Assembly (NCBI GenBank): GCA_965248055.1
Contig: CBDFIJ010000004.1
Location: 2,914,925 to 2,978,924, forward strand
Length of the DNA stretch: 64,000 nucleotides
Direction: 5' to 3'
Origin: Candidatus Multivoradales bacterium
Lineage (GTDB): Bacteria > Acidobacteriota > Thermoanaerobaculia > Multivoradales > JAHEKO01
Within the stretch, counting starts at the first letter, position 1, and each line of letters starts with the position of its first letter. Positions 1-64,000 of this stretch are shown here, one piece after another. Below the pieces are notes generated by a model, which searched no databases, was not told the origin of the DNA, and was given only the letters and a program-made list of their open reading frames with translations. Both the position numbers and the translations under genes were made by a program.

Positions 1-55
1 CCATTTTCGATCGATATTTGCGGTCTGCTCCCCTATGACCAATTAGAATCTCGGG

Positions 56-460
56 ATGCGATTCAAATCCGCCATCGACATCTGGCTGTGGGCCATCGTT
101 GTGCTGGAAATATTCTTGGGGATGGTGATGCTGTCGGTCACCTCCTACCTCCCTTGGCGCCAACTGGGGTTGCTGGCCTTAGCGTTTCTCCCAGCGATTG
201 TGATTCCAGTTTGGTTGTTCACTTCCACTTACTATGAAGTCCAAAGTGAGGTCTTGCGCATCAAGTGCGGGCCGTTTTCGTGGCGAATTCCGCTCGATCA
301 AATCCGCTCGGTAAAAAAGAGTCCGTCGCTGTTGTCCGGCCCGGCTCTCTCTCTGCAGCGACTGAAGATTCTCTACAACGACAACAAATCAATCGTGGTG
401 TCGCCGAAGGATCAAGAGAGGTTTCTGGCTGCCATTGGGAAGGATCTTGCGGGCAATTAG
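56..460 (+). CDS. small membrane protein with bacterial PH-like (bPH_2/YdbS-type) domain
   Basis: Two N-terminal TM helices followed by a ~90-aa soluble domain resembling bacterial PH/DUF304 proteins; ATG start. Confidence 0.45.
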   Translation: MRFKSAIDIWLWAIVVLEIFLGMVMLSVTSYLPWRQLGLLALAFLPAIVIPVWLFTSTYYEVQSEVLRIKCGPFSWRIPLDQIRSVKKSPSLLSGPALSLQRLKILYNDNKSIVVSPKDQERFLAAIGKDLAGN

Positions 461-1406
461 ACGGTGGTTTGAAACGTTGGCTGCGCTGGCGATCTTGGCT
501 GTCGGAGGTGCGACGGCACAGGACGCGAAACCGGTCACACCGGCCCCATACGTCGTTGTTCTAGGTGTCGCTCAAGACGGGGCTGTTCCCCAAGCGGGAA
601 CCAAGGACCATTCGGGTTGGCTTGATCAGCAGCATCGGCGCTTTGTCGTCAGTCTCGGGTTGGTTGATCCCGCAACCAATCAGCGATGGCTGTTCGAAGC
701 AACCCCGGATTTCCCGGAACAGTTACACCATCTGGATCAACTTGTGCCGGTGGAAGGTCGCCCAGGCCTGGATGGCATCTTCCTAACCCATGCACATATG
801 GGGCATTACACCGGTCTGATGTACCTCGGCCACGAAGTGATGGGAGCGGAGGGCGTGCCGGTGTATGCCATGCCGCAGATGCAGGACTTCTTGACCACCA
901 ACGGGCCGTGGAGCCAGTTGGTAAAATACAACAACATCGCATTGCGCTCCTTGAAAGACGGTGTCGCAGTGACGCTAAATGAACGCCTCCAAGTCACCCC
1001 GTTTCTGGTTCCGCACCGGCAGGAGTTCTCGGAAGTGGTTGGCTACCGGATTGACGGTCCCGAGAAGTCCGTGCTGTTTATTCCCGACATAGACAGTTGG
1101 CAACAGTTCGATGAGATGGGAACGCGGATTGAAGACCTGATCGCGTCGGTCGACATCGCCTACCTGGACGCCACTTTCTACGATGGCAATGAACTCCCTG
1201 GTCGCGATATGTCCGGCTTTCCCCATCCGTTTATCGTTCGCAGTATGGAACGGTTTGCCGATCTGCCGACGGAGGAAAAGGCGAAGGTGCGGTTTATTCA
1301 CTTCAACCACAGCAATCCTGTGTTGTGGAACGCTTCTGTCGCTGCTGAGACTGTTCGACAGCAGGGTTTTGCCCTGGCAAGGGCGCGGGACTTGTCGCCA
1401 TTGTGA
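435..1406 (+). CDS. secreted MBL-fold metallo-hydrolase (PqqB/PhnP-like)
   Basis: N-terminal signal peptide (AILAVGGATAQDA); H-x-H-x-G-H motif 'THAHMGHYTGL' typical of metallo-beta-lactamase fold; later Asp/His ligands (DIDSW, HFNH). Confidence 0.6.
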   Translation: MGRILRAIRRWFETLAALAILAVGGATAQDAKPVTPAPYVVVLGVAQDGAVPQAGTKDHSGWLDQQHRRFVVSLGLVDPATNQRWLFEATPDFPEQLHHLDQLVPVEGRPGLDGIFLTHAHMGHYTGLMYLGHEVMGAEGVPVYAMPQMQDFLTTNGPWSQLVKYNNIALRSLKDGVAVTLNERLQVTPFLVPHRQEFSEVVGYRIDGPEKSVLFIPDIDSWQQFDEMGTRIEDLIASVDIAYLDATFYDGNELPGRDMSGFPHPFIVRSMERFADLPTEEKAKVRFIHFNHSNPVLWNASVAAETVRQQGFALARARDLSPL

Positions 1407-1942
1407 TCATTGGAAGGAGTTGCCTGGGGAAAAGGAAGGTTTTCCAAGTTCTCATTGCGCTCGTGGGCGGATTCCTCACTCTCACAGCGTGTACACCGGC
1501 GGTCGTGGTCGGGGCGAGTGTTGCCGCCGGCGTTGTTATTTCCCAGGCTGACCCCTCAGACCGATTGAGTGAATGTCTGTGGTCCACTTCCCAAGAGTTG
1601 GGAGGGCCGTTGGGTCGCTCGATTCAGGGCGACTGCAATCTGAAAGTCAAGAAATCGGCGCTGGTCGTGCTACTTCCGGATATGGCGATCGACGACACCT
1701 CGCTCTTGGCCTTGGGAATATCAGTGGAGGAACTGAGAACCGTGCGAGAGATGGAGCGATATAGCGGTCGTCCTGGAATGGTCATTATCGACGAACGCAA
1801 GAAACGGCATCCGTCGTACAGCGCCCTCACCTTCACAGTAGTCCCCAATGTTTTGGTCTGTAGGCCACAGGATGGCTATGTCCGGTACGTGATCGACTCG
1901 AGTGCCGGTCACCCGACTGTCGTTTCGCTTGGGTGTGAATAG
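1403..1942 (+). CDS. lipoprotein, paralog A of a 3-member local family
   Basis: Lipobox LTLTAC; two conserved Cys pairs; core VVLLP...LALGISVEEL...VLVCRPQDG aligns with ORFs 2282-2815 and 4385-4879. Confidence 0.55.
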   Translation: MIIGRSCLGKRKVFQVLIALVGGFLTLTACTPAVVVGASVAAGVVISQADPSDRLSECLWSTSQELGGPLGRSIQGDCNLKVKKSALVVLLPDMAIDDTSLLALGISVEELRTVREMERYSGRPGMVIIDERKKRHPSYSALTFTVVPNVLVCRPQDGYVRYVIDSSAGHPTVVSLGCE

Positions 1943-1959
1943 TTCAAGAGGAGAAACTT

Positions 1960-2253
1960 GTGTTGGCGAAAACTTTCACGGTCATCATTGTTTCGGTGTT
2001 TGCCCTGACAGAAAAGTTGACCGCGGGTTCAGAGCAACTCACCGCCACATTTATCGGCAATGAAGCCTTCAAGATCACCGACCGGGAGGTAACCTTGTTC
2101 ACCGATTTCCCCTACCAATCGGGCGCCTACGGTTACATGGAGTACGACGAGGCGCTGGTCAAACGGACTCCAAATTCATACTGCCTATTCAGCCACGGTC
2201 ACCGGGATCACTTCGCTGCTGAGCTGGTTGGCCAAGTGGGGTGCTGTTGTTGA
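1960..2253 (+). pseudogene. truncated N-terminal fragment of MBL-fold hydrolase (UPF0173/YtkL-like)
   Basis: GTG start with AGGAGA RBS; 'YCLFSHGHRDHF' = HxHxDH motif but ORF ends after 97 aa, no C-terminal metal ligands; next gene starts 30 bp later. Confidence 0.4.
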
Positions 2254-2281
2254 TAGATTGAGAGATCCAGGAGTAACGACT

Positions 2282-2815
2282 ATGACGCAGAAGCACTCGA
2301 AGCCGGGGTCGAACAGAGGTGTCGTGATGTTTATCTTGGTGGCCTTGCTAACAACGGGATGCAGCACCAGGTCGGCCGTCGCACTTGGGGCAGCGGTCAT
2401 TACGTCTTGGCCAGATGCCAGTGACAAACTGGGCGGATGCCTCCTGAAGGGTGCTGGCGATCTTGAGCGATCCGCAGATAGCGAGAGAGTATTGTCGTGT
2501 CCAATGCCGAACGCAGATGGCGGTTTGATTGTGCTCTTTCCAACCGCACCTACCTCGACCAGTCAACTGGAAGCGCTCGGGGTCACGCGGCGCGAGATCG
2601 ACGCGGTTAACTCACTTCAGTTTGATATCGGGCCGTACCAACGGATCAACTTCGTACCCAACGACCCAAAAACACGCCCTCAGAGAACCTCGCTTCGATA
2701 TCAATGGTTGGATGTTAAGGATCTATGGGTGTGCCGCCCCGCGTCCGGACCGATCGAGTTCGCGCTCAGCAAGAGTGGTTCCAAAGTTATGGTGTCTGGC
2801 CGGACCTGTTCGTGA
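2282..2815 (+). CDS. lipoprotein, paralog B
   Basis: Signal peptide + lipobox LLTTGC (start taken at ATG 2282); conserved core IVLFPTAP..SQLEALGVTRREIDAVN...QRINFVPNDPK...LWVCRPASGP shared with paralogs A and C. Confidence 0.55.
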   Translation: MTQKHSKPGSNRGVVMFILVALLTTGCSTRSAVALGAAVITSWPDASDKLGGCLLKGAGDLERSADSERVLSCPMPNADGGLIVLFPTAPTSTSQLEALGVTRREIDAVNSLQFDIGPYQRINFVPNDPKTRPQRTSLRYQWLDVKDLWVCRPASGPIEFALSKSGSKVMVSGRTCS

Positions 2816-2821
2816 CAGCGA

Positions 2822-3352
2822 GTGATAGCTGCCGCTAACAAAGAGATGACTTCCAAACTCCAGTTTGAGCCACGCGACCCTGCCTTCGTCGACAAGGTTC
2901 GAGAGAGCTTTGCCCAGCAGGAGTTCATGGCTACCCTGGGGGCTGAGATCAGCGATATTCAGCCCGGCTCGGTACGCATCGAGATGCCGTACTCCGAGCG
3001 TTTCACCCAACAGCATCAGTACATGCATGCCGCTGCCATTGCGGCGATTGCCGACAGTGCCTGTGGCTATGCTGCCTTCACCCTCACGCCACCCGGTACC
3101 GACGTACTGTCGATTGAGTACAAGGTCAACCTACTGGCCCCCGCGCGCGGCGACAATTTCTATGCGATTGCTCGGGTGGTGAAGTCGGGTCGAACCATTA
3201 CGGTTTGCGATGCTGATGTCTACGCGGTACGAGACCAGGGTGAGAAACTGGTCGCTTCTTTGACTGCTACGATCATGTCGCTCCCCAGTCGAGACCACTC
3301 CGCTTCGCGCAAGTCGCGTTCAGCGCGGTGTGGTCTCGAAACACGGACGTAG
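2822..3352 (+). CDS. PaaI/4HBT-type hotdog-fold thioesterase
   Basis: Motifs 'HGAAIAAIADSACGYA' and 'EYKVNLLAPARGDNFYAIARVVKSGRTITVCDADV' typical of PaaI thioesterase family. Confidence 0.7.
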   Translation: MIAAANKEMTSKLQFEPRDPAFVDKVRESFAQQEFMATLGAEISDIQPGSVRIEMPYSERFTQQHQYMHAAAIAAIADSACGYAAFTLTPPGTDVLSIEYKVNLLAPARGDNFYAIARVVKSGRTITVCDADVYAVRDQGEKLVASLTATIMSLPSRDHSASRKSRSARCGLETRT

Positions 3353-3643
3353 CCGTTGGGCGATCTCGATATGAAAGGCAAGTTTCTGTCCTTGAACAAA
3401 GCCCTCGTTCCAGTCTGTGTTCTCACCGGAAGGCGGTTGTTTCAGGTGGCTGTATTCGCTGGCGGTTAGTAACCTGTCGCAATCGCGCGGCCAGGACTGG
3501 GTGCGAGAGGCGCGAATGCCCGCGCCGAATCCCAACAAGAACTCAGGCTGGTCGTCGAGACGGTCGAGGCTACGAGCGGCTTCGTCGGTCGCGGCATCGA
3601 TTGCTTCCGCGATCTCTACATTGAACTGTTCGACTCTCCAGAT

Positions 3644-4201
3644 CTAGTACTCGGCCAAGGTCGCTTCATAGTCTTCCGGGTATGGATCGTGCTCACGGCC
3701 ATTCCAGGTGCTCGACGCCCGCGCGGCGTGGGCGCTTTCGTAGCGAGCAAAAAGTTCGGTCAACAGCGTCTCGATTTGTGCGTCATCCTTGCGATCGATG
3801 TCGTTGGGGAGTTGAATTCTAAGTTCGACCTTACAATCGAGTTCGTCGAATAGCTCGAAGGGACCTTCCAGCCGTGGAGCCAGTAGCGGTTCATCGAGAT
3901 CGAGCAGTACCTCGATCCGTTTCCGCTCGACTTTGACTTTGGAGACCTGGAACAGCTCACCAGAATCAAACGAGAACTCGCCGTTGGAAGTAGAGCGTTG
4001 ACCGACCACATCGTTGTTGGTGTAGCGATCGCCACAGCCAGATTGCACGTCGATGTTGGTCGTCGCCCAGGCTCCGAGCCATCGGTTGCTAATGTCTCTT
4101 TCGTCCGCATGAATGGAGGGCACTTCGAACAGAAGGGCAGCGGTCAACAGGAGTGCTGCGGGCAATGGTTTGCGACCAACGGTTATGCGTTTCATAGACA
4201 T
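3644..4201 (-). CDS. secreted hypothetical protein
   Basis: Signal peptide (LLLTAALLFEVPSIHA); no recognisable catalytic motifs; acidic C-terminus. Confidence 0.45.
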   Translation of the reverse strand: MSMKRITVGRKPLPAALLLTAALLFEVPSIHADERDISNRWLGAWATTNIDVQSGCGDRYTNNDVVGQRSTSNGEFSFDSGELFQVSKVKVERKRIEVLLDLDEPLLAPRLEGPFELFDELDCKVELRIQLPNDIDRKDDAQIETLLTELFARYESAHAARASSTWNGREHDPYPEDYEATLAEY

Positions 4202-4384
4202 GCTTCCCGGACAAACGGCTGTGAACGGTTGTTGCTACTCAAGAACCCTCGGATCCTCTCATAGTGCGCTACGGATTCTTGATTACCGCGCGAGCGGCAA
4301 GGGTACTCCTGCTTTGTGCTAACCTAGCTCTGTTTTTGACAGTGTCTCTCGGCTTCTGAAGGAGAGCTCTTGGAGGAGTACAGA

Positions 4385-4879
4385 ATGCACAGGCAGCGTG
4401 AATTGCGGAAAGGACCTTACCGTTATTATCTGGGTTGGGCGGTCTTGCTACTGATGATTGGGTCTGTGGGCTGTACCACCGAGATCTACTTGAGCGGTTT
4501 GGGTGCGTGTTTCCGCAACGCGGTGGGGGAACTGAGACGCACCGGTGCTGAGGAAATTCGACGAGAATGCAACACCGGAGCCCGCAGCGGAGCCACGATT
4601 GTGGTCTTTCCCTATGACCCGGTTTCTGCGACACAACTCGGAGAGGCCGGTGTCTCGCGCGAAGACATCAACATCATCAACGACCTACAGAAGCCCAACA
4701 GCCAGCGCCAGCGGATCAACGTCCTGCCGAACAACCCGAAGTCGTCCGGCTGGGACATAAATATTGACGACCGTAAGTTCGACGTGCCTGAACTGATGGT
4801 GTGCAAGACCCCTGCAACCAAGGTCACCATAACTCTGCGACAGGAACACGGGAGGATCGTCTGGCGGGGGATGGAGTGA
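4385..4879 (+). CDS. lipoprotein, paralog C
   Basis: Lipobox MIGSVGC; core 'IVVFPYDPVSATQLGEAGVSREDINIINDLQ...QRINVLPNNPK...LMVCKTPATK' aligns to paralogs A/B. Confidence 0.55.
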   Translation: MHRQRELRKGPYRYYLGWAVLLLMIGSVGCTTEIYLSGLGACFRNAVGELRRTGAEEIRRECNTGARSGATIVVFPYDPVSATQLGEAGVSREDINIINDLQKPNSQRQRINVLPNNPKSSGWDINIDDRKFDVPELMVCKTPATKVTITLRQEHGRIVWRGME

Positions 4880-5018
4880 GGTCGTTTCTGCGGTGACTAC
4901 ACCACCGCAGAAGGCTAGTTGTGACGTTCGGGTGGCATAGACAATATCGACGCCGCTTCTTCTATAGTCCTGCACGATGCTCAAGATTCGACTTGAGTCG
5001 TCGGGGACTAGCTAGACC

Positions 5019-5861
5019 GTGTCGACGCGCCGCCGTTTTCTCCAGGGTTCGCTTGCTACAGCCGTTGCCACAAGTATTGGTGTATTGGCTTACACATTTG
5101 AAGTGGAGCCCGAATGGTTGCAGGTAGTTCGTCGACCGCTACCCATAGAAGGACTTCCGAGCGGGTTAGAAGGGAGATCCCTGGTGCAGCTCAGCGATCT
5201 CCATGTCGGAAAGCGAGTTTCCGACGACTACATACTCAGGACCTTCGAAACCGTTCGTCATTTGAATCCCGACCTAATTGTTTACACCGGGGATTTCACG
5301 AGCTACGAGCCCAGCGGTGTTGAGCACGCGGAATTCATCTACTCGCAGGCTCCGCGCGGGCGCATGGCAACCATTGGCATTCTAGGCAACCATGACTATG
5401 GCCCTAACTGGGCGCATCCGGAAATTGCAGCGCGGTTAGTTGATGTACTTCACGATCATGGGATTCGCATTCTGCGGAATCAGGTGGTGCAGGTCGAAGG
5501 TCTGCAGATTGCCGGGATGGATGATTTGTGGGCTGAAAGATTCGACCCGAAATCGGCGGTTGCCCAATTGCTGCCATCCAGGGCGTCATTGGCGCTGAGC
5601 CACAACCCTGACACTGTCGATCTTGAAGGCTGGGGCGGCTACCGAGGCTGGATCTTGAGCGGTCACACCCACGGTGGACAGTGCAAGGCTCCTTTCCTTC
5701 CCCCTCCGATCTTGCCGGTCAAGAACCGACGGTATACAGCTGGCGAGTTTGACGTGGGCGATGGACGCAGGATTTACATTAGTCGCGGCGTGGGACACTT
5801 AAAGAAGGTACGGTTCAACGTGCGTCCGGAAGTCACACGTTTTGCTTTGCGGAGGGCCTGA
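5019..5861 (+). CDS. TAT-exported calcineurin-like metallophosphoesterase
   Basis: Twin-arginine signal 'RRRFLQGSLATAVA'; GDxxS/GNHDY/GHTHGG metallophosphoesterase motifs. Confidence 0.7.
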   Translation: MSTRRRFLQGSLATAVATSIGVLAYTFEVEPEWLQVVRRPLPIEGLPSGLEGRSLVQLSDLHVGKRVSDDYILRTFETVRHLNPDLIVYTGDFTSYEPSGVEHAEFIYSQAPRGRMATIGILGNHDYGPNWAHPEIAARLVDVLHDHGIRILRNQVVQVEGLQIAGMDDLWAERFDPKSAVAQLLPSRASLALSHNPDTVDLEGWGGYRGWILSGHTHGGQCKAPFLPPPILPVKNRRYTAGEFDVGDGRRIYISRGVGHLKKVRFNVRPEVTRFALRRA

Positions 5862-5868
5862 TCCGGTG

Positions 5869-6552
5869 ATGAAACTAAACGGCGAAGCGTACGCTCGCGA
5901 TGGGTTTCTGGTCACCGATTCATGGGTTAATGAACCTGAGCTGTTCCGTTTTCGCCGTGAAGTGGATCGACTGGCTGCAGATTCTCCAGAGCACGGCGGA
6001 GTGCGAAACGGGCTGGAGAAGTCAGCGATTCTTAGAACCTTCGGAGAGTCCGATCAGATGTTCAGTCTGGCGAGTATGTTTCTGGATCGACCGATCACGC
6101 TGACGCGCCTGACGATCTTCGACAAGACGCCAAGTGCAAACTGGAAAGTCCCTTTTCACCAGGATCTGACGATTGCAGTAAGTGAAAGACGGCAGACCCC
6201 AGGTTTTGGGCCGTGGTCGATCAAGGAGGGAGTCCATCACGTACAACCTCCGGTTGAGATTCTGGAGAACACGATCTCACTGCGAGTCCACTTAGACGAT
6301 GCAACGGACGACAACGGTGCTCTTCGCGTAATCCCTGAAAGCCATAAGCTGGGACGCCTCACCCGCTCCCAGATTGGGAAAAAGCTCTCTACCGGGAAAT
6401 CGGCCTATTGCTCGGTTCGTGCTGGCGCGGCGATGGCCATGAGTCCTCTATTGCTACATGCCTCATCTGCTGCAACCGTTGCAGGTCATCGAAGGGTTTT
6501 GCACTATGAGTACGTCGGATGTGATTTGCCCAATGGACTCGCATGGGCATGA
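5869..6552 (+). CDS. phytanoyl-CoA dioxygenase (PhyH) family Fe(II)/2OG oxygenase
   Basis: 'PFHQDLT' H-x-D motif and downstream 'GALRVIPESHK' typical of PhyH family; start moved to ATG 5869 to avoid 5' overlap. Confidence 0.6.
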   Translation: MKLNGEAYARDGFLVTDSWVNEPELFRFRREVDRLAADSPEHGGVRNGLEKSAILRTFGESDQMFSLASMFLDRPITLTRLTIFDKTPSANWKVPFHQDLTIAVSERRQTPGFGPWSIKEGVHHVQPPVEILENTISLRVHLDDATDDNGALRVIPESHKLGRLTRSQIGKKLSTGKSAYCSVRAGAAMAMSPLLLHASSAATVAGHRRVLHYEYVGCDLPNGLAWA

Positions 6553-6553
6553 T

Positions 6554-7147
6554 CTAATTCTCTTGGGCAATTTGATACCGCAAGGGCCATTTCCTAGCCT
6601 CACCCGCATAGTTCACGCCGACTCTCGGTCCGCGGATAACTTCGCTTTCAGGCACGCGGCGCCCGTGAACTAAGAAAAGCCCACTGCCTTGCAGACTCCG
6701 GGCGTTCGATCGACAATCGATCCCCATGGCTTGACAGAGCTTAGCCGGACCACCAGCCAAGTCCTTGGCATTGACTCCGGGTTTCTGGCCGCGTCGGTGC
6801 TGCATGGTCGCCTCGCCGCCGACAGGAACTCCAGCGCGAATCAGTACTGCGTCGGCGACGCCTTGTTGGCCGCAGACGACGTTGAAGCACCAATGCATGC
6901 CGTAGACGAAGTAGATGTAGGCATGACCGGGTGGGCCGTACATTGGTGCAACGCGCTTTGTGCGACGACCAAAAGCCGCGTGGCTGGCGGGGTCGATGGC
7001 GCCGAGATAGGCCTCGGTCTCGGTGATTTCTAAGATTGAAGTGGAGGCCCCGACGACCCGCACGATCTGGCATCCGAGCAGCGCGCGCGCAACGGTCGGG
7101 CTGGGCCGGTCATAAAAGGCTCGGGGTAGTGATTGATCGAGATGAAT
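6554..7147 (-). CDS. DNA-3-methyladenine glycosylase (MPG/AAG family)
   Basis: 'EAYLG..DPASHA..GRRTKRVAPMYGPPGHAYIYFVYGMHWCFNVV' is the MPG signature; in-frame upstream sequence 'FYDRPSPTVARALLGCQIVRVVG' also matches the MPG N-terminus, so the true start is upstream of the GTG at 7063 (non-canonical/uncertain). Confidence 0.65.
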   Translation of the reverse strand: MHLDQSLPRAFYDRPSPTVARALLGCQIVRVVGASTSILEITETEAYLGAIDPASHAAFGRRTKRVAPMYGPPGHAYIYFVYGMHWCFNVVCGQQGVADAVLIRAGVPVGGEATMQHRRGQKPGVNAKDLAGGPAKLCQAMGIDCRSNARSLQGSGLFLVHGRRVPESEVIRGPRVGVNYAGEARKWPLRYQIAQEN

Positions 7148-7169
7148 GGAGAAGTCCTCGAATCAGGTT

Positions 7170-8441
7170 CTACTCTTCCTCGTCCTGAGCAGGACGGCGA
7201 ATGACTAACACGGTGCGATCATCAGAAAGGGGTTCACCATCGAGGAATTCATCCACTGCGGCGAAGATCTTGTCGACGGTTTCACGGGCGGAGCAGGCTC
7301 GGCACTCTTGAACGGTATCGACCAGCCGATCTCGGCCAAATTCTTCGTCGCTGGTACCGCCCAAGGCTTCCAGGATGCCGTCGGTCACCATCACCACCGT
7401 GCAACCGGGCTTGAGGTTGACGAAGCCTCGTTCGTAGGTGGCGTCTGCCAGTGGTCCCAGTACCGGGCCACCAGCTTGCAACTTCTTGACGCGACCCTCG
7501 GCATCGAGAAACAGCGGTGGTGGATGCCCGGCGTTGACGTAAATGAACAGTCCGGTGTTTTCCAGCTCGCCGTAACACATCGATACGAAGCGACTGGTCA
7601 AGGTGCCGTGGTGGATGATGCTATTCATCCGCTCCACGGTGCGCACGATCTTGAAGTCTCTCGACAGCCCCATGCGCAAACCCATGTGAATGTCGCGCAC
7701 TTGCATCGCCGCGGTGAGCCCGTGGCCAGACGAATCGGCGATGGCGATGCCGACGCTTTTGTCGCTCATCGGGATGAAGTCGTAAAAATCGCCACCGACG
7801 ACGTCCACCGGTTCGCTGCGAGCCGCCAAGTCAAAAACCCCAAATTTGGGCACCCGCCGGGGCAGAATCGAGGTTTGAATACGCCGCGCTTCGGCCAGGA
7901 CGTCGGCGATGCGCTCGCTGCGCAAACGGTCGTTGATCGAGTGGCGCAGAACCGCCAGAGCGTAAACGATGTCGTCGGATGCGACATCCGCGGCGGTATC
8001 AAACGCAATCACGTAGGCCTCGCCGCCGATCTCGATCGCGGCGAATTCAGAAACCCCAAGCTTGCTTTCCAGCTCAGCGTCGGTGCGCGGATCCCCCTGG
8101 GGCATGTAGATCACCCGGTTGCAGATCGCCAGTTCGATCGGCGGGTAGTCCGCGGGAACTTGTAGGCCTCGATTCTTGCCGACCCCGGTCGGGAAAGCGT
8201 CAATCAGCCGGTAGTGGTCGTTCCCCGTCTTACGATAGACCCGGATGCCAGTAATCCCCAATTCGTCGCCCAAGCCTTGGAGTACCTCCTTGGCGACATC
8301 GCGAACTGCCTTTTCCTCATCGACCACGGCGCCCATGCCTTGATCCACTACCTCATCGATCTTGGTCACCAATTGGCGAAAATCTACTTCGCGTCTTTGT
8401 TCAGTCAAATGCTGTACTCCCACTATCAAGCCGCCTCGCAA
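7170..8441 (-). CDS. PP2C-family (SpoIIE/RsbU-like) serine phosphatase with N-terminal GAF domain
   Basis: C-terminal 'DSSGHGLTAAM...' and 'VMVTDGILEA' PPM motifs; N-terminal ~160 aa GAF-like. Confidence 0.7.
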   Translation of the reverse strand: MRGGLIVGVQHLTEQRREVDFRQLVTKIDEVVDQGMGAVVDEEKAVRDVAKEVLQGLGDELGITGIRVYRKTGNDHYRLIDAFPTGVGKNRGLQVPADYPPIELAICNRVIYMPQGDPRTDAELESKLGVSEFAAIEIGGEAYVIAFDTAADVASDDIVYALAVLRHSINDRLRSERIADVLAEARRIQTSILPRRVPKFGVFDLAARSEPVDVVGGDFYDFIPMSDKSVGIAIADSSGHGLTAAMQVRDIHMGLRMGLSRDFKIVRTVERMNSIIHHGTLTSRFVSMCYGELENTGLFIYVNAGHPPPLFLDAEGRVKKLQAGGPVLGPLADATYERGFVNLKPGCTVVMVTDGILEALGGTSDEEFGRDRLVDTVQECRACSARETVDKIFAAVDEFLDGEPLSDDRTVLVIRRPAQDEEE

Positions 8442-8530
8442 CTCAAGTTGGGACGAGAGGCGATTATGGCCGAAGTAGACCGCAGTTGGAGTGGAATTCT
8501 GGCTTCTAACCGGTTGGCCGGTGACGGTTG

Positions 8531-11500
8531 CTAGGGCTGCGGCGGAGTGAGGCGCAAAGCCGGGTCCCCTGTGAGACTGTAGGTGGCAGCAATATCTGGG
8601 CTCCCGCCACCAGCTATGAAACTCCTTAACCCGCTAAAGACTGCTTCGCCGAGCGTCGCGTTGTCACCGTTCCAGGCTTCGGGAAGCGTGTAAGTTGCCA
8701 GTAGGTGCGACTGGGCGTGGCGCGAAGCTGCAGTTGCACCGAACGCCGCGACCGATCCACCATCGGGATCGAACAATAGGGATTCTGGAAGCGTCTGGAC
8801 GCCCGGCCAGGTGGTGATATTGACTAGGCATCCAAACGCAAAAAGTATTCCCGGTGACTGGGAGTTCGTCAATTCATCCATGTCTGCGGTAGACAGAATT
8901 GATTCTGCTGCCAGCTGTGTGGCGCCTCCGTGGCCGGAATAAACGAGCGCAAGAGTACCATCATTGATCTGGTCGATGAGCTCAGAGTGAATCTCTCCTG
9001 GGTCGCCGGTTCTACCCAGTAGAAGAAGGTTTCGGTTGAAGTCGTTCGGTGCCCGAGCAGATAGATCGAAGGCCGCAGCGTGATAGTCCCCGGCATGATC
9101 TGGGTTGTCGGCAACGAACGCAATATTGTGCTTCCAGTCGGCCGTAGAGGCTTCGAAGACCTTAAGTTTTTCAACATAGTTGGAAACATCTTCTCTAGAG
9201 TTGGCTGGAATCCTACCAATCAAGAATTCGCTTCCGGGGCTCCCGTCTACGTCGCCGAGGACTGAATCCGAGGCGATGACTTGATTGCCGACGTTCATTA
9301 AATTGGCCGGGATCAGATTGCCTCCCCAACCATTGATATCGCGAAAGTCCCAATGCCCGTCGCCCAATAAGACAACCCAACGCGGCGCTTGCCGAGGTCT
9401 CTCCGCCAGCAAGGTCAAGTACTCTTTGATCATCGATGGGTGGTAGTTCCCGTGGCCGATTTGATCAACAATGTCTTGAAAGAACACAGTGCGTGTTCGG
9501 AGCCCTTGAGATTCACGGTAGCTGGCGAGCTCGGCGGCGCCAACTGTGAGAGTTGGGTCGGTGATCAGCAAGTAATCGATTGGTTTTCGACCGAGGCTAT
9601 TGCGTTTGCCGAGAAGGCGCAGACCAGCGACTTGTTTCCATCCGGTGGTATCGACCATCCAGACTTCGGTCTCGGAGGAGAGTTGGTATTTCGCCTGTAC
9701 TGTGCCGTCGAGGCCAGAGGAAAGACCGATGGCCAACGACCGGGGTACTCCATCTTCCCAGGCGTAAGCGGTAACGGCATCGGAGGTCCAGCCCTTTGTC
9801 AACCCCCGGGTTGGCGCGTTCTTCATCTGCAGAAACCCGTGAACTGGTTGCAGCGGCCGTTGATAGGTCAGGTCGAATGAGTCGATGAAGGCGTACCCTT
9901 GTTCAGCTCTAAATTCGATGTTGTTGGTTCCGTCAACCAAGACCCTGGCAGGAACCATCAGCACGGTGTCGAATCTCTCTGATTCATAAGACACCGCGTT
10001 CCCCAGACGATGCCCATTGACTTTGATTTCGAACGAGGTGCCGCCTGTGTTGGCTAAGGGACTGTAAGCCTTCACGGAGAGTCGGGCAGACTTTTCAGCT
10101 ATCACTCCAGGAGTCAAAAAACTCACCGTCGTACGGTCGTCACTGCCACCAGCAATCACGTACTTCCAGTACCAAAAATCATCGGTGGGGGAACTCGCCA
10201 ACCACAGAGTCGCAAAGCTGTCTTTCTCAAATCGCTGATGGTGAGTGTAGGTATCATTTTCTGCAGAAAGAGGTGAATTGCTGGAATCGCGTTCCATGAC
10301 AACGCCAGACTTCCACTCTGCGACCAAGGTCCAGGAGTCGAGGTAGGGTGGCAAAGAATCGCGGACCAAGAAACGAACCGTGCCTTTGGAAGCATCGATG
10401 GGGATGTCGTTTCCGTTGAGTGTTAGCCGAAACTTTCCATTTCGCACCTTTCTCCCGACCGCTTCGCGGGACTCTCCAAGCGCGGTCGCCAGTTCGTCGA
10501 GAGTTAGCTCGTAGGGCCCGGGTCCGGGAACCACGACTCCAATTGGTCTCAGTTGAGGTGTGGGCCTAGGCGGGCGCTCTCGAAGTGGTTGCCTATCCCC
10601 GCCGATTAGCTCGGGCGGTAAGGCGGCCCTCGTTGCGCGCTTAGAGCCAATTTTTTGGCGCGGTGCTCGAAGCCCCCCAGCACGCCCAGGTACTGGCCGA
10701 ACTTGAGTACGCCGAACTGGCTGGTTCAGATCCAATCTACCCAGTTCGCGAATCAGACCATGGGCGTCGACTTCCACAACTCTATATTGGGTGCTTCGGT
10801 GTTTACTTTGATCAAACACCGTGTAGCGGCCACCTTCCGATCCTTTGGCGTTGACGATTCCGGGATGAACGGGGACCCATTTTCCGCCCTGCTGCGCTTG
10901 CACCTTGAACCCCAGACTGCCGATCTCACCAACGGTTTCCCAACTGATCCATTTACCCTCCCGGCTGTCAATTGCGGTGAAATTCACTACCGATGCATAG
11001 TTGGGAACAATATTGAGATCGCAGGCGATAGAGGACTGTGCGGAGGTCACACTCGGGGCGACCAGTGGGAGAGTCGGATAGAAAACGGGTGTTACCGAGA
11101 GGGAGGCGTCGGTTGAATTGACTTGATAATCAAAAGTCATGGTGTCTGTTTCGCTGCTGTCAATGCGACCTGGCACACCGGAGAGGCCGGGCTTCCAACT
11201 CTCGTCGGTGTTGGCGAGGGTTTGATCACCGGCGCTGCCGCCACCATAGGCGACGCCGGTGAATATGCCTGCTACGCTGGCGTCATCGCCGACTTCAAGT
11301 TGCCAGAACTGCCCCGCCCCCACTCCGGTGTTGTTGTAGGTCAACGAGCAAGAGGCTGTTTGTCCCAACACAGAGATCAGGCTGGGTGTACAGGTACACG
11401 AAAGCTGAATATCCGGTACTGAGATGTTGGATTCCACCAATGAACGCTTGCATTTAGAACCATTGAAATCGTCAATGTCTTGTAAGACGTCAGTTCCGTC

Positions 11501-12049
11501 GCAGACGATGGTGTTTTTTGCTTGGCCCCAGGAGGTGATGGTGTCGATATTAACCGTTCCATCTCCATTGCTATCCGAGCAGGGTAGGGTCACTGCAGTT
11601 GGAATTACATAGGTCTCGGATGTTGAAGACGTGACGTTGCCACAAAGGTCACCATCACTGTTTGGATAGTTGGCCGCTGGCCGCAAGTACTCTCGCATGC
11701 AACCGGTCGCCAAAGCGTCGTCGGGGTCAGAAATGGGTATAAATAGACCGATGTCATATCGGATGGAGGCATTAGTTTCTATTTCAGCGCCGAGGCTTAC
11801 TGCGGTGAACGTATCCCCTGGCCCAAAGCACCCATCCAGCAAGGTTGTGGCTTGATAGAAGGCTGCACTGGTGTCGTTGGCAGTGCAATTGAGATCTGGC
11901 GGTGGGCAATTGCAGTCCGGGTCTGCAAAATCCACCAGGGTGTCGCTGTCATTATCAATATTGTCCTGACACGCGAATTCGTCGGCAAGAAGTCGTGGCC
12001 CGACGACAATTACACTCAGCAACGAAACGAACAAGAATATCGATCTCAT
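8531..12049 (-). CDS. 1172-aa secreted protein with C-terminal peptidase C25 (gingipain-like) domain
   Basis: Signal peptide; N-terminal Cys/Asp-rich 'DNDSDTLVDFADPDC' Ca-binding (TSP3-like) repeats; C-terminal 330 aa with 'YLLITD...ELASYRESQG', 'LVYSGHGG' (His) and 'FAFGCL' (Cys) = C25 catalytic dyad. Confidence 0.65.
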   Translation of the reverse strand: MRSIFLFVSLLSVIVVGPRLLADEFACQDNIDNDSDTLVDFADPDCNCPPPDLNCTANDTSAAFYQATTLLDGCFGPGDTFTAVSLGAEIETNASIRYDIGLFIPISDPDDALATGCMREYLRPAANYPNSDGDLCGNVTSSTSETYVIPTAVTLPCSDSNGDGTVNIDTITSWGQAKNTIVCDGTDVLQDIDDFNGSKCKRSLVESNISVPDIQLSCTCTPSLISVLGQTASCSLTYNNTGVGAGQFWQLEVGDDASVAGIFTGVAYGGGSAGDQTLANTDESWKPGLSGVPGRIDSSETDTMTFDYQVNSTDASLSVTPVFYPTLPLVAPSVTSAQSSIACDLNIVPNYASVVNFTAIDSREGKWISWETVGEIGSLGFKVQAQQGGKWVPVHPGIVNAKGSEGGRYTVFDQSKHRSTQYRVVEVDAHGLIRELGRLDLNQPVRRTQVRPVPGRAGGLRAPRQKIGSKRATRAALPPELIGGDRQPLRERPPRPTPQLRPIGVVVPGPGPYELTLDELATALGESREAVGRKVRNGKFRLTLNGNDIPIDASKGTVRFLVRDSLPPYLDSWTLVAEWKSGVVMERDSSNSPLSAENDTYTHHQRFEKDSFATLWLASSPTDDFWYWKYVIAGGSDDRTTVSFLTPGVIAEKSARLSVKAYSPLANTGGTSFEIKVNGHRLGNAVSYESERFDTVLMVPARVLVDGTNNIEFRAEQGYAFIDSFDLTYQRPLQPVHGFLQMKNAPTRGLTKGWTSDAVTAYAWEDGVPRSLAIGLSSGLDGTVQAKYQLSSETEVWMVDTTGWKQVAGLRLLGKRNSLGRKPIDYLLITDPTLTVGAAELASYRESQGLRTRTVFFQDIVDQIGHGNYHPSMIKEYLTLLAERPRQAPRWVVLLGDGHWDFRDINGWGGNLIPANLMNVGNQVIASDSVLGDVDGSPGSEFLIGRIPANSREDVSNYVEKLKVFEASTADWKHNIAFVADNPDHAGDYHAAAFDLSARAPNDFNRNLLLLGRTGDPGEIHSELIDQINDGTLALVYSGHGGATQLAAESILSTADMDELTNSQSPGILFAFGCLVNITTWPGVQTLPESLLFDPDGGSVAAFGATAASRHAQSHLLATYTLPEAWNGDNATLGEAVFSGLRSFIAGGGSPDIAATYSLTGDPALRLTPPQP

Positions 12050-12143
12050 GACTCCCTCCCTTAGTTCCCAAAAAGAAACGAAACAGTAGCGCCAATTACG
12101 CGGTGAACTGAGGCGTCAACCCTATATCAGCTAGGAGGGGCTG

Positions 12144-13133
12144 TCAAGGAAATGTATGCGTCCATGACATTTGGCACTGATCGGTATGTTCAGCTACGTA
12201 TTGTAGCGGTGGTCTTTGTCGGTGGCTCCAGTGGGGCCTTTCGGCGTTAAACCAGAGCATCCAGTCGAAGAGTTTTTGGTTGAAAGCTTGGAGGTCAGTG
12301 AAGAGCAAGTCTTCGTTGTAGTCAACGAAGACTTGCTCTTGGATGGTTCGATTGAATCTCTCGGCTTGGGCGTTCATCTTCGGGCACCTGGGGTAGGTGT
12401 ACCAGCGTTTGATTCCAGCCTCAGCAGCTTTCTTGTCGAAGGCTCCTTGAAACTCACTACCGTTGTCTGAGAGCACGGTAGTAACAGCAAATGGCAAGAC
12501 ATCAAGGCTCAGGTCCAGAAAGCGCGCTGCCGTGCTCGAGGTGTGGGAGTTGGTGGCTATTGCCAGACTCATGCTGCTGGCGGCATCGGTCAGAGTGATC
12601 AAGTACCGGCGTTGGCCATCACAGAATCGCTCGATGGTATCTACTGCCACCCACTGACCAGGCGATCAATCCTTTGAGGCACCAAGCGCATCTTGTCGGG
12701 AGCATCGCCAATGATGCGGCCGATGGTGCTCACCGAGGGGCAGGTAATTCCCCTTACTTCACACCAGGGTTTCAACAGCGGATAGATCTTGTCCTTGCCA
12801 AGATTGGGCTCTTTGACCCGCAATCGACCGATCTCAGAGACCACCTCAGCTGGCCACTTGCGCCGTCTTCTTTTCTTCGGAGCTGTTGATTGAGGGTATT
12901 AGAGAGCTTAGCTCTCCTTTGCACCTACCAAGACGAGACTTCCAGCGGTACAGAGTCCTCCGGCTGACCGAAAATGCATCGATCGCTGCATCGATCCCAT
13001 GCTCCTGCCAGAATCTCAATGCTCGGATACGTTTCTCAGCGCTATCTTGGGTCATGACCCAAGATACCCCTAGATGACGAAGATGTCCCAGGCCTTGGAA
13101 ACGCCCTCTGATCAACCTCATGCTCATCGACAC
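12144..13133 (-). mobile_element. degraded IS481-family transposase (3 ORF fragments: HTH + rve integrase core)
   Basis: N-terminal HTH fragment (12846-13133), middle fragment (12641-12844) and DDE/rve core (12144-12650, 'LSDNGSEF...AERFNRT') in different frames = frameshifted pseudogene. Confidence 0.6.
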
Positions 13134-13203
13134 TCCTCATTGAACGAGTGCCATTTGTTTCTGAACTTATGCAGGAAATGCGGGGAACCCGTTGAGAGGA
13201 TTT

Positions 13204-14820
13204 CTAGGAGATCAATAATCCGGCGATCGAGGCGGTCAGCCACGATGCGATAGCGCCACCGAACATCGCTTTCAAGCCGACTTTCGCCAAGTCGCTGCGG
13301 CGCTCGGGGGCGATCGCCGACATACCGCCAAGCTGGATGCCGATCGAGGAGAAGTTGGCGAAACCACAGAGGGCATAGGTGGCGATAATGACTGCCCGCG
13401 GAGAGAGGGCGTCATTTTGGATGTAGCTTCCCAGGGTGCCGTAGGCGACGAACTCGTTGAGCGACAGCTTGATGCCGAGTAGGTTGCCGACTTTGGCCGC
13501 GTCGGCCCAGGGGACGCCCATCAACCAGGCGAGAGGAGCGAGCAGAGTGCCGAACAGGGTTTGCAGCGAGCCAGGGAAGATGCCCTTGAACTCACCGACA
13601 ACCGGCGACAAGCCGCCAGAACCGTACTCGATGTACTCACCCGCCATCAGCCGTCCGTCGATCCACTTGTCTGCGAAGTTGAACATCACGTCGATCACGG
13701 CGATCAGAGCGATAAAACCCAACAGCATGGCGCCAACGTTGACCGCCAGTTTAAGACCGTCGGTGATCCCCGAGGCTGCGGCTTCGATGACGTTGTCGCC
13801 GGCATCGATGGTTGGCAGGGTGACATCTCCAGCAGTCTCGGAGTGTTCCTTCTCCGGGTAGATGATCTTGCCGACCACCAAGGCTGCTGGAGCAGACATC
13901 ACACTGGCGGCAATCAGGTGCCCAGCGGGGACTCCCATGCCGATGTATCCCGCCAACACACCGCCGGCGATGGTGGCAAAGCCACCCACCATGACGGTCA
14001 GCAGCTCTGATTTGGTCATTCCCGGCAGAAACGGTCGAATCAGCAATGGTGCTTCGGTCTGGCCGACAAACACGTTGGCGGAGCAAGAAAGGGTTTCCGC
14101 TCCACTGGTGCCGATGGTCCAGCGGACGAATCGACTGATCGACTCGATGACCTTCTGCATCACCCCGAGGTAGTAGAGAACCGCCATGAAACCGCCGAAA
14201 AAGACGATCGTCGGCAACACTTTGAAAGCGAATAAGAAGCCGAATCCGGGCCAGGTATCGGAGCCAGGGAAGTAATGCTGTGGGTCGGCGAAGTTGCCGA
14301 ACAGAAACCGCGCGCCGTAGTCGGATAGGTTCAAGAAACCGGCGACCTTTTCCGACAACACTTTGAAGATGTCCTGACCGGTGATGCGATTAACCAACAG
14401 GTGGGCGACCCCAATGCTCACCAAGCCACAGGCACCGTAGCGCTGCAAGCTGGCTTGGCGGGTCCAGATCGCGTTCGCCACCATCACCAACAAAATCAAT
14501 CCTGCCAGGGGCAGCAGCAAATGTGGCGCTAGGGTTGCCACCAAGGCGGCGACCAAGATGGCTGGAACGGCAGTCGTAGCCATCGCCAGGGCATCGATCC
14601 ATTGCTCCCCGGGGCGGGAAATAAACGCCAACATCAGCAGACCAAGGATCACCATTCCGGCAAAGCTCAGAAAGTCTTGGCGCAGGATAATCAGCGCAAA
14701 AAGAAACTGCAGGCCCATGCCCCAGATCACGGTGCGCAAGGGGAAGTCCTTGCGGTGGTAGGACATCGCCCAAGCAATGCCGAGTAACGCAATCACTCCG
14801 AGTCCGCTAATCAGGTTCAT
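13204..14820 (-). CDS. concentrative nucleoside transporter (CNT/NupC family)
   Basis: Polytopic; 'GQTEAPLLIRPFLPGMTKSELLTVMVGGFATIAGGVLAGYI' CNT gate motif; N- and C-terminal regions align with NupC. Confidence 0.65.
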   Translation of the reverse strand: MNLISGLGVIALLGIAWAMSYHRKDFPLRTVIWGMGLQFLFALIILRQDFLSFAGMVILGLLMLAFISRPGEQWIDALAMATTAVPAILVAALVATLAPHLLLPLAGLILLVMVANAIWTRQASLQRYGACGLVSIGVAHLLVNRITGQDIFKVLSEKVAGFLNLSDYGARFLFGNFADPQHYFPGSDTWPGFGFLFAFKVLPTIVFFGGFMAVLYYLGVMQKVIESISRFVRWTIGTSGAETLSCSANVFVGQTEAPLLIRPFLPGMTKSELLTVMVGGFATIAGGVLAGYIGMGVPAGHLIAASVMSAPAALVVGKIIYPEKEHSETAGDVTLPTIDAGDNVIEAAASGITDGLKLAVNVGAMLLGFIALIAVIDVMFNFADKWIDGRLMAGEYIEYGSGGLSPVVGEFKGIFPGSLQTLFGTLLAPLAWLMGVPWADAAKVGNLLGIKLSLNEFVAYGTLGSYIQNDALSPRAVIIATYALCGFANFSSIGIQLGGMSAIAPERRSDLAKVGLKAMFGGAIASWLTASIAGLLIS

Positions 14821-14862
14821 CAGTCCTCCAGCAAAGTTCGGGTTGGATTTAATAGATCGGTG

Positions 14863-15795
14863 TTATCGGGAGCTTTCAAGAAAACGATAGAACTCGCCGT
14901 CCGTTCCAAGGAGCAAGGTGGTCGACTCGTCGACCGTGGATTCGAGGGTTTCCATGCTTTTTAGGAAGGCATAGAAACGGCGGGAATCCGCTGACTGGCT
15001 GTAAGCGCGGGCGTAGATGTCGGTCGCCTCGGCATCGGCAGCACCAACGAGCTCTTGCGCTTGTCGGTAGGCCTCGGATTCGATTTCTTTAAGGTCGCGG
15101 TCCATCTCACCGAGAATGCGGTTGGCTTCGCCTTGGCCCTCGGAGCGAAAGCGAGCGGCAATCCGTTTGCGCTCGGCGATCATCCGGTCGTAAACCGTGT
15201 GAAGAACCGCTTCGGCGTAGTTGATGCGTTTGAATTGCACGTCCAGAATCTCAATTCCAAGGTCCCCAGTTCTAGCTTGGGCTTTGGCGAGGATCTCCTG
15301 ACGGATCTGCTCGCGTCCTATGGTGATGGTTTCGAGGGTGTCGCTGTCCTCCGACTGCGATTCGTCTGCCAGCGGTTCACGATTGGACAAGCGCACCACT
15401 TCCACCAGGTTATGACTGGCGATGACGTTACGGGTTTCGCCGTCCAGGATGTCGTCGAGCCGAGTCTGGGCACCGCGTTCGTCGCGCAGTCTCTGGAAGT
15501 ACTTCAGGGGATCGGTAATTCGCCAACGGGCATAGGTATCAACCCAGATAAAAACCTTGTCGCGAGTGGGGAGTTCGTTGGAATCGCCGTCCCATTCCAA
15601 GAAGCGCTTGTCGAAACGATGGACATCCTGAATCAGCGGGATCTTGAATTTGAGTCCAGGCGTGGTGATCGGGACCCCGACCGGTTCGCCAAATTGGGTG
15701 ATGATCACCTGTTCCCGCTCATTGACCACAAAGATGGCTCCGCTGAGCACCATCACGGCAATCAAGATCAAAGCGATGACAGCGGCGCGGATCAC
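14863..15795 (-). CDS. hflC: protease modulator HflC (SPFH/band-7)
   Basis: N-terminal TM + SPFH domain; follows hflK with 4-bp overlap. Confidence 0.75.
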   Translation of the reverse strand: MIRAAVIALILIAVMVLSGAIFVVNEREQVIITQFGEPVGVPITTPGLKFKIPLIQDVHRFDKRFLEWDGDSNELPTRDKVFIWVDTYARWRITDPLKYFQRLRDERGAQTRLDDILDGETRNVIASHNLVEVVRLSNREPLADESQSEDSDTLETITIGREQIRQEILAKAQARTGDLGIEILDVQFKRINYAEAVLHTVYDRMIAERKRIAARFRSEGQGEANRILGEMDRDLKEIESEAYRQAQELVGAADAEATDIYARAYSQSADSRRFYAFLKSMETLESTVDESTTLLLGTDGEFYRFLESSR

Positions 15796-16775
15796 TGAGA
15801 ACCTCCACCCGACAAGCCACTGTCCAAGTTCAGTAAAGGAAGGACGCCCTTGATGTCATCGTCGATCACCAGTTTGCGCCCGGCCTCGGGTAATACCTTG
15901 CCGATGGTCTCCAGGTACATGCGTTTGCGGGTGACTTCGGGTGCGCGGGCGTAGGCCCGGTAGATATCTTCAAAACGTGCCGCCTCACCCTTGGAACGGG
16001 CGACTCGATCGAGGGCGTAGCCACGGGCTTCCTCGATGGTTCTCTGGGCCTGTCCACGGGCGTTGGGGATTCTTTGGTTGTAAGCCTCTTGTGCTTGATT
16101 GATCAGCGTCTCCCGCTCCTGTTCGGCTTCGTTGACCTCATTAAACGAAGCCTTAACTTCGTCCGGAGGATTGACGTCTTGCAGCACCACTTGCTCGATC
16201 TTGATGCCTGTTTCGTATTGGTCAGCGGTTGCTTGCAAACGCTGCTCAACCGAGTCGGCTATCTCCTGGCGACCGATGGTGACAACTTCGTTGACGGTGC
16301 GGTCGCCCACCACTTCGCGCATCACCGCCTCCGACAGGTCGCGCAAGGTGTCCTCCACGTTGCGCACGCGGAATAAATAACGCTCGGGGTCGACAATGCG
16401 GTATTGCACCACCCACTCAACCACAGCCGCATTCAAATCGCCGGTGAGCATCAAGGCTTCGTCTGGAGCTCCCCTGAACTGGCTGCGAACACCGGCTTCC
16501 ACGGTACGGAAGCCAAACTCTTGTTTTAATAACCGCTGGACCGGAACCCGGATGACGCGGTCGATGCCGAAGGGGATCTTGAAATGGAGTCCTGGATCAG
16601 TGGTGTCGACGAAGCGTCCAAAGCGCATCACCACGCCGACTTCTTCGGGTTCCACGGTGTAGAAACTGGTAAACGCCAGCATCAAGGCCAAGGCAATACC
16701 AAACAGCAATGGAGCGCGGTTACCCAATTTGGGCAGCTTGGGGAATTCAGTGGGCCAATCGATTACTTGTGCCAT
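15792..16775 (-). CDS. hflK: protease modulator HflK (SPFH/band-7)
   Basis: TM helix + SPFH domain + coiled-coil C-terminus; paired with hflC. Confidence 0.75.
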   Translation of the reverse strand: MAQVIDWPTEFPKLPKLGNRAPLLFGIALALMLAFTSFYTVEPEEVGVVMRFGRFVDTTDPGLHFKIPFGIDRVIRVPVQRLLKQEFGFRTVEAGVRSQFRGAPDEALMLTGDLNAAVVEWVVQYRIVDPERYLFRVRNVEDTLRDLSEAVMREVVGDRTVNEVVTIGRQEIADSVEQRLQATADQYETGIKIEQVVLQDVNPPDEVKASFNEVNEAEQERETLINQAQEAYNQRIPNARGQAQRTIEEARGYALDRVARSKGEAARFEDIYRAYARAPEVTRKRMYLETIGKVLPEAGRKLVIDDDIKGVLPLLNLDSGLSGGGSQ

Positions 16776-16932
16776 AAGAATGCGTTCCGAACCGGCAGGG
16801 TATCCGACTCCAGGGTGGAAGGAAAGGCCATTGTCCGATTGTCGCGGATTTGGAGCCTCCAGGATGGTGAGGCAACCCGCTTGGGTGATAGATCAAACGT
16901 CAATCAGCGACGATCGTTGATAGCCTCTGGCT

Positions 16933-17451
16933 ATGTCCAGTGAGCACTCGAAACCCGACCTTTCCTCCTCCCAGGCGTTTTCGCACGTCAAGGAGGGAGG
17001 AGAAGTGTCGATGGTGGATGTTTCCGCCAAGGTTGAGACCTTGAGGGTCGCGGAAGCATCGTGCCGCGTCAGCATGACCAGCGAGACCGCCGCTCGGCTG
17101 GCGGAACTGCCCAAAGGGGACGCCCTAGCGACCGCTCGAATTGCCGGTATCCAGGCGGCGAAGCGCACCCCGGAGTGGATTCCACTCGCCCATCCGTTGT
17201 TGCTGGACCATGTAGAGATCGATTTGAGCCCCGATGAACAGGGTGTCTCGGTGCGCAGCCGCGTGGTGGTGCGCGGTCCCACCGGGGCTGAGATGGAAGC
17301 GTTGACCGCCTGCGCCGCCGCAGCCTTGACCCTCTACGACATGGTTAAGGCGGTGGAGCGCTCGGCGGAGATCACCGATCTGCGCCTGGAAGCCAAGTCT
17401 GGCGGCAAGAGCGGCGACTATCGTCGGTCGCAAAAACGATCGGCTTCGTAG
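16933..17451 (+). CDS. moaC: cyclic pyranopterin monophosphate synthase MoaC
   Basis: 'MVDVSAK..T.R.A.A', 'ARIAGIQAAKRT..IPLAHP' and 'EMEALTA' MoaC signatures. Confidence 0.85.
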   Translation: MSSEHSKPDLSSSQAFSHVKEGGEVSMVDVSAKVETLRVAEASCRVSMTSETAARLAELPKGDALATARIAGIQAAKRTPEWIPLAHPLLLDHVEIDLSPDEQGVSVRSRVVVRGPTGAEMEALTACAAAALTLYDMVKAVERSAEITDLRLEAKSGGKSGDYRRSQKRSAS

Positions 17452-17453
17452 CC

Positions 17454-18647
17454 ATGAGGTTGACCACAGGACTGGACCGCCTGCTCGTGGATCCTTCAGA
17501 GCTTGCCGGTCGTCGATTCGGATTGTTGTCGCAACAAGCGGTCGTCGATGGGCAACTGCGACCGGCCCATTTGACCTTAACCGCAGCCGGCCATCCACCC
17601 AGCCGTTTGTTCGCTCCTGAGCACGGCTATTACGGAGTCGAGCAGGACATGGTGGCGGCCAATCAGAACCTCGATCCATTGACCGACATTCCGATCGTCT
17701 CGCTCTATGGCGACGATCAAGATTCGCTGCACCCAGTGCCCGAAGCTTTCGAGGGTCTCGATTTGTTGATCGTCGATCTGCAGGACATCGGCAGCCGCTA
17801 CTACACCTACCCGGCGACCGCAGTGTGGGCGACCTCGGTAGCGCGCCAAGCGGGTTGTGAAGTATGGATTTTGGATCGCCCCAATCCGTTGGGTGGAATG
17901 AAGGTGGAGGGAAACCGGCGCGGCGAAGGGTTTGCATCTTTTGTCGGTGCGTTCGAGCATCCAGTGTGCCACGGACTCACCTTGGCTGAGTTGGTGCTGC
18001 TGGAGCTTGGGCTGGATCCGGGAAACGCCAAAGCAAACGCGGTGCGGGTCTGGGCGATGGAGGGTTGGTCACGGGCTCAGACCTGGCCCGACCTCGAACG
18101 ATCTTGGGTCGCTCCTTCGCCCAACATGCCGAGCTATGAAACGGCGGTGATCTACCCAGGGCTTTGCTTGTTAGAGGCCACCGAACTGTCTGAAGGGCGC
18201 GGAACCACCCGACCGTTTCACCTGGTTGGTTCTCCCCGAGTCGATCCCTTGGTGTTGGCGGAAGCTTTGACGGCGATGCCGACTCCGGGGCTGTCGTTTA
18301 TCCCGACCTACTTTCGCCCTCAGTTTCAGAAGCACGCTGGTGCGGTGTGTGGAGGAGTGGAGATCGTCGTCACCGACGCGGCCAAGGTCGAGGCCTATCG
18401 CTTTGGGTTGGAGCTGTTGAGGATCTTGCGGCGGCAGCTCGGTGGGGAGTTTGGTTGGCGCCAGGCGCCCTACGAATTTGTCTCTGATCGTCCGGCGATC
18501 GATTTGCTGACTGGCGGGTCGACGGTCCGCCAAGCGATTGATACCGGCGACGACACGTTACTGGCGAGTTGGTGCGCGGAATTTAGTGTTCAAGAAGCAG
18601 CATTTCGCACCCACAGAGAGCCTTGTCTGCTGTACTCTGAGGACTGA
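17454..18647 (+). CDS. DUF1343 family protein (exo-beta-N-acetylmuramidase NamZ-like)
   Basis: 'FGLLSQQAVVD', 'LFAPEHGYYG' and overall length typical of DUF1343/YbbC. Confidence 0.75.
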   Translation: MRLTTGLDRLLVDPSELAGRRFGLLSQQAVVDGQLRPAHLTLTAAGHPPSRLFAPEHGYYGVEQDMVAANQNLDPLTDIPIVSLYGDDQDSLHPVPEAFEGLDLLIVDLQDIGSRYYTYPATAVWATSVARQAGCEVWILDRPNPLGGMKVEGNRRGEGFASFVGAFEHPVCHGLTLAELVLLELGLDPGNAKANAVRVWAMEGWSRAQTWPDLERSWVAPSPNMPSYETAVIYPGLCLLEATELSEGRGTTRPFHLVGSPRVDPLVLAEALTAMPTPGLSFIPTYFRPQFQKHAGAVCGGVEIVVTDAAKVEAYRFGLELLRILRRQLGGEFGWRQAPYEFVSDRPAIDLLTGGSTVRQAIDTGDDTLLASWCAEFSVQEAAFRTHREPCLLYSED

Positions 18648-18681
18648 TGACGAAGGCATATTGGAAGGGTCTAGATCTGCC

Positions 18682-18999
18682 ATGAAAGCGCCTCGAATTA
18701 TCCTTGTTGAGGGCACCCTTGAGCAATATTCTGAGATGGTGCAGAAGGAATCCGCTGCTGGAAGAAGAGTTGGTTGGTTGGATATGAACGCTGCCACAGC
18801 GCTCCCGGAACGGTTCGACCGAGCGGGTTCAATCGGAGTCTTTCGCGCGGTCGAAGTCGGGGCTACGGCAACCCTTTCCTGCAAACCAAGGAAGGGCTCG
18901 GTGGTTCTCAAAGATCTGCTTCGCGAGCACTTTCTCGGATGCTCGGTGGTCCTGGTGCGAGGCTATGACCAGGCTCCTGAACTGGCAGATTCAAACTGA
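18682..18999 (+). CDS. hypothetical protein (~105 aa)
   Basis: ORF with ATG start 34 bp after namZ-like gene; no recognised motifs. Confidence 0.3.
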   Translation: MKAPRIILVEGTLEQYSEMVQKESAAGRRVGWLDMNAATALPERFDRAGSIGVFRAVEVGATATLSCKPRKGSVVLKDLLREHFLGCSVVLVRGYDQAPELADSN

Positions 19000-19060
19000 A
19001 ACACGAAACTCATTCAAATCAAGAAAACCCAGGCCCGAGAATTGAGAACCGATATTCAAC

Positions 19061-20215
19061 ATGCGTGAAGAAATTCGTTTTTTTCTGCCCGGACCGACCT
19101 ACGTACTCAAAGAAGTACGGCAGGCAATGACCCAAGATCTCTTGGGGCACAGGGCTCCGGCGTTTGCTGAGATTTACCACAGTTTGTCGCCGCGACTCAA
19201 GCAGGTTTTTCGCACTCAACGCGAGGTACTGACCGCGACCGGAAGTTCGACCCTGATTATGCAGTCCGCTTTGTCTTCGACGGTCCGGCGCAAGTCGTTG
19301 CATTTGACCAACGGCGCGTTCTCCGAACGCTGGCTGGCGATGGGGCAGTCCCTGGGGCTGGAGGCCGAAGAGCTGGCCTTTCCCTGGGGCCAAGCAGTGG
19401 ATCCTGACGTGCTTCGCGCGACTTTGCGCCGGGACCAGTTTGAAGCGGTGACGGTGGTTCATAACGAAACCTCCACCGGGGTGGAAAACCCATTGGCGGA
19501 AATCGCCCGGGTGGTACACGAAGAAAGCGAGGCTCTGGTTTTAGTGGACACGGTTTCGTCGATGGCAGGAGCCCAAGTCGAGACCGACGCGTGGGATCTG
19601 GACATCGTGCTTTCGGGCAGCCAGAAAGCGCTGGCGATGCCGCCAGGCCTGGTGTTTTTCACTCTCTCACAGCGCGCCGAACGACAGGCCGACACGATCG
19701 AGCACCGTGGTTTCTACACCGATATCCTGCGCTATCGCGACAAGCACGCTGCTGGGGGCACCATCACCACTCCGGCGATGTCGATCGTATTTGCCGCCGA
19801 TCGACAGCTCGACGTGATTCTGGAAGAAGGAATGGAGAACCGTTGGCAGCGGCATCGTGACCTGCGCGATCGTACCCATCAGTGGGCTGCTGTGCGTGGC
19901 ATGAACATCTCAGCGGCCGAAGGGGCGCGCTCGATGACCGTGACCTCCTTTCAACTGCGCCAGCCGGGGACGGGGCCGGATGTGGTGTCGGGTCTGAGTG
20001 CCCGTGGCTACACCGTCGGCTCGGGCTACGGTAAATGGAAGCCGGATTGCTTTCGCATCGGTCACATGTCTGAGGTACGGATGGAAGATCTCGATCAGCT
20101 GCTGATGGTGGTCGACGCAGTGATTGAAGGTGCCGTGATCGAAGGCCCAGAGATAGTAGGCGCTGAGATGGAGGGCGCAGCGATGCAAGATGCAACATCG
20201 AGGGCGCGAGCATGA
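19061..20215 (+). CDS. class V aminotransferase (AGXT/archaeal-type phosphoserine aminotransferase candidate)
   Basis: PLP-fold class V pattern ('HNETSTGV', 'SGSQKAL'); translationally coupled to serA downstream, suggesting phosphoserine aminotransferase role. Confidence 0.7.
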   Translation: MREEIRFFLPGPTYVLKEVRQAMTQDLLGHRAPAFAEIYHSLSPRLKQVFRTQREVLTATGSSTLIMQSALSSTVRRKSLHLTNGAFSERWLAMGQSLGLEAEELAFPWGQAVDPDVLRATLRRDQFEAVTVVHNETSTGVENPLAEIARVVHEESEALVLVDTVSSMAGAQVETDAWDLDIVLSGSQKALAMPPGLVFFTLSQRAERQADTIEHRGFYTDILRYRDKHAAGGTITTPAMSIVFAADRQLDVILEEGMENRWQRHRDLRDRTHQWAAVRGMNISAAEGARSMTVTSFQLRQPGTGPDVVSGLSARGYTVGSGYGKWKPDCFRIGHMSEVRMEDLDQLLMVVDAVIEGAVIEGPEIVGAEMEGAAMQDATSRARA

Positions 20216-21804
20216 GCGAAGGGATTCGCCACCGTGTCTTGCTTGCCGATCCGCTGGCCGAAGAGGGGCTTGAAGCTCTGCGCACTGCGGATCTGGACTT
20301 GGTGCAACTGCAGGATCAAGACCGGCCCCAATTGGCCGAACTACTCCAGGGCTTTGATGCCGTGGTAGTGCGCAGCCGCACCAAGCTGACTCGGGAGCAC
20401 CTGCAGCGGGCGGGCCGTCTCAAGGTGATCGCCCGGGCTGGCGTCGGCATCGACAATATCGACATCGCGGCTGCCACCGAGCGCGGGATTTTGGTGATCA
20501 ATGCGCCCACCGCCAACTTACTTTCGGCCACCGAACACACTCTTGCTTTGATCCTCGGCTTGGTGCGCAATATCGCGGCGGCGGATGCCTCGATGAAACG
20601 CGGCGCGTGGGATCGCAAGGGCTATGTCGGGATCGAACTGAAGGGCAAGACGCTAGGGGTGGTCGGTTTCGGTCGTATCGGTCAGGGGGTGGCTTCCCGA
20701 GCTCAGGCTTTTGGCATGGAGATCGTCGCTTACGATCCTTTCTTGGACGCTGCGGTTGGCGAACGGTTGGGAGTTCGCCTGGCCGAAATGGATCAAGTGC
20801 TGGAGCTGGCAGATATCGTGACCGTACACGTACCTCTCACCGACGCTACCCGCGGGTTGATCGGCAAACCACAGTTGGCTTCTATGAAGTCCGGGGCAAT
20901 GCTGGTGAACTGTGCGCGCGGAGGCATTGTCGATGAACTGGAGCTGGTCGCAGCCTTGGATTCCGGGCATTTGGCCGGGGCGGCGCTCGACGTGTTCGCG
21001 GTTGAGCCCCCCGAGTCCCCCGAACTGACCACTCACTCCAAAGTACTGACCACGCCTCACATTGGGGCCCAGACCGCTGAGGCTCAAGAGCGCATTGCCC
21101 AGCAGACCGCGGAGATGTTGCTCGCTGCTCTCGATGGTTCGTTGGCGGTGACCGCAGTGAATTTGCCATTTCGTCCGGCGGGTCCTCAAGGGGAACCGTT
21201 TTTGCGCTTGGCTGAGCGCTTAGGCAGCTTGGCTTTGGCGATGCTCAATCGACCAGTACAGCGGCTACAGGTTGATCTTTGGGGGATCGACGATGCGCTC
21301 AGGGTACCGGTGACGGTGGCGGCGCTGAAAGGCGTGTTGACGGCGATCCTGGGCGGGGCCGTCAACTATGTCAACGCCGAGAGAATCGCCAACAGTCGCG
21401 GCATTGAAGTGGTCCGCGCGACCCATAGCGAGGGCGCGGAGTATCCGCACTTGGTAGGGGTGAGCTTGGCTGGCGATGACCGGTCGGTCGATCTACGCGG
21501 CACCGTCTTGGCCGATGGTCGCCCGCGGGTGGTGGCGGTCGATGGATTCCAGCTTGAATTTCGACCCCAAGGCAAATTGTTGGTGCTCGCCAACTACGAT
21601 GTGCCGGGCGTGGTGGGCAAAATCGGCGTCTTGCTAGGTCGAGCTGGTGTCAACATTGCCGATATTCATCTGGCTCGCCGCAACGACGAGGGAGCACGGG
21701 CGGTGATCCGGGTCGATCAGACCCCTTCACCCGCAACCTTGGCTGAGTTGGCGGCGCTTGCGGAAGTACGATCGGTGGAACTGGTGGAGATGGACCTGGA
21801 ATAA
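20212..21804 (+). CDS. serA: D-3-phosphoglycerate dehydrogenase (long form with ASB and ACT domains)
   Basis: NAD-binding 'GVVGFGRIGQ', catalytic 'NCARGG', C-terminal ACT 'LVLANYDVPGVVGKIG'. Confidence 0.85.
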   Translation: MSEGIRHRVLLADPLAEEGLEALRTADLDLVQLQDQDRPQLAELLQGFDAVVVRSRTKLTREHLQRAGRLKVIARAGVGIDNIDIAAATERGILVINAPTANLLSATEHTLALILGLVRNIAAADASMKRGAWDRKGYVGIELKGKTLGVVGFGRIGQGVASRAQAFGMEIVAYDPFLDAAVGERLGVRLAEMDQVLELADIVTVHVPLTDATRGLIGKPQLASMKSGAMLVNCARGGIVDELELVAALDSGHLAGAALDVFAVEPPESPELTTHSKVLTTPHIGAQTAEAQERIAQQTAEMLLAALDGSLAVTAVNLPFRPAGPQGEPFLRLAERLGSLALAMLNRPVQRLQVDLWGIDDALRVPVTVAALKGVLTAILGGAVNYVNAERIANSRGIEVVRATHSEGAEYPHLVGVSLAGDDRSVDLRGTVLADGRPRVVAVDGFQLEFRPQGKLLVLANYDVPGVVGKIGVLLGRAGVNIADIHLARRNDEGARAVIRVDQTPSPATLAELAALAEVRSVELVEMDLE

Positions 21805-22919
21805 TGGCGCACGCGAGAGAAGCAGATCGGGCAGCGACCCAGGTTGGGGTGATTTTTGGCGGTCGCAGCGCTGAGCATCGAGTGTCGGTGCGTTCGGCGT
21901 GTAGCGTGGTCGAAGCACTGAAGCAGGCCGGTTTCACGGTCTCGTTGTTTGGCGTTGACGCTGATGGTCGTTGGGTTGATCGAGAGTCGGCTCAAAAGGC
22001 AATCTCTGGCGAAACCGAAGAAGTGGTCGGACAGGTTGGAGAAGCTGGGGTTGCTAGCTCGATCGGTCGTTTGACTGAGAACCCTCCAGATGTGGTGTTT
22101 CCTCTGGTGCATGGAACCTGGGGCGAAGACGGTACTTTGCAGGGCTTGTGTGAAATGTGCGACCTGCCCTATGTCGGTGCCGATTGCACCACCAGCGCGT
22201 TGGCGATGGACAAAAGGCTGGCCAAAGCGGTGTTGGCCGATGTCGGTATTCCGGTGGTGGAAGGGACCACGCTCAGGCAGGTCGATCTCGATGCCGACCC
22301 GGCTCTGACCTCGATTCTTGCTGGAGTCGACTCGGGGCTGTTTGTCAAACCTTCGGTGGGTGGATCCAGCGTTGGCGTCACCCGAGTGAATGATCGGAGT
22401 CACTTGGCCGATGCGGTACGCGAAGCCCTGCGGTTCGATGCCGTCGCTTTGATTGAGAGGGCAATCAACGGACGAGAGATTGAATGCGCGGTCCTCGGCT
22501 ACCGGCAAATGGAAGCCTCTTGCCTGGGCGAGATCGTTCCAGGGCATGATTTCTACGATTATTCTGACAAATACCTGGACGACACAGCGCGTCTTGAGGC
22601 TCCAGCCAAGCTGGATCCAGAGGTCGAAGAGAAAATCCGCGCGACCGCAACCGCAGCCTTTGCCGCGTTGGGCGGCAGCGGTATGGCTCGAGTCGACTTC
22701 TTGGTCGAGCCCGACGGCAATTTCTACGTCAATGAGCTCAACACAATCCCCGGCTTTACCTCGATTTCGATGTACCCCCGGCTGTGGGGATTGAGTGGTT
22801 TATCGCTGCCGGATCTGGTCGCCGAATTGGTGGACATCGCCGTGGCACGTCATCGAGATCGATCCGAATTGTCGACCGGGATTCGTTCCTGGTTAGATGA
22901 GCTAGTCGAGAGAAAATAG
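21804..22919 (+). CDS. ddl: D-alanine--D-alanine ligase
   Basis: 'VGVIFGGRSAEHRVS', ATP-grasp 'ELNTIPGFT'. Confidence 0.85.
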   Translation: MAHAREADRAATQVGVIFGGRSAEHRVSVRSACSVVEALKQAGFTVSLFGVDADGRWVDRESAQKAISGETEEVVGQVGEAGVASSIGRLTENPPDVVFPLVHGTWGEDGTLQGLCEMCDLPYVGADCTTSALAMDKRLAKAVLADVGIPVVEGTTLRQVDLDADPALTSILAGVDSGLFVKPSVGGSSVGVTRVNDRSHLADAVREALRFDAVALIERAINGREIECAVLGYRQMEASCLGEIVPGHDFYDYSDKYLDDTARLEAPAKLDPEVEEKIRATATAAFAALGGSGMARVDFLVEPDGNFYVNELNTIPGFTSISMYPRLWGLSGLSLPDLVAELVDIAVARHRDRSELSTGIRSWLDELVERK

Positions 22920-22935
22920 CTCGCTGTCAGGGCAA

Positions 22936-23829
22936 TTATTCAACTTCCGGCCTTGGACTTCCAGATTCTTCCTGCGGATCGGGGAATCGTGCTTTGGCTC
23001 GTTCGGTTGCCCGACGGATGACCGGTGCGGGCAGGATCATGCGAGTGAGAAATTGTTCCATCATCGCGGTGACGCTACCGAAACTAGCTTGGGAGGAGGT
23101 CGGTGGAGAAACTAACAGGCCGGCTGGGGTGCCGCTTTCGTCAAATACTGCCCCTTCACCATAGCTAGCGAGCAGGCCGGGCCGGGGAATTTCCATACGC
23201 CCGCCAACGATGCCGGTGACCACCATCGGTGCCCGACCGCGCATCTCGCTCATCCGGCCGAGGGTGAAGTAACGGTCGCCAACGTCCAAGGGTGACTTGT
23301 CGGGAAACTCGATATAGGTCATCGGTTCACTCGGCGGTTCGGTGAGCTTGAGCCACGCCAAATCGGCCTCGGTGTCCTTGGCGAGAACCTCGGCTTCGTA
23401 CTCCTGTTCGCGTCCACCGAGCATCACCAAAACTCGGTAGTCTGAGTAGGAAAATTCCGGTCCCTCGGAGCCGTCCTGGGGTCCGCGAAATCCGCTGGTG
23501 AAGATCGACCCCTCTAGCTCGCTGGCGGGCGCCAGGACTAAGCCGTCCGGCTCAATCACGACCCCTTGTGCCTCCATCGGTTGCTGCATTTCCTGGCCGT
23601 ATGCGGACTGGGATAAGACGTAGCGGATCGCGACCACAGCAGAGGCTTCATTCTCAACCAAAGACGAGATCACCTGTTTGACGTCTGCGCGAGCGGACCC
23701 CACCAGCGAAAGGGTCAAGAGACCCAACCCGGCCCAGGTTCGAAGGTGAAACGAGAATCTGGTGCTGCGAGGGTGGTGGGGGACAAGAGAATACATTGAG
23801 GTCTCCTTGGCGCACGAGCAACCGATCAA
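22936..23829 (-). CDS. secreted degenerate trypsin-fold protein (likely catalytically inactive HtrA paralog)
   Basis: Signal peptide; aligns to N-terminal trypsin domain of adjacent HtrA but His box 'TNAHV' replaced by 'LAPAS' and no GNSGGP Ser box. Confidence 0.45.
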   Translation of the reverse strand: MIGCSCAKETSMYSLVPHHPRSTRFSFHLRTWAGLGLLTLSLVGSARADVKQVISSLVENEASAVVAIRYVLSQSAYGQEMQQPMEAQGVVIEPDGLVLAPASELEGSIFTSGFRGPQDGSEGPEFSYSDYRVLVMLGGREQEYEAEVLAKDTEADLAWLKLTEPPSEPMTYIEFPDKSPLDVGDRYFTLGRMSEMRGRAPMVVTGIVGGRMEIPRPGLLASYGEGAVFDESGTPAGLLVSPPTSSQASFGSVTAMMEQFLTRMILPAPVIRRATERAKARFPDPQEESGSPRPEVE

Positions 23830-23853
23830 GGGTCGCTCGGCAGCGAGAAAGGC

Positions 23854-25944
23854 TTACCAGTCGGTGTCGATAAAAATGAAACGGGTCTCTACTCGGCGCA
23901 GGATGGAGAACACCACTTTTTCCGGCTTGTCCTGCTCGATGGATTCCATCGTCTGTTCGAATTCCTTGACGTTGTGGATCGGGGCTGAGTCGATTGCCAG
24001 TAACAAGTCACCACCACGCAGGTGACCGAGGCCAGCCCAGCCGCCCTCTTCGACATTGGTAACCAAGACTCCGGTGGTGTCGTTGGCCCACCGACGGTGC
24101 GCCTTGTCGAAAAAGGTCAGGTCACGCACCGAGAAATCAAAGACTCGGTTGGTGGCACGCTGTACCTCTCCTTCACTCTCCGGCGTCTCCAGCAGGGTGG
24201 TCTGGACCCGTTGCTGCTCGCCATCGCGCAGGATCTCTAGCTCGGCTGGATTGCCAGGTTCCAGGCTGCGCACTCGGCGGTTGTAGGAGTCGATATCGCT
24301 GGAGGTCCGCGGCTCGACCGGAGCGTCGTTGATGGAGAGCAAGATGTCGCCAATGCGTAGGTCAATGTCGCCCGCGGCCGGGTGGTCATAGACCCGAGCG
24401 ATACGGTAGCCATGCGCTGGTCCCAGCCCCAACGACTCGGCCAAGTCGGGCAGGATCGGTTGGACTTGCACCGGCAACCAAGCGTCCGGCAACTCAGCCG
24501 GACGACTGCGGCGACTCTCGGCCAAGTCGAGGGCCGTGACGTAGCGCGCGGCAGCTCTCTCAAAGGTAAGAATTGGGCCTTCTGGGTCTTCATCGTCTTG
24601 ATGCTCGGCGAGCCAGATTTTCAAATCTTCAACCGAATTCAGAGCGCCGCCGTTGATGCTCAAGATCAGATCTTCGTACTGTAATGCGGGCGTGGCCTCG
24701 GCCGCTGGACCGGTGGCGTCGAGGCTGGTGACCAAGACGCCCTTGTCGTCGGTTAGGCGCCGAGCCCTGGCCATCCGTGGGGTCAGATCTTCCACCGTTA
24801 GACCCCAGCCGCGAATCACCAAGCGTTCACCCCGATCGCGCTGGTAGCGCTCGCTGGTCACCTCTAGATCCAAGATTTTGCTGCCCCGCTCAATGTGTAA
24901 CGAAACTTGGTCGCCAATCGGACGAATCGACAATCCTCGGCGAAACTCCGGCATGTCCTCCGCGTGGCGTACCATGACGGGGTTTCCATCGACCGCCACG
25001 ATCAGGTCGCCAGGACGAATGCCAGCCCGATCGGCCGGGGAATCGTCAATCACCGAATTCACCAACACGCCGCGATCATGAGTGGTGGTGCGGATGGGCT
25101 TGAAGCGGAGCCCCAAGAAACTGCGCCGTACCTCGCCAAAATCGATCAGCTGCTCAACCACATCCTTAACTACGTCACTGGGGCTGGCAAAGGCCATGTC
25201 GCCACCGAAGCCGTTGCCCCGGGTATTAACGCCGATGATCTCGCCCCGCAGATTGACCAGAGGTCCGCCGGAGTTACCGGGAGAAATGGGCGCATCGTGC
25301 TGGATCCAGCGGTAGTAAGAAGCCGAAGGCTGGTCCCGGCCGAGGGAAGTTTCATAATCTGCGTCATCGTCGAACAGACTGACGAACACGCGCTTGGCAT
25401 TGTTGACCACGCCCACCGAGAGCGAGTGGGTCAGTCCCCAAGGGGCGCCGATGGCGATCACCGTGTCGCCGGGTTCCAAGATCGAAGAATCACCGAAGGT
25501 GGCGACCGGGATCGGGTCTCCTTCGAGCGCTGCCGCGTCGTATTGCAGAACCGCGATATCAGAGAGTGGGTCTTCGCCGACCAATTGAGCGTCGATCTCT
25601 CGCTTGTCGGCAAAGACCACCCGGAAACGGGTCGAATTTTCGGTGACGTGGGCGTTGGTGACGATATGGCCCTCAGCCGAGACCATGGTGCCGCTGCCGC
25701 CCGAACGCTGCAGGTTGGCGCGTCCGTTGACGTGGGTTTCTCGCACGCTCAAGATACTGACCACCGAGGGTAGGGCGTGCTGGCGAACTGTGAGAATGCC
25801 AGCCGGTCGAGTGGTCTCGACTGGATCTTGCCCCTCAATAACGGTTACTGACGCCACAATCGAAATCAAGCCAACCAACAGCACTGGCGCGAAAGGGCGT
25901 CTTATGGATCGGGATAGTGTGGATCTCAACAATTGATTTGGCAC
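23854..25944 (-). CDS. HtrA/DegP-family serine protease with four PDZ domains
   Basis: 'HIVTNAHV' (His), 'DIAVL' (Asp), 'GNSGGPLVN' (Ser); four successive PDZ-like segments in 696 aa. Confidence 0.8.
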   Translation of the reverse strand: MPNQLLRSTLSRSIRRPFAPVLLVGLISIVASVTVIEGQDPVETTRPAGILTVRQHALPSVVSILSVRETHVNGRANLQRSGGSGTMVSAEGHIVTNAHVTENSTRFRVVFADKREIDAQLVGEDPLSDIAVLQYDAAALEGDPIPVATFGDSSILEPGDTVIAIGAPWGLTHSLSVGVVNNAKRVFVSLFDDDADYETSLGRDQPSASYYRWIQHDAPISPGNSGGPLVNLRGEIIGVNTRGNGFGGDMAFASPSDVVKDVVEQLIDFGEVRRSFLGLRFKPIRTTTHDRGVLVNSVIDDSPADRAGIRPGDLIVAVDGNPVMVRHAEDMPEFRRGLSIRPIGDQVSLHIERGSKILDLEVTSERYQRDRGERLVIRGWGLTVEDLTPRMARARRLTDDKGVLVTSLDATGPAAEATPALQYEDLILSINGGALNSVEDLKIWLAEHQDDEDPEGPILTFERAAARYVTALDLAESRRSRPAELPDAWLPVQVQPILPDLAESLGLGPAHGYRIARVYDHPAAGDIDLRIGDILLSINDAPVEPRTSSDIDSYNRRVRSLEPGNPAELEILRDGEQQRVQTTLLETPESEGEVQRATNRVFDFSVRDLTFFDKAHRRWANDTTGVLVTNVEEGGWAGLGHLRGGDLLLAIDSAPIHNVKEFEQTMESIEQDKPEKVVFSILRRVETRFIFIDTDW

Positions 25945-26180
25945 GAAGTTCCCTCTTGTCCTTGAAGCAGCGAAATTATCAGTCGATCAGCGGCGCTGAA
26001 CCTGAGCACCGAACTGCAGCACCGAACCGCAGTCGGTGTTCACCGCAGCACAAAACATGCCGTGGTTGGTGGTCGAAGAATAGCAAGCCCTCGTCCTTAG
26101 GGCGCAAGTAGGCTAAATTCCCCGCTTCGGCGCTGTCACTGGGACGACGGTACCGTTTACCCCTGCGGAGGACCGATTCT

Positions 26181-27185
26181 GTGACCACTTCATTGCTAGG
26201 AAGACACTTCCTCAAGCTTCTGGATTTTAGCGCTGCGGAGATCCGAGAGTTGCTCGATTTATCCCACACCTTGAAGGCCGCCAAGATGGCGGCAACCGAA
26301 CACCCCAAATTGACCGGCAAGAACATAGCCTTGATTTTTGAGAAGTCTTCAACTCGAACACGCTGCGCGTTCGAGGTCGCGGCCTACGATCAAGGTGGAC
26401 ATGTTACTTACTTGGGGCCAACCGGATCCCAGATCGGTCATAAGGAGAGCGTCAAGGACACCGCTCGCGTCCTGGGGCGGATGTACGACGCGATCCAGTA
26501 TCGCGGCTTTCGTCAGCAGGCAGTGGAGGAACTGGCGGAATACGCTGGAGTGCCGGTATACAACGGTTTGACCGATGAGTTTCACCCGACTCAAGTGCTG
26601 GCAGATTTCTTAACCATGGAGGAGCACGCGGATCATTCGCTAGATGAAATCAGCTATGCCTACGTCGGCGACGCACGCAACAATATGGGCAACTCCCTAC
26701 TGATCGGCGGTGCGATCATGGGCATGGACGTGCGCATTTGCGGGCCGCAGGACAACCTTCCGGCTGACGAATTGGTGCAGATCGCCGAGGATCTGGCGGA
26801 GCAGTCCGGGGCACGCCTGACCCTGACCACCGATCCCCAAGAGGCGGTGGCTGGCGTCGATTTCATCTACACCGATGTCTGGGTGTCGATGGGTGAGCCT
26901 GAGTCGGTTTGGCAGCGGCGGATCGACCAGCTCAAGCCGTATCAGGTCAACGCCGCGTTGATGGCTGCCACCGGAAATTCCAACACCAAGTTTCTGCACT
27001 GCCTGCCTGCGTTTCACAATCGGGAAACCAAGGTGGGCGAAGAGATCTACCAAACGTACGGGTTGGACGGGCTGGAGGTCACCGAAGAGGTGTTCGAGTC
27101 CGGCGCCAATGTGGCGTTTGACGAGGCGGAAAACCGACTGCACACGATCAAAGCAGTGATGGTAGCGACTTTAGGGGCTTGCTGA
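26181..27185 (+). CDS. arcB: ornithine carbamoyltransferase
   Basis: '[11 protein letters not shown]' carbamoyl-P site and 'HCLPAFH' ornithine site; next to carbamate kinase, hence catabolic assignment (could be argF). Confidence 0.85.
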
Positions 27186-28129
27186 AAATCTCTCATGGGT
27201 CGCGAGACAGTATGCGCTTGGTAGTCGCACTGGGGGGCAACGCTTTGCTTCGGCGCGGCGAGGAGATGACTGCGGGCAATCAACGGGCCAACGTGCGGGT
27301 AGCGGTGGAGTCCCTGGCCAAGATCGCGGGCGATCATGAGTTGGTGATATCTCACGGCAATGGACCGCAAGTGGGTCTGTTGGCATTACAGGCAATGGAG
27401 AGCCCCGGTGGGGTCTATCCTTTGGACATGCTCGGCGCCGAAACCGAAGGCATGATCGGTTATCTGATTGAACAGGAACTGGGAAACCTTTTGCCCTACG
27501 AACGGCCCTTGGCCAGCTTGTTGAGCATGGTGGAAGTGGATCCCAACGACCCCGCGTTTACTGTGCCAACCAAGTTCATTGGACCGATTTACAGTGAAGA
27601 CGAGAGCCTACTACTTGAGAAGGATCGCGGTTGGACCTTCAAGAAAGATGGTCAGTACTATCGCCGGGTTGTGCCATCACCTCGGCCCAAGCAGATCTTT
27701 GAAATTCGGCCGATTAAGTGGCTGCTAGAACGCGACACTGTGGTCATCTGTTTGGGGGGTGGTGGCATTCCCACCATGTATAACGAGGATCGCAAGCTGG
27801 TTGGTGTCGAGGGCGTGATCGACAAGGATCTGGCCAGTGAGCTGTTGGCGCGCGAGATCCAGGCGGATGTCCTGGTGATGGCCACCGATGTTGACGCGGT
27901 CTATCGCGATTGGGGGACACCTGAGCAAACCGCGATCGCTACCATTCACCCCGACGACTTGGATCTCGCAGATTTTCCCGTCGGATCGATGGGGCCCAAG
28001 GTCGAGGCAGCCAAAGCCTTCGCCGCCAAGACCGGTGGACGCGCGGCGATCGGTCCGCTCAACAAACTGGCCGAGTTGGTGCAAGGGACGGCGGGGACCC
28101 AGGTGGCGCAGTCTTTCCCGCGTGCTTAA
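27179..28129 (+). CDS. arcC: carbamate kinase
   Basis: '[12 protein letters not shown]' N-terminus and overall carbamate-kinase pattern; TTG start at 27179 or ATG at 27212. Confidence 0.85.
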
Positions 28130-28186
28130 GGGACACAATGCGTGCTTACGGGACACAATAAAATTGTGTCCCGTAAATTGTGTCCC
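28121..28186. repeat. nested palindromic element (2 direct + 2 inverted copies of GGGACACAAT; inner 12-bp stem/3-nt loop hairpin 28148-28174)
   Basis: 'cgtgcttaagggacacaatg' / 'cgtgcttacgggacacaata' tandem 20-mers followed by 'attgtgtcccgtaa' + 'attgtgtccctacg'; lies exactly between convergent arcC and amidase stops. Confidence 0.55.
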
Positions 28187-29763
28187 TACGACTCCAAACT
28201 CGAATGGAACTTTGGCGGTACTCGATGCTGGGTCGCTTTTTCGTATCCGTGAGCGATCTTGAGAATCGTCGGTTCGCTCCAGGGTCCAGCAAAGAAGCTG
28301 ACCCCAACCGGTAGGCAGCGAACGTAACCGGCGGGTACGGTGACGTTGGCGAATCCGGTCATCGCTGCGGGGGTCGAGCTGCTGCCACCGAAGTGATCGC
28401 CGTTGACCCAGTCGGTGACCCATGCGGGACCGCCAGTGGGACCCATGAAGGCCGTGAGTTTGTGTTCTGCCAGTAGGCTCTTGTAGGCAACCCGTAGTTC
28501 TTTTGCTTTAGCTAAGGCATCCAAGTAGGTCTGCTCGGTTAAGTCCCCTTTGGCCTGTGATTCGATCAGGATTTCCTGGCCGAAGTGAGGCATTTCACGA
28601 TCGGTATTTGCGTCATTAAATTCGATGATCTCAGCCAAAGAACGTACGGGAGACTGCGCAAGGGACGCGAGGTACTTATTGAGGTCGGCCTTGAATTCGT
28701 AGAGCAAGATTTGGTATCCCGGTTGGTAGTACTCCTGGATGTCGAACTCCAGTTCGTCCACTACCTCAGCCCCTGCGTCGCGCAGAGCCCCGATCGCATC
28801 TTCCATCGCCCGATCGACTCCTGGATGAAAATCCATGAAGTTGCGCAATACGCCAATCCGAGTTTCGGCGAGATTGCCGTCGCCGAGTTCTGCCGAGTAG
28901 TCCGTGGGCGCGCCGGGGCTGCCGTCGGCTTGGCGCTGGCTGATTGCCGATAACAACGCTGCGGCGTCGGCTACGGTGCGCGCCATCGGCCCGGCGGTGT
29001 CCTGGCTGTGCGAAATCGGAATGATGCCTTGTCCGGGAACTAGGCCGACGGTGGGTTTGATGCCCACCAGAGAATTGGCGTTGGAGGGACAGACCACCGA
29101 GCCGTTGGTCTCGGTGCCAATGGCCACGGCGCACAGGTCCGCGGCGACCGCGGCTCCAGAACCCGAGCTGGAACCACAAGGGTTGCGGTCCAGCACGTAG
29201 GGGTTTTTGACCTGCCCACCCCGTCCGCTCCAGCCGCTGCTGGAAAAATTGGAACGAAAGTTGGCCCACTCGGAGAGATTGGTTTTGCCGATCAGAATCG
29301 CCCCGGCGTCCCGCAGATGACGGACCACCGCGGAATCTTGTTTCGGTTTCGAACCGACCAGCGCCAACGAACCAGCGGTGGTCATCATCTGGTCGGCGGT
29401 GTCCAGATTGTCTTTGACCATCACCGGAATGCCGTGCATCGGTCCGCGAACCTTACCTTCGGCGCGTTCTCGGTCCATAGCTTCGGCGATCTGGATCGCC
29501 TCAGGGTTGACTTCGAGCACCGATCGCAAGGTCGGACCGGAGCGATCAACGTGATCGATGCGGCTTAGGTAGGCCTGAGTCAGTTGCCGGGCGGTGACCT
29601 CTCCCGCTTGCATCTTGGCCTGTAGCTCAGCAACGCTGAGACCACTGAAATCGAAATCCGGGACCGTGGAACCGGGGTGGGAACGAGCCGGTTGGGCGAT
29701 CGAGGCCAGCGTTGCGGCGGCAGCTCCGCTCTTGAGTAGGTCGCGACGGTTGATTGAACTCAT
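28186..29763 (-). CDS. TAT-exported amidase (amidase-signature family)
   Basis: Twin-arginine signal 'INRRDLLKSGAAAATLA'; AS-family 'GGSSSGSGAAVAA' Ser-cisSer-Lys region. Confidence 0.8.
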   Translation of the reverse strand: MSSINRRDLLKSGAAAATLASIAQPARSHPGSTVPDFDFSGLSVAELQAKMQAGEVTARQLTQAYLSRIDHVDRSGPTLRSVLEVNPEAIQIAEAMDRERAEGKVRGPMHGIPVMVKDNLDTADQMMTTAGSLALVGSKPKQDSAVVRHLRDAGAILIGKTNLSEWANFRSNFSSSGWSGRGGQVKNPYVLDRNPCGSSSGSGAAVAADLCAVAIGTETNGSVVCPSNANSLVGIKPTVGLVPGQGIIPISHSQDTAGPMARTVADAAALLSAISQRQADGSPGAPTDYSAELGDGNLAETRIGVLRNFMDFHPGVDRAMEDAIGALRDAGAEVVDELEFDIQEYYQPGYQILLYEFKADLNKYLASLAQSPVRSLAEIIEFNDANTDREMPHFGQEILIESQAKGDLTEQTYLDALAKAKELRVAYKSLLAEHKLTAFMGPTGGPAWVTDWVNGDHFGGSSSTPAAMTGFANVTVPAGYVRCLPVGVSFFAGPWSEPTILKIAHGYEKATQHRVPPKFHSSLES

Positions 29764-29979
29764 GGAAACTCCTTCCGGTTGTGGTCTGTCGAGACTGTGT
29801 ACGGTTACACGACTTGCGGTAGTTTATGCGTCGTACTTTCGGATTCTCTAGATGCAAGGGAGGGCACGATGGCGGTGGTTTGCTGATTGAGGTAGGTCCC
29901 CGCCCCCCACACTCCCACCCGCGGGGATGACATTCGTTCTCCGGGTGATTTCCATAACCATCCATAAATGAGGGAACGG

Positions 29980-31521
29980 CTAGCGAAGGACGCGAAAATA
30001 GTTGGACAACAACCGTTGCACGAATGGAGTCAATTTGCTGCGGCGCCAGTTGTCCGCCGCCTTGCGCACGACCTCGCCTTGGGTGGGGTAGGGATGGATG
30101 GTCGAAGAGATTTTGCCGATGCTGATCCCATGGGTGATCGCCAGCGCCAGTTCCCCGATCATGTCCCCGGCGTGTTCCGCGACCAAGGTTGCACCCAAAA
30201 TCTGGTCACTGCCGCGCCGCAGATGAATTTTGAGGAATCCTTCGGTGGCGCCGTCCAAGATGGCTCGATCGACCTCTTTCAACGGCAGCAAGTGGCTGTC
30301 GAGGTCGACGCCGTCGCGTTCGGCTTCCTGCAAGGTCAGCCCGACATGGGCGACCTCGGGTGAGGTGTAGGTGCACCAAGGAACTACCAACTTGCTAGCT
30401 TTGGCTCGTCCAAAGAACAGAGCATTCTGCACTGTGATGCGGGCTTCGGCGTCAGCGACGTGGGTGAATTGGTAACGCGATGCGACATCTCCGATGGCAT
30501 ACACCCTGCGGTTGCTGGTACGCAGAAAGTCGTTGACCTTGATACCTTGGTTGGTGAATTCGACCTTGGCGGACTCCAGTCCTAGACCCGCTACGTTGGG
30601 TCGGCGTCCCACTGCGACCAACAAGGCATCCGCGGACTCATGGGCTCCGTCTTGGGTCTGCAGCGAGATGTTGCCGTCGGCTTCGGTTGCCACTTGGGTG
30701 ACCGAAGCATTGAAGCGAAACTGCACCCCATCCCTTTGCAAGGCTACCTCGACAATCTCGGCGGCGTCGCGGTCCTCGTTACCCAGAGCTCCTGAGGCAA
30801 TATCGAACACGGTCACGGCGCAACCAAAACGAACCAAGCTCTGGGCTAGTTCGCAGCCAATCGGACCGGCACCGATCACCGCCAACCGCTTCGGCAATTC
30901 GGTGAGGGTAAAAATGGTTTCGTTGGTGAAATGGGGAGTCTCCGCGAGTCCGGGAATGGGTAGCTGAAGCGGCGATGCGCCGGTTGCGATGACCGCGCCG
31001 CGGAAGCGAGTGCGCTGGCCGTTAATTTCAACTGTTCTTGGATCCACGAACCGAGCCTCGCCGAGAAATACGTCGGCTCCCAAATCGGCGAAACGTTGGG
31101 CGCTGTCGTGGTGGCCGATCTCGGCGCGCAGTTGTCTCACTCGCTCCATGACCGCTGCGAAGTCCCCTCCGGCTGTCACCTCGGGGCCAGCGAATCGGTT
31201 CTTGGCAGTCGCCGCGTCATGCCATGCTCGGGCGCTGCGGATCAGTGCTTTGGAGGGGACACAGCCAAAATTGAGGCAGTCGCCGCCCATTAGGCGTTTC
31301 TCGACCAGAGCCACCTTAGCGCCCAGGCTGGCTGCCGCCCCGGCGGTCACCAATCCCGCGGTTCCAGCCCCAATCACCACTAGGTGGTAGCGAGACTGTA
31401 CGGGGGGATTGCGCCAGTCGTGGGGATGGACTTGCTCTAGAAGTTCACGATTGTGCCGGTCAAACGGCTGTAGGGCCGGGTCCTGGGCGAAATCGGCGGA
31501 GAGGTCTTGCAACTCGGTCAT
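29980..31521 (-). CDS. class I pyridine nucleotide-disulfide oxidoreductase (mercuric reductase/dihydrolipoamide dehydrogenase-like)
   Basis: FAD 'GAGTAG', redox-active 'GGDCLNFGCVPSK', NAD 'GAGPIGCE', C-terminal dimerisation domain. Confidence 0.75.
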   Translation of the reverse strand: MTELQDLSADFAQDPALQPFDRHNRELLEQVHPHDWRNPPVQSRYHLVVIGAGTAGLVTAGAAASLGAKVALVEKRLMGGDCLNFGCVPSKALIRSARAWHDAATAKNRFAGPEVTAGGDFAAVMERVRQLRAEIGHHDSAQRFADLGADVFLGEARFVDPRTVEINGQRTRFRGAVIATGASPLQLPIPGLAETPHFTNETIFTLTELPKRLAVIGAGPIGCELAQSLVRFGCAVTVFDIASGALGNEDRDAAEIVEVALQRDGVQFRFNASVTQVATEADGNISLQTQDGAHESADALLVAVGRRPNVAGLGLESAKVEFTNQGIKVNDFLRTSNRRVYAIGDVASRYQFTHVADAEARITVQNALFFGRAKASKLVVPWCTYTSPEVAHVGLTLQEAERDGVDLDSHLLPLKEVDRAILDGATEGFLKIHLRRGSDQILGATLVAEHAGDMIGELALAITHGISIGKISSTIHPYPTQGEVVRKAADNWRRSKLTPFVQRLLSNYFRVLR

Positions 31522-32249
31522 CCGTCGGCACCATCCACAACCGGGTCTAACTCTTTAGGGTCCAAGTGCGCCTCTGCCATCGCTCGACGGGCGATGCGCG
31601 TGACGTGCCATGAAACCGCCAAGGTAGCGATCAGACCCAGCGCCATGAAGATCCAATATTCACTACCACGTTCGCTCTCTTGGCCGCTGGCGATCGCCGC
31701 CAAGCTGCCGAGCGCAGCGCCGTAGTAGGTGTACAAGAAACTCCCTGGAATGGTCCCCATATGGCCAAAGAGATAGTCCCTGAAGCGGACGCTGGTGAGT
31801 CCCAGGGCGAAGTTGGCCAGGCCAAAGGGAATCACGGGCGACAGGCGAAAAAGAAAGATGATGCGCCGCCCTTCACGGCTCACGGCTTTCTCGATGCGTT
31901 GCACCACTGGACGGTCGGCGAGCATCTTCTGGACCGGTTTGTGGGCCACGGTTCGGGCGAGCCAAAACGAGACGATAGCGCCGAATAAGCCCCCGATTAC
32001 CACCAAGACGAAGCCGTTGGCCAATCCGAACAAAGCCCCTGCAGCCAGGGTAAGGATTGAGGCTGGGATCATGGCCACGCTGACCACCGCGTAGACGACG
32101 ATAAACAACACCATGCCCCAGGTGCCGAGACCTTCAATCCACCCGGCCAGATGAAACAAGATCCCGCCCACACGAGGAGCAAACAGGGCGCCGATCACCA
32201 GCATTCCAAGCAGCAGGACAATGCGTGTCTTGGTAGATGGGAGTTTCAT
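31518..32249 (-). CDS. DedA/TVP38/TMEM64-family membrane protein
   Basis: Polytopic ~240 aa with DedA-like core; 4-bp overlap with downstream flavoprotein. Confidence 0.7.
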   Translation of the reverse strand: MKLPSTKTRIVLLLGMLVIGALFAPRVGGILFHLAGWIEGLGTWGMVLFIVVYAVVSVAMIPASILTLAAGALFGLANGFVLVVIGGLFGAIVSFWLARTVAHKPVQKMLADRPVVQRIEKAVSREGRRIIFLFRLSPVIPFGLANFALGLTSVRFRDYLFGHMGTIPGSFLYTYYGAALGSLAAIASGQESERGSEYWIFMALGLIATLAVSWHVTRIARRAMAEAHLDPKELDPVVDGADG

Positions 32250-32334
32250 CTAAGGGTTCTAAACTGAGAGCAACTTGGATCCTCCGGTTGGAGGCCGACG
32301 CTTAACTCAATACGTGTGGGGTGCAGGAGTCAGA

Positions 32335-32670
32335 TCAGGCAATCGCAGCGAGGGCGGCGGCGAGGAAGATGCCGTTGAGCCCGAGCAGACTGCCAATCAC
32401 TGCGGCGATGTTGCCGTGGATGGTACCTTCTTTGGCGGTTTTGCCGAGCACCAACAAACTGGCGACGGCAATGGCCAATTGCAACAGCGTCCACAGGCCA
32501 ATGAGAAACGGCGACAAGTCACCGCCTGCGGCCAGTGATGAGGCCGACATTAGCCCCCAAACAGCCAGCGCGGCGCTCAACAATGCGATGGCGATAGCGA
32601 TCCAATCCCAAAACACCGGTTTGGGAATCTCCCAGCCAAGGCGGGGGATGGTGAAGGTGCTCTCGCTCAT
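32335..32670 (-). CDS. small 3-TM membrane protein, unknown function
   Basis: Start taken at internal ATG (MSESTF...); three hydrophobic helices. Confidence 0.35.
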   Translation of the reverse strand: MSESTFTIPRLGWEIPKPVFWDWIAIAIALLSAALAVWGLMSASSLAAGGDLSPFLIGLWTLLQLAIAVASLLVLGKTAKEGTIHGNIAAVIGSLLGLNGIFLAAALAAIA

Positions 32671-32957
32671 GGACGATACTTTCTTGGTAAGGCTTAACGG
32701 ACGGCTTTTCCTCGCAGTCGAGTCTAGCATTCAGGGGGGCAGTGTTGATCAAACTCTCTGTTACACTACAACCATCATTAACCGAGCGCGTGTGGCGGGG
32801 GCTCACGCTCATGGCGAAGAGAGGAGGTCCGCTATGAACTTGGAGCCTAGACCGTGTTAACGCCTCAACCCAATGGCTTGGGGGCTGTAGGAGGAAATCG
32901 TCTGGCGGTTTCAGTTGTCGTTGCTGAGGTGCCGCGCAAAAAACGCAGGAGGTACGC

Positions 32958-33032
32958 ATGGACAACAATTCATCGCGTTGCGTCTGTCCGCGCGGCCACC
33001 CAGATGCTGAAGTGATAAGGAGGTTGTGTTGA
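32958..33032 (+). CDS. 24-aa upstream ORF 'MDNNSSRCVCPRGHPDAEVIRRLC' overlapping start of next gene
   Basis: Strong RBS GCAGGAGG 5 nt upstream of ATG; stop TGA overlaps GTG start of 33026 ORF; below ORF-track size cut-off. Confidence 0.25.
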   Translation: MDNNSSRCVCPRGHPDAEVIRRLC

Positions 33033-33268
33033 GTAAGTATACGGACGGTGTGAAAGAGCGTTGGAATGTCTTGGTCAACGGCAAACTGCCAGTCGGTAGA
33101 ACTGGAGGCAAAGCTACTGGCGGGACCGGTAGCGGAAACGGCGGATCAGGCGGTTTATCGGTAGTGCCGCCGAGTTCCGAATGGGAGCTAATTTACAAGA
33201 GATTTCGTCGGTCTCATGGCAGATACCCATACAGTCATCAGGAAGTTGTTGATTGGTGGGGGTATTAG
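33026..33268 (+). CDS. small protein, paralog 1 (Gly-rich linker + conserved W/K-rich C-terminal box)
   Basis: RBS TAAGGAGG; C-terminus 'EWELIYKRFRRSHGRYPYSHQEVVDWW' ~60% identical to next ORF. Confidence 0.45.
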   Translation: MLSKYTDGVKERWNVLVNGKLPVGRTGGKATGGTGSGNGGSGGLSVVPPSSEWELIYKRFRRSHGRYPYSHQEVVDWWGY

Positions 33269-33308
33269 CTGACGTACAAAGGTTGCACGAATCAAAGGAG
33301 TTACGACG

Positions 33309-33545
33309 ATGGGTTTGTTAAGACAATTTGGTAAAGCGTTGAAGGATCAGCAAAAGGCACTGCGTGAAGGAGATCCGAACTGGATGACACCGTGGTCCCG
33401 CTCACCAGGGAGCTCTGGTACTGGCGGAACTGGCGGATCAAACGAGCCTGGGGACGAGTGGAAACTAATCCACAAAAAATTTCGGCAAGTCATGGGACGC
33501 GAGCCATACAGTAAACAAGAATTAGTGGACTGGTGGAGCTCATAG
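33309..33545 (+). CDS. small protein, paralog 2
   Basis: RBS AAAGGAG; C-terminus 'EWKLIHKKFRQVMGREPYSKQELVDWW'. Confidence 0.45.
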   Translation: MGLLRQFGKALKDQQKALREGDPNWMTPWSRSPGSSGTGGTGGSNEPGDEWKLIHKKFRQVMGREPYSKQELVDWWSS

Positions 33546-33874
33546 CAGTCTTAGGCAGGGTAAAACGCTATTCGGTACCGGCTCAGCTTGAGTCCAGCCA
33601 ACAAATCGAGCCGGCAAAAGGGCACATTGAGCTGGCAAAGGGCGACAACATGCGGCGCCGATGCAGCAAGGGCCAGATCAAGAACGACCCAGCATCGAAA
33701 GGGATGATCGTCATTTGTCGCTGCGAGACGGACAATGTGGTTGTGTGGCGCTGTAGGCGCTGAGGTAGAAGTGGGTCCGAATGAGGTGCAGTTCGAAGCT
33801 CTGAGCGATGTTTCGGGAGACCGTTGGCGTTGGGCAGGCTTTCTGGCGAGTACTGTTATCTAAGAAAACTGTAA

Positions 33875-34190
33875 GAGGTGGTCCCCCTGGGTGCATCCAT
33901 CTCGCCGCAGCAGCAGGACACCCCCACCTACGAGTCCTTCAACATCCTAACCACAGCAGCCAATGAGGCCGTTTCACCGCCACCGCATGCCGGTGATTCT
34001 CAGACCGGAAGCGCAGGGACTATGGCTCGATCCAAGTGTTGAAGACACCGATGCACTGGATGACTTGCTGAAGCTCCGGTTGAACGATGAACTAGTCAGC
34101 TACTCGGTTTCAACCTTTGTCAGATGCGGTGGAATTTTGGGGAACCAGCAAACTGGGTCTGTTCAAGGTGTTGCGTTGCAGCAATCATAA
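33875..34190 (+). pseudogene. frameshifted C-terminal remnant of SOS-response-associated peptidase (SRAP/YedK/HMCES family)
   Basis: Frame 1 'SFNILTTAANEAV' then -1/+1 shift into 'HRHRMPVILRPEAQGLWLD...ELVSYSVS' matching YedK 'GFLIVTAAADQGLVDIHDRRPLVLSPEAAREWM...VS'; N-terminal two-thirds (Cys2 nucleophile) absent. Confidence 0.55.
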
Positions 34191-34320
34191 CGACCACTCC
34201 ATACGACACTAGAGAAACCAATGCAGCGAGCGTCACGGTAACCGCGGCCAGATCGGATCCAATACTGAGGCAGATTTCAAGACATGGCAGGTGTACTGAA
34301 TTCATAAAGTGGAGACCGAG

Positions 34321-35817
34321 CTACTCCGATTTAGTCTCGTCTTCGAGCGGTTGATGCTCCGGTCGCAACAAGTCGAAGATCGACTTCACCGGGGCGAAGG
34401 TCGAAGCTGGGACTTCGACGAATACCGTGTGCCAATAGGCCATCGAGCCGTTCCACAGGCCGGGCCGTTCCAGTGCTCGCACTTTTCGACCAGCAACACT
34501 GCGATCGGTGACGAAAACCGCCGAGGGATCTCGAAAGTCCTCAAGCCTGTAACGCGTTCCGTCGGGGCGACCGATGACGCACGCGAGATCGACCGGATTG
34601 AAGTGGCTGGAGGATCGCCAAATTGCCGCTTGTTGGGGATTGTCCAAGTCCACCTCGGCCGACTCGACGATCTGCGGTCGCACCTCTCGGTTAGGTAGTT
34701 GAACCCAGAAGGGGCCGCCACCTGGCTCGCGTTGGTTGCGCACCATGCCGCATATCCGGAGCGGACGATCCAGCAAAGCCCGCCAGTGCGCGGGATCCAC
34801 CGGGGATTCTGCAAGGCCCAGGTGGCGCAGAAGTTGCTCGATGCTCTGGGCGTCAATGCCTGCCGATCCTGCGTCCAGTTCTCGCAGAGTGTTGGAAATG
34901 CGTCTTGAGAAGTCCAATGCCAGGCCACCAAGAATCTTTTTCCAGTGGGCGATCTGGGGATGGATGGCTGCGGGCTGGATGTTGTCGATATTGCGGACAA
35001 ATAGATGGTCGCTACGGCTTGCTGCCAAGTTTGTCAGTAGAGATCCGTGTCCACCCGGGCGCAGAACCGGCAGCCCGTCTCGATTCCGAACCACGGTGCC
35101 TGCTTCCGGGTCGTAGGCCAAGGTGCGCGACGCTGCACTCTGCTCGGTGAGCTCGACGTTGCAGGAGCCCGGGGATTGCTCGGCCAGTGTCGACTCGAAT
35201 AGGGCTCGATGTTCGGGTGAGACGGTGAGAGTCAGCCGCGGCTCGCCAAGACCGTAGTGAAGAGCCTCTGCAATATGTTCTTCTAAGGGAGTCCGTGACC
35301 CCTCGGGGTAACGATGGAACGGAATTAAGGCTTTGGGGAGGGCGCCGAAATTCAAACCTGAAGCCTGGGGCAAAGCGGAACCCTTAGCAGGAGTATCAGC
35401 GGGAACGCCCACCAGAGCTTGAGCCAAGAGTTCCGGACTCCGGCTGCCGTTGGTCGCATCGAGCAGCTCGTTAGCAAAGGGAAAACGGTCCAGGTTGGAG
35501 GCTAGATTCTGCAGTGCCTCTGCGTCTTGCACTGCCATTTGGTGGAACATTCTGGAAGCTGCGCCAGAAGCAGGAATCCATTTTTCGAAGCGAGCAGGAC
35601 CGTTGTGTTTTTGCCAGAAGTCCAATGCATGGTGGACTTGTGTGGTGTCGAGTTGCAGGATGCCTGTGCCGACGGTGCACGCCGAGTGCAGTTGCCGTGG
35701 CGGCGGCGGGTCGACCAGGAAAACTAGCTGTTGGTTTGCGGAGTCTTTATCGATCCCCTGCGCAGCAAGGAATTCAAGATCTTGGGCGGTTAACAAAGAC
35801 ATGACGTGGAGAAGCAC
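34321..35817 (-). CDS. DUF4301-like protein (possible UDPGP-like nucleotidyltransferase)
   Basis: N-terminal 'LTAQDLEFLAAQGI', 'KWIPASGAASRMF' and 'LRPGGHGSL' resemble DUF4301 family conserved blocks; family assignment from memory only. Confidence 0.45.
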   Translation of the reverse strand: MLLHVMSLLTAQDLEFLAAQGIDKDSANQQLVFLVDPPPPRQLHSACTVGTGILQLDTTQVHHALDFWQKHNGPARFEKWIPASGAASRMFHQMAVQDAEALQNLASNLDRFPFANELLDATNGSRSPELLAQALVGVPADTPAKGSALPQASGLNFGALPKALIPFHRYPEGSRTPLEEHIAEALHYGLGEPRLTLTVSPEHRALFESTLAEQSPGSCNVELTEQSAASRTLAYDPEAGTVVRNRDGLPVLRPGGHGSLLTNLAASRSDHLFVRNIDNIQPAAIHPQIAHWKKILGGLALDFSRRISNTLRELDAGSAGIDAQSIEQLLRHLGLAESPVDPAHWRALLDRPLRICGMVRNQREPGGGPFWVQLPNREVRPQIVESAEVDLDNPQQAAIWRSSSHFNPVDLACVIGRPDGTRYRLEDFRDPSAVFVTDRSVAGRKVRALERPGLWNGSMAYWHTVFVEVPASTFAPVKSIFDLLRPEHQPLEDETKSE

Positions 35818-35930
35818 CTCTGTAGATCGCCGCGCTCGACGGTCACCTACGGGGCTCTCGACTAGACTACCGTTGTCTGGTGTCGTCGTCGAAATTCCAT
35901 CGTTCGCCCCGGTTAACCGTATTTCAATAA

Positions 35931-36764
35931 ATGATGTCGTTGAGTTGGATACAAGTGATTGTCTTGGCCGTGGTCCAAGGGGTTACCGAGTTCTTGCCGA
36001 TCAGTTCGTCGGCGCATTTGATTCTATTTTCCAAGCTATTCGGGTGGCCGGATCAAGGCTTGAGCTTCGACATGGCGGTCCATGCGGGGTCAATGGTCGC
36101 CGTGATCGTCTATTTGCGTCGAGATTTGCTCGATATTGTGCGTGGCGGACTGCGCTTAGCTGGCGCCACGTCGGTTCCAGGTCGCCTAGCTTGGCCCTTG
36201 GTGATTGCCACGTTGCCAGTGGCTGTGGCGGGTCTGTTGATGCAGGACTGGGTGGCGACCACCGGTCGCAGTACCTGGGTCTTGGGCACTACGTCCTTGG
36301 TCTTCGCACTTTTGCTTTGGGGTGCGGACAAACTGGGGAGTCGAAATCGATCGTTTTCCGAAGCGACATGGAGGGACACCCTGTGGATGGGGCTGGCCCA
36401 GGCATCGGCCCTGATCCCCGGCACCTCAAGGTCCGGGGTGACGATGACCGCTGGGCTGGCGACAGGACTTGATCGCCGGGCCGCTGCACGCTTGTCGTTT
36501 CTACTGTCGGTACCGGTGGGCTTGCTGGTCGCGGCCAAGGATCTGGTGGACTTGCGACACGGCGTGGACAGTGGGGTAATGCAGTTGATAGTGGGTTTTT
36601 GGGTCTCGGCGGTGACTGCGTTTGTTGCCATCGATGCCTTGCTGCGCTGGTTGCGTAAGCGGGGCATGATGCCTTTTGTCTTGTATCGAATTCTGTTGGG
36701 ATTGTTCCTGCTTGCGGAGGCCTCCGGTTGGTTGTCGTTCTTCGGGACGAAGGCAGCAGGGTAG
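35931..36764 (+). CDS. uppP: undecaprenyl-diphosphatase
   Basis: 'VVQGVTEFLPISSSAHL' and 'PGTSRSG' BacA/UppP signatures. Confidence 0.85.
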   Translation: MMSLSWIQVIVLAVVQGVTEFLPISSSAHLILFSKLFGWPDQGLSFDMAVHAGSMVAVIVYLRRDLLDIVRGGLRLAGATSVPGRLAWPLVIATLPVAVAGLLMQDWVATTGRSTWVLGTTSLVFALLLWGADKLGSRNRSFSEATWRDTLWMGLAQASALIPGTSRSGVTMTAGLATGLDRRAAARLSFLLSVPVGLLVAAKDLVDLRHGVDSGVMQLIVGFWVSAVTAFVAIDALLRWLRKRGMMPFVLYRILLGLFLLAEASGWLSFFGTKAAG

Positions 36765-36794
36765 GGGATGTTTTGCAACACGGGCTAGTCACCC

Positions 36795-37394
36795 ATGAGT
36801 AAGCCTGTGCTCGAAGACCTGGATCTGGTGCAGCGTTGTCTGGCGGGCGAGACCGAGGCCTTTTCAGAGGTGGTTCGCCGCTACCAGCGGCCGGTCTTTG
36901 GGCTCATCATGCGCATGCTGACAGATCAGGGCCGTTCCGAGGAGATCACCCAAGACGTTTTTGTCCGTAGCTACACCAAGCTGGCAACTTTTGATCACAG
37001 CCGGAAATTTTCGAGTTGGTTGTTTCGCATTGCCCACAACGCCGCGATCGACGAATTGCGCAAGCGTCGGGTGATTTTGGTCCCGCTGGAGACCGAGGAC
37101 GAAGACAGCGGCGTCGATTTACTTCAAGTCCTGGCGGATCACAAAAACGTTGATCCGGAGCGTCAGACTGCAGGGAACGCTTTGCGCGATGACTTGGAAT
37201 CGGTCATTCAAGAGCTTAGACCCGAGTATGCCGAAGTCATGGTGTTGCGGTTTGTCGAGGAATTTTCCTACGAGGAGATCTCCGAAATCATGCAGTTACC
37301 TCTTGGCACGGTGAAGACTTACATCCATCGCGCACGGCAGCAGACAGCGAAGAAAATATCGGCCCGTGGATGGGGTCGAGAAAAGGACCAATAA
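36795..37394 (+). CDS. ECF-type RNA polymerase sigma factor
   Basis: Region 2 'VRRYQRPVFGLIMRML...DVFVRSY' and region 4 HTH 'YEEISEIMQLPLGTVKTYIHRARQ'. Confidence 0.8.
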   Translation: MSKPVLEDLDLVQRCLAGETEAFSEVVRRYQRPVFGLIMRMLTDQGRSEEITQDVFVRSYTKLATFDHSRKFSSWLFRIAHNAAIDELRKRRVILVPLETEDEDSGVDLLQVLADHKNVDPERQTAGNALRDDLESVIQELRPEYAEVMVLRFVEEFSYEEISEIMQLPLGTVKTYIHRARQQTAKKISARGWGREKDQ

Positions 37395-37404
37395 AGTGAA
37401 ACAG

Positions 37405-37950
37405 ATGACCTCAGATCAGCGTATGGCAAACGGGAGCAATCAGTCGATGATGAACTTGCAGCATTTAACAACACAATGGCTACAGGCGGAGGCCAGCCTG
37501 GCCGATGATGTAGATCAGCGTGCTGCAGCTGCCATACAGGCGTTGAACAAGCCCCACCCGCGGCAAGATTTGGTGGCTGCGGTGATGGCGAGAATTGCTA
37601 CCGTCAGTATTTGGGCACGGCGCCCAGTCCACTACATTGTTGCTTCGCTTTTGGTGTTTTTTGGGGCTGGTGTGGTGATGACAGCCAACTCGGCACCGGC
37701 TGCGGTGTCGGTGGCCCGTCTACCGGTCTGGCGCACCCTGGGACAACGGATGATTTCGGCTGGATATCAATTAGTGATTGAGATTCTGGAGATTTCGAAA
37801 ACGGTGGTCGATGCCATCACTTTGTCCTCCAGCTCTTGGTTAGTGGAATCGTTTGTGCCGTGGCTGGGGATCGTGTTGTTTTTGGCCGGTACTGCGTCGA
37901 TGGCGGTTTTTTCTTATTGGAGAGACGAACAAGGATTGAATCATGCGTAA
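37405..37950 (+). CDS. putative membrane anti-sigma factor / ECF-associated membrane protein
   Basis: Immediately downstream of ECF sigma; cytoplasmic N-terminus then 2-3 TM helices; no zinc-binding motif. Confidence 0.35.
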   Translation: MTSDQRMANGSNQSMMNLQHLTTQWLQAEASLADDVDQRAAAAIQALNKPHPRQDLVAAVMARIATVSIWARRPVHYIVASLLVFFGAGVVMTANSAPAAVSVARLPVWRTLGQRMISAGYQLVIEILEISKTVVDAITLSSSSWLVESFVPWLGIVLFLAGTASMAVFSYWRDEQGLNHA

Positions 37951-39271
37951 CAATATTTTGAATCGAATCTCGGCGCCAAGAACGGCCGTGCTGCTGGCGG
38001 CGCTGTTGGTTTTGCTGCTTGGATCAGGGTCACTAGGGCTCGCTCTTGCCCAAGAGACCCCCGAAGTCGAGCCAGTCCCAGAACCGGCGGAGCCGCCGGT
38101 AGTGGTACAAGAAGTTGAGGTGATTGAGCCTGAGGCGCCAGACGAACCCGCGACCGTGCGCATCAATCGCCACGATACTTCTGTGCAGATTTTCTCCGGC
38201 CTGACGGTGAAAGAAAACGAGATCTACAACGAAGCCGTGGCGATCTTGGGCCCGTTGAACGTCTACGGAATTGTAAAAGGTGACGCCGTGGCAGTCGGCG
38301 GGCCTGTCGAAGTTACGGGCAAAGTTGGCGGCGAACTGGTGAGTATCGGCGGCCCTGTCCATCTAGGACCTGAAGCTGAAGTCGGAAAGCTGGTCAACAT
38401 TGGCGGTACCTTGGACCAAGATGAGGGTGCCGTGATCCACGGAGCGATCCAAGAGATTGGTGGCAGCGGGTTTTCGATTGAGATTGATGGCGACAAGATC
38501 AAATTCGGTGATGACGAGATTGAGGAGCGGATCAGTGAGCGGATCCACGAGCGCCTCGACCGGGTGCATGAGCGCCGTGGCCGGGGTTATCGCAAGACAG
38601 CTAGGTTCTTCGGTGGCTTGGCTTGGTCCTTGGTGTCGATGGCTTTGTTGTTGTTCTTGCTCGCGGTGGCCGCAGTACTCGCGCCTCGACTCATTGATCG
38701 GGCTGAAGTCAAAACTCGAATTGATCCGTGGAAATCTGCGGTGGCTGGATTTCTCGCTTTGGTTGGTTTTGTTCCCGCGATGGTGGCTGGAATTATCTTC
38801 CTGGTGATTTCTGTCGTCGGGATCTTGTTGATCCCGGTGTTTGTCCCGCTGATGTTATTGGCTCTGGTTGCTGGAGTGATTGTCGGTTTTGCTGCCGTGG
38901 CGCAACGAGTCGGTGGGCTGGTCTCCGGACGTTTTGGCTGGAGTTTTGGCAGAGTGCCGACGATCGCAGTAGGCGCGATCGCGATTTACGCGATTTGGTT
39001 GATCGGAAAGCTGTTGTCTTGGATTCCAATCCTCGGCTGGGGTACCGAGCTGATCGGTTGTCTGATCGTGATCATCGCTTGGACGGTGGGTTTGGGAGCG
39101 TTGCTTCTGGCGGCGTTCGACCCTCCGCGGGGGGATGACGAGGTCGGCGGCGCGACCGATGACGAGCCTCTAGTCTCAACACCCGCACCACCACCTCCGA
39201 TACCGGCTGATGAAGCGGTGGTTGGGGCTCTCGATGAGATCGAAGAGGAGTTGTCGGACGAAGAGGGTTAA
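37943..39271 (+). CDS. membrane protein with beta-helical (bactofilin/DUF4097-like) G-x-V repeat domain and C-terminal polytopic region
   Basis: Signal peptide, Pro/Glu-rich linker, repeats 'VKGDAVAVGGPVEVTGKVGGELVSIGGPVHLG...', then 5-6 TM helices and acidic tail; third gene of ECF operon. Confidence 0.5.
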   Translation: MRNNILNRISAPRTAVLLAALLVLLLGSGSLGLALAQETPEVEPVPEPAEPPVVVQEVEVIEPEAPDEPATVRINRHDTSVQIFSGLTVKENEIYNEAVAILGPLNVYGIVKGDAVAVGGPVEVTGKVGGELVSIGGPVHLGPEAEVGKLVNIGGTLDQDEGAVIHGAIQEIGGSGFSIEIDGDKIKFGDDEIEERISERIHERLDRVHERRGRGYRKTARFFGGLAWSLVSMALLLFLLAVAAVLAPRLIDRAEVKTRIDPWKSAVAGFLALVGFVPAMVAGIIFLVISVVGILLIPVFVPLMLLALVAGVIVGFAAVAQRVGGLVSGRFGWSFGRVPTIAVGAIAIYAIWLIGKLLSWIPILGWGTELIGCLIVIIAWTVGLGALLLAAFDPPRGDDEVGGATDDEPLVSTPAPPPPIPADEAVVGALDEIEEELSDEEG

Positions 39272-39308
39272 CTTTCCACCGCCTTTCGGCTCAAGACCGA
39301 AATACCGA

Positions 39309-41534
39309 CTACGCCTGCGCTGGAGGTTTTCTTCGGCGCAGGCGTTCGTTTAGCGAGGTGTTACGGCGGCTGGGCTTGTGGGTTCGAATCGCCATCTCGA
39401 CGGCGTTTTTGGGACCCAAAAGTACCACCAGCTTGGACGCTCTGGTGACCGCGGTATACAGCAAGTTGCGCACCAACATGATGTAGTGCTGGGTGTGCAG
39501 CGGAATCACCACACAGGGATATTCACTGCCCTGTGACTTGTGGATGGAACAGGCATAGGCAAGCACGATCTGGTCGAGTTCTTGGTGCTTGTAGCTCAGC
39601 AATCGTCCGTCGATCTCGATGGTTGCGGTGCGTTTGTCGAGCGCCCTGATTTCGCCGATGTCGCCGTTGTAGACCCCCAACTCATAGTTGTTGCGGATTT
39701 GCATTACCCGGTCGCCGACCCGTAGTTCGCGGCGTTCGCTCTTGAGTCGTTGGCCGTCTGGATTGAGGATCTGTTGCAGGCATGAGTTGAGATTTTCGAT
39801 CCCTAAGGTGCCACGACGCATCGGCGATAGGACTTGAATATCCCGCGTTGGGTCGAAGCCGAAGCGGGCTGGGAGACGGTCAGTCACCAAGTGTTGCAGG
39901 GTGTCGATGATTTCCTCGGGCTGTTGCCGCTCGATCCAGTAAAAATCGCCGTCGACCGCTGAGGAGGTTTGTAGATCGGTGTCGCCGTGCAAGATGCGAT
40001 GGGCGTTGGCAATAATGCGACTGTTTCTAGCCTGGCGGTAGACCTCAGTCAGGCGGATGATCGGCACCGATGCCGACGCGATGACATCGTGCAGCACCTT
40101 CCCAGGCCCCACCGACGGAAGTTGGTCGACATCGCCGGCTAGCACCAGTTGCGCAGTCGGGGGCAGGGCTCGGAGAAGGTCACGAAACAACGGTAGGTCG
40201 ATCATCGAGGCCTCGTCCACCAGAATCAGGTCGTGGGAAAGAGGCCGCTCAGCGCCGCGCAGAAAACCACCTGTGCTGGGATCGAACTCCAACAGACGGT
40301 GCAAGGTGCTGGCGTCAAAACCGGTGGTCTCTTGCAGCCGCTTAGCAGCGCGACCGGTGGGCCCAGCGAGGGCAACGCGGCGTTTCTTTTGCCGCAGGAT
40401 GTCAACGATACCGCGCACCAAGGTGGTTTTTCCGGTTCCCGGACCGCCAGTGATCACCACCACCTTGTTCTCGATTGCCTGGCGGATCGCTGATCTCTGC
40501 GCTTCGGCCAGCTCGATTTGTTCCTGAGCTTCAAACCACTTCAGTGCTTTGTCGACTTGGATGCGAAACGGCTTCAGCGGGGCTGCGTTTAATCGAAACA
40601 GGAGCTTCGCAGCTTCCTCTTCGGCTGCCCACAGCTCCGCCAGGTAGGCACGGCCCTGGTCAATCTGCAGTCTTCTTTGCTTCACCAACTGTTGCATTCC
40701 GGTGGTGATCGCCGGCTCGGCTACTTGCAGCAGTTCCGATGCCTGTTGCAGCGCAGAGGACAGCGGCAGAAATACGTGTCCCTGTTCTCTGGCCCGCCCC
40801 AGAATGTGAAGCACGCCAGCCGCCACCCTGCTCGGTGCTTCCCCCACTACACCCAGGGATTGAGCCAGTCGATCTGAGGTATGAAAACCAATACCCGAGA
40901 AATCCAGGGCCAAGCGGTAGGGATCTGCCTCGACCACTTCCGCGGCGTTGCCACCGTAAAGCTTGGCCACCCGTTGCGCTTGGGCCAGGCCCATCCCGCC
41001 TCCCTGCAGCATCACCAGGACTTTCTGCTGGGAGGCATGCAGGCGCAGCGCCTTGCCAATCGATCGAGCCCGCTTGGGACCGATTCCGGAAACCCGGTTG
41101 AGCTTCTGTGGGGAGTCGATACCGACTTCCAGCACCTGCTCGCCGAATTCAGCCACCAAGCGCTCAGCCAGAGAACGACCAATACCTGGGATCAACCCGG
41201 AGGCCAGGAAACGCAGCACGCCCTCTTTGCTTGCCGGCGGCACCACGCGGGCTTCTTGCGCCCGCAACTGCATGCCGAATTTCGGTTGTAGCTCCAGTTT
41301 CCCCGACGCTTCCAGTTCTTCGCCCGGTTCAACCGGGGGGAGCGAACCGACCACAGTCAGAGGTTTGCCGCCAGCGACACGAATTCGCACCACCGCCCAT
41401 CCGCCATCATCTGAGCGAAAAATGACCCGCTCAACCGGTCCTCGGGCGGTATGTCCAGAGTGGCTGGTGGCGCGATCGGTTGGCTTGGCAGGGAAAGGGG
41501 AATCCATCCGCCAATTGTGCCAGAATGGCGCCAT
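39309..41534 (-). CDS. recD2: ATP-dependent RecD-like DNA helicase (RecD2)
   Basis: Walker A 'VITGGPGTGKTT', 'DEASMID', C-terminal 'YACSIHKSQGSEYPCVVIPL'. Confidence 0.8.
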   Translation of the reverse strand: MAPFWHNWRMDSPFPAKPTDRATSHSGHTARGPVERVIFRSDDGGWAVVRIRVAGGKPLTVVGSLPPVEPGEELEASGKLELQPKFGMQLRAQEARVVPPASKEGVLRFLASGLIPGIGRSLAERLVAEFGEQVLEVGIDSPQKLNRVSGIGPKRARSIGKALRLHASQQKVLVMLQGGGMGLAQAQRVAKLYGGNAAEVVEADPYRLALDFSGIGFHTSDRLAQSLGVVGEAPSRVAAGVLHILGRAREQGHVFLPLSSALQQASELLQVAEPAITTGMQQLVKQRRLQIDQGRAYLAELWAAEEEAAKLLFRLNAAPLKPFRIQVDKALKWFEAQEQIELAEAQRSAIRQAIENKVVVITGGPGTGKTTLVRGIVDILRQKKRRVALAGPTGRAAKRLQETTGFDASTLHRLLEFDPSTGGFLRGAERPLSHDLILVDEASMIDLPLFRDLLRALPPTAQLVLAGDVDQLPSVGPGKVLHDVIASASVPIIRLTEVYRQARNSRIIANAHRILHGDTDLQTSSAVDGDFYWIERQQPEEIIDTLQHLVTDRLPARFGFDPTRDIQVLSPMRRGTLGIENLNSCLQQILNPDGQRLKSERRELRVGDRVMQIRNNYELGVYNGDIGEIRALDKRTATIEIDGRLLSYKHQELDQIVLAYACSIHKSQGSEYPCVVIPLHTQHYIMLVRNLLYTAVTRASKLVVLLGPKNAVEMAIRTHKPSRRNTSLNERLRRRKPPAQA

Positions 41535-42927
41535 GGCTGCTGTACCTCAAGTGATGGTGATCGATGATGAGACCGGGTCGCGGGAGTCAATGGCGATTGC
41601 GGTGGAGAAGGCGGGCTGGGTGGTTCGCTCTTTTGCCGATGCCGAGGAGGCGCTGGCTTACCTCAGTGACCATCCGCAGATTCAGATCGCGATCTGTGAC
41701 CTACGCATGCCTGGGGTCGACGGCCTGGAGTTCGTCCGTCGGGCGCGCGAGGCGGGCGAGGAATTGGCGATCATTTTAGTCACCGGCTACGGATCGATCG
41801 AGAATGCGGTCGAAGCGATGCGGATTGGCGCCAACGACTACTTGACCAAGCCTGTCGATCTCTATGAATTACGCCAACGGGTACGCAACTTGACGGAAAA
41901 CCAAGAGTTGCGCAGTGAGGTCTCCAGCCTCCGGCAAATGCTTGATAAGCGCTACGGATTTGAATCGATCTTGGGTCATTCCACGCCCATGGAACGGCTG
42001 TTCGAGCAGATGCGCATGGTTGCCTCGACCCGTTCTAGCGTCTTGATCGTCGGCGAGAGCGGTACCGGAAAAGAGTTGGTGGCCAAGGCGTTACACCAGG
42101 CGAGCGATCGCAACGAGCGTCGCTTCCTGGCGATCAACTGCGGTGCGATTCCCCCTGACATTTTGGAGAGCGAGCTGTTCGGTCATGAAAAGGGAGCTTT
42201 CACTGGCGCCATTAGCCGCAAGATCGGCAAGTTCGAGTTGGCGCATAAGGGCACATTGTTTCTCGATGAGATTAGCGAGTTGTACCCCGAACTACAGGTC
42301 AAGTTGCTGCGCGTGTTGGAGGAACGGCAAGTCATGCGGGTTGGCGCTGGAGACTTGATTGATGTTGATTTTCGACTGATCGCTGCCACCAATCGAGATC
42401 TCGAGTCCTTGGTCGAGAACGGCAGATTCCGCGAAGATCTTTACTATCGGCTCAAGGTGGTAACACTGGAGATTCCACCCTTGCGCCAGCGCGGTGAGGA
42501 CATCGGTCTGCTGGCCGAACACTACTTAAACAAGTTTTGCACTGACCACGGTCGTGAACCGAAGCAACTGAGCGCGGAAGCGGTGTGGGCGTTACGCGGT
42601 TTTCCGTGGCCTGGCAACGTGCGCCAACTGCGCAACGTGATGGAGTCGGTGGTGATTTTTCATACCACCGATCGTGTCGAGGCCAGCGATCTGCCGGAGG
42701 AGATCGGTGGATCGCCGGTGCCCGCCTCGGCACTTGAGGGTGAAGTCCAAATGTCGCGCAAGATGACCATGGCCGAACTGGAACAGTGGGCCATCTTGGA
42801 CGCCCTGCAACGGTCGGACGGCCATCGCGGTGACGCTGCGAAAGCGCTAGAAATCGGCTTGCGTACGCTACAGCGTAAGCTCAAACAATATCGCGACGAG
42901 GGAGTCGAAATCGCCGGCTCCGACTAA
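41533..42927 (+). CDS. sigma-54-dependent response regulator (NtrC/Fis family)
   Basis: REC 'MVIDDE...D', AAA+ 'GESGTGKE', 'GAFTGA' sigma-54 contact motif, C-terminal Fis HTH; true start ATG 41533 (ORF-track extension to 40963 is non-coding). Confidence 0.85.
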   Translation: MAAVPQVMVIDDETGSRESMAIAVEKAGWVVRSFADAEEALAYLSDHPQIQIAICDLRMPGVDGLEFVRRAREAGEELAIILVTGYGSIENAVEAMRIGANDYLTKPVDLYELRQRVRNLTENQELRSEVSSLRQMLDKRYGFESILGHSTPMERLFEQMRMVASTRSSVLIVGESGTGKELVAKALHQASDRNERRFLAINCGAIPPDILESELFGHEKGAFTGAISRKIGKFELAHKGTLFLDEISELYPELQVKLLRVLEERQVMRVGAGDLIDVDFRLIAATNRDLESLVENGRFREDLYYRLKVVTLEIPPLRQRGEDIGLLAEHYLNKFCTDHGREPKQLSAEAVWALRGFPWPGNVRQLRNVMESVVIFHTTDRVEASDLPEEIGGSPVPASALEGEVQMSRKMTMAELEQWAILDALQRSDGHRGDAAKALEIGLRTLQRKLKQYRDEGVEIAGSD

Positions 42928-42946
42928 CCGAGACCGAGAAACGACC

Positions 42947-43171
42947 ATGGATGTACCAACCATAGTGCTGATCCACAATGCCCAACTTGGGCTCAAAGGC
43001 CAAGAGGGCAAGCTGTTTGAAATTGCCTCGGGCTACTATGAGGTTGAGTATGCGTTTGGTAACAATCGCCATCGCGTGTTGTTGCCGATTGCGGATACCG
43101 TTTTGATCGCCGCTGATCCAGAGGAGGATCTTGGCGAGACCATCGAGGTGGAGGAGATAGGGCGCGGTTAG
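42947..43171 (+). CDS. small acidic hypothetical protein (74 aa)
   Basis: ATG 19 bp after regulator stop; no motifs. Confidence 0.35.
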   Translation: MDVPTIVLIHNAQLGLKGQEGKLFEIASGYYEVEYAFGNNRHRVLLPIADTVLIAADPEEDLGETIEVEEIGRG

Positions 43172-43199
43172 CAGCGCTCCATGTGACCTGGGGCGTGTC

Positions 43200-43931
43200 T
43201 TAGAGAGTCAAACCCCTCATCGCAGACAGCATCTCTTCCACTGCGGTGCCGATCCCGACCAGGGTGGATCGGGCGATCAGCCAATGGCCGATGTTGAGTT
43301 CCTGGAGCGCGGGGTTTTCCGCAATCGGTCCGACATTGTTGGTGGTCAGGCCGTGCCCGGCATAAACCTGCAGTCCGAGTTCTGAACCCATTGCCACCGC
43401 CACCGAAAACCGATCGAGTTGCTGGTTTCGCCCGCTGCGGTCCGCACGGGTGTAGTGGTCGGTGTTGATTTCGAAACCATGAATCGGTGCAAGGTCCCAC
43501 TTAGCTAGCTGTTCGAACTGGATCGGTTCGGGATCAATAAATAGCGAAACTAGAATGCCGGCCTGTACCAAACGAGCTGCGGATTGCTCCAGCGCGTCTC
43601 GATTGCTGGCGAGGTCGAGCCCGCCCTCGGTGGTGATTTCACCATCCCGTTCGGGTACCAGAGTCACTTGATCGGGATGCAGCTCCACGGCTATGTCGAG
43701 CATTTCGTCACTGGCGGCGATCTCCAAATTGAGCTTGCCGCGCACCGATCGGCGTAACTCCACGACGTCTTGGTCTTGAATGTGCCGACGGTCGTGGCGC
43801 AGATGCACGGTAATCCCCGCCGCACCTGCCCCTTCGGCCAGCAATGCTGCTTCCACCGGCGAAGGGTAGTTGCTACCTCGGGCTTGTCGCAGAGTGGCGA
43901 TGTGGTCGACGTTGACGGATAACAGGGTCAT
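43200..43931 (-). CDS. pdxJ: pyridoxine 5'-phosphate synthase
   Basis: 'LSVNVDHIATLRQARG' N-terminus and full-length PdxJ pattern. Confidence 0.85.
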   Translation of the reverse strand: MTLLSVNVDHIATLRQARGSNYPSPVEAALLAEGAGAAGITVHLRHDRRHIQDQDVVELRRSVRGKLNLEIAASDEMLDIAVELHPDQVTLVPERDGEITTEGGLDLASNRDALEQSAARLVQAGILVSLFIDPEPIQFEQLAKWDLAPIHGFEINTDHYTRADRSGRNQQLDRFSVAVAMGSELGLQVYAGHGLTTNNVGPIAENPALQELNIGHWLIARSTLVGIGTAVEEMLSAMRGLTL

Positions 43932-45301
43932 GAAGGAGTTTCGACCAATTCGGTTTGGGATTCTGGGAGCTGGCGTCGAGCGACCACCGCGATGCTCTCG
44001 GCCAACGCCTCGATTTCGCTCTGTTCTTCGCCTTCGATCATGATTCTCAGCAAGGGCTCGGTGCCGCTGTAGCGAATCACCAATCGACCTCGATCACCCA
44101 ATTGCTGATGGACCTGCTCAATCACGGTTGCCAATGGCTCCACTTCGTTGATCGGTATTCTGACGCCCACCCGCACGTTGGCGATCAATTGGGGCAAACG
44201 TTTCAAGTCGGCGAGTGCCTCGCTGAGTCGAAGGCGCAACGCTGCGAGAATTGACGCGACCCGCAGCCCGGTGAGGATCCCGTCTCCGGTGGAAGCGGTG
44301 CTTAGGTCAACGATGTGCCCCGATTGCTCGCCGCCCAAGGTGAGTCCTTCGGAACGCAACGTTTCGACCACCGCGCGGTCTCCAACATCACAGCGAATCA
44401 TTGAAATTCCTCGCGCTGCAAGAGCCTGTTCCAGTCCCAGGTTGCTCATTGAGGTGGCGACGATCTTCGGCGGGTCGAGCTGGCTTTGTCGAGTTAGTGC
44501 GGTTGCCCACAAGAACAGAATCGCGTCGCCATCGCGGGTGTTGCCCCGTTCGTCGACCAGCACCGCTCGGTCTGCGTCGCCGTCAAAGGCGATACCCAAA
44601 TCCGCGCCCGCATCGACCACGGCTTGTTGTAATTTTCCGGTGTCAGTAGATCCACAACCGCGGTTGATGTTGATCCCGTTGGGGGCGTCAGCGATGGTTT
44701 GGACGTTGGCTCCGTAGGAAGAAAAGACCTGCTCGGCGATCGGTGCGGCGGCGCCGTTGGCGGTGTCGAGCACGATTGTCAAGCCAGCCAAAGAACCGGC
44801 GGGAAGCGCTTGGCACAAGGTGTCTCGGTAGTGGTCGAGTAGAGAAATGTCCGTGGTCAGTGGGCTGGACTGGGGAATGGTTCGTTCGATCGCTGCCAGG
44901 GCGCGGTGTTCAATGTCCTCTTCCGCTTGACGCGTGAGCTTACTGCCGTCGGCAGAAATCAATTTGATGCCGTTGTCGGTGTACGGGTTATGACTGGCGG
45001 AGACCACGATGCCAGCCCCGGCGGAGAAGTCGGTCACCAAGCGAGCCACGCCGGGGGTGGGAATCACCCCAGCATTGCGCACTGCTACCCCACAGCGTTC
45101 TAGGGCTGATTGCAACAGAGCCAAGATGTCCTCGGTGCTCGCCCGGGTATCACCGCCGACCACGATCGACGGATTGCTGCTCTGCTCAGCGAGCCATGAG
45201 CCGACCGCGGTGCCGAGGGCTGAGATCGTAATGGGATCTAACGGGTACTCACCGGCGACGCCGCGAACGCCGTCGGTGCCAAACAGGCGATTGGAGCTCA
45301 T
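43928..45301 (-). CDS. glmM: phosphoglucosamine mutase
   Basis: 'LFGTDGVRG' N-terminus, phosphoserine loop 'SASHNPYTDNGIK'. Confidence 0.9.
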   Translation of the reverse strand: MSSNRLFGTDGVRGVAGEYPLDPITISALGTAVGSWLAEQSSNPSIVVGGDTRASTEDILALLQSALERCGVAVRNAGVIPTPGVARLVTDFSAGAGIVVSASHNPYTDNGIKLISADGSKLTRQAEEDIEHRALAAIERTIPQSSPLTTDISLLDHYRDTLCQALPAGSLAGLTIVLDTANGAAAPIAEQVFSSYGANVQTIADAPNGININRGCGSTDTGKLQQAVVDAGADLGIAFDGDADRAVLVDERGNTRDGDAILFLWATALTRQSQLDPPKIVATSMSNLGLEQALAARGISMIRCDVGDRAVVETLRSEGLTLGGEQSGHIVDLSTASTGDGILTGLRVASILAALRLRLSEALADLKRLPQLIANVRVGVRIPINEVEPLATVIEQVHQQLGDRGRLVIRYSGTEPLLRIMIEGEEQSEIEALAESIAVVARRQLPESQTELVETPS

Positions 45302-45963
45302 GATCCGTTGTCGCCGCCCGCTGGTACTTGGAGTTCAACCGTCACTTGCACCAACTGCGGACCGACGATTTGTAGTGCCGTGGGTTGGCCGGACACGATC
45401 GAGGCGGTTTCGGAGAAATCCAAGGCGTGTCCATCCAGGGTGATTGGGCTGGTTGGAACAAAATCGAGCGAGTTGAGCAGGCGCTCCGAGCCACGCAGTA
45501 TCACCGTCGCTGGGTCTGAGGTCGCCTGGATGACAACGGCTCCGGCGGCCGGCTCACCGATCAGGCGAGGCTTAACCGTGGCCTCGCGGGTTGCTTCGCG
45601 ATCCAGTTCCACACTCAAGGTTTCCGGGTCGAGTGAGGTTACCGTCATCTCGGGAGGAAGTTGCACGGTGCTGGCGTCAAGAGGGATTTCTTGTGGCCCC
45701 AGGCGGGGTTCCGGGGTAACCAGGATACTGATTTGAAAGGGGTTGAGGGTGCGCACTGCGCTTTCCGATCCGCGTACTGCAATTTGCACCTGGCCAGGCC
45801 GCCGTAACAGAACAAAACCTTCCGGTGAGTCATAGACCACGTCGACGTTGAGCACCCGCTCATTCTGCGGTTCCGTGCGCTCCAAGGTTATGAGGGTCCA
45901 GGCCACTAGTGCGGCAACCGCCGCAAACAGGCGTAGTCCCCACACTCCCATTCGAGGACTCAT
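45298..45963 (-). CDS. cdaR: YbbR-domain protein (CdaR, diadenylate cyclase regulator)
   Basis: N-terminal TM + YbbR-like repeats; position between cdaA and glmM conserved. Confidence 0.6.
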   Translation of the reverse strand: MSPRMGVWGLRLFAAVAALVAWTLITLERTEPQNERVLNVDVVYDSPEGFVLLRRPGQVQIAVRGSESAVRTLNPFQISILVTPEPRLGPQEIPLDASTVQLPPEMTVTSLDPETLSVELDREATREATVKPRLIGEPAAGAVVIQATSDPATVILRGSERLLNSLDFVPTSPITLDGHALDFSETASIVSGQPTALQIVGPQLVQVTVELQVPAGGDNGS

Positions 45964-46811
45964 GCCGCTCCTTTCTTGTTCTGTGGGTAAAGATCGGTGA
46001 CCAAATACTTATACAGCAGGTTGCGTAGCGTGGTGGCGTCGAGGTCGCGTTGCAGAGTTCCAGCGATGCCCACCGAAATGGTTCCAGTTTCTTCGGAAAC
46101 AACCACCGCGAGCGCGTCGGTTTCCCGGGTAATACCGATCGCCGCTCGATGACGGGTGCCCAAGCTGGTGGAAATTTCGGCGCCCAAGGACAAGGGGAGA
46201 AAGCAACCGGCGGCGACCACCCGGTCTTGATGAATCAAGACTGCTCCGTCGTGCAGCGGAGCACCAGGGTTGAAGATGTTGACCAACAAGTCGTAGGAGA
46301 GCTGGCCGTCGATGGCGATGCCGTTCTGGGCAAACTCGCGCAGACCCTCCAATCGCTCGACGACAATTAAGGCGCCTTGCCGTTTCGCGGCGAGAGCGGT
46401 ACTGGCTAGAACAATGTCTTCAAAGCCGGACACCACTTTTCCTTGCCCTCGAAAACCCCACAGCGGATTTCGACCGAACCGTGCCAGGGCTCGCCGAATT
46501 TCCGATTGGAAAAGCACAATCACCGCAAAGGGCAGGACGATCAGAAACTTGTCGAGAATTTCGTACAGCGCGTGCAGGCCGGTCGCGCGAGCAACGAAGT
46601 AAACCACCACCAAGAAGCTCATTCCGAGCAACACTTGAACCGCGCGGGTTCCACGAATCAACAGCAGGATGTAGTAGAAGACCAGCGCGACCAGCGCGAT
46701 ATCCAGCGCTTGGCGCCAGGTCAGGAGTTGCAGTAGGCCTTGGATCGTCACGGTGCCGATTTCATCACGATGACCCCGGCTCGGGGAAGTCCTGCTGCGG
46801 AAATGCCTCAT
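45960..46811 (-). CDS. cdaA: diadenylate cyclase CdaA (DisA_N/DAC domain)
   Basis: Three N-terminal TM helices; DAC motifs 'DGAVLIHQDRV' and 'GTRHRAAIGITRETDA'. Confidence 0.8.
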   Translation of the reverse strand: MRHFRSRTSPSRGHRDEIGTVTIQGLLQLLTWRQALDIALVALVFYYILLLIRGTRAVQVLLGMSFLVVVYFVARATGLHALYEILDKFLIVLPFAVIVLFQSEIRRALARFGRNPLWGFRGQGKVVSGFEDIVLASTALAAKRQGALIVVERLEGLREFAQNGIAIDGQLSYDLLVNIFNPGAPLHDGAVLIHQDRVVAAGCFLPLSLGAEISTSLGTRHRAAIGITRETDALAVVVSEETGTISVGIAGTLQRDLDATTLRNLLYKYLVTDLYPQNKKGAA

Positions 46812-47757
46812 CGGCGGGTTGTCGATCGATCAAGGGCGATGGGGACAACAGCTGTTCGGGTTGTTGATGGGCGTACCAGACGCGGAGAAAATTTACCGTC
46901 TCTGCGACATCATGGACCCGTACCATCGATGCGCATCCCAGAACCCGAGCCACGCTGGCGAGACTTGCGGCGACCCGATGCTGTGGATTCCGACCGGAAA
47001 TCTCTCCCAGGTACCTTTTGCGGCTCGAGCCAAACAAAATCGGGTAGCCGAGCGCAGCCAATTGGTCCAGGCCGTTGGTCAATTGCAGGTTGTGGACAGA
47101 TGACTTGCCAAAGCCGATCCCGGGGTCGAGGATGATCTGTGACACCCCGGCGCGTTCAGCGCGGCGAGCCACGGCTTTGAGTTCGTCTCGCACTTCGCTG
47201 ACCACGTGGTCGAAGGAGATTCCCTGTTGCATGGTGCCAAGCGTGCCGCGGCTGTGCATGATGACCACTGGGCATCCACGTTGGGCGACCAAATCGATCA
47301 TCTCCGAGTCGTTCAATCCGCCGATGTCGTTGATTAGATCGGCGCCGTTGTCGAGCGCCTGGTGGGCGACTGCCGCCTTCCGTGTGTCGACCGAGATCGG
47401 CTTTTCGGTGAGCACGCGGAGTTTCTTCAGCACTGGCAACAGGCGGCGGAGCTCTTCATCGCTGGAGATCTCTGCAGCGCCGTCGCCATAGATCCCACCG
47501 CCGGGGCGGCTAGATTCGGCGCCCAGATCGAGCAGATCTGCGCCGTTGTGGAGTAGACGCTCGGCGTGGGCGAGGGCTTGCTCCGGGGCAAGCCAGTTGC
47601 CGCCATCACTGAAAGAATCCGGGGTGATGTTGACCACGCCCATCACTACCGGGCGTTGGCGGCTCAGGCTTAACCGCCGCCCGCCAGCTAGCGACAGCTG
47701 GAAGCGGCTCTGATTGTGCGCGTCCTCTACAGAAGGCTGTGCTGCCGCGCGTACCAA
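46765..47757 (-). CDS. folP: dihydropteroate synthase
   Basis: 'VMGVVNITPDSFSDGG', 'GADLLDLGAESSRPG'; start trimmed to TTG 47757 to avoid 80-bp overlap with ftsH (ORF-track start 47844). Confidence 0.8.
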   Translation of the reverse strand: MVRAAAQPSVEDAHNQSRFQLSLAGGRRLSLSRQRPVVMGVVNITPDSFSDGGNWLAPEQALAHAERLLHNGADLLDLGAESSRPGGGIYGDGAAEISSDEELRRLLPVLKKLRVLTEKPISVDTRKAAVAHQALDNGADLINDIGGLNDSEMIDLVAQRGCPVVIMHSRGTLGTMQQGISFDHVVSEVRDELKAVARRAERAGVSQIILDPGIGFGKSSVHNLQLTNGLDQLAALGYPILFGSSRKRYLGEISGRNPQHRVAASLASVARVLGCASMVRVHDVAETVNFLRVWYAHQQPEQLLSPSPLIDRQPADEAFPQQDFPEPGSS

Positions 47758-47764
47758 GGCGTTC

Positions 47765-49720
47765 TCAGGCGGTGGCTGGAGTCGGATTGGTCCCCGGCGG
47801 AAACTCGGGCTCGGAGTCAGCATCGGCGGTGGTTTCGGGTTCATCGCGCACCGAAGGCTCGGGTTCTACGGTGGGTTTGGGAGGTGCTGGCGGCCCCAGA
47901 TCCATGCCGGTCATTTCTGAGATCAGAGCGTAGATCATGGCGCCGTCCAAGGACTCGTGCTCGAGCAATTCTTCGGCGAGGCGGTCCAGAATCTCGCGGC
48001 GTTCGGTCAGAATGCGCGTCGCCTCCGCGTGGCCTTTTTCCACCAGACGCTCGATTTCTCGATCAACCCGTCCTGCGGTTCCCTCACTGATTTCCGCGCG
48101 GTCGCTAAAGTCCCGTCCAAGAAACACTGGTTCGCTGGAACTGCCTAGGGCAAGAGGGCCCATCTCCGACATTCCCCACTCGCAGACCATGCGGCGAGCC
48201 ATCTCAGTAGCCCGTTCGATGTCGTTGCCGGCTCCGGTTGTAATGTCGTCTTGGGTCAATTCTTCGGCCACGCGTCCACCCATAAGGATGGCGATCTGCG
48301 CTTCTACGTAGCCTTTCTTATGCGAGTAACGATCCTCCGTCGGCAACTGCATCGTTAGGCCGAGCGCACGTCCTCGCGGAATGATAGTGACCTTATGCAG
48401 CGGGTCACTCCCGGGGAGAAATGCCGCGACCAAGGCATGCCCGGCCTCATGGACCGCGGTAACTTTCTTTTCCTCGTCGGTCATGATCAGGGTCTTGCGC
48501 TCGGCTCCCATCAACACCTTGTCCTTGGCGAACTCGAAATCTGCCATGGTGACTGCTTTGCGTTCGAAGCGCGCGGCAAGCAGAGCCGCCTCATTGACCA
48601 AGTTGGCCAAGTCGGCTCCCGAGAAGCCTGGAGTTCCTCGAGCGATGACCGCTAACTCGACGTCTTCGTCCATCGGGATCTCTCGGGTGTGGACTTTCAG
48701 AATCCCGGTGCGACCGTTGATGTCGGGACGGTCCACCACGATGCGGCGGTCGAATCGACCTGGGCGCAGCAAGGCTGGATCTAGCACGTCAGGTCGATTG
48801 GTGGCGGCGATCAAGATCACTCCTTCGGAGGTCTCGAAGCCATCCATTTCTACCAAAAGTTGGTTCAAGGTCTGCTCTCGTTCATCGTGACCGCCGCCGA
48901 GTCCAGCGCCGCGCTGGCGTCCGACCGCGTCGATCTCGTCAATGAAAACGATGCACGGCGCGTTGCGCTTGCCTTGCTCGAAGAGGTCGCGTACACGGCT
49001 GGCGCCGACACCGACAAACATCTCGACAAAATCGGAGCCAGAAATTGAGAAAAACGGCACATCCGCTTCGCCAGAGATCGCCCGGGCCAGGAGCGTCTTA
49101 CCGGTTCCTGGGGGTCCCATGAGCAGCACCCCCTTGGGGATCTTGCCGCCCAGTCGCTGAAATTTCTGCGGTTCTTTGAGGAAGTCGACGATTTCCGAGA
49201 GCTCGTCTTTTGCCTCTTCAATCCCAGCCACGTCTTCGAAGGTGACCTTGTTGCCGGTTGAGGCATTTATCAACTTGGCTTTGCTCTTGCCGAAAGACAG
49301 GGCCTTGTTGCCGCCGCTTTGCATCTGGCGCATAAAGAAGATCCACAGGCCGACGATCAATAGAATCGGAGCATAGAGAAACAGGAATTGCAGCAATACA
49401 TTTTGCTTTTCTGGCTCGACTACGATTTCGGCGTTGGCTGCCCGCAGTTTGTCCACTAGGCCGTCGTAGTTGGGGACCGAACGGGAGATGAACGCTTCAC
49501 CGCCGGCGTAGGGCAGATTGACATCGGAGCCAAATTCACCGGTGATTTCGTCTCCGCGCAGAGTCACCGAAGCGATCTGTCCGTCTTCCAGTTGGGAAAG
49601 AAACTCGCTAAAGGTAAGTTCGTGTTCGCCACCCTTACCGGCTTGCAGCGCTTGCCAGCCCAAAAAGACCACTAGGAATAGGGCCATCCAGAGAAGTAGA
49701 GTCTTGGTCGTAGAATTCAA
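47765..49720 (-). CDS. ftsH: ATP-dependent zinc metalloprotease FtsH
   Basis: TM-AAA 'GPPGTGKT', SRH, zinc 'HEAGHAL'. Confidence 0.9.
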
Positions 49721-49823
49721 AAGTGCCTCCGGAACCGCGCTGCTCTTTAAGGTTCCACCTCAGTTAACGACAGGGATGTCTGCAACATTCCCGCCGACGG
49801 AGGGAGTCGAGCCCTCGCGATGC

Positions 49824-51179
49824 CTAGTTTCCCCGCCCTGGGTGCCATTGCGCAACCCAAATCGGCCATTTTCCGCGGATCCGATGGCGGTGATCGATGG
49901 TGATGCCCGGAATCCACACCGGTTGGTCGTTGATGGTGACCAGCGGGATACGGTCACGATCTTGATAGGCGACTTTGGCGTCGATCAAGATGTCCTTGAT
50001 TTTCCTTTGATAGTCGGCGCCGAAAGGTTGCAGGCGGTCGCCAGGGATGCGGCTGCGGACTTCGACCCGGGCGTCGGCGGGGGCTTCAAAAGCGGCGCGC
50101 GTGGCTTCGCCTTCGAGCATCCATGGTTCCAGGCTGGCCGCAACGATCTCCACCTGTCCCCCGTCAGGAAGAGTTACCACTCCCGGCAAGGAGCACGAAA
50201 GACAAAATGGCATGCTGGGTGACGGAACGTCGGTGATCAAGAGCCGGTCGTCTTGTTCGACCAACCTTCGATCCTTGGATAGGCGAACATCGAGGGTGGT
50301 TTGCCGCTGGAGTTGTTTGCTCAGCTCGTCGATCGATGTTTGACCGGACAAAGGAGAAGTTTCGCCGGGCGTAGACTCGTCTGGATCCAGGGTCGCGAGC
50401 ACGAAGGGCCAAAGGACTCGTGGCAGAGTCCGAAGCCGGTTAGCGCTGATGGTGGGTTTTCCCGTTGGGTCTTGGCGAGCGTCGATCGTGTCACGCAAAG
50501 CTTCTGCCGTGGACTTCCGAAGTTGGGCCGTAGCTTGGGCAAGCGACGATAAGGTAGCCGGAAGCTCGGGGTTGTGAGCTGTCAGGTGGGGAATCAACCG
50601 GTGGCGGACCCAGTTGCGGGTGAGCGACAAGTCTGTGTTGGTGGGATCTTCGATCGGCGACCAGGTAACGTCGGCGTTTTGCTGGCGCACCAACTTGGCC
50701 GGAAGCTGGAGCCACGGACGGCCGATGGGCCCGAACCAGGGTTGAATTCCGGCCAACCCGCGGATGCCGGAGCCGAACAAGATTCGCAAGAGGACCGTTT
50801 CCACTTGGTCGTCGAGGTGGTGGCCGGTGAGCACCGCACTGGCTGCCACCTGGCTGCGGACCCGTTCCAAGAACGAGTAGCGCTGTTCGCGGGCCCAAGC
50901 TTCGACTCCGGCTGGCCGGTGGCTCGGGACCGTGACCCGGTCGCTGATCCACTCGGCGCCGATCTGCTGGGCTAGTCCTCGAGCTTGTTGTGCTCGATCG
51001 GATGACCCGGGATCGATACCGTGGTCGAGATGTGCGGCGTAAACCGCGATGGTTGGCGAGTAGAGCTGAACCGCAGTGGTCAGCAGTGCACAGGAGTCTG
51101 GACCTCCAGAGAATGCGACCACCAGTGGTGAGCTATGCCGCGACTGGTGTTTGTCGCGCAGAAACTTGGTGAGGTGAAC
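49824..51179 (-). CDS. tilS: tRNA(Ile)-lysidine synthetase
   Basis: PP-loop 'VVAFSGGPDSCALL'; ORF-track start 51230 overlaps the tRNA at 51203-51279, so GTG at 51179 used. Confidence 0.75.
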   Translation of the reverse strand, partial: VHLTKFLRDKHQSRHSSPLVVAFSGGPDSCALLTTAVQLYSPTIAVYAAHLDHGIDPGSSDRAQQARGLAQQIGAEWISDRVTVPSHRPAGVEAWAREQRYSFLERVRSQVAASAVLTGHHLDDQVETVLLRILFGSGIRGLAGIQPWFGPIGRPWLQLPAKLVRQQNADVTWSPIEDPTNTDLSLTRNWVRHRLIPHLTAHNPELPATLSSLAQATAQLRKSTAEALRDTIDARQDPTGKPTISANRLRTLPRVLWPFVLATLDPDESTPGETSPLSGQTSIDELSKQLQRQTTLDVRLSKDRRLVEQDDRLLITDVPSPSMPFCLSCSLPGVVTLPDGGQVEIVAASLEPWMLEGEATRAAFEAPADARVEVRSRIPGDRLQPFGADYQRKIKDILIDAKVAYQDRDRIPLVTINDQPVWIPGITIDHRHRIRGKWPIWVAQWHPGRGN

Positions 51180-51202
51180 CTCCGCGGCGGAGAAAAGGGA
51201 GG

Positions 51203-51279
51203 TGGTGGCGGTGACGGGACTCGAACCCATGACCTAGCGGTTATGAGCCGCTCGCTCTAACCAGCTGAGCTACACCGCC
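51203..51279 (-). tRNA. tRNA with CAU anticodon (elongator Met or tRNA-Ile2 lysidine substrate)
   Basis: Cloverleaf GGCGGTG-TA-GCTC..GAGC-AGCGG-CTCATAA-CCGCT-...-CACCGCC-A-CCA; G1:C72 and non-GGG/CCC anticodon stem exclude initiator. Confidence 0.8.
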
Positions 51280-51485
51280 AAAGGTGTTCCCCAACCGAGG
51301 GGCAATTGCCTCGGTCGCTGGGTTTCCGGTTTCGGTCGCCTCGATCTGGACCAACTCGAGATCAGTCAACCGGGTGGGCGACAACCAACCGAACGGCGAA
51401 TGATAGCCCGAGTCCGGTTGGTTGCCCAGTCCATAAGACGCGACCCCGCAGTGTCTAACTCCCATGGGACCCTCGATTGCGCGGC

Positions 51486-52094
51486 CTAGGCCTGCGCGGC
51501 CTGATAGCGATCGGCGACCGCTTCCCAGTCCACTAGATCAAAAAAGGCTTGGACGTAGTCCGGGCGACGATTTTGGTAGTTGAGGTAGTAAGCGTGCTCC
51601 CAAACATCGAGTCCCAAGATCGGAGTCGCTCCGGACATCAATGGGCTATCTTGATTGGCAGTCGCCAGGACCTTGAGGGTGCCATCATCGACCACCAGCC
51701 AGCCCCATCCGGAGCCGAATTGTCCGCCTGCAGCCGCGGCAAACTGAGCTTTGAAGTCGTCAAACGATCCGAAGGCGGAGTTGATGACAGCGGCCAGATC
51801 TCCTGATGGCGTGCCATCGCCAGCTGGGCTCATAATGCTCCAAAACAGCGAGTGATTGGCATGGCCTCCACCGTGGTTGCGCACCGCAGTACGGATGTCA
51901 TCTGGAACCGCATGAATCCGGCCCAGCAAGTCCTCCACCGACAAAGCTTCGAGGTCGCTGTGACCCTCGAGGGCCTTGTTGAGGTTGGCGACATAGGCTG
52001 CGTGGTGCTTGCCGTGATGGATCTCCATGGTGCGGGCATCGATCGAAGGTTCTAACGCGTCGTGCGCGTAGGGTAAATCGGGAAGCTGATGCAT
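51486..52094 (-). CDS. sodA: Fe/Mn superoxide dismutase
   Basis: '[10 protein letters not shown]', 'DVWEHAYY'; ATG 52094 with AAGGAG RBS (ORF-track N-extension not supported). Confidence 0.9.
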
Positions 52095-52258
52095 GGTCGG
52101 ATCTCCTTGAGGATAACAGTCAAAAGTGGGGAGAGAGATTGTCGCGCGAAAGAACTCCGAGGTCAAAGTCTGGGTGACAGCGGTTCGACGAACGACAGGG
52201 TTTGAACTCGTTGACTTCCCGTTCCAGCGTTCGTAGACTCCGCTTTCGCTCTCGGGCG

Positions 52259-52333
52259 GGGAGGTTAGCTCAGTGGGAGAGCATCTGCCTTACACGCAGA
52301 GGGTCGGGGGTTCAAGCCCCCCACCTCCCACCA
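52259..52333 (+). tRNA. tRNA-Val (anticodon TAC)
   Basis: GGGAGGT..anticodon loop CTTACAC..ACCTCCC-A-CCA. Confidence 0.85.
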
Positions 52334-52360
52334 AGTACAAGATGCACGAGAGAGAATTTT

Positions 52361-52439
52361 GGGGGCGTAGTTCAGTTTTGGTTAGAACGCCGGCCTGTCA
52401 AGCCGGAGGTCGCGGGTTCAAGTCCCGTCGCTCCCGCCA
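52361..52439 (+). tRNA. tRNA-Asp (anticodon GTC)
   Basis: GGGGGCG..anticodon loop CTGTCAA..CGCTCCC-G-CCA. Confidence 0.85.
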
Positions 52440-52476
52440 CTCGCTATCACCCGTTTGAAATCGAACCGAGATCACC

Positions 52477-52632
52477 ATGCGCGAAAAAATTAAACTTGTA
52501 TCGAGTGCCGGAACCGGTACCTTTTACACCACCACCAAGAACAAGCGTCTCTCGACCGAGAAGCTGCGGTTGAAGAAGTACGATCCCAAGATTCGCAAGC
52601 ACGTCGAGTTCGTCGAAGAAAAAATGCGCTAG
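52477..52632 (+). CDS. rpmG: 50S ribosomal protein L33
   Basis: Hand translation '[51 protein letters not shown]' matches L33; 51 aa so absent from ORF track. Confidence 0.85.
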
Positions 52633-52786
52633 CAAAAATTCCGTCCGGCGGTTGACCACCCTCGGATCTACCGGTACTCTCCTACCCATCTCGTCGGTTT
52701 CAGGTCTTCTTAGGTCGCGCTAATTTTGCGTTGGCTTTTCGCTACTAACATTTGCGGTAGCGCCTAACGTGGCTCCCGAGTGGCCC

Positions 52787-52815
52787 TCCTTTCTCCCAAC
52801 CGGAGAAAGGAAATG
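52787..52815 (+). promoter_or_regulatory. perfect 10-bp stem/5-nt loop hairpin covering RBS and start codon of sigma-factor gene
   Basis: tcctttctcc-caacc-ggagaaagga followed by ATG at 52813. Confidence 0.4.
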
Positions 52816-53445
52816 CACTCACAAACCCATCACCAACTAATTCGTCTGTGCCTGGACGGACCCATCTGCGAGGACGCTTGGCTGGAGTTTGAACGTCGAT
52901 TTCGACCGCGGCTGGTCGCTGGTATTCGACGCGGCACGGCGTATTCGTACCGCGCGATAGACCGTGACCGCATCGACGAACTCTTGCAGGACTGCTACTG
53001 CCGGATCCTGGACCGAGACCGTAAGGTGCTTCGAGATTGCCTTGACCTCGAAGAAGCCCAGACCGGTGCCTACTTAGTCCAACTGGGCCGTAGCGTGGCT
53101 TTGGACTGGCTGCGCCATCGCGGCGCTGCCAAACGTGGCGAGGATGAGACGGTCGAGGTCGATCAGGAGTGGCTGTCTGAACTGCATGTTCAGGAAGCGA
53201 CTGCGGAGCGTCAATTGTGTGCCCAGGAGACGCTCGATGCGTTCTGGAGGGAGTGTCGAAGTATTGCGCTGGCAATCGGCAATCCCCGTAGCCTCCAGTT
53301 CTTGCGTCAGGCGTGGTTTCAGCAGACTCCGAGCCGGGAGATTGCCGCAACCGCCGGCGTCGCTACCAGCACCGTGGACTCGGTCGTCTGTCGAATGCGT
53401 CGTCGCTTGGAGGCAAGAGGTTGGGATGTGGCGAAACGTCTGTAG
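52813..53445 (+). CDS. sigma-70 family (ECF-like) RNA polymerase sigma factor
   Basis: Region-2-like 'DAWLEFERRFRPRL...ELLQDCYCRIL' and region-4 HTH 'SREIAATAGVATSTVDSVVCRMRRRL'; alternative GTG start 52780. Confidence 0.5.
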   Translation: MHSQTHHQLIRLCLDGPICEDAWLEFERRFRPRLVAGIRRGTAYSYRAIDRDRIDELLQDCYCRILDRDRKVLRDCLDLEEAQTGAYLVQLGRSVALDWLRHRGAAKRGEDETVEVDQEWLSELHVQEATAERQLCAQETLDAFWRECRSIALAIGNPRSLQFLRQAWFQQTPSREIAATAGVATSTVDSVVCRMRRRLEARGWDVAKRL

Positions 53446-53460
53446 GCGAAAATTGCCAGG

Positions 53461-55176
53461 TCATCCTCGGATGTTCTGATCGCTTTGCTGGCCATCGCTG
53501 TCATCACCGGTATCTTCCAGAGCGGTTCGGGTCGCCAACAGCTCCGAGGCTTGGGGAAACCGCGCCAACGCCTCTTGCACTTGGGGGTCAGACAGGGCCA
53601 GTTCGCGCGAGCGGGCACCCAGGCCAAACGCGGCGCCCAATATTTCAGCACGCAGCCGGCGCAAGATGTTGGCTTGAATCTGAGCGTCGCTGTAGGCTTG
53701 ATTCAGTTCGTCCGGGCTGACGATCTCCTGCTCGACCAACCAGTCGCCAAACTGTCCGACCAAGTCGCTTGGCTCCTTCCACTCCTGGTCGCTCAACGGG
53801 GCGCGGTTTTGGTACTCAACGCCGAAGTTGAAGAAGGTGTTGTGGACAAACAAGTAGCCGATGAACTCGGGAATCTCAGCCGGTTCGACGATGTAGTCGG
53901 GGGTGATGCCACCGCCGCCGAGGACGGTGCGCCCTAAGTCGGTGGAATAGGAGGCTTGGTTGTCGTTGGCGGCGTAGGAGCCATCGGCACGGGTGGTGTA
54001 GTCGAACCACGACGAGTAGTCGCGCTGAATCAACCGCCCGGATGGGGTGTAGTACTTGGCGGTGGTGAGCGCGACACCGTTGCCGTGGCTGATGTTGTAG
54101 ACCGTTTGCACCAGCCCCTTGCCCCAGGTGGCTTCCCCGACGATCAAACCGACATCGTGGTCTTGAACCGCGCCGGAGACGATTTCCGAGGCTGAGGCGG
54201 TCGCCGGGCCGACCAAGATCACCAGCGGTAGATCGGCTGGCACCGCAGAGGAGTCGGCGACATAAGTCTGCCCAGATCCAGGTGTGCGGCCACGGGTTTC
54301 GACAATCTTGGAAATGGCGGGGACAAAGATCTCGCTGACCTCCACCGCTTGATCCAACAGTCCACCGCCGTTGTTGCGCAGGTCCAGCACCAAGTTCTCC
54401 ATCCCCTCACCCTTGAGGGAATCGATCGCTTCCAACATCTCTTGGGTTGAGGAGTGGGAAAAATCGGTGAGCATGATGTAGCCGGTCTTGGCGTCCAGCA
54501 TGTAGGAATAGGCCACCGTGTTCTGTGGGATTTCGTCTCGGGTTACCGCCAGATCAAAGGACTCGTCCAAGCCGCGTCGCTCGATCGTGATGTTGACGGT
54601 GGTTCCCTGAGGCCCCTTGAGCTGTCGTACCGCCTCATTCAAATTCATCCCCGAGGTGGTCTCTCCTTCGATCGCCGAGATCACGTCGCCGGCACGAATG
54701 CCCGCCTTCCAAGCGGGCGTGCCCTCGACCGGCGTCACCACAGTCAGTTGCGAATTGCGCATACCAATCAAAATGCCGAGCCCAGAGAAACTCGCCTGTT
54801 GGCGCTGCCGCAGATCGTCGTACATCTCTTTGGGCAAGAAATTGGTGTGCGGGTCTAGGGTACGCAGCATGCCGTTGATTGAAGCCTCGACCAACTCTTG
54901 ATAGCTGACTTCGGCGCCGTAGGCGTCGTGGGTACGGTGCAGAACTTTGGCGTAGCGAATCAGGGCTTGCTTGAGATCGTCAGGAAGGGTGACTTGTCTC
55001 TGACTCAAGACCACGCTGCCGCCAAAGACAGCCAGGAAAACAGTGATCGCAAACCAACGCCAAGAGCTTCGCATTCGGCGCAGCTTATCAGCGCTGGAGA
55101 GGGGGTCGAGGGGGGGACGAAATATTGACGGCATAGAAGATCCAGGGCTGACTTGTGCAGGCGTTCCTGTCCGCAA
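53461..55176 (-). CDS. ctpA: carboxyl-terminal processing peptidase (S41, Ctp) with PDZ domain
   Basis: PDZ 'GLGILIGMRNSQLTVVTPVEGTPAWKAGIRAGDVI', S41 'LVLDLRNNGGGLL' Ser box and Lys region. Confidence 0.8.
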   Translation of the reverse strand: MRTGTPAQVSPGSSMPSIFRPPLDPLSSADKLRRMRSSWRWFAITVFLAVFGGSVVLSQRQVTLPDDLKQALIRYAKVLHRTHDAYGAEVSYQELVEASINGMLRTLDPHTNFLPKEMYDDLRQRQQASFSGLGILIGMRNSQLTVVTPVEGTPAWKAGIRAGDVISAIEGETTSGMNLNEAVRQLKGPQGTTVNITIERRGLDESFDLAVTRDEIPQNTVAYSYMLDAKTGYIMLTDFSHSSTQEMLEAIDSLKGEGMENLVLDLRNNGGGLLDQAVEVSEIFVPAISKIVETRGRTPGSGQTYVADSSAVPADLPLVILVGPATASASEIVSGAVQDHDVGLIVGEATWGKGLVQTVYNISHGNGVALTTAKYYTPSGRLIQRDYSSWFDYTTRADGSYAANDNQASYSTDLGRTVLGGGGITPDYIVEPAEIPEFIGYLFVHNTFFNFGVEYQNRAPLSDQEWKEPSDLVGQFGDWLVEQEIVSPDELNQAYSDAQIQANILRRLRAEILGAAFGLGARSRELALSDPQVQEALARFPQASELLATRTALEDTGDDSDGQQSDQNIRG

Positions 55177-55386
55177 CAGGTGCTACGAAACAACCGAGCA
55201 GCTGGTTGTCCGCGATTGGGTGTCTGTGCTCGGGTGCCCTCTCCTCCCGGGGTATGAAGGGTAGACGTTGGAGCCGAGGAATCGACGGTTGTGTGGGTTG
55301 TCTCAGGCGATCGACTCGGGCCTCCTGCCTCACCCTCTTTGACGCTATGCTCCATAGGCGGGAAGATCGCGGTCTCGGGAGGTGTC

Positions 55387-55737
55387 GTGTTCGGAAGTTT
55401 AGGAATCTGGGAAATCGTCTTTATCGTCATTCTTGGGCTGCTGATTTTTGGCCCCAAGAAGTTGCCGGAGGTGAGTCGCACTATCGGGCGGACACTGGGT
55501 GAATTGCGCCGTTCAGCCGAGGAGTTCAAGCACACCGTTGAGCGAGAGGCCTCAGACGTGCAGAATTCGGTGGATACAGTGGTTCGTGGATCGGCCTCTT
55601 CTGAAGCTGCAGATTCTGAAGATACAGCTTCTCCGGCTGGTACTTCTGAAGACGGCGTTTCTCAAGACAGTATTTCTCAAAACAGCAGCACGGAAGGTGC
55701 ACCGTCCACGGATCTCTCAGCGGGAGATCGTTCTTGA
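55387..55737 (+). CDS. tatA: Sec-independent translocase TatA/TatB-family protein
   Basis: 'FGSLGIWEIVFIVILGLLIFGPKKLPE' TM + amphipathic helix, acidic tail; GTG start chosen (ORF-track N-extension unlikely). Confidence 0.7.
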   Translation: MFGSLGIWEIVFIVILGLLIFGPKKLPEVSRTIGRTLGELRRSAEEFKHTVEREASDVQNSVDTVVRGSASSEAADSEDTASPAGTSEDGVSQDSISQNSSTEGAPSTDLSAGDRS

Positions 55738-56504
55738 ACCAAACCTCAGAATCTCTCCAACGGATGAGTCTGCTGGACCATCTGCAGGAGCTTCGCACCC
55801 GTATTTTTCAGACTCTGGTGGTGGTGGTGGTGGCGTTTGGGGTCTGTTGGGTGTGGGTGCAACCGATGTTCGAGTTTCTCGCCCGACCGATCTACAAAGT
55901 GCTGCCGGAGGGCACCAAGCTGGCTTTTTTGGGAGTCACCGAGCCTCTGATCTTGTTCGTCAAAGTCGCCGGTTTGGGCGCCATCTTTCTCACCTCGCCG
56001 GTGATCCTCTATCAACTGTGGAGGTTTGTCGCCCCAGGTCTCTATAGCAGAGAACGACGTTTGGTGCTGCCCTTTATCCTTGCCGGGACCTTCTTTTTTC
56101 TCTTGGGCGGTGTCTTCGCCTATACCGTCGCCTTTCCCTTCGCGGTTGAGTTCTTGATCGGTATGGGAGAACAGTTTGAGGCGGTGGTGACGGTGGATCG
56201 CTACTTTTCGTTCCTATTGACGGTGATTCTGGGCATGTCGATGATGTTCGAGTTGCCGATTTTCATCTTTTGCCTGGCGGTTGTCGGCATTGTTGAGGTC
56301 AAGACTTTGGTCAAACACTTCCGGTGGGCGGTGCTGCTGATCTTCATCGTTGCGGCGGTGATCACCCCGACTCCCGACGTTTTCAATCTGATGATCTTTG
56401 CCCTGCCAACGATTGGTCTCTACGTGTTGGGGGTGGCTGCCGCTGCGTTGGTGACCTACCGCCGGCGAAGACGGGAGGCCAAGGCAGAATCCGCTTTGTC
56501 CTAA
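55734..56504 (+). CDS. tatC: Sec-independent translocase TatC
   Basis: Six-TM TatC pattern 'LDHLQELRTRIF', 4-bp overlap with tatA. Confidence 0.85.
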   Translation: MNQTSESLQRMSLLDHLQELRTRIFQTLVVVVVAFGVCWVWVQPMFEFLARPIYKVLPEGTKLAFLGVTEPLILFVKVAGLGAIFLTSPVILYQLWRFVAPGLYSRERRLVLPFILAGTFFFLLGGVFAYTVAFPFAVEFLIGMGEQFEAVVTVDRYFSFLLTVILGMSMMFELPIFIFCLAVVGIVEVKTLVKHFRWAVLLIFIVAAVITPTPDVFNLMIFALPTIGLYVLGVAAAALVTYRRRRREAKAESALS

Positions 56505-56591
56505 GTTGGGAAGCCCTCGTCCTCTCGCACCACAGATCTATTTTGGGTGGTGGGTTGAGGACGCCTGGGGCAGGTTTACAGTTGATCGACT

Positions 56592-57146
56592 CTAAGGTTC
56601 AAATGAAAAACTGCCGAGGATGCGTTGCCAAGCGCCGCGGGTCTTGAGCAGGATTTCTGCCATTTCTCGCACCGCGCCACGACCTCCAGGTCGGTTGAGC
56701 ACCACATCGGCGACGGTGCGCACTTCGTCTGCAGCGTTGGCCGGAGCGAATCCCAGCCCACAACGGGCCAGCACTACTAGATCGTTGAGATCGTCCCCAA
56801 TGTAGGCGACCCGGCTGGCGTCGCAATCGGCCTTGTGGAGAAAGTCACTGAACCCGGTGTCTTTGTCTTCGCGTCCGGTGAGTGTGAGATCCAGCTTCAG
56901 GCCCTCAGCCCGCCGGGCTAGCGCGGGGGAGGATCGAGCTGACAGCAGTCCCACTTTCAGGCCAGCTTGGCGCAGGCAGCCAATCCCTAGCCCGTCGCGC
57001 ACGTCGAAAGCTTTGAACGCTTCGCCGTGGCCGTCAAAAAACAATCGACCGTCAGTGAGCACGCCATCAACGTCACACAGAACCCATTCCAGGGTTTTCG
57101 CGCGTTGCGCTTGCTCGCCGGTGAGAGGTCGTGTATTGCTGTCCAT
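56592..57146 (-). CDS. kdsC: KDO 8-phosphate phosphatase (HAD, KdsC-like)
   Basis: 'CDVDGVLTDG' HAD motif I, 'YIGDDLND'; downstream of kdsD. Confidence 0.7.
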   Translation of the reverse strand: MDSNTRPLTGEQAQRAKTLEWVLCDVDGVLTDGRLFFDGHGEAFKAFDVRDGLGIGCLRQAGLKVGLLSARSSPALARRAEGLKLDLTLTGREDKDTGFSDFLHKADCDASRVAYIGDDLNDLVVLARCGLGFAPANAADEVRTVADVVLNRPGGRGAVREMAEILLKTRGAWQRILGSFSFEP

Positions 57147-57164
57147 GGTCGTCTTGTCGCCGGT

Positions 57165-58172
57165 CTAGAATAATTCCAGTTTCCACAGGTCGTGGAGGTG
57201 GACGATGCCTTCGAGTTTGTCGTCTCCATCGATGACGAACAGTGAGGTGATGCGATGGGTCTCGAGCTCATGCAGGGCCTTGGACGCCAACTGATCCGGG
57301 GTGATGGTCTTGGGTGTCGGCAGCATCACTTGGTTGGCCGGAGTGGCGAGATCTACCGAACCCCCTTCCATCCGTCGACGCAGGTCGCCATCGGAAAAGC
57401 ATCCCAGCAATTCGCCGTTCTCGTTGACCACCGCCGCAATGCCCAAGCCTTTGCGCGACATTTCGTAGATCACCTGGCTGAGAGGCGTGCGTTCTTCGAC
57501 CTGTGGCAGTTGGTCGCCGGAACGCATCATTTCGCCAACCGTGAGTAGACGTCGTCCCAAGTGACCACCTGGGTGCAAGCGAGCGAAGTCATTGTGGGAA
57601 AAGCCACGATGTTCGAGCAGCGCCATCGCCAGCGCGTCACCGAGCGCCAGGGTGGCGGTGGTCGAGGCGGTGGGCGCCAAATTCAAGGGGCAGGCTTCGC
57701 GGCCGATGGCGATTGATAGATGAATGTCCGCAGAGCGGGCCAAGGGACTCTCGGGATCACCGGTGAGGATGATCAGGGGCACGGCGAGCCGTTTTAGGAC
57801 CTCGACCAAACGCATCAACTCTTCGGTCTTGCCGGAGAACGAGGCGGCGATCACCACATCGCCTTCGCCGATCACCCCAATGTCACCGTGGATCGCCTCC
57901 GCAGGATGGAGAAACAGCGCTGGTGTTCCGGTGGAGGAAAGCGTCGCGGCCACCTTGCGCAGGATCAAGCCGCTTTTGCCCATGCCGGTGCATACCACTC
58001 TGCCGGAGACGGCGTGCAGCAACTCCACCGCCCGATCAAAAGACTCGTCCAGGTGATCCACCAGTCCAGCCAGCGCCTTGGACTCGGTCTCGATAACCTC
58101 GCGGGCGACCTCGCGCGGAGTCCGCTTGCGTTCGCCGGTGGATGCGGAGGGATCAGTCATGAGGGAGATCAT
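57165..58172 (-). CDS. kdsD: arabinose-5-phosphate isomerase (SIS + tandem CBS)
   Basis: SIS 'VVCTGMGKSGLI', C-terminal CBS pair. Confidence 0.8.
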   Translation of the reverse strand: MISLMTDPSASTGERKRTPREVAREVIETESKALAGLVDHLDESFDRAVELLHAVSGRVVCTGMGKSGLILRKVAATLSSTGTPALFLHPAEAIHGDIGVIGEGDVVIAASFSGKTEELMRLVEVLKRLAVPLIILTGDPESPLARSADIHLSIAIGREACPLNLAPTASTTATLALGDALAMALLEHRGFSHNDFARLHPGGHLGRRLLTVGEMMRSGDQLPQVEERTPLSQVIYEMSRKGLGIAAVVNENGELLGCFSDGDLRRRMEGGSVDLATPANQVMLPTPKTITPDQLASKALHELETHRITSLFVIDGDDKLEGIVHLHDLWKLELF

Positions 58173-59001
58173 GAATCAAGCTATGAATCCGAGCAACATC
58201 CTCGATCAACTGTGCTGCCCGGTCCGGGAGCAGTTGGGTGGTGGCGTCGGAAAGTGCGTTGCCTGGATCAGGGTGTACCTCAAGGTAGAGCCCAGATGCA
58301 CCCGCGGCCACCGCCGCACGCGCTAAAGGCTCCGCGTACTGTCGGACACCGCCGGTGCGATTTCCTTCGGCGGTCGGCAGTTGCAGTGAATGAGTGACGT
58401 CGAAAATCACCGGCACTCCGTGCTCCTGCAACTGGGGGATGCCACGCATGTCTACAACCAGGTTGTGATAGCCAAACGAAGCGCCACGCTCGGTGACACT
58501 GACGCGATCATTGCCGGTTGAGCGCACCTTGTCGATCGCTCGCAACATGTCCTCGGGAGCCATGAACTGGCCCTTCTTGATGTTGATGGAACGTCCGGTG
58601 GCACCGGCTGCTAGCAAGAGGTCGGTCTGTCGGCAGAGAAAAGCCGGGATCTGCAGTACTTGGCAAACTTCTGCGGCTGCGGCGCACTGTTCCGGAAGAT
58701 GGACGTCGGTCAAAAGCGGCAGTCCGGTTTCTTGGCCGACCTCAGCCAACACCCCCAATCCTTCGCTCAGGCCCGGCCCGCGATAGCTGTCGCCCGAACT
58801 GCGGTTGGCTTTGTCGTAGGAAGCCTTGAAGATGACCGGAAGGTTCAAACGCTGACCGGTTTCGAACAGCCACTCGGCCACCGCGAGGGTGGTTTCTCGG
58901 TTTTCGATGACGCACGGCCCGGCGATCACCGGAAGCCGATCACCACCGATCGCCACGTCCGTTGTCAGTTGGTAGCCAACCACCGAGCTTGATTCTGTCA
59001 A
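58153..59001 (-). CDS. kdsA: 3-deoxy-8-phosphooctulonate synthase
   Basis: Full-length KdsA pattern ('AGPCVIE', 'FKASYDKANRSS', 'VHPDP'). Confidence 0.85.
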   Translation of the reverse strand: MTESSSVVGYQLTTDVAIGGDRLPVIAGPCVIENRETTLAVAEWLFETGQRLNLPVIFKASYDKANRSSGDSYRGPGLSEGLGVLAEVGQETGLPLLTDVHLPEQCAAAAEVCQVLQIPAFLCRQTDLLLAAGATGRSINIKKGQFMAPEDMLRAIDKVRSTGNDRVSVTERGASFGYHNLVVDMRGIPQLQEHGVPVIFDVTHSLQLPTAEGNRTGGVRQYAEPLARAAVAAGASGLYLEVHPDPGNALSDATTQLLPDRAAQLIEDVARIHSLIHDLPHD

Positions 59002-59028
59002 TGTTTCAAGTCCCTGAATTTAAGCCGT

Positions 59029-60699
<1,671 letters not shown>

Positions 60700-60713
60700 T
60701 CAACCCTATCGAC

Positions 60714-61568
60714 TCACACATTGTTCGGTTCGGCATCGCCCGACGCGAAATCACCCAAGCTCCGATTTGGAGGATTCTCGTCAAGGTAGTTTTCCACACG
60801 TTGGATGTCTTCGGGGGTATCAACTCCCAGAGCGGGGGCATCGTGCATCAACACCCGGATCGGAATTCCGTGGGAGAGCGCCCGAAGTTGCTCCAACCCC
60901 TCGGTGATCTCCAACTCGGTCTGCGGTAGCGCGCTCAACTGCATCAAAGTCTTGTGTCGGTAGCCGTAGATCCCGATATGGCGCAGCACATGATTGCGGC
61001 TACCCTGAGCAAAAGGGATCGTCGAGCGGCTGAAATACAGTGCGCGCGACTCCAGGTCGCAGACCACTTTAACCACATGCGGACTGTCAACGTCCGCTCT
61101 GGATCGGGACTCGGGTTGATCGACCGGCTCGGCACTGGCTAGCGTCACCAAGACATCACTGGTGGAGCGCAGGTGGTCGGCGATCTTTCCGATCGCCACG
61201 GGGTCGATCAGGGGTTCGTCGCCCTGAATGTTGATCACCGCGTCGCAATCCCATTGGCCGGCGGCAAAGGCGATGCGGTCGGTTCCGGTGGCGCACGCTT
61301 CGGGAGTCATTTCGACCTCACCGCCGAATCCGGTGACCGCGTCGGCGATCCTGGAATCGTCGGTCAGTACCACCACACGATCTAAACCCGCCTGGCAAGA
61401 CCTGCGATACACGTGCTCGATCATCGATCGCCCAGCGATCTTGGCTAGGGGTTTGCCAGGGAAGCGGCTTGAAGCGAAACGGGCTGGAATTGCGCCGAAT
61501 ACGGTGACCGCCCTGGATTGGGTTCTGACTGCCTTGACAGGCGTGATTTCGCTGGAGTGCACGATCAA
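60714..61568 (-). CDS. kdsB: 3-deoxy-manno-octulosonate cytidylyltransferase
   Basis: 'IPARFASSRFPGKPL' and 'QGDEPLI'; true start probably ~20 codons inside ORF. Confidence 0.8.
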   Translation of the reverse strand: MIVHSSEITPVKAVRTQSRAVTVFGAIPARFASSRFPGKPLAKIAGRSMIEHVYRRSCQAGLDRVVVLTDDSRIADAVTGFGGEVEMTPEACATGTDRIAFAAGQWDCDAVINIQGDEPLIDPVAIGKIADHLRSTSDVLVTLASAEPVDQPESRSRADVDSPHVVKVVCDLESRALYFSRSTIPFAQGSRNHVLRHIGIYGYRHKTLMQLSALPQTELEITEGLEQLRALSHGIPIRVLMHDAPALGVDTPEDIQRVENYLDENPPNRSLGDFASGDAEPNNV

Positions 61569-61845
61569 ATCTACGTGACTGTCGCGGTGGGGTCAAATCT
61601 GGAAGTTGTCAAGCCAGAGGAAGCTCCCGATAGCCGGTGTAACGAGTTGCCTTGCGTGGCGGACATCTTGCGACCTACGGTCGTTGTTTGATTGGGATGA
61701 GGGGCGCTGGATCGGAACTAGGTCGCTGGTTGACCAGGAAGCACCAATAAGAGAAACCGCCCAACGGTCTTAGCAAGGTCGGTCTCAAGGCGGTGTCGCA
61801 TGGGCGCGGAGATCGGGTTTTTGGCGCATCTGGAGTGCGGGGAGC

Positions 61846-63009
61846 GTGCTAGATTGCGTTGCCATGAGCTCCAGAAGCCGATTCCGTTTGTGGCAATTGC
61901 TGGCAGTATGCGGTGTGGCCGTTGTGCTGTTCGCTTTGATTGATTCTTGGCGCCTGCAGTCAGCGAGCGACCATCAGCCGACCGGCAGTGCCGAGTGGAT
62001 CTGGGGGCGGCGTATGGAAGCTCCCGCGGCCTTCTTTATGGTCCGCGATTTCGAAATTGCAGAGAGCGTTGAACCAACTGCCGAGAGTGCCGAGCTACAG
62101 ATCCTGGCGGACGAGTCCTACACCGCATACCTGAATGGGCAACGTATCGGCTCCAATCGCTATCGTGCCGGTGCTGCGGTCGACCGTTATTTGGTACACC
62201 AGTTCTTGCGCCGGGGAGCCAACCGGATTGCGGTGTTGGTGGATCTCACACGTTTGCGCGGTGGCCTGTTGGCGCGGGTAGTGCGCGTGGATGCCGATGG
62301 TTCGAAGGAGGAATTGGTGGTTACCGACGAAGATTGGTCGGTGTTGCCAGAAAGTGCGGGGCCAAAATTTAGCAATCCCAAACATCCTTTGCGACCGCTG
62401 CCTACTGTGGTGAGCCTCGGTCGTCCTCCGATTGGTCGTTGGGGTTGGCTGAAGCTTGGTGAACACCTCCGGACACTGCTGCCCGATCAACAGCTGCTAC
62501 GGCCAGACGGCACGGTGGCGTCCGCCGCGCGCCCGGCTAGCTATCGAGATCGTTCTGGGGTTTGGCACAACCTGCCGGCTCGCGCCCGTCGTCGGCCACT
62601 AGGGGATTGGGTCGAGTTTTCCTGGGATCAAGAGCAAACCGGTTTCTTTGGCATCCGACACCAGGCGAGCGAGCCGCCGGTGGGGTTGGTCTATTTGGGG
62701 ATAGAACCACCCAACCCGGGAGTCGACGCTGCGGACTTGATCGTGGTCGGCCTCAAGAACCGGCAAACTTGGGAAGACTCAGTGGTTCGCCGTTTTCGTT
62801 ACGCCCTGGTTCTGGGGATTCCGTCGATTGTCGACGCCCGGGTGCATCGAACCAAACCGGAAGTCAGTGAACTCTGGGAACGGGAGCGAACTGGCGTGTT
62901 TTCGGTGGCGCCTCCTGCGGCAGGAGCTCGCTTACGATCGGCGGTGGAGGACGAAGTCTGGCGCCGCCTCGAGGGCATTTCGCGCGCTGCTAGCGGGGAT
63001 CTTGGATAA
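61846..63009 (+). CDS. membrane-anchored hypothetical protein with galactose-binding-like (jelly-roll) segment
   Basis: N-terminal TM; 'ADESYTAYLNGQRIGSN' resembles sugar-binding domain of GH2/rhamnosidase N-domains; weak. Confidence 0.35.
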   Translation: MLDCVAMSSRSRFRLWQLLAVCGVAVVLFALIDSWRLQSASDHQPTGSAEWIWGRRMEAPAAFFMVRDFEIAESVEPTAESAELQILADESYTAYLNGQRIGSNRYRAGAAVDRYLVHQFLRRGANRIAVLVDLTRLRGGLLARVVRVDADGSKEELVVTDEDWSVLPESAGPKFSNPKHPLRPLPTVVSLGRPPIGRWGWLKLGEHLRTLLPDQQLLRPDGTVASAARPASYRDRSGVWHNLPARARRRPLGDWVEFSWDQEQTGFFGIRHQASEPPVGLVYLGIEPPNPGVDAADLIVVGLKNRQTWEDSVVRRFRYALVLGIPSIVDARVHRTKPEVSELWERERTGVFSVAPPAAGARLRSAVEDEVWRRLEGISRAASGDLG

Positions 63010-63957
63010 CGCTTCGAGTGCATTTTGTCCGTGTTGCTCGGCGATTTGGGTTGCCTGTTCCACGGTTCCTTCTCGGGCAATAATGTCCAGGACTTGCTCC
63101 GCTGGAATTCGGTCAAAGCTACGGTCTTTCATCACCTGGAAAATGCGCTGGCGTTCTTGATCGCTGATTTTTGGCAGCGACAATAGAACGGGCAAGGTCA
63201 GTTTGCCTTCACGGAGATCAGCCAAGGAAGGCTTGCCAAGATCGTCACTGACGGCGGTGAAGTCGAGCAGGTCGTCTTTGAGCTGGAAGCAAAGGCCCAG
63301 CTCCATACCATAGCTACGCAGGGAATCGCCTAGCTCTGACGATTGGCGGGCTGAGTCAGGGTCGATGAGTGTGGGTACCTGGCAGGCAGCCGCGAACAGA
63401 TGTGCAGTCTTGCGGCGGATAATGCGGTAGTACTCATCCAGCGTGAGATCGGGGGCGCCCAGCCGCTCCAACGTGAGTAACTCACCTTCGGTCATTTTCA
63501 GAGTTGCTTCGACCAAAGTGCGAATGACGTCGACGCGATCATGGCGCAGAGCCAGATGCATAGCGGTGGTGTAGATCCAGTCGCCGAGCAACACAGTTCG
63601 GCTGTTGCCCCATTTTTGATTGGGAGTTGCTTGTCCTCGCCGTAACCCGGAGTGATCAACGACATCGTCGTGTACCAGGGTGGCGGTGTGGATCAGTTCG
63701 ACCACGGCGGCATAGGTGACCGCCTCCTCGCCCAGGCGGTCGATAGCCCTGGCAACTAGCAGCAGCAGTGCTGGACGCACTCTCTTGCCGCCCCCGGCGG
63801 CTATGTAGGTCCCGGCGTCATCGATGAAAGAAACGTCGGACGCCAAGCGGGCGCGGAACAGCTCTTCGACTTGTTCTAACTCGCTGGCGATCAGTGGCAA
63901 AAATGCCGCGGTGCCAGACACGGATGCACTTTGGGAGGGGACCTCACTGGACGTCAC
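62932..63957 (-). CDS. polyprenyl diphosphate synthase (IspB-like trans-prenyltransferase)
   Basis: First and second Asp-rich motifs 'LVHDDVVD' and 'DDLLD'. Confidence 0.8.
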   Translation of the reverse strand: MTSSEVPSQSASVSGTAAFLPLIASELEQVEELFRARLASDVSFIDDAGTYIAAGGGKRVRPALLLLVARAIDRLGEEAVTYAAVVELIHTATLVHDDVVDHSGLRRGQATPNQKWGNSRTVLLGDWIYTTAMHLALRHDRVDVIRTLVEATLKMTEGELLTLERLGAPDLTLDEYYRIIRRKTAHLFAAACQVPTLIDPDSARQSSELGDSLRSYGMELGLCFQLKDDLLDFTAVSDDLGKPSLADLREGKLTLPVLLSLPKISDQERQRIFQVMKDRSFDRIPAEQVLDIIAREGTVEQATQIAEQHGQNALEALSKIPASSARNALEAAPDFVLHRRS

Positions 63958-64000
63958 AGGACTAGATAACTCCGTCGCCGATGGCGGAGTTGCGATGGTT

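Follow-up and report, generated by a model that had tools for sequence, protein, structure and literature searches.

Three old, strongly diverged paralogs from a rare, uncurated lipoprotein family in a remodelled Candidatus Multivoradales locus

Three small open reading frames, here called A, B and C, lie within 3.5 kb near the start of a 64,000-nucleotide stretch of Candidatus Multivoradales DNA (the window) and alternate with genes for MBL-fold and hotdog proteins. What are these proteins, how did three copies come to share one locus, and do they work with the hydrolases encoded beside them? The sequence-only reading of this DNA had seen a locally expanding envelope protein family, possibly inhibitor/immunity-like or receptor-like. 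Our analysis gives good support to the view that A, B and C are anciently diverged paralogs belonging to a rare, uncurated family of bacterial lipoproteins of ~150 aa.

Export signals, cysteines and divergence of A, B and C

The ORF coordinates in that first reading are correct (Table 1), and the motif blocks that it listed for a shared core are approximately right. It had also assigned a lipobox signal peptide to each protein, and all three indeed begin with a positively charged n-region (3–5 Lys/Arg ahead of the h-region), a hydrophobic h-region and a lipobox; they are presumably acylated on the lipobox Cys. Two further Cys pairs had been described as conserved. This holds for A and B, where the lipobox Cys is followed by four others, but not for C, where three follow (one pair plus a single Cys) and the C-terminal Cys is missing. 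A and B also contain another hydrophobic segment downstream of the lipobox Cys, in A an Ala/Val/Gly-rich tether between the lipobox and the family domain; this tether is missing from C. Good Shine-Dalgarno sites precede the ATG of B (AGGAG, 8 nt away) and that of C (GGAGGAG, 6 nt away). The GTG start codon of A and the TGA stop codon of the MBL gene before it overlap (GTGA), and no clear Shine-Dalgarno site was found for A. Promoter and terminator scans of the locus were uninformative.

Table 1. Features of the lipoprotein locus, in window coordinates
Feature	Position	Strand	Remarks
Exported MBL-fold protein (Lactamase_B_2, weakly PqqB-like)	435..1406	+	Directly upstream of A; 70% identical to the relative's homolog
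Putative lipoprotein paralog A	1403..1942	+	179 aa; lipobox LTAC (Cys30); Cys58/78, Cys153/178
Second exported MBL-fold gene, remnant (Lactamase_B_3-like)	1960..2253	+	Residues 6-95 of the relative's 243-aa homolog
Putative lipoprotein paralog B	2282..2815	+	177 aa; lipobox TTGC (Cys27); Cys53/73, Cys151/176
Hotdog-fold (4HBT/PaaI-like) thioesterase	2822..3352	+	Homology to the relative begins at ATG 2846
185-aa protein, N-terminal signal-like sequence	3644..4201	-	No family match; divergent from C
Putative lipoprotein paralog C	4385..4879	+	164 aa; lipobox SVGC (Cys30); Cys42/62, single Cys140
Metallophosphoesterase, TAT signal (YaeI/LpxG-like)	5019..5861	+	139 nt downstream of C; 64% identical to the relative's homolog

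In BLASTP comparisons, A and B were 26% identical over 170 aa (E 4e-11), B and C 31% over 124 aa (E 1e-21), and A and C 21% over 107 aa (E 5e-6); alignments were also made from the first Cys onward. The similarity is significant over the mature region, not confined to the signal peptide, and with 21–31% identity (E 5e-6 to 1e-21) across the mature domain the three proteins are paralogous. At the DNA level, by comparison, we observed a single 33-nt block at 79% identity among the copies and nothing further, which rules out a recent duplication; together with the low amino-acid identity, this speaks against a family that is locally expanding.

By sequence, the single copy found in a related Ca. 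Multivoradales MAG is orthologous to B (53% identity), and the two group together with 80% bootstrap. C joins this pair at only 49% bootstrap; a grouping of C with P0006–P0010 and P0014, when tested, received 4% support. A is the most divergent copy, on a long branch, yet like B it has the tether insert and a fourth Cys.

A rare family and its predicted fold

A word-indexed protein search recovered A, B, C and one homolog only; the family surfaced in a full HMMER scan. At 50% identity it falls into about 30 clusters (P0004, P0006–P0045), which are thinly spread among uncultured bacteria of soil and sediment. P0005 (2359 aa, 42 stretches), which ranked first in the scan, was dropped as a translated tandem repeat, and P0034 was dropped as a repeat protein. 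The metagenome scan yielded 12 short loci only. We built a family profile from 20 metagenomic relatives, with the window sequences left out, and searched it against 1993 ORFs, each 60 aa or longer (window plus loci L001–L011). B (E 6e-21, HMM positions 8–150 of about 152), A (E 7e-19, positions 12–151) and C (E 3e-17, positions 29–147) scored 60–71 bits each, and no other ORF of the window matched. Restriction to this lineage, a possibility raised earlier, does not hold: the family is rare but present elsewhere, including in a Deltaproteobacteria MAG.

Family members are ~150 aa long and carry the motifs DPAVRLAxC ... PSRTTxQ. The lipobox Cys column is kept in all full-length members, and the invariant or near-invariant columns of the alignment are Cys, Pro, Leu and Gly, with no conserved catalytic-type residues seen. 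The first Cys pair, from helix 1 to strand 1, is present in A, B, C and nearly all other members, and in P0024 both of its Cys have been lost together; these two residues probably form a disulfide. The second, C-terminal pair occurs in A, B and the MAG ortholog. Where the family has PSRTT(Y/S)Q, B reads PQRTSLR (a partial match), A PSYSALT and C GWDINID, so that with respect to this motif the three are divergent members.

No curated family was found for A, B or C in Pfam-A, NCBIfam, PADLOC or PHROGs, where nothing scored better than E 0.03 and PADLOC gave no hits. Pfam searches over 32 family members showed no recurring family, and PDB sequence profiles built from 4- and 32-sequence alignments returned only noise, mostly designed proteins. 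The sequence-only reading had not recognised the family, and the profile searches likewise assigned A, B and C to no known lipoprotein family. Models from two alignments (pLDDT 81 and 87, pTM 0.77 and 0.80) agree in topology; the AF2 model of B has a pLDDT of 87.4. The mature part is confidently predicted to be one compact alpha/beta domain, with an 18-residue N-terminal helix followed by a beta-hairpin, two short helices and further beta-strands; the family-wide Cys pair would join the helix to the first strand. A search of solved structures found no relative of this domain. If correct, these results would define a new DUF candidate, a small family of lipoproteins stabilised by disulfides, whose confidently predicted fold has no solved relative. 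It is an ordinary orphan family and will not surprise a specialist.

History of the locus

The interleaved genes are as first described: a truncated MBL gene, a hotdog/PaaI-like thioesterase, for which ATG 2846 is the likelier true start, and a 185-aa protein with a signal-like N-terminus. The closest genome, the related MAG (Acidobacteriota), has the same gene backbone with one lipoprotein copy, set between two MBL genes at distances of 22 nt and 38 nt. Its MBL, hotdog, metallophosphoesterase, glycosylase, SpoIIE and nucleoside transporter genes are syntenic with those of the window at 64–88% identity. The accessory character suggested for the first 13 kb therefore applies to local insertions and replacements laid over this backbone, not to the backbone itself.

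The MAG has a full-length version (MBL_B3) of the MBL gene that is truncated in the window. The truncation is probably recent, since the part that remains is 71% identical to the relative's homolog outside the signal peptide. Repeat D4, 11 nt that are identical at the 3' end of the first MBL gene and in the region where the second one is truncated, was considered as a recombination junction and rejected, because homology to the full-length MBL gene runs past it to the 'GC' at ~2244. C sits in a 1.67-kb stretch that is not present in the MAG, and the gene for the 185-aa protein was found neither there nor in any other family locus. An IS remnant lies 8 kb from the locus.

Across 24 other family loci (105 kb), all 24 have one lipoprotein copy, so that three copies per locus are unique to the window among the loci examined. 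None of the 24 has an MBL, hotdog or metallophosphoesterase homolog; their neighbours are heterogeneous (Uma2/DUF1801, Dioxygenase_C, Cupin_7, PALP), and no conserved neighbourhood was found among them. The association with MBL genes, considered earlier as a possible family trait, was seen only in the window and the one related MAG, and the MBL orthologs of other lineages (nine loci, L003–L011) come without the lipoprotein. Because the nearest genome has one copy plus a full-length MBL gene, and the 24 other loci one copy and no MBL neighbour, A, B and C are old paralogs in a rearranged but largely conserved locus and not an accessory family in current expansion. The window lineage holds two further old copies in an otherwise conserved setting; one exported MBL gene was cut down beside B, and C would have arrived, or been retained, together with the divergently transcribed gene for the 185-aa protein. 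The locus is a clean two-genome example of remodelling in a conserved operon-like backbone, with paralog gain, gene truncation and gene-pair insertion all seen.

Possible partners and comparison with known systems

Two relatives, P0017 and P0046, consist of a lipobox, the family domain, a Pro-rich linker and an Exo_endo_phos (endonuclease/exonuclease/phosphatase, EEP) domain. They are 71% identical to each other and lie on different contigs; their annotation (Deltaproteobacteria MAG) reads just "endonuclease/exonuclease/phosphatase family protein". Stand-alone EEP homologs have a lipobox of their own, and the window has no EEP gene. The recurrence of the fusion in two proteins implies that the domain is able to cooperate with a hydrolase. 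We tentatively propose, with low confidence, that it is a non-catalytic, lipid-anchored, membrane-proximal module for binding or tethering that works with exported metallohydrolases. In the two fusion proteins it sits in cis, between the lipid anchor and the EEP phosphoesterase domain, and in the window lineage it would act in trans, with the adjacent exported metallohydrolases; the divergence of the paralogs, including the loss of PSRTT from A and C, would reflect different partners. Support for this functional part of the proposal comes from gene adjacency in two related genomes and from a single fusion lineage, while the heterogeneous neighbours at the 24 other loci and the MBL orthologs that lack a lipoprotein count against it. 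Taking the old orphan paralogs, the locus history and the tether-type mechanism together, we regard the whole as about an even bet. If it is correct, the EEP fusion and the adjacency to exported metallohydrolases point, in a way that can be tested, to a module that may assist envelope hydrolases in Acidobacteriota.

Several other readings have to be set against this one. There is a lesser but serious chance that the proteins serve the envelope on their own (for example in ligand binding, envelope structure or sensing) and that their position beside hydrolase genes is a historical accident of the lineage. Such a role would fit the lack of a conserved neighbour across the 24 other loci, the MBL orthologs that occur elsewhere without a lipoprotein, and a backbone that mixes unrelated housekeeping-type genes; however, the MBL stop codon and the A start codon overlap, the genes are closely spaced in both genomes, and two proteins carry the domain fused to an exported EEP enzyme. 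A stricter form of partnership, which we think improbable, would make the undescribed fold a dedicated lipid-anchored partner (tether, chaperone or regulator) of exported metal-dependent phosphoesterases/hydrolases, with A paired to the PqqB-like MBL protein, B to the now truncated second MBL protein and C to the TAT-exported metallophosphoesterase, and with the EEP fusions as the same partnership made covalent.

Three lipoproteins beside three exported metallohydrolase genes, one of them truncated, could also be inhibitor or immunity proteins, each neutralising either a matching exported hydrolase or a toxin from outside, with the paralogs diverging in an arms race. They are small, exported and probably disulfide-bonded, they lie beside exported hydrolase genes, and the copies have diverged strongly, with the conserved PSRTT gone from A and C. 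PADLOC gave no hit, and no significant fold match was found to the known periplasmic inhibitors BLIP, MliC/PliC and Ivy or to RcsF-like lipoproteins; these results speak neither for nor against an inhibitor/immunity-like or receptor-like role. We consider the inhibitor reading quite improbable. It is very unlikely that any of the copies (A above all, or B next to the truncated MBL gene) is a decaying or unexpressed remnant of rearrangements with no current function: the locus is rearranged (truncated MBL gene, insertions, the nearby IS remnant), and A, besides being the most divergent copy, lacks a clear Shine-Dalgarno site, but all three ORFs are intact, with signal peptide, lipobox, structural Cys and hydrophobic core, and each matches the independent family profile over its full length, such divergence in an intact frame pointing to long-term purifying selection on A, B and C.

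Bacterial lipoproteins in general carry a lipobox (PROSITE PS51257-type signal) and are processed by the Lgt/LspA/Lnt pathway. A, B and C share with them the charged n-region, the h-region and [LVI/ST][ASTV][GAS]C ahead of the mature part; this likeness covers the mode of export and anchoring only, and the mature domain has no counterpart among curated lipoprotein families. Pilin-like (GspK, PilE, FimT) and PAS-like alpha+beta folds scored below significance, and there was no PAS profile match for A, B or C. Unlike pilins, the three proteins have a lipobox in place of a class III (prepilin) signal; neither that signal (G/FxxxE) nor the fold expected of a type IV pilin or pseudopilin was found. 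Small disulfide-bonded periplasmic inhibitors and sensors such as BLIP, MliC/PliC, Ivy and RcsF serve as leads, being likewise small, exported and disulfide-stabilised, some of them lipoproteins and some encoded near hydrolase genes. Closest are the members of the uncurated family itself, which A, B and C resemble in full-length profile match, lipobox, helix-to-strand Cys pair and size and from which they differ in a degenerate or missing PSRTT, with A and B adding the post-lipobox hydrophobic tether and the second Cys pair. In P0017 and P0046 the same domain follows directly behind the lipobox, joined there through the Pro-rich linker to a PF03372 catalytic domain, whereas in A, B and C it stands alone.

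Three divergent lipoprotein genes

The sequence-only reading had proposed three paralogous lipoprotein genes (A, B and C), and this was essentially right. Pairwise BLASTP aligned A with B (26% identity, 170 residues, E 4e-11), B with C (31%, 124 residues, E 1e-21) and A with C (21%, 107 residues, E 5e-6). These alignments fall in the mature part of the proteins, and the common blocks persist when the sequences are aligned from the first conserved Cys. An independent family profile, built from 20 metagenomic relatives without any window sequence, was searched against 1993 ORFs (60 aa or longer) taken from the window and loci L001-L011 (L001 being the locus of a related MAG); among window ORFs it matched exactly B, A and C (E 6e-21, 7e-19 and 3e-17, respectively), covering nearly the whole model. 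DNA similarity between the copies was confined to a single 33-nt block of B and C with 79% identity (encoding QRINFVPNDPK and QRINVLPNNPK, respectively), indicating that the copies are old. A, B and C are therefore genuine paralogs with intact frames; they diverged long ago and belong to a rare lipoprotein family that lacks a curated entry.

Features of the window and of related loci (A, B and C from the ORF list)
Feature	Coordinates	Strand	Description
First MBL (metallo-beta-lactamase-fold) gene	435-1406		exported PqqB-like protein
A	1403-1942	plus	179 aa
A, hydrophobic stretch	1490-1550
Second MBL gene	1960-2253		truncated
B	2282-2815	plus	177 aa
B, hydrophobic stretch	2369-2410
B, 33-nt block	2638-2670
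185-aa gene	3644-4201	minus	signal-like N-terminus
C	4385-4879	plus	164 aa
C, 33-nt block	4708-4740
PhyH gene	5842-6552		phytanoyl-CoA dioxygenase family
Peptidase_C25 gene	8531-12049	minus	1172 aa, secreted
IS remnant	12144-13133	minus	three consecutive ORFs
IS remnant, ORF	12144-12650	minus	rve integrase core
IS remnant, ORF	12641-12844	minus	67-aa piece
IS remnant, ORF	12846-13133	minus	HTH_23/HTH_28
MAG lipoprotein, hydrophobic stretch	L001 10055-10090
MAG MOSC-domain gene	L001 13136-13708
P0046 gene	L035 8001-9740

At the N-terminus of each protein, a charged n-region and a hydrophobic core precede the lipobox, which is LTAC in A, TTGC in B and SVGC in C. Shine-Dalgarno sites are clear for B and C, and A starts at a GTG overlapping the TGA stop codon of the gene upstream. 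Two Cys pairs beyond the lipobox, as first described for all three, were found in A and B (four Cys) and not in C (three, at 42, 62 and 140). The first pair is family-wide, one member lacking both Cys; the third Cys occurs only in A, B, C, the MAG ortholog of B (P0004) and the database proteins P0006, P0007, P0009, P0010 and P0014, and the fourth only in A, B and P0004. The three proteins are predicted to be lipidated and disulfide-bonded.

In A, B and the MAG ortholog, the lipobox Cys is followed immediately by 13-17 hydrophobic residues rich in Ala, Val and Gly (for example, TPAVVVGASVAAGVVIS and SAVALGAAVITSW), a stretch that is missing from C and all other family members and has low pLDDT in the predicted model. 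It might act as a tether or as a second segment embedded in the membrane, and its presence leaves some doubt about the true processing site of these proteins.

A rearranged but largely conserved locus

P0004 is encoded in a "Candidatus Multivoradales bacterium" MAG (Acidobacteriota, Thermoanaerobaculia), on a contig of 1.64 Mb and at a locus syntenic with the window. The MAG order is an MBL gene (Lactamase_B_2), one lipoprotein gene, a full-length 243-aa MBL (Lactamase_B_3-like), a 120-aa gene on the minus strand, hotdog, metallophosphoesterase, MOSC, glycosylase, SpoIIE, a nucleoside transporter and two Band_7 genes. By tblastn, backbone genes are 64-88% identical to those of the window, and the MAG lipoprotein shares 53% identity with B and 29% with C.

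The single MAG copy occupies the slot of A. In the window, the second MBL gene is reduced to residues 6-95, followed directly by B; this remnant is 71% identical outside the signal peptide, so the cut was probably recent. Also specific to the window is a 1.67-kb stretch, comprising the 185-aa gene and C, between hotdog and metallophosphoesterase. The 185-aa gene diverges from C over a 183-nt spacer; its product had no match in Pfam, NCBIfam, PADLOC or PHROGs and no homolog in any fetched locus, and the two genes may have arrived together.

PhyH sits in the slot of the MAG MOSC gene; each overlaps the end of the metallophosphoesterase gene, so that one gene has cleanly replaced another at this position. 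The SpoIIE and nucleoside transporter genes are neighbors in the MAG; in the window they are separated by the inserted Peptidase_C25-like gene (C-terminal gingipain-like domain, E 3.5e-59) and the IS remnant. The ORFs of this remnant look like a single transposase interrupted by a stop codon or a frameshift, and the element is missing at the syntenic MAG locus.

In a neighbor-joining tree, B paired with P0004 (80% bootstrap), C joined this pair at just 49%, a tested grouping of C with P0006-P0010 and P0014 was supported at only 4%, and A was an unstable long branch; A, B and P0004 nonetheless have the hydrophobic insert and fourth Cys in common. With two genomes compared, either A is the positional ortholog, evolving fast, and B was brought in from elsewhere, or A and B are both ancestral and the MAG lost one. 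The nearest relative and every other locus examined hold a single copy. To call the family accessory, locally expanding and tied to MBL hydrolases was thus an overstatement, as the copies are old and the locus, though rearranged, is largely conserved.

An orphan family

As the initial reading held, the family is unrecognized: Pfam, NCBIfam, PADLOC, PHROGs and PDB sequence profiles returned nothing for A, B and C, nor did Pfam for 32 family members. There is no curated family and no solved structural neighbor. A word-indexed search of 5.8 billion proteins recovered A, B, C and a single homolog, P0004, and an exhaustive HMMER scan covering 1.84 billion cluster representatives gave 35 matches (E<=1e-3), of which about 30 are lipobox proteins of ~150 aa. 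The top match, P0005, and P0034 were repeat artefacts and were rejected.

The family alignment conserves the lipobox Cys, DPAVRLAxC at a helix start, a second Cys ~20 residues on, a VVLxP strand, LxxAGL, IYVIP and a PSRTTxQ motif (PSRTT is partial in B and missing in A and C). Invariant or near-invariant columns are Cys, Pro, Leu and Gly; nothing looks catalytic, suggesting a non-catalytic role. AlphaFold2 models of mature B from 4 sequences (pLDDT 81, pTM 0.77) and 18 sequences (87.4, 0.80) gave one topology: an 18-residue helix, a hairpin, two short helices and five more strands.

A possible association with exported hydrolases

Two family members, P0017 (576 aa) and P0046 (579 aa, from a Deltaproteobacteria MAG), are 71% identical and consist of a lipobox, the family domain, a Pro-rich linker and an endonuclease/exonuclease/phosphatase (EEP) domain (PF03372, Exo_endo_phos). 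The P0046 gene adjoins a caspase-like Peptidase_C14/Sel1 gene and an ECF sigma factor with a Ser/Thr kinase.

From this fusion, the overlap of A with the first MBL gene and the same arrangement in the MAG, we tentatively propose that the domain might have a binding or tether function together with exported hydrolases, a reading in which we have low confidence. The main rival, in which we have equally low confidence, is a stand-alone envelope role with accidental neighbors. The hydrolase association is not general: at 24 other family loci (105 kb in total, one copy each, the test being limited by mostly short contigs), we found no homolog of the MBLs, hotdog, metallophosphoesterase, PhyH or 185-aa protein, and neighbors differed (Uma2/DUF1801; Dioxygenase_C; Cupin_7; PALP/Cupin_2). 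Conversely, orthologs of the first MBL (51-64% tblastn identity to the window protein) lie at nine loci labeled Gemmatimonadales, Phycisphaerales, Calditrichaceae, Mariniblastus, Armatimonadota, Chlorobiota, Verrucomicrobiota, Pedosphaera and Latescibacterota; none had a family member within 10 kb or the rest of the cluster. This lack of a shared neighborhood suggests that the MBL gene spread widely by horizontal transfer as a single gene.

An inhibitor or immunity role, floated earlier, is improbable: it sits uneasily with a domain covalently fused to an enzyme and with neighbors of a housekeeping type. Decay into pseudogenes is very unlikely, as the reading frames are intact and the profile matches span the full length.

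This new, small orphan lipoprotein family with its unusual three-copy locus gives one testable lead. The many stand-alone EEP homologs (~390 aa; for example, P0050) have their own lipobox immediately ahead of the catalytic domain; set against these, the layout of P0017 and P0046 indicates that, in one lineage, the family domain is the membrane-proximal module of an exported metal-dependent phosphoesterase.

What the first reader, a model, noticed from the sequence alone, without database searches (positions are those of the whole stretch)
8531..12049. Giant secreted protein with Ca-binding N-terminal repeats and a C-terminal gingipain-like (C25) catalytic domain, next to a PP2C/GAF phosphatase and an IS remnant
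In the last ~330 aa the C25 His (LVYSGHGG) and Cys (FAFGCL) are both present. This is the reverse of the usual order, where a propeptide and catalytic domain come first and adhesin domains follow. The N-terminus has D-x-D-x-D TSP3-like repeats and many Cys. The middle has a Pro/Arg-rich linker. A degraded IS481 sits directly upstream of its start and a GAF-PP2C phosphatase directly downstream, which suggests a horizontally acquired, possibly regulated, surface protease or adhesin.
Basis: partly seen in the sequence, partly recalled or inferred. Interest (0 to 1): 0.55.

Follow-up and report, generated by a model that had tools for sequence, protein, structure and literature searches.

The report
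Secreted PorU-like C25 cysteine peptidase
This gene encodes a real, probably active, exported cysteine protease of the gingipain/PorU family; its protease-at-the-end layout looked odd but is the normal design of a large, widespread group that nobody has studied experimentally.

Summary

The "reversed" order is not unusual. Residues ~503-1167 match the N-terminal domains plus catalytic domain of the T9SS sortase PorU, but the protein stops right after the catalytic domain and has no T9SS C-terminal domain. It scores far below the PorU family cut-off. In 133 of the 149 best relatives the C25 domain is also C-terminal, across Acidobacteriota, Myxococcota, Competibacteraceae, Verrucomicrobia and others.

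The N-terminus is a conserved Cys-rich domain with 7 invariant Cys and one DxDxDG-like loop, followed by an Ig-like domain. It is not made of TSP3 repeats. Next come a fibronectin-like "WET" domain and a basic disordered linker, both conserved in the clade.

The IS481 pseudogene and the PP2C phosphatase neighbour are real. A GAF domain is not detected, and the PP2C adjacency is absent from 134 related loci.

The best reading is an exported PorU-related processing endopeptidase. A side lead: WET domains also end other proteins, with conserved "ATPR-hydrophobic-K" tails, sometimes next to C25 genes. Interest is moderate.

The parts
8531..12049 (-). Whole gene: 1172-aa exported multidomain C25 peptidase (stop codon included)
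   Evidence: ORF list. GGGAGGGAG lies 4 nt upstream of the ATG. Relatives that are full length and share the same architecture align from aa 54 to 1169.
11984..12049 (-). Probable Sec signal peptide, aa 1-22 (MRSIFLFVSLLSVIVVGPRLLA|DE)
   Evidence: Read from the sequence: a basic n-region, a 14-residue hydrophobic core and an LLA site. No signal-peptide predictor was available, so this is an inference.
11888..11980 (-). Acidic Cys motif, aa 24-54 (CQDNIDNDSDTLVDFADPDCNC...). This insert is absent from most relatives.
   Evidence: NCBIfam acid_disulf_rpt at 23.1 bits, below the cut-off of 41. It is missing from most relatives that share the full architecture. It is present in P0053 and P0062.
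11435..11887 (-). Conserved Cys-rich beta-rich domain, aa 55-205. Invariant C55, C74, C117, C136, C157, C183, C200. Motifs CTAND and RYDIG, plus a DxDxDG-like loop D159-D169.
   Evidence: Alignments A3 and A4 of 13 and 23 relatives. The second AlphaFold model gives pLDDT 65-87 over most strands. No Pfam hit at E<=10.
11030..11434 (-). Ig-like beta-sandwich, aa ~206-340
   Evidence: All-beta prediction with pLDDT 60-87. Conserved in the relatives that share the full architecture. Relatives carry DUF11, CARDB or SdrD-type Ig domains at this position.
10724..11017 (-). 'WET' fibronectin-like beta-sandwich domain, aa 345-442 (F-TA...W-ET..E.G..GF...YR.VE.D..G)
   Evidence: pLDDT 84-94. A local HMM finds it in 146 of 149 relatives. 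There is no Pfam or NCBIfam model for it. The same domain ends unrelated proteins.
10550..10723 (-). Disordered Pro/Arg-rich basic linker, aa 443-500
   Evidence: pLDDT below 50 in both models. The linker is a conserved feature of the clade: 146 linkers, median 59 aa, Arg 11.6% and Lys 6.6% against 4.5% and 1.8% overall.
9575..10549 (-). PorU-like pre-catalytic domains, aa 501-825. A small alpha/beta domain (503-580) followed by beta-sandwich domains, one of them a CBM6/35/36-like jelly roll at about aa 640-735.
8549..9574 (-). Peptidase_C25 catalytic domain, aa 826-1167. The protein ends 5 residues later.
8930..8932 (-). Codon of the catalytic His1040 (in ALVYSGHGG)
   Evidence: Aligns with RgpB His211. 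His in 149 of 150 relatives. Coordinates checked.
8828..8830 (-). Codon of the catalytic Cys1074 (in FAFGCLV)
   Evidence: Aligns with RgpB Cys244. Cys in 149 of 150 relatives. Coordinates checked.
12144..13133 (-). Neighbour, not part of the gene: IS481-family transposase pseudogene in three frames (13133-12846 HTH; 12844-12644 middle; 12650-12144 rve core)
   Evidence: NCBIfam IS481 E 7e-32 for the C-terminal fragment, covering model positions 139-283 of 284. The HTH fragment matches model positions 1-38. Pfam rve and HTH_23 hits. The middle frame was translated. No terminal inverted repeats were found.
7170..8441 (-). Neighbour, not shown to be linked: SpoIIE/PP2C-type phosphatase of 423 aa with an unassigned N-terminal 226 aa
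   Evidence: Pfam SpoIIE E 2e-40 over aa 227-416. Relatives in the PDB are Rv1364c, RssB and SiaA. No GAF hit. The adjacency is not conserved.

Best explanation
The gene encodes a Sec-exported, catalytically competent clan-CD cysteine peptidase of family C25. It belongs to a large uncharacterised clade related to PorU.

The layout is: signal peptide; a variable N-terminal 'passenger' (here a disulfide-rich domain with one probable Ca-binding loop, plus an Ig-like domain); a fibronectin-like 'WET' domain; a ~58-aa basic disordered linker; then a core equivalent to the first ~740 residues of the T9SS sortase PorU. That core comprises a small alpha/beta domain, beta-sandwich and CBM-like domains, and the C25 catalytic domain with His1040/Cys1074. 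The protein ends immediately after the catalytic domain.

Shown: the domain identities, the intact dyad, the PorU-like core, the absence of a T9SS C-terminal domain, and how common this architecture is.

Inferred mechanism: after export, the N-terminal domains position the protein on a surface or polymer. The C25 core then performs site-specific (limited) proteolysis of secreted or surface proteins, as PorU does, rather than bulk digestion. The basic linker just upstream of the core is the likely site of latency and/or autoprocessing that separates passenger from enzyme. N-terminal self-inhibitory segments are usual in clan CD.

The PP2C gene and the IS481 pseudogene are neighbours and not demonstrated partners.
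For: Catalytic domain:
- Pfam C25 at 201 bits over the full-length profile.
- The dyad aligns with RgpB His211/Cys244 and is conserved in 149 of 150 relatives, together with D981, D984 and E1049.

PorU relationship:
- The family profile hits PorU 6ZA2 at E 5.6e-40, against 3e-21 for RgpB.
- The NCBIfam PorU model covers model positions 132-736, that is pre-catalytic plus catalytic domains.
- Foldseek aligns about 800 columns with PorU.
- Clade members score 156-229 bits on that model, while true PorUs score 1243-1386 bits over the full length.

Architecture is typical:
- 9639 homologues at E<=1e-3.
- In 133 of the 149 best, C25 ends within 30 aa of the C-terminus.
- The same dichotomy appears in genomes: terminal C25 in phyla not known for T9SS, and ~365 extra aa in Bacteroidota, Fibrobacterota, Zixibacteria and KSB1.

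Linker: conserved in length and basic composition in 146 relatives, with a recurring motif, and disordered in both models.

Link between the WET domain and the C25 core (fusion/fission):
- In Anaerolineae loci L021, L027 and L032 the C25 protein lacks WET and the adjacent gene ends in a WET domain.
- 5 of 27 WET-selected metagenome loci of 8 kb or more carry an adjacent same-strand C25 gene, or a fusion. C25 homologues make up about 5e-6 of all cluster representatives.

PorU's role as a site-specific C-terminal peptidase/transpeptidase: PMC10202324. Clan CD self-inhibition by N-terminal segments: PMC4357240.
Against: - No biochemical data exist for any member of the clade.
- The S1 pocket could not be assigned. 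The sequence alignment places RgpB Asp163 opposite a variable position, and no model coordinates were available for superposition. Specificity is therefore unknown.
- The window protein departs from the clade consensus at aa 992-994: AAF instead of D-S-D/E.
- No WET-terminated candidate substrate, and none of the conserved neighbours seen in relatives, is present in the 64-kb window.
- Most WET-selected loci (22 of 27) have no C25 gene within 10 kb.
- Autoprocessing in the linker is pure inference.
- The source organism was not identified, so absence of a T9SS in its genome is not shown.
Confidence: 0.5

Rival explanations
1. It is a nutritional, gingipain-like extracellular endopeptidase. It is secreted to degrade environmental proteins in bulk. 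The N-terminal Cys-rich, Ig-like and CBM-like domains tether it to particles or to the cell surface. The linker is only a flexible spacer.
Against: By sequence the core is closer to the processing enzyme PorU than to the gingipains, and it shares PorU's pre-catalytic domains. There is no gingipain prodomain (PF08126), no post-catalytic Ig domain and no haemagglutinin/adhesin region. The fusion/fission and adjacency with WET-terminated proteins, and the conserved basic linker, are not explained by a simple spacer model.
Confidence: 0.3
2. It is a cis-fused 'cargo plus sortase'. The WET domain is a sorting or recognition domain for PorU-like C25 enzymes that work without a T9SS. The enzyme cleaves after the WET domain, in cis within its own linker and in trans at the 'ATPR' tail of other WET proteins. 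It may also transfer the product to a surface acceptor by transpeptidation.
For: The WET domain is predominantly C-terminal in other proteins: 88 of 106 copies have 40 aa or fewer after it. Those tails are strikingly conserved...HGPVSATPR[LW]IYG[IL]GK. WET-terminated genes lie next to terminal-type C25 genes in L021, L027, L032, L073, L093, L125 and L134, and are fused with one in L085. PorU is a precedent for a C25 transpeptidase acting on a C-terminal beta-sandwich domain (PMC10202324).
Against: The association is partial: 5 of 27 loci of 8 kb or more. The window protein has no ATPR-hydrophobic-K tail after its WET domain. No WET protein other than the target is present in the window. Arg specificity is unproven. 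The tails are too short to be transmembrane anchors, and no acceptor is known.
Confidence: 0.13
3. It is an orthologue or paralogue of the T9SS sortase PorU and works in a type IX secretion attachment complex.
For: The best characterised sequence and structure match over several domains is PorU.
Against: The NF033707 score is 156 bits against a cut-off of 420, and only model positions 132-736 are covered. True PorUs score 1243-1386 bits end to end. The protein ends 5 aa after the catalytic domain, so the post-catalytic domains and the T9SS C-terminal domain needed for export and PorV binding are absent. Closest relatives are MAGs labelled Thermoanaerobaculaceae, Acidobacteriota, Myxococcota and Competibacter. 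From general knowledge these lineages are not known to have a T9SS; this was not tested here. No T9SS gene was noticed among the window ORFs that were scanned.
Confidence: 0.02
4. It is a non-catalytic adhesin whose C25 domain is a degenerate binding module.
For: There is a local departure from the clade consensus at aa 992-994. The N-terminal region is long and adhesin-like.
Against: His1040, Cys1074, Gly1039, D981, D984, E1049 and P1082-G1083 all match the near-invariant positions of the clade. The profile match is full length with no truncation. The domain is modelled with high confidence.
Confidence: 0.05

Closest known systems
[quoted passage not shown]
   Same: Family C25 with a Cys/His dyad. 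It has the same multi-domain core: pre-catalytic domains followed by the catalytic domain, with no gingipain-type prodomain. It is the best profile match (E 5.6e-40) and aligns over about 800 columns by Foldseek. The ADNxD motif before the first S1-forming helix is shared.
   Different: The target stops after the catalytic domain. It lacks PorU's ~365-aa post-catalytic domains and the T9SS C-terminal domain. It carries ~500 extra N-terminal residues (Cys-rich, Ig-like, WET, basic linker) that PorU lacks. It scores 156 bits against a cut-off of 420. Its relatives lie in phyla not known for T9SS (the T9SS point is from general knowledge). Its substrate and any transpeptidase activity are unknown.
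Gingipains RgpB and Kgp of P. gingivalis (MEROPS C25; PDB 1CVR, 4IEF, 4RBM)
   Different: There is no N-terminal Propeptide_C25 prodomain, no Ig-like Peptidase_C25_C domain, no haemagglutinin/adhesin domains and no C-terminal domain. Accessory domains are N-terminal. Sequence identity is 16-20%. The equivalent of the Arg-binding Asp163 could not be assigned.
Environmental 'gingipain-like' exported C25 peptidases reported from sediment metagenomes and archaea (Bathyarchaeota, Thermoprofundales)
   Same: They are signal-peptide-bearing C25 homologues outside Bacteroidota, known only from sequence (PMC6752024).
   Different: Those reports treat them as generic Arg-specific endopeptidases. They do not describe the PorU-like core, the terminal catalytic domain, the WET domain or the linker. 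I did not test whether those proteins belong to this clade.
Database label 'C25 family cysteine peptidase' (for example Candidatus Competibacter HRW64504.1)
   Same: The closest named relatives carry this label. They are 27% identical over aa 332-1167 and have the same WET-linker-core layout ending in C25.
   Different: They have different N-terminal passengers, for example a Gly-rich AgmC_N-like region. Many sit beside a radical-SAM/SPASM cassette that is absent from the window.

Membership tests
Peptidase family C25 (clan CD), Pfam PF01364 | Profile match above the curated gathering score over the whole domain | tested here: met
   201.4 bits against a cut-off of 23, E 3.5e-59, aa 826-1167, profile 1-374/374.
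Peptidase family C25 (clan CD), Pfam PF01364 | Catalytic His/Cys dyad at the positions of RgpB His211/Cys244 | tested here: met
   phmmer and profile alignments place His1040 opposite His211 and Cys1074 opposite Cys244. Both are conserved in 149 of 150 relatives.
Peptidase family C25 (clan CD), Pfam PF01364 | Caspase-haemoglobinase alpha/beta/alpha fold of the gingipain type | tested here: met
Peptidase family C25 (clan CD), Pfam PF01364 | Peptidase activity and P1 specificity | not testable with these tools
   This needs enzyme assays. The equivalent of the S1 residue RgpB Asp163 is ambiguous from sequence alone.
T9SS sortase PorU (NCBIfam NF033707) | Score above the curated equivalog cut-off over the full model | tested here: not met
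   156.4 bits against a cut-off of 420, covering only model positions 132-736 of 1095. Genuine PorUs P0009 and P0010 score 1243 and 1386 bits over positions 2-1095.
T9SS sortase PorU (NCBIfam NF033707) | C-terminal T9SS sorting domain and post-catalytic domains | tested here: not met
   The protein ends 5 aa after the C25 domain. There is no Por_Secre_tail hit. PorU-type relatives have 359-373 aa after the C25 domain.
T9SS sortase PorU (NCBIfam NF033707) | Pre-catalytic domains plus catalytic domain arranged as in PorU | tested here: met
T9SS sortase PorU (NCBIfam NF033707) | Genomic co-occurrence with T9SS components (PorV, Sov/SprA, PorK-N, PorZ, PorQ) | not tested
   Only 64 kb of a 3.35-Mb genome is available. 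Nothing T9SS-like was seen among the window ORFs that were scanned.
Gingipains (RgpA, RgpB, Kgp) | N-terminal Propeptide_C25 prodomain (PF08126) | tested here: not met
   No PF08126 hit at E<=1 on the whole protein or at E<=10 on aa 503-825.
Gingipains (RgpA, RgpB, Kgp) | Ig-like domain and C-terminal domain after the catalytic domain | tested here: not met
   Nothing follows the catalytic domain.
Thrombospondin type 3 repeats (Pfam PF02412) | Tandem Ca-binding DxDxDGxxDxxD repeats detected by the profile | tested here: not met
   No hit on aa 1-343 at E<=10. The same scan does detect TSP_3 in the control protein P0207 (E 6.3e-07). Only one DxDxDG-like loop is present, at aa 159-170.
Acidic double-disulfide repeat (NCBIfam NF033662) | Profile score above cut-off, normally in several copies | tested here: inconclusive
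   One copy at aa 24-47 scores 23.1 bits against a cut-off of 41. The relative P0053 scores 38.3 bits.
GAF-PP2C phosphatase (the neighbouring gene) | GAF domain N-terminal to the PP2C domain | tested here: not met
   SpoIIE/PP2C is found at aa 227-416 (E 2e-40). No Pfam hit on aa 1-226 at E<=10. A divergent GAF-like fold was not excluded by structure prediction.
IS481 family insertion sequence (the neighbouring element) | Intact DDE transposase above the NCBIfam cut-off, with terminal inverted repeats | tested here: not met
Only fragments are present. The C-terminal part scores 111 bits against a cut-off of 224 (model positions 139-283). The HTH fragment covers model positions 1-38. The coding sequence is spread over three frames. 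No terminal inverted repeats were found.

The most novel reading that the evidence does not exclude
PorU-like C25 peptidases with a terminal catalytic domain may form a T9SS-independent protein-sorting or maturation system in many phyla other than Bacteroidota. In this reading the ~100-aa 'WET' beta-sandwich, with its conserved C-terminal 'ATPR + short hydrophobic stretch + Lys/Arg' tail, is the recognition signal, by analogy with the T9SS C-terminal domain and PorU. The window protein would then be a natural fusion of cargo (Cys-rich adhesin plus WET domain) and its own processing enzyme, separated by autocleavage in the basic linker.
Probability: 0.15. Interest if true: 0.75.

Novelty: new variant of a known kind. 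Interest (0 to 1): 0.4.

Why it matters
C25 peptidases are understood almost entirely through the Porphyromonas gingipains and PorU. This gene shows that the PorU-type multidomain core also exists without any T9SS sorting domain. It defines a large clade: over 1400 cluster representatives at E<=1e-30, and 133 of the top 149 have the same layout. The clade occurs in Acidobacteriota, Myxococcota, Competibacteraceae, Verrucomicrobia, Chloroflexota and others. Sediment surveys count such genes as generic 'gingipain-like' protein degraders. If they are instead site-specific processing enzymes or sortases, those ecological inferences would need revision, and a new surface-protein maturation route would be open to test. 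The gene itself is an ordinary member of that clade, and the IS and PP2C neighbourhood adds little.

Tried and rejected
1. Identifying the source organism failed. The exact protein is on a 3,345,972-bp NCBI/ENA contig, but every window protein looked up is either a nameless singleton cluster or absent from the collection. Gene look-ups returned nothing. The genome is not among the GTDB representatives scanned. Rfam found only three tRNAs.

2. TSP3 and Ca-repeat reading of the N-terminus: rejected. There is no Pfam hit even at E<=10, although the control protein P0207 is detected.

3. GAF domain in the phosphatase: rejected at the HMM level.

4. PP2C as a conserved partner: rejected. There is no homologue in 134 related loci. 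No convincing terminator or promoter was found between the genes either way.

5. Conserved neighbours of relatives (radical SAM/SPASM enzyme, HprK/ScmC-like protein, S24/S26-like peptidase): searched for in the window and absent.

6. PorU orthology: rejected on the curated cut-off and the missing C-terminal domain.

7. Gingipain prodomain in aa 503-825: not detected.

8. Assigning S1 specificity from sequence: inconclusive. Model coordinates could not be inspected.

9. The word-index homology search recovered only 14-30 relatives and gave a false impression of an orphan protein. The exhaustive HMMER search corrected this.

10. The AFDB Foldseek library was unavailable. The PorU structure paper (PNAS 2021) is not held.

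Full report
**1. The observation**

The window holds a single uninterrupted ORF at 8531..12049 on the minus strand. It is 1172 aa long and starts at an ATG preceded by GGGAGGGAG. The exact protein exists in public data on a 3,345,972-bp contig but is a nameless singleton at 90% identity.

Pfam gives one hit. Peptidase_C25 covers aa 826-1167, spans the whole profile (1-374/374), and scores E 3.5e-59 and 201 bits against a cut-off of 23.

A direct phmmer search of the PDB finds gingipain R. In that alignment the His of LVYSGHGG (His1040) sits opposite RgpB His211, and the Cys of FAFGCL (Cys1074) sits opposite Cys244 (positions counted by hand). A family profile repeats this result. RgpB's dyad and its S1 residue Asp163 are described in PMC4357240. 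Among 150 aligned relatives, His1040 and Cys1074 are each conserved in 149. D981, D984, G1039, E1049 and P1082-G1083 are also strongly conserved, and the window protein has all of them.

**2. Other parts of the observation**

- Fourteen of the 15 cysteines lie in the first 343 residues.
- The Pro/Arg-rich linker is real. It covers aa 443-500, with 17 Arg and 11 Pro in aa 401-500, and is disordered in both structure models.
- The upstream IS481 element is a pseudogene. Its HTH, middle and DDE-core pieces sit in three different frames between 13133 and 12144, on the same strand, ending 95 bp before the start codon. No terminal inverted repeats were found.
- The downstream gene (7170-8441, same strand, 89-bp gap) is a SpoIIE/PP2C phosphatase.

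Two details fail.
- The N-terminus contains only three DxDxD-like strings (a fourth lies in the C25 domain). It gives no TSP_3 or any other Pfam hit at E<=10, although the same scan detects TSP_3 in a control protein.
- The first 226 residues of the phosphatase give no GAF or other Pfam hit at E<=10.

**3. Anatomy**

Two AlphaFold2 models were made. The first used an alignment without N-terminal relatives. The second used 23 relatives that share the whole architecture. Together with the alignments they give this layout:

| Residues | Feature |
|---|---|
| 1-22 | Signal peptide (read from the sequence; inference) |
| 24-54 | Acidic Cys motif. Weak 'acidic double-disulfide repeat' hit, 23 bits against a cut-off of 41. 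Absent from most relatives. |
| 55-205 | Conserved beta-rich Cys-rich domain. Seven invariant Cys (55, 74, 117, 136, 157, 183, 200). Motifs CTAND and RYDIG. One DxDxDG-like loop (D159-S-N-G-D-G-T-V-N-I-D169), a plausible single Ca2+ site. |
| ~206-340 | Ig-like sandwich |
| 345-442 | Confidently modelled fibronectin-like sandwich (pLDDT 84-94), called 'WET' here after its W-E-T motif |
| 443-500 | Basic disordered linker |

The protein ends five residues after the C25 domain.

**4. What the core is**

Over the whole core, the best relative is PorU, the T9SS C-terminal signal peptidase/sortase.
- The family profile hits PorU (PDB 6ZA2) at E 5.6e-40, against 3e-21 for RgpB. A weak extra alignment (2.3 bits, i-Evalue 280) places the start of the mid-module opposite PorU residues 8-60.
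- Foldseek aligns about 800 columns with 6ZA2.
- The NCBIfam PorU model matches aa 592-1171 to model positions 132-736.

That score is 156 bits against a curated cut-off of 420. Genuine PorUs recovered in the same searches score 1243-1386 bits over positions 2-1095, and one of them (P0010) also gives a T9SS sorting-domain hit. Other members of the target's clade score 199-229 bits and also stop near model position 733.

The target therefore works with a PorU-type core but is not a PorU. It lacks the post-catalytic domains and the C-terminal domain that PorU needs for export and for docking on PorV (PMC11285876 and PMC10202324). It also lacks the gingipain prodomain, the Ig domain and the adhesin domains.

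**5. Is the architecture unusual?**

No. The word-index homology search found only 14-30 relatives. An exhaustive HMMER scan of 1.84 billion cluster representatives found 9639 at E<=1e-3 and 1474 at E<=1e-30.

Of the best 149 (26-32% identity):
- 133 have the C25 domain ending within 30 aa of the C-terminus;
- 104 share homology starting at about aa 300-400, that is from the WET domain onward;
- 22 share it from about aa 20-55, which includes the Cys-rich domain.

In species-representative genomes the same split appears.
- Terminal C25 occurs in Acidobacteriota, Thermoanaerobaculia, Myxococcota, Competibacter/Contendobacter, Chromatiaceae, Verrucomicrobia, Omnitrophota and Anaerolineae.
- About 365 extra C-terminal residues (the PorU type) occur in Saprospiraceae and other Bacteroidota, Rhodothermales, Fibrobacterota, Zixibacteria and KSB1.

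Named relatives are labelled 'C25 family cysteine peptidase' or 'hypothetical protein'. The N-terminal passengers vary widely: DUF11, CARDB, SdrD-B, FG-GAP and AgmC_N-like Gly-rich regions.

The 'reversed order' is the standard design of a large uncharacterised clade. The pre-catalytic-then-catalytic order of PorU is preserved.

**6. Conserved linker**

In 146 relatives, the segment between the WET domain and the core is 41-137 aa long (median 59). It is enriched in Arg (11.6% against 4.5%), Lys (6.6% against 1.8%), Ala and Pro, and depleted in Asp. A motif of the type [GY][FY]x[RK]x[AP]Hx[ILM]Sxx[KR]xxR[IL] recurs in it. The window protein carries a degenerate version, GLRAPRQKIGSKRATRAAL.

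A conserved basic, disordered segment directly upstream of a clan-CD core is a natural candidate for a latency or autoprocessing region. N-terminal self-inhibition is common in the clan (PMC4357240). This is inference only.

**7. Context**

The PP2C adjacency is not conserved. No homologue occurs in any of the 134 related loci fetched. No clear terminator or promoter separates the two genes.

Evidence for horizontal acquisition is modest. GC3 of the gene is 0.58, against 0.68 +/- 0.05 for 15 other genes in the window. The IS fragment (0.61) and two genes at 5019-6552 are similarly low.

In 6-7 relatives, the C25 gene sits next to three other genes: a radical-SAM/SPASM enzyme, an HprK/ScmC-like protein and a small S24/S26-type peptidase. 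None of these has a counterpart in the 64-kb window.

**8. A lead from the WET domain**

A local HMM of the domain finds it in the target clade, and also at the extreme C-terminus of other proteins.
- P0207 is a TSP3/FN3 protein with WET at residues 972-1081 of 1087.
- In the Anaerolineae loci L021, L027 and L032, the C25 protein itself lacks WET and the adjacent same-strand gene ends in one.

A metagenome scan with this 'cargo-type' domain found more than 460 relatives. In the best 80 loci:
- 88 of 106 copies have 40 aa or fewer after the domain;
- the tails are strikingly uniform...HGPVSATPR[LW]IYG[IL]GK;
- WET-terminated genes often occur in tandem;
- 5 of 27 loci of 8 kb or more contain an adjacent same-strand C25 gene of the terminal type, or a fusion (L073, L085, L091, L093, L134; plus the short locus L125).

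C25 homologues are about 5e-6 of all cluster representatives. The domain has no Pfam or NCBIfam model and is not detected as a T9SS C-terminal domain.

This fusion/fission and adjacency pattern suggests a functional link between WET domains and PorU-like C25 cores, by analogy with the T9SS C-terminal domain and PorU. The association is partial, however. The window protein has no ATPR tail, and no other WET protein lies in the window.

**9. Best explanation and rivals**

Most likely (confidence about 0.5 for the functional part, above 0.9 for the identity): an exported, active, PorU-related C25 endopeptidase that carries out limited proteolysis of secreted or surface proteins. Its N-terminal domains position it, and its basic linker serves as the latency or autoprocessing site.

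The main rival (about 0.3) is a bulk nutritional protease of the kind inferred for the abundant exported C25 genes in sediments (PMC6752024). This is supported by the very gingipain-like catalytic domain.

The cargo-plus-sortase reading is the most novel one not excluded (about 0.13-0.15). PorU orthology and a non-catalytic adhesin are unlikely.

P1 specificity could not be assigned. The sequence alignment places RgpB Asp163 opposite a variable position, and the window protein departs from the clade consensus D-S-D/E at aa 992-994.

**10. Verdict**

The finding is real and correctly identified as a C-terminal C25 peptidase. It is a typical member of a large, widespread and experimentally untouched PorU-related clade. 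The TSP3, GAF and regulatory-neighbour elements of the interpretation are not supported.

Novelty: a new variant of a known kind. Interest: moderate (0.4). That interest comes mainly from the clade-level questions, namely T9SS-independent PorU-like enzymes and the WET tail signal, and not from this locus.

Noticed in passing
L055-L134, e.g. L103:7510-9810(+), L072:284-1120(+), L091:9185-10330(+), L134:787-6931(+); also L021:11173-15819(+), L027:4598-8236(+), L032:1-2682(+): A ~100-aa fibronectin-like 'WET' domain with no Pfam or NCBIfam model ends many otherwise unrelated large proteins. It is followed by a highly conserved tail...HGPVSATPR[LW]IYG[IL]GK-COOH. A few copies have a full transmembrane helix plus a basic tail instead (L125, L127). 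The genes often occur in tandem arrays and are sometimes directly adjacent to terminal-type C25 peptidase genes. This looks like an undescribed C-terminal sorting or processing signal.
   Followed up: partly
L004:5136-7777(+), L001:13119-15824(-), and the equivalent genes in L002, L005, L006, L010, L033: In 6-7 relatives from Acidobacteriota, Thermoanaerobaculia, Competibacteraceae, other Gammaproteobacteria and Omnitrophota, the C25 gene sits beside a conserved trio: a radical-SAM/SPASM enzyme, an HprK-related/ScmC-like protein and a small S24/S26 signal-peptidase-like protein. The arrangement resembles a peptide-maturation cassette. It is absent from the window.
   Followed up: partly
window 10550-10723 (aa 443-500) and the equivalent segment of P0053-P0201: The basic linker of the clade contains a recurring short motif of the type [GY][FY]x[RK]x[AP]Hx[ILM]Sxx[KR]xxR[IL]. 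Examples are GFEAHAKAPSPRFADRAAGR and FSRTAHPMSAAKKARIEAIK. The window protein has a degenerate copy, GLRAPRQKIGSKRATRAAL. Its function is unknown; it could be an inhibitory or cleavage segment.
   Followed up: partly
window 12050-12143: The 95-bp gap between the end of the IS481 pseudogene and the start codon of the C25 gene contains two TTGAC(A/G) hexamers, each followed 15 nt later by TATAGG or TAATTG. The consensus promoter scan (16-18 nt spacer) did not call them. Whether the IS remnant supplies or displaced the promoter is open.
   Followed up: no
window 5019-6552 and 8531-13133: GC3 is low (0.54-0.61) for the metallophosphoesterase-like gene, the PhyH-like gene, the C25 gene and the IS fragment. 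The PP2C gene between them (0.70) and 12 housekeeping genes (0.67-0.76) are higher. Low-GC3 genes are therefore interspersed with typical ones and do not form one clean island.
   Followed up: partly
whole window: Every window protein looked up is either a nameless singleton at 90% identity on one 3.35-Mb contig or not in the collection at all. The genome is absent from the GTDB species representatives scanned. The source is therefore a poorly sampled lineage whose taxonomy could not be established here.
   Followed up: partly
P0016 aa 262-690 (Candidatus Competibacter relative): The Gly-rich N-terminal passenger of the Competibacter C25 proteins matches the N-terminal domain model of the Myxococcus adventurous-gliding protein AgmC (118 bits, below the cut-off of 275). 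This shows how varied the passengers fused to the same WET-linker-C25 core are.
   Followed up: no
window 23854-25944(-), 47765-49720(-), 53461-55176(-), 51206-52436: The rest of the window is ordinary housekeeping. It includes a DegP/HtrA protease with extra PDZ region, FtsH, an S41 C-terminal processing peptidase, RecD2, PyrG, SerA, TilS and three tRNA genes. Nothing resembling T9SS components was seen among the ORFs scanned.
   Followed up: no

Follow-up and report, generated by a model that had tools for sequence, protein, structure and literature searches.

The 64-kb stretch of DNA that was analyzed (hereafter the window) carries a carbamate kinase gene, arcC, and an amidase gene with a palindrome of four repeat copies exactly between their two convergent stop codons (Table 1). 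NCBIfam profiles confirmed the identities of arcC and the amidase gene, whose convergent setting had been noted initially, as well as that of an ornithine carbamoyltransferase gene. The arcC product has a 100% identical 305-aa counterpart (P0001), and the longest open reading frame of this gene starts at 27179.

The palindrome is composed of a tandem direct pair of the form GCGTGCTTA[A/C]GGGACACAAT (28120-28159), an AAA loop, and an inverted pair (28163-28190), just as initially described apart from a register that had been off by one base. Its two direct copies are 20-mers of 95% identity, the second of which constitutes a second occurrence of 9 nt of arcC coding sequence, while the bases preceding GGGACAC in the four copies are A, C, C, and A. 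Both convergent stop codons are located inside the outer copies of the palindrome: The arcC stop lies within the first copy, as had been recognized before, and the amidase stop overlaps the end of copy 4, which had escaped the earlier description. The C-terminus of the amidase (...LES) and its TAG stop are identical in a relative (L120).

Table 1. Coordinates of the palindrome, its parts, and the flanking genes.
Feature	Positions	Strand	Description
Carbamate kinase gene arcC	27212-28129	+	305 aa; NCBIfam NF009008 and TIGR00746 above cut-off; TAA stop at 28127-28129
Direct copy 1, GCGTGCTTAAGGGACACAAT	28120-28139	+	arcC 3' end GCGTGCTTAA, then core GGGACACAAT
Whole nested hairpin	28129-28187	.	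outer stem (arms 28129-28139 / 28177-28187, 11 bp, perfect) enclosing inner stem and a 6-nt one-sided bulge
Direct copy 2, GCGTGCTTACGGGACACAAT	28140-28159	+	GCGTGCTTAC and core; tandem duplicate of copy 1
Inner perfect palindrome, TTACGGGACACAAT-AAA-ATTGTGTCCCGTAA	28146-28176	.	14-bp perfect stem (arms 28146-28159 / 28163-28176), 3-nt loop
AAA loop	28160-28162		
Inverted copy 3, ATTGTGTCCCGTAA	28163-28176	-	core and GTAA
Inverted copy 4, ATTGTGTCCCTACG	28177-28190	-	core and TACG; minus-strand reading GTAGGGACACAAT
Amidase gene	28186-29763	-	convergent with arcC; NCBIfam NF006006, 649.7 bits vs cut-off 534; TAG stop at 28186-28188

Folding and sequence context of the palindrome

The inner stem with its AAA loop is perfectly paired, as had been proposed, but spans 14 bp rather than 12 bp, and folds as DNA with -14.7 kcal/mol (z -10). 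For the whole element, DNA folds reach around -26.5 kcal/mol (z -8.5 to -9.5), and the recommended folding of both strands as RNA yielded -37.7 to -50.5 kcal/mol (z -5.6 to -8.7), with none of 200 shuffles folding as well. All 4 matches to GGGACACNAT in the window are found at the element, where shuffles would lead one to expect 0.61, and the core 10-mer likewise occurs nowhere else in these 64 kb. The arrangement of the four copies thereby exceeds chance. No internal complementarity was detected within GGGACACAAT together with 4-10 nt of flank, and pairing occurs only between units.

A U-tract 3' of the stem is absent from either strand (the plus strand continues with ACGACUCCAAAC and the minus strand with UAAGCACGCGGG), and a terminator scan returned no prediction at the site, so that the early judgment that this is not a textbook intrinsic terminator was correct. 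We found no promoter-like site near the palindrome. There is also no direct repeat bounding it that could represent a target-site duplication (left flank CTTA(A), right flank TACGAC); the element is therefore not a classical MITE, and an origin as MITE of a DDE transposon was rejected. Searches against Rfam, run permissively on the site and with gathering thresholds on 14 loci of the motif family described below as well as the whole window, recovered only tRNAs and one unrelated leader, and searching the literature in full text for the 10-mer and a 12-mer gave nothing beyond primers, aptamers, and sequences of that sort. As a separate observation, the HIP1-like sequence GCGATCGC is present 6 times in the window versus 2.9 expected occurrences, an enrichment that is not significant.

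Relatives at 78-80% arcC identity have kept the gene order with unrelated spacers. The palindrome motif is absent from the spacers of these relatives, and the hairpin found in their spacer (GGGAGGGGC..GCCCCTCCC) is in turn absent from the window.

The motif in other genomes and at transposase gene ends

Scanning 185,579 species genomes with the pattern GGGACACAAT-N(1-30)-ATTGTGTCCC revealed at least 118 matching stretches in many phyla, compared to around 16 expected by chance (596e9 x 30 / 4^20). Those listed include Elusimicrobia, Alphaproteobacteria, Desulfobacterota, Planctomycetota, Omnitrophota, and Acidobacteriota, among the latter a Thermoanaerobaculia MAG (L005), and several of the MAGs among the matches listed contain at least 3-5 loci each. 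Within this same list, hairpins with a loop of 3 nt or more show a G before the core in 83-88% of cases and AC after it in 85-89% of the long-loop cases, which is context beyond what the scan pattern required. Hairpins with loops of up to 2 nt mostly read (G)TAGGGACACAAT-NN-ATTGTGTCCCTA(C) and have an A before the core in 8/9 of the listed cases.

Many of these hairpins are accompanied by tandem partial copies of flank and core, an arrangement that we call stutter. Among the matches listed, exact stutter was found at 23/123 hairpins versus 13/2460 random positions; 8 of the 123 hairpins have it on both sides. Stutter copies have a constant outer restart point and a variable depth into the repeat, and they are often mirrored on both sides. 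Nests of two plus two copies like the one in the window are present at four loci (L057, L032, L117, and L073), while the window element itself falls outside the strict definition of stutter because its left units differ by one base and its right units share only the core.

No recurrent neighbor gene was found across the 118 loci listed except in two cases, L097 and L029, where hairpins bracket a Y1 transposase gene (Pfam Y1_Tnp, E 2e-14 and 2.5e-7, respectively; top NCBIfam profile REP-associated tyrosine transposase). The hairpins that flank the L029 transposase are 42-mers identical to dispersed hairpins of two other loci (L106 and L068). We then examined 80 metagenomic loci encoding relatives of the L097 and L029 proteins and found GGGACACAAT with up to one mismatch in 49 of them (exact in 14/80), at fixed positions around 54 nt 5' of the ATG on the plus strand and, as an inverted copy, directly 3' of the stop codon. 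The shorter motif GGGWSA is present in 69/75 upstream and 52/65 downstream transposase flanks, and the consensus of these ends reads AATTCCG-GGGACAC(C/A)(A/T)TACTTAATT. The 10-mer of the window is thus identical to the conserved core of a Y1 transposase terminal repeat. Together with the dispersed intergenic hairpins present in several copies in many other genomes, this match supports the initial description of the element as REP/MITE-like, a label from which the missing target-site duplication and the nonpalindromic units detract.

The transposases display the motifs NHVH, WQ/FQ, and YVELNP, which are features described for TnpA-Y1 subclass 2.1. The published TIRtron/TIRYT system has ends that share GGGGWSAS (Di Nocera et al. 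2013, PMC3733652), and its TIRYT proteins correspond to RAYT Group 1 of Bertels et al. 2017 (PMC5581495) and to TnpA-Y1 subclass 2.1 of Quentin et al. 2018 (PMC6006769). Families of "single, dimeric or grouped" TIR repeats have been described as well (PMC3733652, PMC6006769), and Acidobacteria are among the reported carriers of TIRYT genes. Automated and manual searches by Quentin et al. 2018 (PMC6006769) recovered no REP-like sequences for subclass 2.1. The PyrG protein encoded in the window groups among Thermoanaerobaculia/Acidobacteriota. A tblastn search found no Y1 transposase homologue in the window.

Origin and possible role of the element

Based on these sequence comparisons, we consider it probable that the element derives from a TIRYT/TIRtron (RAYT Group 1, TnpA-Y1 subclass 2.1) terminal repeat, as a palindrome of head-to-head copies that lacks the gene, and, as part of the same reading and by analogy, that it would be the counterpart of what a REPIN is for canonical RAYTs. 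Some observations count against this view: The fourth G is absent from all four copies, so that GGGGWSAS is matched at 7/8 positions, and the element lacks the inner part of the transposase end (ACTTAATT). The 64 kb contain no further copy and no Y1 transposase homologue, and the strict definition of stutter does not cover the element. Furthermore, the family was retrieved with the window's own 10-mer, and membership therefore rests on the coherence of this family and not on an independent model.

The most serious competitor would be a shared 3'-end hairpin of arcC and the amidase that evolved locally through tandem duplication plus template switching and serves to terminate transcription in both directions or to stabilize mRNA, with a coincidental match to the transposase end. 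The position between two convergent stops, the very stable fold on both strands, and the uniqueness of the element in 64 kb all fit this scenario, and the arcC coding sequence contained in the left duplication indicates that at least part of the structure is of local origin. We nevertheless judge it unlikely, given that neither strand has a U-tract, that the terminator scan was blank at the site, and that all ten positions match the most conserved part of a transposase end found across phyla when only around 0.1 random occurrences of a given 10-mer would be expected in the window. In addition, head-to-head and stutter architecture is common to the motif family, and relatives have unrelated spacers instead of this hairpin. 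An improbable variant of the mobile-element view is that the copies represent a canonical GTAG-tagged or "double-foot" REP of another RAYT subclass such as TnpA-Y1 subclass 2.4, for which "double foot" REPs have been described, rather than a TIRYT end. Copy 4 indeed reads GTAGGGACACAAT on the minus strand, and the A before the core in nearly all of the listed short-loop hairpins would suit such an assignment; yet GTAG is found in only 1/4 copies, where it coincides with the ancestral TAG stop of the amidase, the feet of the inner palindrome are TTAC/GTAA, and no RAYT was found adjoining the listed short-loop hairpins.

It is very improbable that the four exact 10-mers, despite their symmetric layout, are half-sites that a transcription factor binds on double-stranded DNA, such as NrdR (ACACAAT..ATTGTGT being similar to an NrdR box) or a regulator of the arginine pathway. 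The inner sequence ACACAATAAAATTGTGT resembles the NrdR consensus, acaCwAtATaTwGtgt, and NrdR boxes are 16-bp palindromes with a 2-nt center that usually occur in tandem upstream of nrd genes. The element, by contrast, has a 3-nt center resulting in 17 bp, and it is located where two convergent genes end, with no promoter-like site in its vicinity. Listed hairpins elsewhere with a perfect box-like 16-mer do not adjoin nrd genes, and it is the ends of transposase genes that the motif accompanies; identity as an NrdR box was rejected on this spacing and context. Similarly remote is the prospect of an assembly or consensus artifact at a palindrome in a long-read metagenome contig of low coverage. 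The source is apparently a metagenomic contig of 3.35 Mb, and the names of related contigs suggest 8-9x coverage, but nests of this architecture are found again in many independent assemblies obtained with different methods, and each of the two reading frames has a clean end at a plausible stop.

If the element is a TIRYT-end relic, its history could be pictured as follows. In full elements, both ends would pair in single-stranded DNA, leaving the transposase gene in the loop of the resulting stem; the small hairpins would be gene-less imitations of this stem. They might be made or moved in trans by TIRYT on single-stranded DNA at the replication fork, the type of substrate on which IS200/IS608 TnpA and the E. 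coli RAYT act. One copy would have landed at the extreme end of arcC, replacing the last codon and stop, before the four copies arose through a local reduplication that covered 20 nt on the left side and 14 nt on the right. With both stops in the outer stem, the two convergent mRNAs are predicted to end in a hairpin of around -38 kcal/mol. Like E. coli REPs, this shared 3' hairpin probably acts as a barrier to 3'-exonucleases and as a local modulator of termination or translation, and probably not as a classical U-tract terminator. A far more speculative and, to our minds, rather doubtful idea is that TIRYT left the stutter arrays behind through an uncharacterized reiterative copying or cleavage-and-rejoining activity at the foot of paired ends. 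The nest in the window would then be a recent product in which the last codon and stop of arcC were rewritten, and Group 1 RAYTs would keep REPIN-like populations active in many uncultured phyla.

As a relic of a known but little-studied mobile-element family, the odd four-copy palindrome at this locus would be an ordinary though neat case that calls for neither a dedicated regulatory signal nor a new signal type. It illustrates how such an element can supply the stop codon of a gene and provide two convergent genes with a common 3' hairpin. More broadly, the comparisons suggest that the ends of TIRYT (Group 1), which is the largest RAYT group and also the one understood least, share a motif that is conserved from phylum to phylum, GGGGACAC(A/C)(A/T)TAC. 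They also suggest that this group is the origin of hairpin dimers with typical stutter arrays in many uncultured lineages. The end motif would be a concrete DNA substrate for testing how TIRYT enzymes act.

Relation to known systems

With intrinsic terminators, the element shares a stable stem-loop directly after stop codons, which by its symmetry forms on both transcripts; it differs in the missing U-tract, in a stem that is AT-rich at the top, and in the negative terminator scan. The subterminal hairpins of IS200/IS605 elements and of their miniature derivatives are comparable in that a Y1 HUH transposase works on single-stranded DNA hairpins without target-site duplication. Their ends are, however, asymmetric with different left and right hairpins and not inverted repeats as in the family of the window motif, and their transposases belong to a different subclass (Y...Q there versus Y..NP here).

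REPINs and BIMEs resemble the window element as two inverted units that form a long hairpin and are non-autonomous, intergenic, and often located downstream of genes (PMC3116915, PMC2817692). The motif family also has in common with them that a Y1 transposase gene is present in single copy, with the same repeats on either side (Bertels & Rainey 2011, PMC3116915; Nunvar et al. 2010, PMC2817692). Each unit of a canonical REP forms an imperfect palindrome by itself and carries GT[AG]G as its 5' foot, whereas the units in the window are not self-complementary and only copy 4 has such a foot (minus strand, 28187-28190), where it overlaps the stop codon of the amidase gene; the remaining copies have TTAA, TTAC, and TTAC in this place. 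The element differs from a canonical REP/REPIN in both respects.

The closest likeness is to the TIR repeats of TIRtrons, since the core in the window is the conserved part of the ends with consensus GGGGACAC(C/A)(A/T)TAC. Its copies take the form NGGGACAC, where N is A, C, C, and A in turn, and agree with all but one position of the GGGGWSAS given in PMC3733652. TIRtron ends are around 30 nt long, of which the window keeps only about 14 nt with three G's instead of four. As far as the consulted parts of published TIRtron accounts go, stutter arrays and a cross-phylum 13-nt core are not mentioned there. TIR families comprise dimers and groups, and the element is likewise an intergenic head-to-head dimer with one extra direct copy per side. 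End repeats of the TIRYT/TIRtron kind are thus already known, and the palindrome between arcC and the amidase gene is most likely a further example of them.

The palindrome between arcC and the amidase gene

The four-copy palindrome between the convergent genes for carbamate kinase (arcC) and an amidase is real and far beyond chance: GGGACACNAT matches four times in the window, always at the element, versus 0.61 matches expected. Two tandem 20-mers that differ by one base are followed by two inverted copies, largely as the initial annotation had described them, though with the register shifted by one base and with an inner stem that is indeed perfect around its AAA loop yet comprises 14 bp and not 12 bp. 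The arcC stop codon falls inside the first 20-mer as reported, and the positions of the two stop codons mean that both convergent genes end within the outer stem. The gene identities hold, since the neighbors (ornithine carbamoyltransferase, carbamate kinase, and amidase) score above or near curated cut-offs.

RNA folding, which had been proposed as a check, gave -37.7 to -50.5 kcal/mol (z -5.6 to -8.7) for the region and DNA folding about -26.5 kcal/mol (z -8.5 to -9.5), and 0 of 200 shuffles produced an equally good fold. Both strands lack a T run after the stem, and a terminator scan of the window returned nothing at the element, in agreement with the earlier argument that, lacking a U-tract, it is no textbook terminator. 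An Rfam search had no match at the element, and neither a second copy nor a homologue of the Y1 transposase was found within the 64-kb window.

Elsewhere in the window, a degraded IS3-like transposase, with one ORF encoding rve and rve_3 domains, contains an 18-bp perfect palindrome, and there is a further palindrome of 17 bp. An imperfect hairpin at another convergent junction, unrelated in sequence to the GGGACACAAT element, overlaps the 3' end of a RecD2-like helicase gene. Three tRNA genes are the sole Rfam matches in the window.

Coordinates of the element, its relatives, and other features
Feature	Location	Strand	Remarks
Direct copy 1	window 28120-28139	+	GCGTGCTTAAGGGACACAAT, tandem 20-mer
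Direct copy 2	window 28140-28159	+	GCGTGCTTACGGGACACAAT, tandem 20-mer
Loop AAA	window 28160-28162		separates direct from inverted copies
Inverted copy 3	window 28163-28176	-	ATTGTGTCCCGTAA
Inverted copy 4	window 28177-28190	-	ATTGTGTCCCTACG
Inner stem	window 28146-28159 / 28163-28176		14 bp perfect; repeat search
Outer stem	window 28129-28139 / 28177-28187		11 bp perfect; repeat search
arcC stop TAA	window 28127-28129	+	
Amidase stop TAG	window 28186-28188	-	first base common to copy 4
IS3-like transposase, degraded	window 12144-13071		
ORF with rve, rve_3	window 12144-12650	-	
18-bp palindrome	window 12301-12340		
17-bp palindrome	window 13038-13071		
15-bp imperfect hairpin	window 39311-39345		
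RecD2-like helicase gene	window 39309-41534	-	
tRNA gene	window 51206-51279	-	
tRNA gene	window 52259-52330	+	
tRNA gene	window 52361-52436	+	
Bracketing hairpins	L097 1551-1589, 2289-2327		
Bracketing hairpins	L029 2-43, 1218-1259		
GC-rich hairpin GGGAGGGGC..GCCCCTCCC	L119 4925-5080; L121 4990-5140; L122 1524-1546		GTAG-like flanks
Stutter arrays	L091 ~250-370; L092 ~1950-2050; L057 3950-4060; L073 4730-4830; L163 ~110-243; L180 ~1400-1500		
Short-loop variant GTAGGGACACAATATATTGTGTCCCTAC	L040 2501-2522; L041 1564-1585; L059 3229-3250; L096 2544-2565, 3362-3383		

A hairpin family across phyla and its transposase

When 185,579 species, each represented by a single genome, were scanned for GGGACACAAT-N(1-30)-ATTGTGTCCC, at least 118 stretches matched, versus about 16 expected at equal base frequencies. 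Lineages among the matches listed include Elusimicrobia, Alphaproteobacteria, Desulfobacterota, Planctomycetota, Omnitrophota, Acidobacteriota, and others, and several assemblies among them (e.g., JACZUY01, CBFCWR01, JAJZVW01, and MGUA01) hold 3 to 5 separate loci each; a Thermoanaerobaculia metagenome-assembled genome (MAG; L005) and other Acidobacteriota (L033 and L078) are also represented. Features that the pattern did not demand recur in the listed hairpins: a G before the core in 83-88% of those with a loop of at least 3 nt, and AC after it in 85-89% of the long-loop class. The latter reads X-GGGGACACAATAC(TTAATTC or CTATTTC)-loop-(GAATTAAG or GAAATAGG)TATTGTGTCCCC-X', where X, the outer 6-9 nt, is complementary to X' and alike among copies of one genome. 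According to a rough ORF prediction, most of the hairpins lie between genes, and all gene orientations are represented around them. No Rfam family covers them, and a full-text literature search for the motif returned nothing relevant. The short-loop variant has GTAG/CTAC feet and contains a perfect NrdR-box-like 16-mer; ribonucleotide reductase genes do not adjoin it. An NrdR-like transcription factor site was ruled out as an explanation of the element by spacing and context.

The only neighbor gene recurring across the listed loci is a transposase: at both L097 and L029, an ORF of 222-228 aa lies between two hairpins. The encoded proteins share 42% identity and are recognized by Pfam Y1_Tnp (E 2e-14 and 2.5e-7, respectively). 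Their top NCBIfam model is the REP-associated tyrosine transposase, with scores just under the cut-off, and they carry the motifs NHVH, WQ/FQ, and YVELNP/YAERNP. With their alignment we retrieved 80 metagenomic loci encoding relatives, and in 49 of these the core occurs with at most 1 mismatch at fixed places, in the coding-strand sense approximately 54 nt ahead of the ATG and in inverted form directly past the stop. The looser motif GGGWSA is found in 69/75 upstream and 52/65 downstream flanks. The hairpins of about 40 nt are therefore the gene-less form of a long palindrome whose "loop" otherwise contains the transposase gene. The consensus of the ends is (G)AATTCCG-GGGACAC(C/A)(A/T)TACTTAATT, with TTGAC next on the upstream side; in many of the metagenomic loci TTGAC directly follows the upstream terminal repeat, about 25-54 nt before the ATG. 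The element's end thus seems to supply the transposase promoter with its -35 part.

The L029 hairpins are 42-mers identical to dispersed hairpins at L106 890-931 and 4562-4603 and L068 6079-6120. They are thus found both in a Phycisphaerales-binned contig (L029) and in Elusimicrobia MAGs, which implies a binning error for the 2.6-kb L029 contig or else a recent move of the element between phyla.

Probable arrival at the arcC locus, and stutter arrays

The window's PyrG is 79-84% identical to its closest named matches, proteins of Thermoanaerobaculia/Acidobacteriota MAGs, and a planctomycete source for the window is rejected on this basis. The gene order HtrA, OTC, arcC, convergent amidase, oxidoreductase, and VTT protein is conserved in three relatives whose arcC shows 78-80% identity. 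Their arcC-amidase spacers (L120, 97 nt; L121, about 300 nt) are unrelated to that of the window and lack the motif. Two of the three instead hold a different GC-rich hairpin, not found in the window, and a common block (about 75 nt in L119 and L121). This spacer seems to collect palindromic repeats. The amidase end ...LES-TAG is the same in L120 and hence ancestral, whereas arcC ends in PRA* in the window versus RAS*, RSS*, or RQS* in relatives, which indicates that the element replaced the last arcC codon and stop. It follows directly from the sequence that, with a single left copy (TTAC), the arcC frame would run through the core to a TAA at the loop.

Many family hairpins and transposase gene ends (e.g., L091, L092, L057, L073, L085, L117, L163, and L180) are bordered by tandem "stutter" copies of the flank and part of the core that share an outer restart point, reach variably deep into the core, and are often mirrored on both sides. 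An exact 9-mer test detected stutter at 23/123 hairpins, at 8 of them on both sides, versus 13/2460 random positions. The nest in the window, two direct plus two inverted copies, shares this architecture; its copies are imperfect, however, and the strict test leaves it unflagged. Of the left 20-nt unit, 6-9 nt are genuine arcC coding sequence, and the left duplication was therefore made in place, after the element's arrival.

Origin of the element and known systems

The REP/MITE-like reading of the initial annotation pointed in the right direction: the core is identical to the transposase-end repeat, and hairpins built from it are dispersed in multiple copies in other genomes. We consider it probable that the element belongs with the known terminal repeats of TIRYT/RAYT transposases. 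That the hairpin evolved purely in place and matches the motif by chance is unlikely and would leave the 10/10 identity and common architecture unexplained. Still less probable is a close variant of the terminal-repeat reading, a GTAG-type REP of another RAYT subclass, to which GTAGGG... at copy 4, and likewise at hairpins with loops of at most 2 nt, would point. An assembly artefact is unlikely given that the same architecture recurs in independent assemblies.

Both IS608 TnpA and the E. coli RAYT belong to the Y1 HUH enzymes and are known to bind and cleave hairpins in single-stranded DNA. By analogy, a TIRYT acting in trans might use paired ends or a mini-hairpin as substrate, and the fixed stutter restart point could reflect nicking or priming at the outer foot. 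Going by E. coli REP biology, a transcribed hairpin starting at the stop codon could shield the 3' end or alter termination or translation, and a role for the element as a shared 3' hairpin is conceivable. In a 2026 preprint, REPs are characterized as "local, context-dependent, dual 3'UTR regulators".

RAYT-like genes with long terminal inverted repeats sharing GGGGWSAS were described by Di Nocera et al. (2013; PMC3733652), along with "moderately abundant families of TIRs" that occur singly, as dimers, or in groups. Quentin et al. (2018; PMC6006769) assigned most TIRYTs to TnpA-Y1 subclass 2.1 (NHVH, W[EQ]/FQ, and YIELNP; median 238 aa; C-terminal helix-turn-helix), the RAYT Group 1 of Bertels, for which they report that no REP-like sequences were found. 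Bertels et al. (2017; PMC5581495) rank Group 1 first in both size and breadth of distribution; its flanking 16-mers number about 12 copies per replicon. The cross-phylum 13-nt core and the stutter arrays do not appear in the accessible portions of the TIRYT/RAYT literature, and the arrays and the family's breadth are the parts worth following up. The L097 and L029 proteins share the NHVH, WQ/FQ, and Y..NP-type motifs of subclass 2.1 (PMC6006769) and our core-flanked transposase loci match the TIRtron/TIRYT system (PMC3733652), so that the kind of element is already known.

What the first reader, a model, noticed from the sequence alone, without database searches (positions are those of the whole stretch)
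32731..34320. Low-GC islet: Cys-containing 24-aa uORF coupled to two tandem paralogous ~80-aa proteins of unknown family
GC drops here relative to the flanks. A 24-aa ORF, MDNNSSRCVCPRGHPDAEVIRRLC, has a strong RBS and its stop overlaps the GTG start of the first ~80-aa gene. The two ~80-aa proteins share a variable N-terminal region, a Gly-rich linker (GGKATGGTGSGNGGSGG / GSSGTGGTGGS) and a near-identical C-terminal box, EW(E/K)LI(Y/H)K(R/K)FR...GR(Y/E)PYS(H/K)QE(V/L)VDWW. I cannot place the pair in any known family. The Gly-rich region plus conserved aromatic tail, tandem duplication, strong RBSs and position beside a decayed SRAP gene suggest a horizontally acquired cassette. It could be a toxin/immunity, stress or phage-derived pair.
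Basis: seen in the sequence. Interest (0 to 1): 0.6.

Follow-up and report, generated by a model that had tools for sequence, protein, structure and literature searches.

The report
Unannotated phage-linked small protein pair
Two adjacent ~80-residue genes are real, selected members of a rare small-protein family that no database describes, is scattered across bacterial phyla and some phages, and has no known function; the 24-codon upstream ORF has no comparative support.

Summary
Gene A (33029-33268, probable TTG start) and gene B (33309-33545) are paralogues sharing a C-terminal box (19/31 identical, E 4e-14). They sit in a modest low-GC patch (53.5% against 58.0%; GC3 0.50 against 0.66) beside a truncated, frameshifted SRAP remnant.

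They belong to a rare family: 57 clusters among 5.8 billion proteins, nearly all 53-92 aa. It has no significant match in Pfam, NCBIfam, PHROGs, PADLOC or PDB. The architecture is an N-terminal amphipathic helix, a variable Gly/Ser/Thr- or Pro-rich disordered linker, and an invariant helix-loop-helix, (E)W..IY.KFR...GR.PYS.QEL.DWW.

The same A-then-B pair occurs in a Thermoanaerobaculia MAG next to tRNA-Pro. There dN/dS is about 0.2 and synonymous sites are saturated. A third tandem pair is in another contig. Three members lie in early replication/recombination regions of phage contigs. The others are solitary chromosomal genes with no conserved neighbour.

The 24-aa uORF is not conserved in any of ten related loci, and the leader shows no structure or Rfam match. 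A toxin/antitoxin reading is rejected.

My best reading is a horizontally acquired, mobile-DNA-associated small helical binding protein pair, possibly heterodimeric, with an unknown target. Interest is moderate.

The parts
33029..33268 (+). Gene A, 79 aa from TTG 33029 (80 aa if GTG 33026). It is an A-type member of the family: N-terminal helix, Gly-rich linker, C-terminal WW box.
   Evidence: ORF. The orthologue in L001 (10001-10231) has dN/dS 0.22. AF2 gives helices 3-16, 48-63 and 70-78, with 19-47 disordered.
33309..33545 (+). Gene B, 78 aa, a paralogue of A (B-type).
   Evidence: ORF. An identical protein, P0001, is on a 3.35 Mb NCBI/ENA contig. Against the orthologue L001:10285-10512, dN is 0.28 with synonymous sites saturated. 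It clusters with P0003, P0041 and P0057.
33179..33259 (+). C-terminal box of A (E51-W77): EWELIYKRFRRSHGRYPYSHQEVVDWW, a predicted helix-loop-helix.
   Evidence: It contains the family-invariant residues F59, R65, P67, Y68, S69, E72, D75, W76 and W77. pLDDT is 75-82.
33456..33536 (+). C-terminal box of B (E50-W76): EWKLIHKKFRQVMGREPYSKQELVDWW.
   Evidence: In the last 30 codons against the L001 orthologue, pN is 0.09 and pS 0.985.
33017..33023 (+). Shine-Dalgarno AAGGAGG of gene A. It lies inside the uORF.
   Evidence: Read from the sequence. Strong SDs directly before the start codon are general in the family.
33295..33300 (+). Shine-Dalgarno AAGGAG of gene B, 8 nt before the ATG. The A-B spacer is only 40 nt, so the two are probably co-transcribed.
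   Evidence: Read from the sequence. The co-transcription is an inference.
32958..33032 (+). 24-codon uORF (MDNNSSRCVCPRGHPDAEVIRRLC) with its own GGAGG. Its stop overlaps the start of A (TTGA). The function is unsupported.
   Evidence: Present. Not conserved in L001 or nine other loci. No structure or Rfam signal.
33942..34121 (+). C-terminal remnant of an SRAP (YedK-like) gene. It is a pseudogene and probably unrelated to the pair.
   Evidence: Pfam PF02586 at 5.8e-08, profile positions 153-211 of 214. The preceding motif, SFNILTTAANEAVSP, is in another frame. There is no SRAP at the other family loci.

Best explanation
What is shown. A and B are two genuine, co-oriented protein-coding genes under purifying selection. 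They are ancient paralogues belonging to a rare, undescribed family of stand-alone 55-90-aa proteins. The family is scattered across unrelated bacteria and also occurs in the early replication/recombination regions of tailed-phage contigs. In this genome, and in the only other genome with the same A-B pair, the genes have clearly lower GC and GC3 than the host.

What I infer about origin. The pair arrived by horizontal transfer, most likely from phage or other mobile DNA, and is kept as an accessory gene pair.

What I infer about mechanism. Each protein is a soluble three-helix module. A basic amphipathic N-terminal helix is tethered by a flexible spacer of free length to an invariant Trp-rich helix-loop-helix (W..IY.KFR...GR.PYS.QEL.DWW). 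It acts by binding a partner macromolecule, not by catalysis. The A-type lineage has only been seen as the first gene of a tandem pair, so A probably works as a heteromer with the downstream paralogue. The target is unknown.

The uORF is most likely a chance ORF in the leader.
For: Real genes.
- The A/B box matches at E 4e-14.
- The orthologous pair in L001 keeps the same order.
- dN/dS is 0.22 for A. For B, dN is 0.28 with dS saturated. A against B is also saturated.

Family.
- 16 hits among 1.84 billion representative proteins.
- 57 clusters among 5.8 billion proteins.
- Nine invariant residues across 54 sequences.

No known family. all gave nothing significant.

Structure.
- AF2 gives three helices and a disordered linker.
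- The C-terminal hairpin has pLDDT 75-86.
- All helices are amphipathic.

Phage members.
- L010 lies between primase/polymerase and TerS/TerL/portal.
- L011 lies after a RecE-like exonuclease and RusA.
- L015 lies after AAA_24, Phg_2220_C, an IstB-like gene and SSB.

Horizontal origin.
- Composition in the window is atypical.
- The L001 islet is 50.4% GC against 60.6% and abuts tRNA-Pro.
- Other members sit among HipBA/ParDE, TIR or pseudogene fragments.

Tandem pairs. Window, L001 and L018 each carry an A-type gene first.
Against: - No partner, phenotype or expression data exist.
- Most chromosomal members are not in recognisable prophages.
- No member was found in isolated phages or plasmids.
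- In several other loci the gene's GC equals that of its surroundings, so low GC is not a family trait.
- No mobile-element boundaries are visible in the window.
- The heteromer idea rests on three loci.
- N-terminal helix confidence is only pLDDT about 60-67.
Confidence: 0.5

Rival explanations
1. Peripheral membrane protein. The N-terminal basic, aromatic amphipathic helix (MG-YW..VK.RW..MV in the family, MGLLRQFGKALK in B) would anchor the protein on the inner membrane. The C-terminal WW hairpin would recruit or regulate a membrane partner.
For: - Helix 1 has a hydrophobic moment of 0.34-0.70 and net positive charge.
- Small membrane or secreted proteins are encoded immediately downstream in L005, L010, L011 and L015.
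- The window neighbours are membrane proteins: a 131-aa TM protein, DedA/VTT and UppP.
- From my own knowledge, the N-termini resemble the membrane-binding helices of PspA/Vipp1 and MinE. This was not tested.
Against: - The moments are moderate and equally compatible with helix packing in a bundle.
- No transmembrane segment or signal peptide is present.
- The neighbouring membrane proteins are not homologous to each other.
Confidence: 0.15
2. Small DNA-binding regulator with a Myb/SANT- or HTH-like three-helix fold built around conserved tryptophans, as in phage early regulators.
For: - Three helices with conserved Trp in each.
- Sub-threshold Pfam hits to HTH_48 (best 0.011) and Myb_DNA-bind_5 (best 0.029), in three members each.
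- Early-region position in the phage contigs.
Against: - The hits are far from significant.
- The would-be recognition helix (QELVDWW) is acidic and hydrophobic.
- The loop is 6 residues, longer than a classical HTH turn.
- The Trp spacing differs from Myb.
- No specific structural match was found.
- No conserved operator-like sequence lies upstream.
Confidence: 0.12
3. The C-terminal box is a distant, minimal relative of the helix-loop-helix found inside phycobilisome-linker (PF00427) and DUF4214-type domains. It would serve as a generic protein-docking module.
For: - GR(E/D)PYS.QE...W is in the same register as in CpcG/ApcE-type linkers.
- Supporting scores: HMMER E 3.9e-06 and 1.4e-04 to multi-linker proteins; PDB CpcG 8iml at E 1.2; Pfam 0.05-0.07; hhalign probability 57% with pairwise E 1e-4 over 30 columns.
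Against: - It covers only 30 of about 130 domain positions.
- It is below every curated threshold.
- No DUF4214 hit appears in any of the 54 members.
- The hosts are not cyanobacteria.
- A short helix-GRxP-helix motif could be convergent. A similar motif occurs in pseudomurein-binding repeats.
Confidence: 0.15
4. The 24-aa Cys-containing uORF is a functional leader peptide. Its translation would deliver ribosomes to A by termination-reinitiation at the TTGA overlap.
For: - Good SD and spacing. The stop overlaps the start of A, and the SD of A lies inside the uORF.
- Five GGAGG motifs lie on the + strand within 286 nt, the densest cluster in the window (P about 0.05).
Against: - No counterpart in the orthologous L001 locus or in nine other loci.
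- A has its own strong SD, unpaired in the predicted fold. The leader z-score is +0.61.
- No Rfam hit.
- A 24-codon ORF after a chance SD-start is not improbable: about 0.09 per GGAGG by my own estimate.
Confidence: 0.1
5. Toxin-antitoxin or toxin-immunity pair.
For: Two small adjacent co-oriented genes in an atypical-GC patch. One relative lies between HipBA and ParDE.
Against: - A and B are paralogues with the same architecture.
- 11 of 14 loci have a single gene.
- No PADLOC or Pfam toxin or antitoxin domain.
- No secretion signal.
Confidence: 0.03

Closest known systems
Phycobilisome linker domain (Pfam PF00427; CpcG/ApcE) and the related DUF4214 helical module
   Same: A local helix-loop-helix motif...F(R/L)..GR(E/D)PYS.QE...W, in the same register. 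The hits are weak but recurrent.
   Different: Only about 30 of about 130 positions match, below all thresholds. These are stand-alone 55-90-aa proteins in non-cyanobacteria and phages. The N-terminal helix and disordered linker have no counterpart.
Small ORFan or 'moron'-type accessory genes of phage early (nin-like) regions
   Same: Small size and strong SD. Position between the replication/recombination genes and the packaging genes in three phage contigs. Sporadic chromosomal copies in variable regions.
   Different: That is a positional category, not a family. Most members here are chromosomal and not in recognisable prophages, and none is in sequenced isolate phages.
WXG100 (EsxA/EsxB) pairs
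   Same: Tandem paralogous genes for small, mostly helical hairpin proteins that act as heterodimers. This is an analogy for the inferred A-B heteromer only.
   Different: No Pfam WXG100 hit and no W-x-G turn. There is a long disordered insert, no type VII secretion genes, and the phyla differ (knowledge of the WXG100 family).
Pseudomurein-binding repeat of PeiW/PeiP endoisopeptidases
   Same: The Y..F(K/R)...GR(E/D)P motif at the end of a helix (8z4f_B, E 1.5).
   Different: The match is not significant. Those are repeats inside secreted archaeal-virus enzymes, whereas this family has no signal peptide and no repeats.

Membership tests
Phycobilisome linker polypeptide (PF00427) | Match to the ~126-position domain above the Pfam gathering score | tested here: not met
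   Best score is 13.6 bits against a cut-off of 28.7, covering profile positions 66-91 only. Only 3 of 54 members reach E <= 1.
Phycobilisome linker polypeptide (PF00427) | Profile-profile homology over the domain | tested here: inconclusive
   hhalign against four linker-domain copies gives probability 57% over 30 columns. The template alignment was shallow.
DUF4214 | Pfam match | tested here: not met
   No hit at E <= 1 in any of the 54 members.
Type II toxin-antitoxin pair | Two different proteins (a toxin and a cognate antitoxin) that always occur together | tested here: not met
   A and B are paralogues. Most relatives are solitary. No PADLOC or Pfam toxin or antitoxin domains.
Integron gene cassette | attC site (RYYYAAC ... 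GTTRRRY, structured) at the 3' end of the gene | tested here: not met
   A simple custom pattern-plus-fold scan of 11 loci found none next to a family gene.
Genomic island or prophage insertion | Integrase, tRNA target and flanking direct repeats | tested here: not met
   The window has no tRNA within 17 kb and no flanking repeats. No integrase-sized ORF lies within the 1.6-kb patch, whose neighbours are DedA/VTT, a TM protein and DUF4301; the wider window was not screened for integrases. L001 has an adjacent tRNA-Pro but no repeat and no integrase within the 0.9-kb islet itself.
WXG100 | Pfam PF06013 match and a central W-x-G turn | tested here: not met
   No hit. The turn is GR.PYS.
Myb/SANT or HTH DNA-binding domain | Significant profile match, or a structural match to a three-helix HTH | tested here: not met
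SRAP / YedK (the neighbouring remnant only) | Full-length domain with the N-terminal catalytic Cys2 | tested here: not met
   Only profile positions 153-211 of 214 are detectable, at 33 bits, and there is a frameshift. It is therefore a pseudogene.
Regulatory leader peptide or uORF | Conservation of the ORF or of an associated RNA structure in orthologous leaders | tested here: not met
   Absent in L001 and nine other loci. Fold z-score is +0.61. No Rfam hit.

The most novel reading that the evidence does not exclude
The family would be a new class of mobile, phage-disseminated small effector. Its invariant Trp-rich hairpin would dock onto a host component conserved across phyla, such as part of the replication, transcription, translation or envelope machinery. 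The tethered N-terminal helix would provide a second contact. The A-type lineage would have evolved an obligate heterodimer with a second paralogue. This would be a previously unrecognised host-takeover or anti-defence module, later domesticated by bacteria.
Probability: 0.2. Interest if true: 0.65.

Novelty: categorically new. Interest (0 to 1): 0.42.

Why it matters
Small proteins under 100 residues are the least annotated part of bacterial and phage genomes. This one has an unusually sharp signature. Nine residues are invariant across members from Acidobacteriota, Desulfobulbia, Alphaproteobacteria and phage contigs. It is absent from Pfam, NCBIfam, PHROGs, PADLOC and PDB. It recurs as divergent tandem pairs.

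That degree of conservation in a 30-residue hairpin implies a specific, widely conserved binding partner. Finding the partner could reveal a new phage-host interface or a new small regulatory module.

On present evidence, however, it remains a well-defined 'conserved hypothetical' family and not a demonstrated system, so its importance is potential only.

Tried and rejected
- Family libraries: Pfam, NCBIfam, PHROGs and PADLOC on A and B, and Pfam and NCBIfam also on 54 family members, gave nothing significant. The one PHROG 'minor tail' hit to B (E 6e-4) lies in the low-complexity linker (residues 16-46) and was disregarded.
- Isolate phages and plasmids: tblastn gave no match.
- Literature: a motif search found no relevant paper.
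- Source genome: exact look-ups of A, B and two neighbours found no encoding contig. Ten window proteins are all singleton clusters without names, so the organism could not be named and no syntenic relative could be fetched.
- Integron cassette idea: no attC sites.
- Island boundaries: no repeats.
- Conserved 5' UTR or riboswitch: no conservation beyond the SD, no Rfam hit, and an unremarkable fold.
- Sigma-70 promoter and terminator scan: nothing on the + strand near the pair that exceeds shuffled controls.
- Link to adenylate-forming enzymes: an ANL-superfamily gene (AMP-binding or LuxE-type) is directly adjacent in L001, L009 and L017. The AMP-binding enzymes are only 24-26% identical to one another and belong to different subfamilies, so I treat this as coincidence.
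- RiPP precursor, double-glycine bacteriocin, encapsulation peptide, KGG stress repeat and MbtH-like protein were considered from memory. All were dropped, because no associated genes or motifs were present and Pfam did not support any of them.
Full report
**1. Observation**

Reading 32400-34700 and listing ORFs confirms the three ORFs.
- The uORF is at 32958-33032. It encodes MDNNSSRCVCPRGHPDAEVIRRLC, and a GGAGG ends 5 nt before the ATG.
- Gene A was listed as 33026-33268 (GTG, 80 aa).
- Gene B is at 33309-33545 (ATG, 78 aa), with AAGGAG 8 nt upstream.

The SD of A (AAGGAGG, 33017-23) is 2 nt from the GTG but 5 nt from the TTG at 33029. With the TTG start, A aligns residue for residue with its orthologue. 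I therefore take 33029 as the start. The uORF stop (TGA, 33030-32) then overlaps it as TTGA.

BLASTP of A against B gives 19/31 identities over the C-terminal box, E 4e-14. The paralogy is real.

The GC dip is real but modest.
- 32731-34320 is 53.5% GC against 58.0 +/- 2.0% (2.3rd percentile).
- A+B are 50.9% GC (0.6th percentile).
- GC3 is 0.50/0.51 against 0.664 +/- 0.043 in 40 reference ORFs, none of which is below 0.544.
- Tetranucleotide distance gives z = 2.2.
- A similar dip lies at 11.3-12.0 kb.

The SRAP remnant is confirmed. It matches PF02586 at 33 bits over profile positions 153-211 of 214, with a frameshift just upstream.

The rest of the window is ordinary chromosome: FtsH, CTP synthase, SerA, RecD2, HtrA and others.

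**2. What the genes are**

Neither protein matches Pfam, NCBIfam, PHROGs or PADLOC. A word-indexed search of 5.8 billion proteins found nothing for A. For B it found only the identical protein, on a 3.35 Mb NCBI/ENA contig.

A full HMMER scan of 1.84 billion representatives with the A/B profile found 16 hits. Most are 62-81-aa proteins with the same box. A search with a 17-sequence profile found 57 clusters. Nearly all are 53-92 aa, and the few longer calls (118-124 aa) carry N-terminal extensions that look like mis-called starts. All lack Pfam domains and are either unnamed or labelled only 'hypothetical protein' by their sources.

The family architecture is:
- an N-terminal helix, M(G/S)xYW(D/E)GVKxRWxxMV, or variants such as MGxFWxxFK;
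- a spacer of about 10-45 residues that is Gly/Ser/Thr-rich, Pro-rich or acidic depending on the clade;
- an invariant box, (K)EWELVYQKFRQIEGRDPYSFQELVDWWNRA.

F, R, P, Y, S, E, D, W and W are invariant in 54 sequences.

AlphaFold2 with the family alignment predicts the following.
- For A: helix 3-16, a disordered 19-47, and a helix-loop-helix at 48-63/70-78.
- For the short-linker member P0040 the topology is the same, with pLDDT 84-86 in the hairpin and pTM 0.48.

**3. Comparative evidence that both genes are functional**

A scan of GTDB species representatives found one locus, L001 (a Ca. Multivoradales MAG; Thermoanaerobaculia, Acidobacteriota). It carries the same two genes in the same order, directly after tRNA-Pro(CGG) and before an acyl-CoA ligase gene.

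Nei-Gojobori estimates:
- A against A': dN 0.35, dS 1.58, ratio 0.22.
- B against B': dN 0.28, with synonymous sites saturated.
- In the last 30 codons, pN is 0.09-0.16 and pS is 0.69-0.99.
- A against B is also saturated.

The duplication is therefore old, and both copies are under purifying selection at the protein level. There is no sign of an RNA-level constraint.

The L001 islet is likewise GC-poor: 50.4% against 60.6%.

**4. Distribution and context**

Fourteen distinct family loci were examined, counting the window.

Phage contigs (three loci):
- L010 (IMG/VR). The gene lies between a primase/polymerase and TerS/TerL/portal.
- L011 (IMG/VR). It follows a RecE-like exonuclease and RusA.
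- L015/L016 (JGI). It follows AAA_24, Phg_2220_C, an IstB-like gene and SSB, among many small genes, with a small terminase further on.

Chromosomal loci:
- The rest are chromosomal genes (eight of them solitary) with no shared neighbour: L005, L006 (Ca. Electrothrix), L009 (Ahrensia), L012, L013 and L017.
- L003 lies between HipBA and ParDE.
- L002 lies beside a TIR-domain protein and a nuclease.
- L006 lies among gene fragments.
- Neighbours of the chromosomal copies are not recognisably phage-derived.
- Isolated phages and plasmids have no homologue.

Many chromosomal members carry an extended SD, GAGGTGAT(C), right before the ATG.

A third tandem pair is in L018 (6604-6825 plus 6886-7098). 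In a neighbour-joining tree, A and A' group with the first gene of the L018 pair, with P0006 and with P0052. B and B' group with the solitary P0003, P0041 and P0057. Every A-type gene whose context is known is therefore the first gene of a two-paralogue pair (n = 3).

**5. The uORF**

The orthologous leader in L001 has no counterpart. None of ten related loci has a comparable upstream ORF or any conserved leader sequence beyond the SD.

The leader folds no better than shuffled sequence (z = +0.61), and the SD of A is unpaired. There is no Rfam match.

The one oddity is a cluster of five GGAGG motifs on the + strand within 286 nt (32823-33108). It is the densest in the window, with P about 0.05 under random placement. 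I regard the uORF as unsupported but not excluded.

**6. Comparison with known families**

The only recurrent similarity is local. GR(E/D)PYS.QE...W lies in the same register as in phycobilisome linker domains.
- HMMER E-values of 4e-06 and 1e-04 to multi-linker proteins.
- CpcG in the PDB at E 1.2.
- Pfam E-values of 0.05-0.07.
- hhalign probability 57% over 30 columns.

This falls short of membership and could be convergence on a helix-GRxP-helix motif. A similar motif occurs in pseudomurein-binding repeats. No DUF4214, WXG100, Myb or HTH membership is supported.

Toxin-antitoxin, integron cassette (no attC) and a classical island (no repeats or tRNA) are not supported.

**7. Mechanism**

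Shown:
- two selected paralogous genes;
- a rare stand-alone family with phage members;
- atypical composition in both genomes that carry the A-B pair;
- a three-helix-plus-spacer architecture with an invariant hairpin.

Inferred:
- horizontal acquisition from mobile or phage DNA;
- action by binding, not catalysis, given the small size, the absence of a cofactor or catalytic motif, and an invariant surface-loop motif;
- the freely variable spacer acting as a tether between two binding elements;
- A-type proteins working as heteromers with the adjacent paralogue.

The target is unknown. Rival readings are a peripheral membrane protein, a small DNA binder and a linker-like docking module. Each has a little support and none is decisive.

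**8. Verdict**

Its 'unknown family, horizontally acquired, possibly phage-derived' reading is largely borne out. The toxin/immunity idea and the functional uORF are not.

The family is new in the sense that no curated resource or solved structure covers it. With no functional handle, interest is moderate (0.42).

Noticed in passing
window 32823-33108 (+): Five GGAGG motifs lie on the + strand within 286 nt (32823, 32890, 32948, 33019, 33104). This is the densest cluster in the window, with P about 0.05 under random placement. The first is followed by an 8-codon ORF (ATG 32834, MNLEPRPC) which, like the 24-aa uORF, ends in Cys.
   Followed up: partly
L018 6604-6825 and 6886-7098: A third tandem pair of divergent family paralogues, here with Pro-rich rather than Gly-rich linkers. 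P0052 and P0009 are the same two types and both report a longest contig of 1063 bp, so they may be a fourth pair. That was not verified.
   Followed up: partly
L001 9572-9648: The orthologous A-B pair sits directly downstream of tRNA-Pro(CGG) in a 0.9-kb GC-poor islet (50.4% against 60.6%). No integrase or direct repeat of the tRNA end is present.
   Followed up: yes
L001 10579-12528; L009 6170-7795 (-); L017 4898-7392: An adenylate-forming enzyme gene (AMP-binding in L001 and L009, LuxE-type in L017, where the AMP-binding gene lies one gene further) is directly adjacent to the family gene in 3 of 14 loci. The AMP-binding enzymes are only 24-26% identical to one another and belong to different subfamilies. 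This is probably coincidence.
   Followed up: partly
L002, L003, L005, L006, L012, L013, just upstream of the family gene: Chromosomal members share an extended Shine-Dalgarno, GAGGTG(A/C)T(C), abutting the ATG. It is complementary to more of the 16S 3' end than usual, which suggests strong translation.
   Followed up: partly
L005 8363-8629; L010 7537-7965; L011 2633-2872; L015 8247-8411: The gene immediately downstream of the family gene encodes a small membrane or signal-peptide protein in four loci, including all three phage loci. These proteins are not obviously related to each other.
   Followed up: no
window 33942-34121 and 33905-33965: The SRAP remnant keeps only the last third of the domain. 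The preceding motif (SFNILTTAANEAVSP) is in another frame. 33546-33900 matches nothing.
   Followed up: yes
window 33888-33873 (-): A terminator-like hairpin with a T-run lies on the minus strand, about 430 nt downstream of the DUF4301 gene stop and running through the SRAP remnant region.
   Followed up: no
window 11300-12050: A second GC-poor stretch (about 50%) covers the 5' (N-terminal) part of a 1172-aa ORF. The C-terminal part of that ORF is a Peptidase_C25 (gingipain-like) domain.
   Followed up: partly
whole window: All ten window proteins looked up are singleton clusters at 90% identity. They are unnamed and come from one 3,345,972-bp NCBI/ENA contig. The genome was also not hit in the GTDB representative scan. 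It appears to be a lone representative of its lineage, and the organism could not be named.
   Followed up: partly
P0007 (950 aa): This is a long repetitive protein with about nine copies of ...SLPEAAWKVIHDRFRTDSAPC.... It matched the helix-2 part of the profile (E 3e-08). The score is probably inflated by the repeats, and the protein is unrelated in architecture.
   Followed up: no
L003 7513-9036 and 10448-10968; L002 1358-2895: Metagenomic relatives lie between HipA/HipB and ParD/ParE-like genes (L003), and next to a TIR-domain protein and a thermonuclease-like gene (L002). These assignments were read from the translated sequences, not from a profile search. Both are variable, defence/TA-rich neighbourhoods.
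   Followed up: no
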